Assembly (NCBI GenBank): GCA_003614675.1
Contig: ML002219.1
Span: 60,187 to 80,186 of the forward strand
Direction of reading: 5' to 3'
DNA from: Dimargaris cristalligena
Lineage: Eukaryota
DNA length: 20,000 bases
The notes beneath the pieces were generated by a model. That model was given only the letters and a program-made list of their open reading frames with translations, did not search any database and was not told the origin of the DNA. Of the stretch, positions 1 to 20,000 are shown piece after piece. The translations under genes and the position numbers were made by a program. Position 1 is the stretch's first letter. Every line of letters starts with the position of its first letter.

Positions 1-44
1 TTGTCACAATGACATTATTTTAGCGCAGTACCGAACGCTTAAAT

Positions 45-141
45 TGTAGGCGGTGGGGCGATTGTAAGGAAACCGGATTCTGTGACTGTTCCAACATGTA
101 ATGACAAATCCTCCACTTTATAACCACCCCCACCGCCTACA
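45..141. repeat. Inverted repeat / long imperfect hairpin in the presumed intron
   Basis: TGTAGGCGGTGGGG (45-58) is the exact reverse complement of CCCCACCGCCTACA (128-141). Further imperfect inner pairing: 62-69/116-123, GGATT 75-79/AATCC 107-111, TGT 81-83/ACA 104-106. Confidence 0.7.
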
Positions 142-208
142 CAAATCCCTTGACAATCGTACAAACCACTAAATTGACTGGTTAAAAATAATATTTTATC
201 CCATATAG

Positions 209-1150
209 GAATACAATAAACTATTGGGCATTATTAAGCAATATGACCAGGCCAAGAAACTCAATACCGATATGAAGGCATATCTATTTGAGCTAATTCA
301 GCCAGCAGTTCGTACAGTCATGGTCCAAACCTGGATCACTTCTGTCCTAGTCAGAAATCAAATCGATGCCAAGGGAAATCCCACGAACCCCAACAGTGTA
401 CTTGGTCCATCCAGGGATTTCGCGAAAGTCCAGGTAATTGTCAAAAAATATACCGATTTACTAGATGAACTGGGCAACTCGACGATACTGACCACGGTTG
501 ACCCCCAATTGGCCCGCAAACAGACCGACTACATCTCCGAACTGTACGCCATGTTCCTTCGACTCAGCAGTCTTTATTCCCACAACCCAGCCGTCTTATT
601 CCAGGCCCTTAAGTCCGTCGACTTTACCGCCTATTTAAAAGTAAAGGCCAAGTCCGTACTGAATACCAATGAACTGGCGTATATCGAGGCGACCAAGATT
701 AGATATGTGAAAATAGATACAACCTCCCCATTGGCCGTATTTGAGCTGGGAGCCCTATTTACGGTACTGATGTTGGCCCGCGGCAACCTGTCACAGGCTA
801 ATGAAATATCCACCAAAGTAAATTGGGAGGCCAAGGAGAAGCACACTCTGGCGGCCCTGAGCTTCCTGTATCTCGGCGAATCGGGTCGTGAGGAAGATTT
901 GCGAAAACTGGTGGAGAATGAGGCGTACCTACCGTACGCCAAGATATCCCTAATACGCTGTTTTAGCTTGAGTGGATACGCACAAGCTAGTCGGTTTCTC
1001 GAAAAAGTTCTGCCGCCGCTTCCCACCGATCATGCGAATTGCCCTGATCTCCGGTTCCAAATATTCGAAATTCTCAAGTCTGTGGGATCCACCACTGGGG
1101 AACTGAAAAACAAGGTGGATATTTTGTACAAAGAGGTTCTTATGCACTGA
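209..1150 (+). CDS. Terminal exon of a hypothetical, predicted alpha-helical protein; the 5' part lies outside the window or in unidentified upstream exon(s)
   Basis: Open frame of 313 codons ending in TGA at 1148-1150, with normal globular composition. The ORF-track start (224) is TTG. The frame opens immediately after an AT-rich tract ending in CATATAG (AG at 207-208), which looks like a 3' splice acceptor and gives EYNKLLGIIKQYDQAKK. No family recognised. Confidence 0.65.
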   Translation, partial: EYNKLLGIIKQYDQAKKLNTDMKAYLFELIQPAVRTVMVQTWITSVLVRNQIDAKGNPTNPNSVLGPSRDFAKVQVIVKKYTDLLDELGNSTILTTVDPQLARKQTDYISELYAMFLRLSSLYSHNPAVLFQALKSVDFTAYLKVKAKSVLNTNELAYIEATKIRYVKIDTTSPLAVFELGALFTVLMLARGNLSQANEISTKVNWEAKEKHTLAALSFLYLGESGREEDLRKLVENEAYLPYAKISLIRCFSLSGYAQASRFLEKVLPPLPTDHANCPDLRFQIFEILKSVGSTTGELKNKVDILYKEVLMH

Positions 1151-1621
1151 CAATCGCTCGTGATCAATGGTAGCTATAGACTCCTATATTTAAGAACATC
1201 CACTAGTGAATCAGTCGACTTGGGCGTTTTAAATGACAGCACCAAAATGGCCATATGAATAATACCCCGCTAAATCCCAGCCTTATAGCAATGCACCTTG
1301 TATTAAAGGTCAGTCAAACTTACTAACAGATAAAGCCACGATTTGTATGCATAACATATGAGTCGGATATTAATTAGTCTACATAATATTTAATAAAAAT
1401 AATATTAGGGTTTGGTTATGATAAAATAATACATAAATGGGCTGTATTTTTACAATTACCAACCTAAAGAGAATCTGGAAGCAGCTATAATTACCGAAAT
1501 ACCTTTGTGTAAGCTACAGGATAGTATATAAGCATCAATTGACTAATACAATGGAGTGATATGTGATCCGGGACCTACTTCCCACTAAAATAGCATACAT
1601 TTCAATCATAATATACAATTA

Positions 1622-2931
1622 TATTAGTTGCTGATGACCGTGTGATAGAAATTAGCAAACTATTAGTATTTAACCAGTAGCATCTTATATAGTAAATAAA
1701 TTTATATTTAGTAATACTATGATATCATTGCCAATAGCTTCAGAATATTTAAACTACTGCAGCCCCATGATACATGGGTTAATCATTCTTGGTTCATCAG
1801 GAGTAATAGGGATAGGCTTCCCACAGCAGGGTTAGTTTAAGCTTAGCCAAGGGGTTACTAGTGCTAGGTATAAAGGTATAGTACTAACTCATAAAGGCTA
1901 GGGGCAATATATATACAAGGGATATATAGAGGGATATACTTACTGGTCAGTATAAGGGGGAGTGAGTATATATAGGGGTTTATTGGATAAATAGGGGGTA
2001 AGAAATAAGCTAGGTAATTTAACCAGTCCCAATAGGGCCCAGTTATATATATATATAGGGATGCCTCTAGAGGGAGGACCTAAGAGAGATGCTACTAAGA
2101 CTAATAGATAGGTAAATAAGTTGACTAGATAGCCACTAGTATTTGGAAGACTCAGATGGTAACTAGAAGAGTCTAACAGATTAGTGTTTAAGTAATTAGT
2201 GTAAAGAGGTGGAGTCCAAGTAGGGGGGAAAGGTTATATGATACTGGATGATCCCATGGTATAGGATATAACCATGGGAAAACTAATATAGTGTTGTAAG
2301 ACCTAATATAGTCAGATGTCTAAGCTAGCCAGATTAAGGTGGATTAGATGGTATGACAAAAACCAAATGAATGGTTATTAGGTATATTACCTTTTAACTT
2401 TTGAAGGTCTATATTTCTTAAGCTATGATATTAGCTCACTATTACCCTCTATAGGTGAGGTAGGCCAGCTTCTCCACCTTATACTATAGGATATTTTTTT
2501 TAAAAAAAAATAGACTGGATTAATTTTTTGCTAAGCTAATAGGCCAGCAGCTTCAAAGGGGGGGATTAGTCTAGGTATGCCTCCTTGGTGATACCCACAT
2601 CCTACACCACAATATAACATACATAGGAGGCCAGGCATGTGGAATAACCAACACCTTGGCTAAATGAGCTGGGCTGGGATGGACATTCCCAATCTCTGCC
2701 ACCACTATTATAAAATCTGGACTTGCTAATGGAGATATGGTTTACTTACCTGGGTTAATGGCCATAGAGATTCATGTTCAATATATCTCCCATTTCTATT
2801 TTCATTGTTAGTGTATTGAGGCTGAATATATATATATATACTATCCCCCAAGTTACTAATTAAATATGCTGCAGCAATACCCTAAGCAACAATAGATGAT
2901 GAAACAACTACAATGTCATAAAAGAGTCCCC
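1622..2931 (+). pseudogene. Heavily C->T/G->A-mutated repeat relic, possibly a DUF3505/OrsD-like zinc-finger ORF of the kind found in fungal RecQ-helicase-associated elements
   Basis: No CpG between 1641 and 2931, and visibly TpA-rich. One frame (codons starting at 1817) reads LPTAGLV*A*PRGY*C*V*RYSTNS*RLGAIYIQGIY, a C2H2-like pattern if TAG/TAA<-CAG/CAA and TAT<-CAT. The same frame later reads KPNEWLLG and PTPWLNELGWDGH (2648-2686). Family assignment is from motif resemblance only, and boundaries are approximate. Confidence 0.35.
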
Positions 2932-3446
2932 CGTATTAGGGTTTTAATGGTGGCTGATGGATAATTTCGACCCAATAAAAAGGTACCATTAATGCAAGTA
3001 TACAACTGCAGAAATCCAATCCACTACATTACCTGATAATTTGATCAACCTGTCCTAACTAGGTCTAATAATAAGTTATCAGTGCCCAGAACATTATACC
3101 CTGTAATCCCAAATCTACATAATTATTTTCCACAGTAACCACCGCGACTCCTATCGGTGATTAGAACCAATCACCAATTACAAACCAGTTGGTCAATGGA
3201 GATGTATACAATGTATTAGTCGAATACATGAACCTATTAGTAATGAACAACAAATGTAAAATCAATAAATAAAAGGGGGAGAGCAAAACCCAAAGCTGAG
3301 AGAGAGAAATAGTGTGTGTGTATAAAAAGACAGGCATCAAACAGATGGGCATTAAAAGAGAGCAAAGGTGGATGGTTGTGTTGTAAAGTGGACATAAAAT
3401 GACGGTCAAGCAACACTCGTGTACAGATGGCGGAAAACAGGCGCTA

Positions 3447-3482
<36 letters not shown>
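3447..3482. repeat. Compound microsatellite (AT)n(GT)n in the INCENP 3' region
   Basis: Seen directly: ATATAT... followed by GTGTGT... Confidence 0.9.
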
Positions 3483-3795
3483 AGGATAATTAGGGGTCGG
3501 GGTGAAAGGGGCGCTGAACAACACAAGAGGAATGCATATATGTATATATGGATAGATGAAGGAATGAATGCACAGATGGGCAGCTAATGTATCAATACTT
3601 TCAATGCAATATCAAATAAGTAAAAGTAGCGGGGAAAGGGAGTTGGAAGGGAAAGCCATCGTAGGGAATACCAACATTAAATAGCAATTATTAATTTAAC
3701 ATTAAAAGTATTTATAAATATTAAATAGATTTGCTAGCGCTAAATTGCTAAAGAAGATTAAAAATAAGCCCCCCAAAGAAGGGGGGATATCTAGA

Positions 3796-6700
3796 TTAAC
3801 GATACCCCATCCGCTTCTCATACTCCAACTCCTCCCGCGTGGTCAGTTTATCCGTGCCCACCCAATTGGCCGAACTCGTACGCACCCGGTACCTCCGGTC
3901 CCGTTTTTTGAAGATTTCCTCCACCATAATGGGTTTGATTTTACCAAAGACCAAATCAGGGTTCATTGTACTCTGTTTCAAGAGAGCCGCCCGCACGGCC
4001 GGACTGGAGGCCCATTTGGGAACCCGGGGGGAGGCCGCCTTGTTCCGACCGGAGCCACCGTTACTTCCGGAAGCGGGGCTGGAGCTGTAGTCGTATTCGT
4101 CTTCATCGTCGCTGTACTCGTCGGGGATTTCCGGCAATTCATTATTAGGTCCCAACACGGTGGTGAACTCTTCGGAGGGGTGAGCTTTCCGTGAGGACGG
4201 GGCGGGCTTGGTTTTTACCCGAACGGCGGTGGTAGGTACCTCGACCGGTTGCGGCAGCTCCTGTGATGGCTGTGCCGTTGGTCGGTGGGTAGGCGAAGTA
4301 CGCGCGGTAGAGGTAGTTATCTCAACCGAGGATTGGGACTGGTCATTCAACGAGGCGTAGGACGCCGACATCTGGGAGGAGGTGGACACGAATGATTCTT
4401 GGCCCGACTCGTCACTATCGGCAGCAGCATCACTGTTCCGCAGAGGCACCATAACATCCTGGTAGGCGGTAATCACTGCGTTCTTGTGCTTATTAAACGA
4501 TGTAGGGGCAAATTTCTTGGCCCGATCCGATAGCGGCGTGTTATAATCATCCGGGGAGCCCCCCGAAGGTGGTGGGGGTGGAGTAGCGACTTGTCCTCGT
4601 AGTTGAGAGGGTAGTGATTCAGAGGAGCCCGTAGTCGCTGTACGAACATGGGCCGGGTTCGGCTTGGCAGTGGGCGGGGCGTTAGCTTTAGTAGTCGTGT
4701 GAGCCTTGGGGTTAAGGGACTTGAAAACCGTCCGAATTCCTTCGGTGGGTTTGGCAACGGGAGCGGGCCGGGCGGGAATTCCCGTTTTGTTCGCCAGGGG
4801 ACGTCCAGACGGATCCCTAGAAGCCGTGGAGGAGACAGCGACCGAGCCCACCGAATAAATGACCGTCCCCTTGGTAATCGGGGCGGTTTCCTGGGGGCTG
4901 GTATCTGGTTTCTGAACAGCTGGCTTATGGTTAGTTATGCGTTGACGATAGGACTGAATATCAGTAGGCTGCGGGGTAAATTTAGACTTGCTGGTGACGG
5001 GATTCGAAATAATCCGTGTACCGGGGGCAACATGGGGTTGGGCCCCCTGGTTCGCCCGGGCGCCCGCCGTAGACTGGGTAGTGGCGAATAATCCCACGTC
5101 GGTCCGATGAGGTAGTTTGGTGTTGGTGTTGGGTTTCGTACCCGGGTTGATATTAACCGGGGCAGTCGTCGCAGTCGTACCACGGACGGGGTTGGTCACG
5201 GTCCGGGTAGGCAGGCGCGAGCCCATCCCCAATGAGGACGCCAGTAAGGTCGAATTGGACGGAACGGGGGTGACCACAGCCGGAGCAGGATCGGACGACT
5301 GGGATGAGGATGAGGATACGGTGGTCAACTTCATGGCCGATAGGAGCTTCTGGACAATGTAGTTGCCACCCGCGAAGGGTGCACTCAAAGCACTAGCCAG
5401 AGCCCCCGGTGTTCGCAGGGCCGATTGACTTCCCTCGGGCATCAGCTTAACCGGGGCTGTTTCCTGGGGGGTGGTAAACACTTCGGTGGATTTAGGGCCA
5501 GTTTGGTTGGGCGGGGTTCGGACAACCAGGAAGGGGTCATCTAGATCGGGATAGCCAGCTGGTGGGGAGAGCATACCGGTCGCGGGGACGGGGGAAGTCG
5601 CGGCTGAGCTGGGAGTGGTGGGGTATGTAAGGGTAATGGGTGCAGTGGGTAAGGGTGAGGGACCGGACTCGCCGGACTGGTGATGCACCGGAGCGGAAAC
5701 CGGACTAGACTCAATCAGCATAGAGGAGGAAGCGGCGTTGGCCAATACGTGGGCAATCGATGGGCTTGTTTTGCGGGTCACATTTAATAACACTGGTGAA
5801 CCTGGCAAGGCCAACCGAGCCACCTTGGGTGATCTAAAGGTCGAGGTCGGCGAAGTCTGGGCGAAAGGGCTGGGTAGCGGCGAGGCAGGAACATTTACCC
5901 CACTAGGCTCGGCTTCCAGCTCCATTGGAGCTAAAGATTGAGCCACCAGGGCCGCCGGTTTGACTAGCTCCTCCGTAATAGCCAGTGGCACCTTGGGCGA
6001 AGCGGACTGGGGAGCTGGTACAAGCTGGCTGATGGCCGGGGAGGGGTCAAGTGGAGCACTGTCCACCACCATGGACTGGGACTGCGCTAACGGAGGGGTA
6101 AATAGGCCAGGTGACATGATCGACGGGCTTGATCCGGCTAGGGGCGGCTTCACCGCCGGACGCAGTTGCTTAAGGGCCTTGCGAAGCCGTTCGGTACCGG
6201 ACAGATACTCTTCTTTGGTTTTCTTGTCGAGACTGAGGTTATCGATGCCCCGGGGGTGAGGGGACGGGGCAGTCATCACCGTGGGTGGCTTGGAGGCGGT
6301 CCCCGGGGTGGGTACAGATGATGGTTCCTCTTGGGGTAAGGGAGCGGCAGTTGGCGGGTTGGCGGCCGGACTGGCCTGATTCACCGTCGCGGGTGATAGG
6401 GACGCGTTGGTGATTCGGCTATGCAGTTTGCGAGAGGATTTACGGGCACCCTGCGACCGACCATCCCGGGGTGGGGCGGGTTGGACGGTCGTGACGGAGG
6501 AAAGGGATGGGAAATGAAGGTGAGAGGGACCCGCGGGGTCATTGAGCCGGCTTTTCTTAGCAGACGATGGCCGCCCGGTGGGGCTGGCCGGCTCTTCGGT
6601 TGATTGGATCTGGTCATCAACCTGTGGCCGAGGGGATAAACTTGCCGTGACCGACAATGGCGCTGTGGGCGCGGTGGTCGGATCCACCAAAAAGGCAGTG

Positions 6701-7512
6701 GTCAAAACCTGGGACTGGTCCAAAAGCATCGCGTAGGGAGGGGGGTAATCGTCGGCCAAGGGCACCTCGTGTACGGTATCGGAGGTGGACATGCGCGATA
6801 TCGATGGAATATCAAGCACAAAGCTGGGGCCATTACCAGCCAACGCAGGACTGAGTTGATCATGGAGGAGGGCCAAATGATTAACGGGTACTTGAATAGC
6901 GTGAATGGGCGATAAGTTGGATACAGCTAGATCGGTGACTATGTGGAACTCGTGGTTGCGGGGGGAGGAGGTGTGGGTGAGGTGGACGGGGGCTGATGAA
7001 GCAGCCGCGGCGGCGGCAGTCACCACCGATTGATCCACGAAATCAGAGGGCCGGGAGCCCTTCTGAACGGTATCCAAGCACTGCTGGAACAAGTCGTCCA
7101 ATTTCCCGTAAGTCATGACCGACTCCGGGGGCCCTACGCCGACTTCCACCGCTGCGAGCGTAGGGGTTCGGGTCATGGGGTGGGCGTAGAGGAGAGCCTC
7201 CGCCGCGGCGTCTTCGTGGATGCTCTCCAGTATACGGGATTCCGAAAAGACGTCCCGCACGTGGGGTCGACTAGATAGGACCGAGGAACCCCCGGCACCC
7301 TCCCGACCGGACGGGGTTTTGAGCACGCGGGACACTACGGATTCCTGCTGGACACTGAAAATGCCGGAGTAGTAGTCCTGCAGCCAGGCCATGTTGTCTT
7401 CGAATAAGTGGCTGAATTCGGAGAATTTGTCGTCGCATAGTTGGGCGTATTTGCGCTTCTGGGCCAGCGGCCACTGGGCCTCGGCGGGTATTGGGATTTG
7501 GTCGGCCAACAT
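3796..7512 (-). CDS. INCENP: Inner centromere protein (INCENP/Pic1/Sli15), chromosomal passenger complex scaffold, 1238 aa, intronless
   Basis: C-terminal IN-box (Aurora-binding): ELPEIPDEYSDDEDE...VPKWASSPAVRAALLKQSTMNPDLVFGKIKPIMVEEIFKK...RTSSANW...DKLTTREELEYEKRMGY, including the TSS motif. N-terminal helix QLCDDKFSEFSHLFEDNMAWLQDY resembles the survivin/borealin-binding helix. Long P/S/T-rich disordered middle with many S/T-P sites. Confidence 0.92.
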   Translation of the reverse strand: MLADQIPIPAEAQWPLAQKRKYAQLCDDKFSEFSHLFEDNMAWLQDYYSGIFSVQQESVVSRVLKTPSGREGAGGSSVLSSRPHVRDVFSESRILESIHEDAAAEALLYAHPMTRTPTLAAVEVGVGPPESVMTYGKLDDLFQQCLDTVQKGSRPSDFVDQSVVTAAAAAASSAPVHLTHTSSPRNHEFHIVTDLAVSNLSPIHAIQVPVNHLALLHDQLSPALAGNGPSFVLDIPSISRMSTSDTVHEVPLADDYPPPYAMLLDQSQVLTTAFLVDPTTAPTAPLSVTASLSPRPQVDDQIQSTEEPASPTGRPSSAKKSRLNDPAGPSHLHFPSLSSVTTVQPAPPRDGRSQGARKSSRKLHSRITNASLSPATVNQASPAANPPTAAPLPQEEPSSVPTPGTASKPPTVMTAPSPHPRGIDNLSLDKKTKEEYLSGTERLRKALKQLRPAVKPPLAGSSPSIMSPGLFTPPLAQSQSMVVDSAPLDPSPAISQLVPAPQSASPKVPLAITEELVKPAALVAQSLAPMELEAEPSGVNVPASPLPSPFAQTSPTSTFRSPKVARLALPGSPVLLNVTRKTSPSIAHVLANAASSSMLIESSPVSAPVHHQSGESGPSPLPTAPITLTYPTTPSSAATSPVPATGMLSPPAGYPDLDDPFLVVRTPPNQTGPKSTEVFTTPQETAPVKLMPEGSQSALRTPGALASALSAPFAGGNYIVQKLLSAMKLTTVSSSSSQSSDPAPAVVTPVPSNSTLLASSLGMGSRLPTRTVTNPVRGTTATTAPVNINPGTKPNTNTKLPHRTDVGLFATTQSTAGARANQGAQPHVAPGTRIISNPVTSKSKFTPQPTDIQSYRQRITNHKPAVQKPDTSPQETAPITKGTVIYSVGSVAVSSTASRDPSGRPLANKTGIPARPAPVAKPTEGIRTVFKSLNPKAHTTTKANAPPTAKPNPAHVRTATTGSSESLPSQLRGQVATPPPPPSGGSPDDYNTPLSDRAKKFAPTSFNKHKNAVITAYQDVMVPLRNSDAAADSDESGQESFVSTSSQMSASYASLNDQSQSSVEITTSTARTSPTHRPTAQPSQELPQPVEVPTTAVRVKTKPAPSSRKAHPSEEFTTVLGPNNELPEIPDEYSDDEDEYDYSSSPASGSNGGSGRNKAASPRVPKWASSPAVRAALLKQSTMNPDLVFGKIKPIMVEEIFKKRDRRYRVRTSSANWVGTDKLTTREELEYEKRMGYR

Positions 7513-8062
7513 GGGGAAATAGGATAGAGGGACGAGATATACGTATATTATTACTATTCAAAGTATAGGAACCTCGCAAAAATAAGAAGACACGCGCACT
7601 CCCTCGGGAAGCGAGAAGAAAAAAATAAGAGACAAGCGCGGTGCTGAAGGTGAAATCACCAAAAACAACCGGCGGGCTAATGGACCAGCAGGTGGGAGTG
7701 GTTAGACTATATGCGCATATATAGGGATACAAGGGAAAGAATCGAATAGAATTGGTGGCAAGCGTGCTGTACAATAGGAACGGGCCAAAGTAGACAAGGA
7801 GAGAGTAAGCGATAAGCAGATAAGTAGAGTCGCGGAGTTTGAAAAGGATAGAGCGGAGGACGAGGACTGGAGCAGCTGTATTGTAGAAGGGATCGGTCAA
7901 GAACAACTATGGATAGGACTATGCGAGAAAAGTAGAAGAAAGGGAAGAAGGAGCCCGTTTCAGGGGGGGCACTCTGGGCAGTGCAGTAAAAGTAGTCTTA
8001 TTAGAGGGAAGGGTTCATAAGGGGAAACCCAAATGCATCAACGTGTCCAGGAAACCAGCCGT

Positions 8063-8171
8063 GTAAACAACATCATCAACCGCCAATCCTTCTCCCTCAT
8101 CTACACATTCACTCCAACCAGGTCTCCCACTTCCGAACCTAACGACGAAGGGGCCCTGCAAATATAAACAA
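8063..8171. promoter_or_regulatory. Two forkhead-type motifs in the INCENP/CAF1 divergent intergenic region
   Basis: GTAAACAA at 8063-8070 and ATAAACAA at 8164-8171, upstream of the pyrimidine-rich INCENP leader. Both match the RYAAACAA forkhead consensus. Short motifs, function unproven. Confidence 0.35.
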
Positions 8172-9772
8172 CCCATCCATCGGGGGGGCTACATCAACTT
8201 ACCGAACACGTGATCGATCGCCCTAGCCAACGAAGGGAGAGGAGGGGGGACTGTGGGGGACGAAGAGATTCGCGAGCCGGCTGTTTCGTCTTCTTCTACC
8301 CTAAAAGCTCCTTTTACGCCACTGCCACCATCATTAGCCCGCTAGAACCACAAACACCTCATTGGGCCCCGAGGGAAACTGTGTCTCTCTCCGACCACAC
8401 TCCGCTCGCCTTAAACTGCAGTATATCGCACCCCGGCGGCTGTTCCGGGTGCTTAATGGCACCGCGGCTTAAGCTTGACGGTTGAGAGTCATCTTGCCGG
8501 CTCAGGGAGATTGCATTGGTTGGTTTCGGGTGGATGCCCCCTCCCCCTTTTCAATGAAATACATACGATGGATTTTGCATTAACTGGTATAAGGTATATC
8601 GCCCAGCCCGAGCTAATACTTTCGCCTACATTAGAAATGAAACATAAATCTATTATTAAAATGGCCGAATCGGATGAGCCTTGTTTCAGCGATATTCCCA
8701 AATGGTTAGAATTACTTTCGTTCCGATTGTTGGGAGCGACCCTTGAAGAAGACGGGTGTGTATTTAATTACATTAGGATTTATTGCAAATAGCCGGTGGT
8801 AATAAAACCCCATTTAGTCGTGCGGAAAATCAAACCACCCCAACTTGTTTCTAGAAATATACCTAACGAATAGATTGAAAAACCCCTTGACATCAAAAAT
8901 CCAAGTACTTTCTGGTACAGTTCAGCCTTATTTATATGTACTGGGGACGGGAGCCCGGGCGTTTATATTGCTGTTAGAATATCAACTGTGGACCATAATT
9001 GTATCCAGCTAATCAATTGAATGATATAATACTAGGGTGACATGCCTTAAAAAAGACTTCACAATTTTTACCCAATCCGCCATCCACTACACAATAGCTG
9101 AACTACGCCATCAGTTGATACGGATACGAATAGGCTAGACCAAGGGCAATGATCCACACATGGCCTGTGTCCCCCCATGATATTGGTACAGCTACTTATA
9201 CGCGTTCTTTTTCCTAAGCACCACCACCGCCAGAGTTACTGCTAAAGCCGCTACTACCAAACTGCCCTTCGATTAACCACCCAGGCTACCCTTTCCTCCC
9301 ACCATATGTGGGATAAGTTCATTCAGGCTGTATAATGAAAAATCCGTTGGATGGGGCCAATATTACTGGCTAAAAGCTATTCTCACATATATTCGCCCGT
9401 ACACGTATTATGTCAAACCTTATACAGCTGGTTTGAATTTCATCCATATTCATACAGCTGTGTTGTTCCCGCCTTCGGGATTTACCGTCCTAACTACTGG
9501 TTCATCCATGTACTCTCGTGTCTCCGATTCCAGTCACCGCATGCACTTACTTTGCTTCTTGTTTTCCTATACAATCCCTTTTCCCTAACTTACCAATTTG
9601 TTTACCACTCTTTACACCCCTCCCCCACTTGCCTTCGATAAACCCACTACGGCTCTTGTAAATACTGCAGTCTCCTCCCTTTGCGTTTATCCCCCCCCAC
9701 ACTCTCTCTCTTTCTCGCACCATTCTCCATCTCCACCCTCTTGTGTATAAGCGCTTTTGACCAACTGTCCGT

Positions 9773-11422
9773 ATGGCCGATTCCGAAAAGAAACTCATCC
9801 GCGAAGTATGGGCCAGCAATGTCGAGGCCGAGTTCGCTATCATCCGGAACTTGATTGAGAAATACCCATACGTGTCCATGGTAAGAATGCTGTACTCCCC
9901 CCTACTTTTTGCATTCCGTATGCCTTGTGGAGGAGGAGGAAGAAACAGCAAGTAGGCATATGCAGATGAATAGCCCGAGATGAGTACGGACAGGTGCATC
10001 CCCCTTCGTCTCCGTTGACGATTCTAGTCGTGCCCATTTTATGCAGCGGGGCCCATTGTCCCGATTCAGCGACCACTGGGGGGTTTTCCCTCGTGCCTTA
10101 CTCTCACTCCCTCCCCCCCCCGAGTCTCTACCCTGTGGAATATATATAACACCTGGTGCATTTTCTTCATGCGGCTCTATGAACTCCCATAGTACGAGGT
10201 CATACTACCGACGCGTTATTTAATCCCGATTATGCCCCATTGTTCCATAACCTTACCGCCTGTGTTTCATTCCTTTTGGTTTCAGGATACGGAATTCCCC
10301 GGAGTGGTGGTGCGGCCGATGGGTAACTTCCGGTCCAGTGCCGACTACCACTACCAAACTCTGCGGTGCAATGTGGATCTGCTAAAGATTATCCAGCTAG
10401 GCATCACGTTTGCCGATGAGTATGGCAATTTCCCACCCGAGGCCAGTACTTGGCAATTTAACTTTAAATTCGACCTCAAGTAAGTTAAATAAAACCATCC
10501 GGAAGAAGTGGGATTGGAAACGCATAGTGTTTATTACCCCAGGGCTGTGGGCGGATATTACCGTGACTCGAGTACCCAATTCATTAACCCCCCCCCCATT
10601 TGTATCTATTTTAACCCAACCCACTCGGCCAATATGTTTGGTATGGCTATAAACATGATAGTGAGGACATGTATGCGCAAGACTCGATTGACTTACTAAC
10701 GAATTCGGGCATCGACTTCAACAAGAACAAAGAGTACGGCATTGAAGTAGAACATTTCGGCGAGCTCATGACCACGTCGGGCCTAGTGCTTATGGACGAT
10801 GTCAAATGGATTTCCTTCCACAGCGGCTACGACTTCGGCTATCTACTCAAAGTACTCATGTGTCATAAGCTACCCACCGACGAACAGGGGTTTTTCGACA
10901 TGCTGGGCACGTATTTCCCGTGCATCTACGATATTAAGTACCTCATGCGTAGCTGCAAGAACCTCAAGGGCGGCCTTCAAGACGTGGCAGATGACCTGAG
11001 TGTGCCCCGGGTAGGACCCCAGCACCAGGCCGGCAGTGATAGTCTATTGACGTCAGCAACGTTTTTTAAGATGCGCCAGATTTTCTTTGACGATAAGATT
11101 GACGACGAGAAATACCTGTAAGTGGCTAGAACTGGGGGGTGGTTGGATATTAGCTATAAATTGCACCGTGGGGTGGTAGGGAATTATCGGGTGTGACTAT
11201 TAATTAGTGGACTAGTGTGTAAGTTTCCTGACTAACTTTAATGCCTATATATTATATTCATCACTATCCCTCTTTTTTATGTATTTATTATTTCTATACT
11301 ATCGACGATACAATAGCGGGTATTTGTACGGACTTGGTCAGGGCCATATTTCGACCCACGGCGCACCATTTGTATCCAACAATTCCATCAGCGTAGGCGG
11401 TCGGGCGGGTACCCCAATTTGA
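9773..11422 (+). CDS. CAF1: CCR4-NOT deadenylase subunit Caf1/Pop2/CNOT7 (DEDD family), 287 aa; exons 9773-9880, 10286-10479, 10662-11117, 11317-11422
   Basis: Spliced translation: IREVWASN...[17 protein letters not shown]...[17 protein letters not shown]...[22 protein letters not shown]...FHSGYDFGY...IYDIKY...[10 protein letters not shown]...KYL|GYLYGLG. Three GT-AG introns (9881-10285 GTAAGA..TTCAG; 10480-10661 GTAAGT..GATAG; 11118-11316 GTAAGT..AATAG) keep the frame, total 864 nt. Catalytic D-T-E, D, H and D residues are intact. Confidence 0.96.
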
Positions 11423-11799
11423 ACGGCGCACTGATTTCCGGAAGTCCATATTCCCCTTGTTGCTCGATATCTGGTGGAACCACGGGATGACTTGGTTGGA
11501 TCTAGTCACCACCGCCCCGTGATACCATTTACTTAGGAAGCGGGGCACTCGTCATTGGAGGAGAGGCCCTTTGACCTACTGATTTGTCATTATAGATATA
11601 TTTATAAAGCCATATATATATATAATGTTTTTTCGGTGTGGGGTTTTTTTGAGACGATAATTCAGGTATTATGTCTTTTTTTTTTTTGATGACCGGTTGC
11701 TTCCGATAGACCCGATGATCAATGTGTAATCTGGGTAGTCTAAGTCCTATTTCGGGGGGAAGGGGTGGGAGAAGACGCAGGGGTGGATAAAATTAGGTA

Positions 11800-11840
11800 C
11801 ACGGTCTGACCCAAAAATTTTGCCACTAGTGCTTTAAAAT
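11800..11840 (+). repeat. Mariner TIR (left, 3' end of the transposase)
   Basis: Inverted match to 13064-13104, preceded by TA. Confidence 0.9.
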
Positions 11841-11876
11841 GAAAACGGTTTAAGGTATTTACATATTTTTTACTGT

Positions 11877-12919
11877 TTATTCAAAATAAGATCCTTTTTC
11901 ATCAATGCACTACTGTAATTGCCTAAATAATGAGTAGAAGCAGCTTAGAAATCTATCCTTTGAGATACCCTTTAGGATGTTGGTCACAGTGTCTTGGGTG
12001 TCCTGTATGGAGCTGCAACACTCCCCTTTTATAGCCAGCTTAAGTTTTGGGAATAGCCAGAAGTCAGCTGGGGCTAGCTCAGGTGAATATGGTGGGTGGC
12101 TAAGTATTACTACACCTCTTTTAGCCAAATATGCCCAGATAATTTTGCACTTATATATAGGTGCATTATCATGGAGGAGACTCCAGGATCCCTGCTTCCT
12201 GTACTCTGGCCTTACATGGTTGATCCTTGCTAGTAGGTGTGTCAAGACTCCCAGGTAGTAATGACTGGTGACTGTTTGGTCTTGGGGAGTGAATTCCTAG
12301 TAGATAATCCCCTTGGAGTCAAAGAAAACAGTGAGCAAAGTCTTGATTTGGCTCAGTTGAAGGTGTGATTTCTTCAGTCTTGGATCTTCAGTACCTACCC
12401 ACTCAGAGAGTTATTATATTTTGTTGATGGCTCATATTGGAAGTACCAAGTCTTGTTGCCAATAATAATACTTTGGGCAAAGTTTTGGTCATTCTTGCCT
12501 ATTTTCTGTATGTCTAAGCTGTAGTCTACTCTGGATATCATTTGGTCATTAGTTAGCTGGTGGGGGATAAACTGGGCATGGATCTTTTTCAGATGTAAAT
12601 CCTTAACCAGAATCCTGTTGATAGTGAAGTTAGGTATTCCAGTCATACCCTTAAGTAATCAAGTGATCATCTACTAGTCAGTTTTTAGGATATTAGCAAC
12701 CATTTAGATGTGTTGCTTGCTACACCCTTCCTTTAGGTGTCCTGAATGGGAGTTACCCTCAATCTCTTCCCAACCTTCTTTAAAGCTCACAAACTAATGG
12801 AAAATAGTCACAGCACTATCCCCATGGATATTTTGGATTATCTCCAGGGTCTCATTGGCACTTTTTCCAAGCTTATAACAGAGCCTAATGTTTAATCAAA
12901 TTTTGAATTTTGAATACAT
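11877..12919 (-). pseudogene. Mariner transposase pseudogene (multiple stops, one frameshift near 12405, first catalytic Asp->Asn)
   Basis: MYSKFKI*LNIRLCYKLGKSANET (HTH region)...AQFIPHQLT (WVPHEL-equivalent)...IIIGNKTW (TGDETW)...IKTLLTVFFDSKG...HVRPEYRKQGSWSLLHDNAP...HPPYSPELAPADFWLFPKLK...GSYFE*. There are 34 residues between the HDNA Asp and the final Asp. Confidence 0.93.
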
Positions 12920-13063
12920 GATAAGGTAGGAAAAATTGACTTAGGAAAACTAGTATAGTAATAAAACTAAAAATGCTGGAGCTTTAAAATTTTCCCACAT
13001 AATAGAGTTTTTATTTACCTATTTAAAACTGTTTTACATTGAAAGATAGTGCATGCGAAACCG

Positions 13064-13104
13064 ATTTTACAGCCCCAGTGACAAAACTTTTTGGTCAGAC
13101 TATG
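13064..13104 (-). repeat. Mariner TIR (right, 5' end of the transposase)
   Basis: Inverted match to 11800-11840, followed by TA. Confidence 0.9.
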
Positions 13105-13925
13105 TAAGTCATTGCCTGTTATTCCCTTACCCATGGGACCTTATCCACACTTCCCTACTGGCTGAATGGGGGCCGCTGGGATGGTATTGTTGCTTGCTGG
13201 GTGGAAGGTGATTGCACTGGGATTTACGAATGCGTTACTGTTGCTACTACTATCCTGATTATTGTCTTGATTATATTTTTCATACACCTGACCCCTCATC
13301 GCCATAATTAAAATTATAATTAGTTTATATTATGCCTCCAAATAGGTGCATTCCCGATGGACTGACTCGTTATTTTTAAAATATCACATCACGGCATTTC
13401 GGGTGAGGTGGGGGTGATGCATTGTAGTGGGAACGGGAGAAGGACAGGGGGTGACGACGGGGATGGTTCGTCATAGGCGGGAAGAGTCGTTTCTAAGAAG
13501 CCTCCTGACCCCCCCCCCCTTTCCCAATTGGTGGCGGCGGCCCAGGGAACGGGAGGCAGCCTGGTCGGTGAAAAATGGTGAATGATTTTCGGAATCTCGA
13601 CCCTTCCTTTCCCTCCCCTCCCTACACCCAAACCGACAGACGGACAGATACACGCACACCGACACACAGGGGTCGCATGGGGAGAGAGTGTTGGGTAATG
13701 GAGAGTGGGTGGGGCTTGGGAACAAAGGAGCAGGTCGTTGCACGAGGTTGTGCGGGATATAATGGAATGGTGGTGTATAGAGGAAAGAGGGATATTCCCT
13801 ATAACGAGCGAACGAACAGCCAGGCCGGTAGGTGGGTGGGTAGACAGACAGGTAGGTGGGTGTGGGTATAATACTTGGCTAATATGGAGGGACGGGGGGG
13901 ACATATACAACAAGATGCGAGAGGG

Positions 13926-13960
<35 letters not shown>
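13926..13960. repeat. Compound microsatellite (GT)n(AT)n
   Basis: Seen directly. Confidence 0.9.
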
Positions 13961-14173
13961 GGTTATAAGAGTGGTTGGTGGGTTGAAGGCGTTTGGTTAC
14001 AGTGCAACAGTCTTTAGTGGGGCGGGTGATTCGACGGGATGCATTGGACCGGGGGTGGGGAAAGCGGAAGGGATAATATATGGGTGCGGGTGACGAAGCA
14101 ACACGGAGAGAGAGAAAGGGGGGGCATCGAATGGCAAAGCAGAACCGGGGTGGGGCGGTGTATTTTTTATGAT

Positions 14174-14197
14174 TATATATATATATATATATATATA
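14174..14197. repeat. (TA)n microsatellite
   Basis: Seen directly. Confidence 0.9.
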
Positions 14198-14536
14198 CAT
14201 TTTGATATATGTATATAATGCGCGCGGGAACGGACGGATATGCGGGCCCACGGTGGTTGGGGAGTGCGGGGACGGGACCAATAGGGCCGCAGCCGAGGCC
14301 CCAGAAGGGATGATGGACGCGGGAAACGAATAAGAAGAAAGGAAAGTAGCGACGGGAGGAGAGGGGAGCGCCCGTCGGAAATGGGGGCGACGGACCAGTC
14401 AGTATAGTCCACATTGGTGTGTGACGCGCGTGTGGGCCGGCGGCGGCTTGCGTATGTACATTTGACCTACAATAAGGGAAGAAGGGGTGAGAGAGGGAGG
14501 AGTGTGGACGGAGGTGCGGGATAATACATGTTAGGC

Positions 14537-14557
14537 GAGAGAGAGAGAGAGAGAGAG
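14537..14557. repeat. (GA)n microsatellite
   Basis: Seen directly. Confidence 0.9.
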
Positions 14558-14824
14558 GGAGATGGACGGCACCGATATCGAGTGCGACGGCTAGCTAAAG
14601 GGGGAGAGAATGTGGCCGCCGGCCCGACTAGTCTCGATGGTAAGTGCTGTATATATATTATACAGTACGAGAGAGGTTCTTTTCCCCACAGTGCATGCGG
14701 AGCGGGAAAGGACAGCGACGGAGGGAGGGAAGAGATTGCCACACTTCTTGCGGAGACGGTATGGTTTTTGGGATGCGGCTAATGTGGGCCGAATAATAGG
14801 CGTACGCAGGGGCCTCCGACTCTC

Positions 14825-14907
14825 CTTTCTCTCTCCGTCGGGCCAGCCCCGCCATGGCCGGTCCCGGCCGATCGGCCGTGGCGGGACGGAAGTTTGGGGG
14901 GAGAAAG
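14825..14907 (+). other. Long GC-rich stem-loop with G.U pairs (candidate structured RNA)
   Basis: 16-bp stem 14848-14863/14870-14885 (14 Watson-Crick + 2 G.U), extended by 14834-14838/14886-14890 and 14825-14833/14899-14907. Confidence 0.5.
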
Positions 14908-15163
14908 AAAAGCGATCGGCCGCCAAGTAGCTCAATAGGACTGACTGGGTTATGTATTGCCTTAGTAATTGCCTCCCGTTTGGCTTGCTGCTGACGACGA
15001 CCGGCTAATAAGAAGGAGCTGCGGATGATGGGGGTTCTGCGTCGGTGGTTGGACAGGAGTAAGAACGAGGAAGGGGCGGGTTATTCGGGCGTCTGGGATT
15101 GGCGGCGTCACGGAGAAGACTCTCTTTCTTTCGGCTTTCCATAGTGAAACCCCCCTCTCTTTT

Positions 15164-15170
15164 TATAAAG
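15164..15170 (+). promoter_or_regulatory. Putative TATA box of the Myb/SANT-like gene
   Basis: TATAAAG upstream of a long C/T-rich leader (about 15250-15790) that precedes the gccATGg start. Confidence 0.35.
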
Positions 15171-15793
15171 GGGGGGGGCGTCGATGGGATTATTATTGCA
15201 GCATTTTTATAGTATAGTATAGTTTTAGTGGGTGTTTAGCCTGGCTCCGGCCCCCCCGTCTCACCCTCGTTCGCCGCCATCGGCCCTTTTTTTCCGCCCC
15301 TTGCCATATGGATTTTCTCTCCCATTCTCCCATATATACCATTAAACACTTACGTCTCTCGCCTCGCCTCGCCTCGCACGCCGCGCGCTCCTTCCGAACG
15401 AGACCTTTCCTCTCCCTCTTTACCTTTCCTTTCCCTTCCCTTCTCTTCCGCTCCTCCCTCCTCTTCCTTCTTTCTCCTTCGGCCGTCCCTTGTTTGCCAC
15501 GATTACTTACCCCCGGCTGTCTTCCGCATTTCTTGCTTCGTTCCCGTTGCTCGCCATCCCGTCTGTGCGAGCCAAGCCTACTTACCAACCGACTGACTGA
15601 TTCCTGCCTTAAAGTCTCTCTCTTCCCTGTCCGCAGCCCACCTATCTACCTCCCCGTTTCACTGTTCTCTTACTCCTTATCCTTCCTATTCGTCGCCGTC
15701 GTCGTTGTCGTTATCGTCGTCAGCCGCCCCCTTTTCCACCCTAACCCCCTCTTCTATATCCCTTCGGCTTTACCGCATATACCTTTGTCCGCC

Positions 15794-17488
15794 ATGGACT
15801 TACCGGCCAGCCTCTCCCCGTCCCCCGAGCCCAAGCACGACGACGACCACATGCTGGACGACGGCTTTGCCCCCACCTATCAGGTCTCCCCTGTCTCACA
15901 GCCTCTGGCCTCTTCCACCCTCCCCCGCCACCCCGCCGACACCCCCTCGGCCGCCGGTTCCGGCGCCCACCGCGCCTCTCTGGCTAGCCAGGCCCGCAAT
16001 GTCAATGCCTGGCCCCATGAGGAAGTCGTCATGGTCCTCGAAGAAGTCACCAAACCCGAGGAACTCGAACTCTTCAAGCAGGGCAAAAAGGGCCAGGCCC
16101 TCAAGAATGTCTACGATTTGCTGCCCCACCGCTCCCGCAGCGCCGTCCACAATAAACTCCGCCAACTGGACCGCAATTACAAGGAACTGGTCGAACAGAC
16201 CAAGACCCGCCAGTGGAAGGTCCGTGTCCAAGGTCTGACCCCCGAGCAGATCCATGACAAGCTGGTGCAGGAGTTCCGGTACTGGGACTACCTCGACAAA
16301 ATCATCACCATGTCCGACGACGAGGCCGCCAACCTGGTCGACAAGCCCCACCACGGCGGTGGTCATCACCACCACCAACACCATGCTTCCGGTGCCGGCG
16401 ACCCCTTCAGCACCACCCCAACCTCCGCCCACCATCCCCATCATTCCCGTTATAGTGATAATTACGACATGGACGACGAGGATGGCATGACCGCTAGTCT
16501 GCATTTATCCGACAGTGAACCCGAAGACAGTCACTCGGCTTCCAATGGCCGTTACCATTCCGCCACCTATGTCTCGGCCACTGCCGCCCCAGGCGCCTCA
16601 ACCTCAGGCATCCACCAAATCCAGCACCACAACCACCACCCCGATCACCCGGCCGAGGAACATTCGTACGACCCTTCGGCCGGACCTTCCGTCCGCTCCC
16701 CCTTACATCCCGCCTACGCTTCCGATGGGCACCATGTGCCGTCCGCCCACCACTCCACCCTCCCCAACCCGGCCATGGCCCACTCTAATAGCAACCACAG
16801 TAATCATAGTCCCAATAATAATGCCACCACCACCACCCCTAATAACAACCACCACCTCCTTAATTCCGCCACCCCCAACAACCACCACCACCACCACCCC
16901 CCCTCCACCCAAAGTAATGGCCAACGCCCTCCCATCGCTACCCTAAATACCACCCCGGCTTCGGCCCGGAAACGAAACCGGCCCTCCGCATCTTCCCTCG
17001 CCGTGACTGCCGGTCGGGAACGGGACCGTAATACCCTTAAACGGCCCCGCCCTTCTACAACAACAGCAACAACAACAACAACAACGGGCCCTTCCGCCCA
17101 TGCCCATTCCTCCCATCCACTTCCCCCCCTCTCTGCCACAGCCGCAGCCCCCATCAATGTAACCCAGGAATTTGCCCTCTCCCCCTTACCCGCCGAAATC
17201 CTCCAAAAACCCGACATGTACCTCGCCGCCCGTAAACTCGAACTGGAGATGCTCCAGGTACGGCACCAGATTATGCAAGACCAAGAACGGGCCGTACTCG
17301 ACCGGAAGAAGTTTGAATTCGAACGGGAACAGGCCCACTACCTCCGTAAAAACGAAGCCCACCGCCTCAACATGGAAAAACAACACAATGACCTAATGTT
17401 AATAGAAGCTAAAAGTAAAACGACGGCTCTGCAGTGGCGTATTCGCTCCCAGAATGCCGATTACGATTCGGCGTCCGACCGTGAATAA
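15794..17488 (+). CDS. Putative Myb/SANT-like (trihelix/MADF-type) DNA-binding protein with His/Asn/Thr-rich disordered region and C-terminal coiled coil, about 564 aa
   Basis: Start placed at gccATGg (15794), where codon usage becomes strongly C-ending. Domain NAWPHEEVVMVLEEV...RSRSAVHNKLRQLDRNYKEL...EFRYWDYLDKII matches the W...R-x-x-x-x-[VI]-x-x-K-x-x-x-L...Y/W-x-x-L-D pattern of Myb/SANT-like domains. NLS-like RKRNRP and KRPRP motifs. C-terminal heptad-like ARKLELEMLQVR...RKKFEFERE. Confidence 0.78.
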   Translation: MDLPASLSPSPEPKHDDDHMLDDGFAPTYQVSPVSQPLASSTLPRHPADTPSAAGSGAHRASLASQARNVNAWPHEEVVMVLEEVTKPEELELFKQGKKGQALKNVYDLLPHRSRSAVHNKLRQLDRNYKELVEQTKTRQWKVRVQGLTPEQIHDKLVQEFRYWDYLDKIITMSDDEAANLVDKPHHGGGHHHHQHHASGAGDPFSTTPTSAHHPHHSRYSDNYDMDDEDGMTASLHLSDSEPEDSHSASNGRYHSATYVSATAAPGASTSGIHQIQHHNHHPDHPAEEHSYDPSAGPSVRSPLHPAYASDGHHVPSAHHSTLPNPAMAHSNSNHSNHSPNNNATTTTPNNNHHLLNSATPNNHHHHHPPSTQSNGQRPPIATLNTTPASARKRNRPSASSLAVTAGRERDRNTLKRPRPSTTTATTTTTTGPSAHAHSSHPLPPLSATAAAPINVTQEFALSPLPAEILQKPDMYLAARKLELEMLQVRHQIMQDQERAVLDRKKFEFEREQAHYLRKNEAHRLNMEKQHNDLMLIEAKSKTTALQWRIRSQNADYDSASDRE

Positions 17489-17630
17489 ATGAGAATAGTT
17501 TCAATGAGATTTCATTTGGTGTTTCTTTTTTATATAAAACAAACAAACAAATAGTGCCTTTCCCCCCCTTCCCTCCACCCCATTATTCGTATGTATAAAT
17601 ATATTATTTATATAATATATACATACCTTC

Positions 17631-17649
17631 CTCTCTCTCTCTCTCTCTC
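17631..17649. repeat. (CT)n microsatellite in the 3' region
   Basis: Seen directly. Confidence 0.9.
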
Positions 17650-19636
17650 AGCGGGAGTGTCTATGGGTGTTTCTTGTATGAGTGTGTTTATGTATGATGT
17701 CTTTAGTTTCCTATGCGCCTAGGTACGCGTCAGCTATAATTTTCCTCTTCATGGTTTTTTATGCCTGCCACTCCATTTGACAGTTTATATATATATTATT
17801 TAAACGGACATTTGCTCTTGGGACCTGACTAAAACTCCTCCCCTCACTTCCCAGCCCTTTCGCTATTTTTACTACAGTCATGTTTTCCCGTTATTTGCTT
17901 CGGCCATATTCGACCAGAGGGACTGTAAAAGTGACATCTTCGGTATACTTCCCCCCTCCATACACACCTACACCCACCCATTCCTATTGATTCGTTCTTC
18001 ATTCACTATGTCTTTTTACATATACATACCGATATATACCCTTGACCCATTTTTACAAATACATACATAGACTCTCCCCCTCTCGTATACTCCACCCCTG
18101 CTTGACTAGATTATACCCGCTTTTCTCGCTCATTAATTTAAAATCCCCTCAATTCGATCGGTGAATTTTTGTCTATCTTTTCATTATCCTTTTTATTTTT
18201 AAATCTCGAATAGCCATCACTATTACTATAAAGTCGGACCTGTTTATTATTGTCACCTCCCATCCTATCACCAGCCTTATTTTTTTATTTCTATACATAA
18301 AAGCCCCAAAAAGAATACAAGGAAAACTTAACAAGGGCCTTGGGTTGTTCAAATGGTAAAATGAACATGGAATACCCGGGCGGGTGCCGTACTTCCCCCC
18401 TGGCTAATCTAATCATTCATCGGGTTCTAGCACTAATGATTACCCCCACTTGTCAGAAGAGGGTGGAGTCCTAAAAAAATAGTTAAAAAAATCCCCCATT
18501 CAGTACCGATCATCCGCGTCGATCATAAGGAAGAAACGACCCTCTATATATATAAACCGGCCCGCCGTGGTTTATTATTAAAAATTTGATTACAGCCTAT
18601 CTAGTAAAAAACCCCCTTTTCCCGTCCAATTCATACCTATTGATTTATTCGCCCTCCCCCTGCGTAAAAGAAGCATGATGCGAAACATATAGTGTATCTA
18701 TTGACTGATTGGTTCGGCTATTATCTCTCCCGACTGAGTGGGGATGGTCATTTATGTGCAGGTAAAAGGTGGGGAAGAGGGATATATATTTATGAATAGA
18801 GACGTCAACAGAAAAACCGGTTCAGCGGAAGTCAAAGAGTGGGGAGATCGCACACACTACTACCACACATGCGGGCTGCAGATATACATTGTGCGGCTTT
18901 TTTTAAAAAAATATTTTTTTGGAGGAGAAGGGGGAGTGCTTCTTTTAGTCGTATACGTATGCCATGCAGCGCACATAAATACCGGTGCTATAACGCCATT
19001 TCGTTGACTGCTACTTCATATACATACACGTTTAGATATAAATATACCACTTTATTATTATTTTTTATTAATAAATCTATCTATCTAGCTCTTTTATCTA
19101 TATTGTAGGATTCTTAAATGGGTCATAAACATACACGACAGAGTAAATCGTGAGACGGGTCTATTAATAAGCGAGACCACGGTAGGGGTAATGAGAGAGA
19201 TCATGCTATCGAATAACACTTATTAAATAACTGAACACCGACCGTATTCCTTTCGGGCTAAATCTAAACCTGGTTCAGAACCTAGACCAACTTATAGCAT
19301 CGCCAAGGGTGCGACATCCTGGTAACTGTCAACTGCTTCTAGAAACGTCTTCATATATATGCTCGGTGCCGTCGGGAGGAAGAATTGCATGCGGATAGAA
19401 CTAGGCATCCATTAATCCCTTCAAACCAAATCCAGAATAATACCAATCCGATAGTTAGATATAATAATCCTCCCTCCCCAGCGTAGATGTTATATATAAT
19501 TCTCAACTACGAACAATAAAATACAAATAGTTTCTTAATTCGGGGTTACACAAATAAATATATAGTAACTGAAGAGCGTGCGAGAGTATCCACTGCTCTA
19601 ATGCAAATCCCAATTAAATTATAATTAAAAAAGGTC

Positions 19637-19642
19637 AAAAAA
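19637..19642 (-). terminator. RNA polymerase III terminator (T6) of tRNA-Tyr
   Basis: A6 on the + strand (T6 on the - strand), 4 nt downstream of the tRNA 3' end. Confidence 0.85.
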
Positions 19643-19646
19643 TGAG

Positions 19647-19730
19647 TCCGAGAACCCGGATTTGAACCAGGGACCTAGAGATATCTTTAGAAACTACAGT
19701 CTCCCGCTCTACCAACTGAGCTATTCTCGG
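19647..19730 (-). tRNA. tRNA-Tyr(GTA) with an 11-nt intron (19683-19693)
   Basis: Minus strand reads CCGAGAA TA GCTC AGTTGGTA GAGC G GGAGA CT GTA G [TTTCTAAAGAT] A TCTCT AGGTC CCTGG TTCAAAT CCGGG TTCTCGG A. All stems pair, C1-G72/A73 are the eukaryotic Tyr identity elements, and the intron is at the canonical 37/38 position. Confidence 0.97.
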
Positions 19731-20000
19731 ATCTTGTAAGCATTTTTAAATGCGCTATTTATCAGGTGTACCCAGTTTACTCACGATGATTGGCCACGAT
19801 TCATTTTGGTAGATTTTTCCAAACCGTAGCGCTAACTATTTCCCCCATTGTGCGGGTTTCCTTTAACTGGAACTGATAGAACTAGTTAAAAACATACCAA
19901 CCCTTTTTTAGGATCGTGGTCACTCGTACAATTTCATTGGGTTAGTTTCCATCATCTTTCATATCCTTAAATATCCAAAGTCGTTAAAAATTTCCGCCAC

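Follow-up and report, generated by a model that had tools for sequence, protein, structure and literature searches.

The window analysed here, a 20,000-nucleotide stretch of fungal DNA, carries a mariner element whose interior contains no CpG. Which process removed these dinucleotides from a transposon? Repeat-directed C-to-T mutation is on record in Pezizomycotina (RIP) and in Pucciniomycotina, where the accessible part of one report describes a TpCpG target (PMC3318451). The process is little documented in early-diverging fungi, to which the host of the window appears to belong. A preliminary description of the window attributed the loss to an active, homology-directed mutator. In the present work, the element was delimited, its ancestral coding sequence was inferred from an intact relative, and the candidate processes were weighed against the resulting mutation spectrum.

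The window contains a dead mariner element

The element is 1305 bp long (11800-13104) and is bordered on both sides by a TA target-site duplication (left, 11798-11799; right, 13105-13106). The loose ends of other copies, with differing flanking sequence, fall exactly at these limits; they begin at 11798-11804 on the left and lie behind 13098-13106 on the right. Terminal inverted repeats occupy 11800-11852, at the 3' end of the transposase gene, and 13055-13104, at its 5' end. When the two ends were aligned, 23 of the first 28 bases matched; the similarity reached about 50 bp and was broken by a single 5-bp gap. The tips read CACG at the left end and CATA at the right end, as described before.

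The decayed transposase gene lies on the minus strand at 11877-12919 (ATG, 12919-12917; TAA, 11879-11877). A tblastn comparison of the window with P0003, the closest intact relative of the same family, aligned residues 2-372 in two frames with 65% and 76% identity. P0003 has the PF17906 (HTH_48) and PF01359 (Transposase_1) domains; domain membership of the window copy, whose own frames are broken by stops, was judged through P0003. With its TA duplication, inverted ends, length of about 1.3 kb, and transposase domains, the window copy is a member of mariner (Tc1/mariner superfamily).

The gene contains eight in-frame stops (R31, W68, Q98, R108, R109, R113, Q233, and R362 in P0003 numbering), one frameshift, and one 3-codon gap. 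The frameshift is a 2-bp insertion at 12405-12406, which changes the frame near residue 197; these two letters are missing at 12405 in 1, 2, 4, and 6 contigs of four public sequencing runs. Indels are thus few, as stated earlier. Five of the eight stops derive from CGN codons, and the CpG losses were themselves inactivating. The HDN Asp and the ADF Asp of P0003 are 34 residues apart, and both are kept in the window copy; D,D34D is the motif that we take to be the mariner catalytic triad. The first Asp of the triad (GDETW) is now Asn, and therefore the window copy is catalytically dead.

CpG loss is confined to the mariner element

The reported erasure of CpG was reproduced. The interior of the element (11848-13055; GC 0.379) has no CpG against 43.2 expected, and the consecutive CpGs at 11802, 11846, 13056, and 13062 leave a gap of 1210 bp from 11846 to 13056. 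The whole window has 960 CpGs, and only two gaps exceed 182 bp: the mariner gap and a gap of 1293 bp from 1639 to 2932. The Poisson probability of a CpG-free mariner interior is 1.7e-19, or 7e-14 with the local observed/expected ratio (o/e) set to 0.7. CpG o/e is 1.00 in the left flank (11200-11799), 0.71 in the right flank (13105-13500), 0.94-1.00 in the genes of the window, and 0.68-0.94 in its other AT-rich spacers. CpG loss is confined to mariner and stops at the element limits. Genome-wide CpG depletion was rejected; the flanks and genes have a CpG o/e of 0.7-1.0.

In classical RIP, TpA/ApT is high and (CpA+TpG)/(ApC+GpT) falls below about 1.03. The corresponding values of mariner are 1.05 and 1.28, with a composite index of -0.23. 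The raised (CpA+TpG)/(ApC+GpT) is predicted by conversion of CpG to TpG or CpA; since CpG decay refills CpA+TpG, the classical indices miss the signature of this element.

Mutation spectrum of the window copy

The window copy was compared codon by codon with P0003, which aligns with it even through the 5' leader. At the 97 residues that differ, outgroup transposases back the P0003 state in 70 cases and that of the window copy in 4. In this protein-based reconstruction of one copy of one family, in which synonymous and non-coding changes are invisible and contexts that cross codons are ambiguous, G-to-A or C-to-T accounted for 67 of the 79 uniquely inferable changes. A/T transitions were found at 7 of 359 sites and transversions on 10 of 1733 paths (near 1-2%), in agreement with the earlier remark that the lesions are mostly transitions.

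CpG was the chief target. Twenty-two of the 29 Arg codons of P0003 now read H, Q, C, W, stop, Y, or N in the window copy; every CGN Arg codon decayed (22/22), four of them to TAN with both strands hit. The cross-codon C|G pairs were also lost (8/8), and the inferable CpGs were lost without exception (32/32). CGN decay at 22 of 29 Arg codons implies that the ancestor was CpG-rich, and the CpG-poor ancestor raised as a counter-case in the preliminary description did not materialise. CpA was the second target. Where the amino acid fixes the site, CpA/TpG became TpA in 11 of 44 cases and the remaining non-CpG C contexts changed in 4 of 69 (p=0.0047); with pooled sites, the figures were 34/117 and 13/157 (p=8e-6). 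This bears out the secondary CpA-to-TpA component claimed previously. Cytosines outside CpG and CpA changed at about 6-8%, and relative to the other C contexts the rate of CpG loss was higher by a factor of about 28 or more (about 16 under the conservative bound). The contexts therefore rank with CpG far ahead, CpA second, and the other cytosines last.

The individual lesions listed in the preliminary description were all recovered in the comparison with P0003. They comprise TGDET to IGNKT (GGC AAC AAG, 12452-12460), DRR to D followed by two stops (GAC TAG TAG, 12671-12679), RSGR to HSGH, R to TGA (twice), W to TAG at 12795, H to Y in GIIY and NAPIY, and M to I (ATA, three times).

Same-strand clustering of the changes was absent in mariner (33 runs against 28.3 expected), and the strands were interleaved. 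The changes had no preference for a 5' neighbour, whether of the TpA type (C 10, A 9, T 9, G 3) or the CpG type (T 9, G 7, A 4, C 3).

Other copies of the family

Mariner is multi-copy in the four public sequencing runs at the contig level; no RNA data set was listed among the runs containing the sequence. As many as 16 distinct contigs overlap at a single position, and the summed depth is 3-20x that of the flank. An assembly artefact was rejected, as the left flank-element junction is present with 0 differences in contigs from three of the four runs. Other copies diverge from the window copy by 2.7-18%; these differences go in both directions and are mostly transitions, with transitions/transversions of 273/64, 213/38, 313/81, and 402/128 in the four runs. 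The mutations arose independently among copies. Some other copies in the same runs retain C at 11920 and 12474 and hence a CpG. In one run, the interior of the window copy has about 2x the flank depth with 0 differences.

A search for short ORF fragments of other copies gave none of the same family (best identity, 62%), and a JGI metagenome scan with P0003 returned a single distant locus (34% identity). A degenerate inverted-repeat pattern scanned over the genome contigs gave 0 matches.

Surviving CpGs at the element ends

The four surviving CpGs (11802 and 11846; 13056 and 13062) all lie within the inverted repeats of about 50 bp. Within the outermost 48 bp or so, 4 of the 5 known CpGs are kept, against 0 of 32 in the interior (p=7.6e-5). 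At 13056, most depth of other copies reads T. The end CpGs may have been spared because the mark is weaker at the ends. Alternatively, they may have been spared because only copies with intact inverted repeats stay mobilisable in trans and so persist. Both explanations fit equally well. The preliminary description was right that CpGs are kept at the edges; its reading of the edges as spared by the mutator is one of two, as selection for mobilisable inverted repeats explains the pattern equally well.

Host lineage

The best named matches of the CAF1 exon of the host are all early-diverging fungi (77-80%), with no Dikarya among the best 120. In a tree of this single 150-residue exon, the host groups beside Kickxellales with an SH-aLRT of only 83. 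The host looks like an early-diverging fungus outside Dikarya, a weak placement from one exon, and this is in line with the earlier impression that it is not an ascomycete.

An exact look-up of three host proteins matched one of them. Two other proteins of the window gave Atlas leads below 0.9. The 292-aa protein led to bacterial TPR/HEAT-like clusters, and the 726-aa protein led to Myb/SANT-like clusters, which are commonest in Mucoromycota.

Origin of the C-to-T load

We lean towards repeat-restricted cytosine methylation followed by deamination as the source of the C-to-T load of mariner. The window copy is one dead member of a multi-copy family, and once inserted its body gathered a heavy and strongly directional burden of C-to-T changes (G-to-A on the opposite strand). 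The host would mark the repeat by cytosine methylation, densely at CpG and more weakly at non-CpG sites, mainly CpA, in a pattern of the kind made by DNMT1- and Dim-2-type enzymes. The methylated cytosines would be lost by deamination, either spontaneous or methyltransferase-assisted, and the outcome would be irreversible inactivation, with eight stops and the loss of the first catalytic Asp. We infer the methylation, its enzymes, and its tempo, whether slow and continuous or in a burst.

Passive decay of 5mC proceeds at about 10-15x the ordinary rate in mammals. The CpG rate ratio of mariner overlaps the range possible for passive 5mC decay; because it lies at or above the mammalian figure, a purely passive process is strained, with at least 32 CpGs all lost at about 8% change at other cytosines. 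Passive decay of methylated CpG in basidiomycetes and vertebrates resembles the present case in that conversion of CpG to TpG or CpA stays within the methylated repeat, leaves genes and spacers intact, and increases CpA+TpG. The difference is that passive decay predicts no excess of CpA to TpA and rarely leaves 0 of about 43 CpGs at a background divergence of about 1-2%.

An active, homology-triggered RIP-like process would deaminate cytosines in bursts, CpG before CpA, at a sexual/pre-meiotic or mitotic stage, and RID would be expected to be absent. We consider this process doubtful. It would account for saturating CpG loss at a low background of A/T transitions (7/359) and transversions (10/1733 paths), for the hits on both strands in 4 of 22 CGN codons, and for the significant CpA-to-TpA excess. 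The effect is also co-extensive with the repeated element and drops in its last 48 bp or so (4/5 against 0/32), and each copy has its own set of transitions. However, same-strand runs are absent (33 against 28.3 expected), CpGs persist at 11920 and 12474 in some copies, and the identical interiors at about 2x depth in one run still have many CpA sites; these would be expected to differ by now if duplication triggered an efficient mutator, which argues against such a process acting at present. In the literature as far as accessible, moreover, RID/Masc1 is known solely from Pezizomycotina (PMC5751038), and a 2025 kingdom-wide k-mer screen reports repeat-directed signatures in ascomycetes only, although its supplementary tables may list early-diverging species (PMC12543289). 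Of the mutator proposed in the preliminary description, the repeat-restricted bias towards CpG and then CpA stands; its active and homology-directed nature is weakened by the overlap with passive rates and by the identical interior at about 2x depth. A true RIP-like defence (homology-triggered, enzymatic, CpG above CpA) in a Zoopagomycota-like fungus, where RID would be expected to be lacking, seems improbable to us.

It is very unlikely that the transposon, for example as excised or replicating copies, was edited by an AID/APOBEC-like cytosine deaminase that acts on single strands. Such a deaminase would produce the strong C-to-T/G-to-A bias (67/79) and independent sets of changes among copies. 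Deaminases of this type choose their target by the base on its 5' side; in mariner, the base on the 3' side governs the preference (G before A) and the 5' base does not, and the hits are on both strands and interleaved. Cut-and-paste transposition of mariners is not known to require a stage that is single-stranded or reverse-transcribed.

Plain ageing under an ordinary spectrum, or arrival of an element already poor in CpG, for instance through horizontal transfer out of an animal genome depleted in CpG, has a negligible probability: the nearest named transposase relatives are arthropod mariners (41-56% identity), which makes horizontal arrival plausible, and the region is as AT-rich as the neighbouring spacers, but neighbouring AT-rich single-copy DNA has a CpG o/e of 0.68-1.00, the reading frame of the ancestor contained no fewer than 32 CpGs and no fewer than 22 Arg codons of the CGN type, five of the eight stops come from CGN, and other copies read C at 11920 and 12474. 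An ancestrally CpG-poor element was rejected on the CGN decay at 22 of 29 Arg codons and the CpGs of the other copies.

Comparison with known C-to-T systems

A similar context order is found in Tuber melanosporum transposons and Aspergillus 'RIP', for which the accessible part of one report gives C-to-T signatures with CpG first and CpA second; it gives CpG-only signatures for basidiomycetes (PMC4352252). Mariner shares with the Tuber/Aspergillus cases repeat-confined C-to-T change led by CpG with weaker CpA, and the end product, a dead element that is enriched in AT and carries many stops. It differs in that those fungi are Pezizomycotina with RID and Dim-2, whereas the host of the window appears early-diverging by CAF1, and in that its CpG loss is complete.

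Neurospora-type RIP resembles the present case in that C:G-to-T:A change is limited to duplicated DNA, stops are made, and copies are mutated independently. It differs in its preference for CpA; in mariner, CpG was hit at 100% (32/32) and CpA at about 25% (11/44). The RIP index also stays above 1.03 in mariner (1.28) and in the second CpG-free block (1.08), and mariner is without same-strand runs.

In Pucciniomycotina (Microbotryum, Puccinia, Melampsora, and Rhodotorula), TpCpG hypermutation is described in the part of the report at hand (PMC3318451). According to the same part, this RIP-like loss of CpG sites occurs in repeats of non-ascomycetes and with no recognisable rid gene, which resembles mariner (PMC3318451). 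The target there is strictly TpCpG, whereas mariner lost all CpGs (5' T 9, G 7, A 4, C 3) and has a CpA part as well. A Microbotryum-type TpCpG rule was rejected, as CpGs were lost whatever the 5' base.

In Zymoseptoria tritici, Dim2 drives mitotic C-to-T change at CpA in methylated repeats, as far as the available text goes (PMC8016269). This system is similar in that C-to-T (CpA-to-TpA) changes arise in methylated transposons outside meiosis, and it offers a RID-free route to the CpA component. It differs in that CpG there is described in that text as methylated yet unmutated, whereas CpG is the chief target in mariner (PMC8016269). Regarding early-diverging fungi, excerpts of the literature state that 5mC marks repeats in Phycomyces and that Dim-2-like enzymes occur in these lineages (PMC13297926, PMC7862722); 5mC is near-undetectable in most early-diverging fungi according to reviews, in the part of the source accessible (PMC13297926).

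With a mariner of this kind in an early-diverging fungus, the silencing of repeats by cytosine-directed mutation extends, or once extended, to that part of the tree. If the process is active and depends on homology, it is relevant to dating the origin of RIP-like defences. If a RIP-like defence is true here, repeat-induced mutation would be older than Dikarya or invented more than once, in contradiction to the ascomycete-only screen. If methylation decay is the cause, the locus would be a handy marker in the search for 5mC, and for the enzymes behind it, in a lineage that has received little study.

A second CpG-free block

The other long CpG gap of the window encloses a block at 1641-2931 with 0 CpG against 41.8 expected. 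No Pfam match at E<=0.1 was found in its six read-through frames, and neither terminal repeats nor long direct repeats were found in the block. Its TpA/ApT is 1.22, its (CpA+TpG)/(ApC+GpT) is 1.08, and its TpA o/e is 1.43. The high TpA o/e is expected if TpG and CpA proceed to TpA with time, and the C-to-T process that acted on mariner probably produced this block too, at an earlier time.

CpG depletion is local to a mariner element

The mariner element occupies positions 11800-13104 (1305 bp) and is bordered by TA on each side. The two ends are inverted repeats that agree at 23 of their outermost 28 bases; allowing one 5-bp gap, the similarity extends to approximately 50 bp. A count of CpG positions confirmed the preliminary description in that no CpG lies between 11846 and 13056 (a gap of 1210 bp), with CpGs kept at 11802, 11846, 13056, and 13062. 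The whole 20-kb window contains 960 CpGs; its sole comparable gap runs from 1639 to 2932 (1293 bp), and the next biggest is 182 bp. The observation is real and far beyond chance: 43.2 CpGs are expected in 11848-13055 from base composition (GC 0.379) and 0 were observed (Poisson P = 1.7e-19, or 7e-14 with the local observed/expected ratio (o/e) set at 0.7). The neighbouring DNA retains its CpGs, as had been described for the genes, with an o/e of 1.00 in the left flank (11200-11799), 0.71 in the right flank (13105-13500), 0.94-1.00 in the two large genes, and 0.68-0.94 in the other AT-rich spacers; CpG depletion is local to the element. The (CpA+TpG)/(ApC+GpT) and TpA/ApT ratios of the element are 1.28 and 1.05, respectively, and because CpG decay restores CpA and TpG, the composite index by which RIP is classically scored falls below zero (-0.23).

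Spectrum and sequence context of the mutations

The transposase is encoded on the minus strand; its ATG is at 12919-12917 and its TAA at 11879-11877. Its closest database relative, P0003, is an intact protein of 372 residues with PF17906 and PF01359 domains, found on a 1334-bp contig. Residues 2-372 of P0003 aligned with the window in two frames (65% and 76% identity); since the alignment extends over the translated 5' leader, the two belong to the same family. Compared with P0003, the window copy has eight stops in frame, one 3-codon gap, and a single frameshift caused by a 2-bp insertion at approximately 12405 without counterpart in other copies; the first catalytic Asp (GDETW) is changed to Asn. 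All eight stops trace to C>T or G>A changes in CGN (five), CAR (two), or TGG (one). The closest named relatives of the transposase are arthropod mariners of spider, ants, and Drosophila (P0166, P0171, P0237, and P0247; 41-56% identity), and arrival of the family by horizontal transfer is plausible.

The window copy was compared with P0003 over 346 codons, the ancestral DNA state being inferred from the protein. Identical codons numbered 249; the 97 others differ by one base (88) or two bases (9). Among the 79 uniquely inferable single changes were 48 G>A, 19 C>T, 5 A>G, 2 T>C, and 5 transversions, and the 9 ambiguous changes comprise 5 third-position transversions and 4 of R>W or R>* (CGN>TGN). 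At the 97 differing sites, outgroup transposases backed the P0003 residue 70 times and the window residue 4 times, with 23 unresolved. Seven of the 29 Arg residues of P0003 are still Arg in the window copy, all encoded by AGR. The other 22 are now H (7), Q (4), W (2), C (2), stop (5), Y (1), and N (1); therefore, CGN codons numbered at least 22 in the ancestor, and four of them were mutated on both strands (TAG three times, TAT once). An ancestor already poor in CpG is ruled out by these decayed CGN codons.

All 32 inferable CpG sites (22 in CGN codons, 8 cross-codon, and 2 second-position) were changed. A secondary CpA-to-TpA component beside CpG loss, as proposed in the preliminary description, was borne out: at amino-acid-fixed sites, 11 of 44 CpA/TpG sites were changed (H>Y 4/9, Q>* 2/16, C>Y 1/6, W>TAG 1/5, and M>ATA 3/8) versus 4 of 69 in other non-CpG contexts (Fisher p=0.0047). 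With cross-codon and second-position sites pooled, the counts were 34/117 and 13/157 (p=8e-6). Transversions, at 10 of 1733 paths, are not as frequent as CpA-to-TpA changes, and A/T transitions affected 7 of 359 sites. The rates thus fall from CpG (all sites) through CpA (approximately 25-29%), other cytosines (6-8%), and A/T transitions (1.9%) to transversions (approximately 1%). Tests for a 5'-neighbour rule (CpG-type T 9, G 7, A 4, C 3; TpA-type C 10, A 9, T 9, G 3) and for strand clustering of changes (33 runs versus 28.3 expected) revealed none.

Other copies of the element

Contigs from four public sequencing runs (X1-X4) were aligned to window positions 10500-14500 at a likeness of at least 80%. 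The element flanks are single-copy, represented by long pieces with 0 differences. Many contigs pile on the element, with a maximum of 16 distinct contigs at one place (X4), and contig depth summed over it is 3-20 times that of the flank, a figure that should not be read as a copy number. The places where contigs run out of the element into differing flank sequence coincide precisely with 11798-11804 and 13098-13106. In other mariner copies, the flanks likewise begin in TA or CA repeats, consistent with TA-target insertion; in the window, (TA)n, (GT)n, and (GA)n microsatellites occur in AT-rich spacers at 3447-3483, 13935-13960, 14165-14220, 14535-14561, and 17627-17649.

The copies diverge from the window copy by 2.7% (15/554) to approximately 18% (108/615), mainly by transitions in both directions (transitions/transversions 273/64 in X1, 213/38 in X2, 313/81 in X3, and 402/128 in X4); therefore, each copy has its own transitions. 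Their majority letters agree with the P0003 state, for example at 11920, 11936, 11954, 11998, 12016, 12107, 12199, 12280, 12627, 12666, and 12756 (among 40 of 585 difference rows), so that P0003 reasonably approximates the sequence from which the family started. These comparisons show a C>T process that is repeat-limited and directional, depends on the 3' neighbour (G, then A), and acted independently on copies of a formerly CpG-rich element.

The element ends are spared: four of five known end CpGs are kept versus 0 of 32 inferred in the interior (p=7.6e-5). This part of the preliminary description stands; an edge effect of a mutator is not singled out, as the four surviving CpGs all lie inside the inverted repeats of approximately 50 bp and most other copies have T at 13056. 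One CpG is already gone from the right tip (CATA versus CACG). The kept CpGs are compatible with weaker marking at the ends, with a homology-sensing edge effect, and with the persistence of only those copies whose ends remained open to binding and mobilization in trans.

The host and the neighbouring genes

A CAF1/POP2 deadenylase gene (PF04857) of at least two exons lies at 10193-10483 and 10615-11121 on the plus strand. Its last exon (150 residues) has 3595 relatives, and the best natural matches (77-80% identity) are all early-diverging fungi, namely Mucorales, chytrids, Glomeromycotina, Basidiobolus, and Umbelopsis, with no ascomycete or basidiomycete among the best 120; so the host is supported as a non-ascomycete fungus. 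Identity is 69-70% to Amoebozoa and 66% to human CNOT7. In a quick tree (36 rows, 150 columns), the host adjoins Kickxellales with weak support (SH-aLRT 83).

The single-exon gene at 3796-7512 on the minus strand encodes an INCENP-like protein of 1238 residues with a C-terminal ARK-binding box (PF03941, E 1.8e-13); outside the box it is low-complexity and Ser/Pro/Thr/Ala-rich, and its exact sequence is on record in NCBI. On the plus strand, a 726-residue ORF with long His, Asn, and Thr runs (15308-17488) has a segment (residues 230-360) for which the Atlas weakly suggested DNA-binding domains of the Myb/SANT-like type (score 0.84, below the guide value of 0.9).

Candidate mechanisms

Methylation-linked decay of the repeat is put first, as moderately probable, and an active RIP-like process second, as rather unlikely, because of the points against purely passive and duplication-triggered processes. 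The host would methylate cytosines of the repeat, and deamination would then yield C>T. Repeats of Phycomyces carry 5mC, and early-diverging fungi possess DNMT1 and Dim-2-like enzymes, according to PMC13297926 and PMC7862722; in Zymoseptoria, Dim2 causes mitotic C>T at CpA within methylated repeats (PMC8016269). DNMT1 or Dim-2-like methylation together with Dim2-type CpA mutation could therefore supply the CpG and CpA components without RID.

The preliminary interpretation is correct as to type (C>T changes restricted to a repeat, at CpG and CpA, in a fungus other than an ascomycete), but the evidence does not reach as far as an active, homology-directed mutator. Against an efficient duplication-triggered process acting now, CpGs at 11920 and 12474 are still present in some copies, strand runs are lacking, and the mutated interior of the window copy is found in X2 (12162-13031) at approximately twice the flank depth with 0 differences, which suggests duplication or trans-mobilization of a dead copy subsequent to its mutation. 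Against purely passive decay of methylated CpG, at least 32 CpGs were all lost, corresponding to at least 2.4 hits per site (95%) versus 0.086 per other cytosine. The ratio is at least approximately 28-fold (conservatively bounded, approximately 16-fold), which equals or exceeds the roughly 10-15-fold of mammalian passive 5mC decay.

As a class, mutational silencing of methylated repeats is already known. The closest signatures are those of Tuber (CpG-predominant, CpA-secondary) and Aspergillus (CpG and CpA), as given in PMC4352252. Neurospora RIP targets CpA first, whereas CpG comes first here; Pucciniomycotina follow a strict TpCpG rule (PMC3318451), and the element has no 5'-neighbour rule. 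RID/Masc1 has been reported from Pezizomycotina alone (PMC5751038), and Badet and Croll detected repeat-directed k-mer signatures in ascomycetes alone (PMC12543289). Among the papers listed for early-diverging fungi, none mentioned a RIP-like process, and those on RIP and CpG in these fungi were reviews or concerned with 6mA; this weakly suggests that the present case is not yet in print. That the element marks a true RIP-like system outside Dikarya is unlikely.

A second CpG-free block

The block at 1641-2931 (1291 bp) has 0 CpGs versus 41.8 expected. A coding remnant, a Pfam match, and terminal repeats were looked for in it and none was found; TAG and TAA triplets are abundant. With a TpA o/e of 1.43, TpA/ApT of 1.22, TG o/e of 0.80, and composite RIP index of +0.14, its composition resembles a more advanced stage, with TpG/CpA converted further to TpA, and the block may derive from a repeat that is older and more decayed than the mariner and was targeted by the same process.
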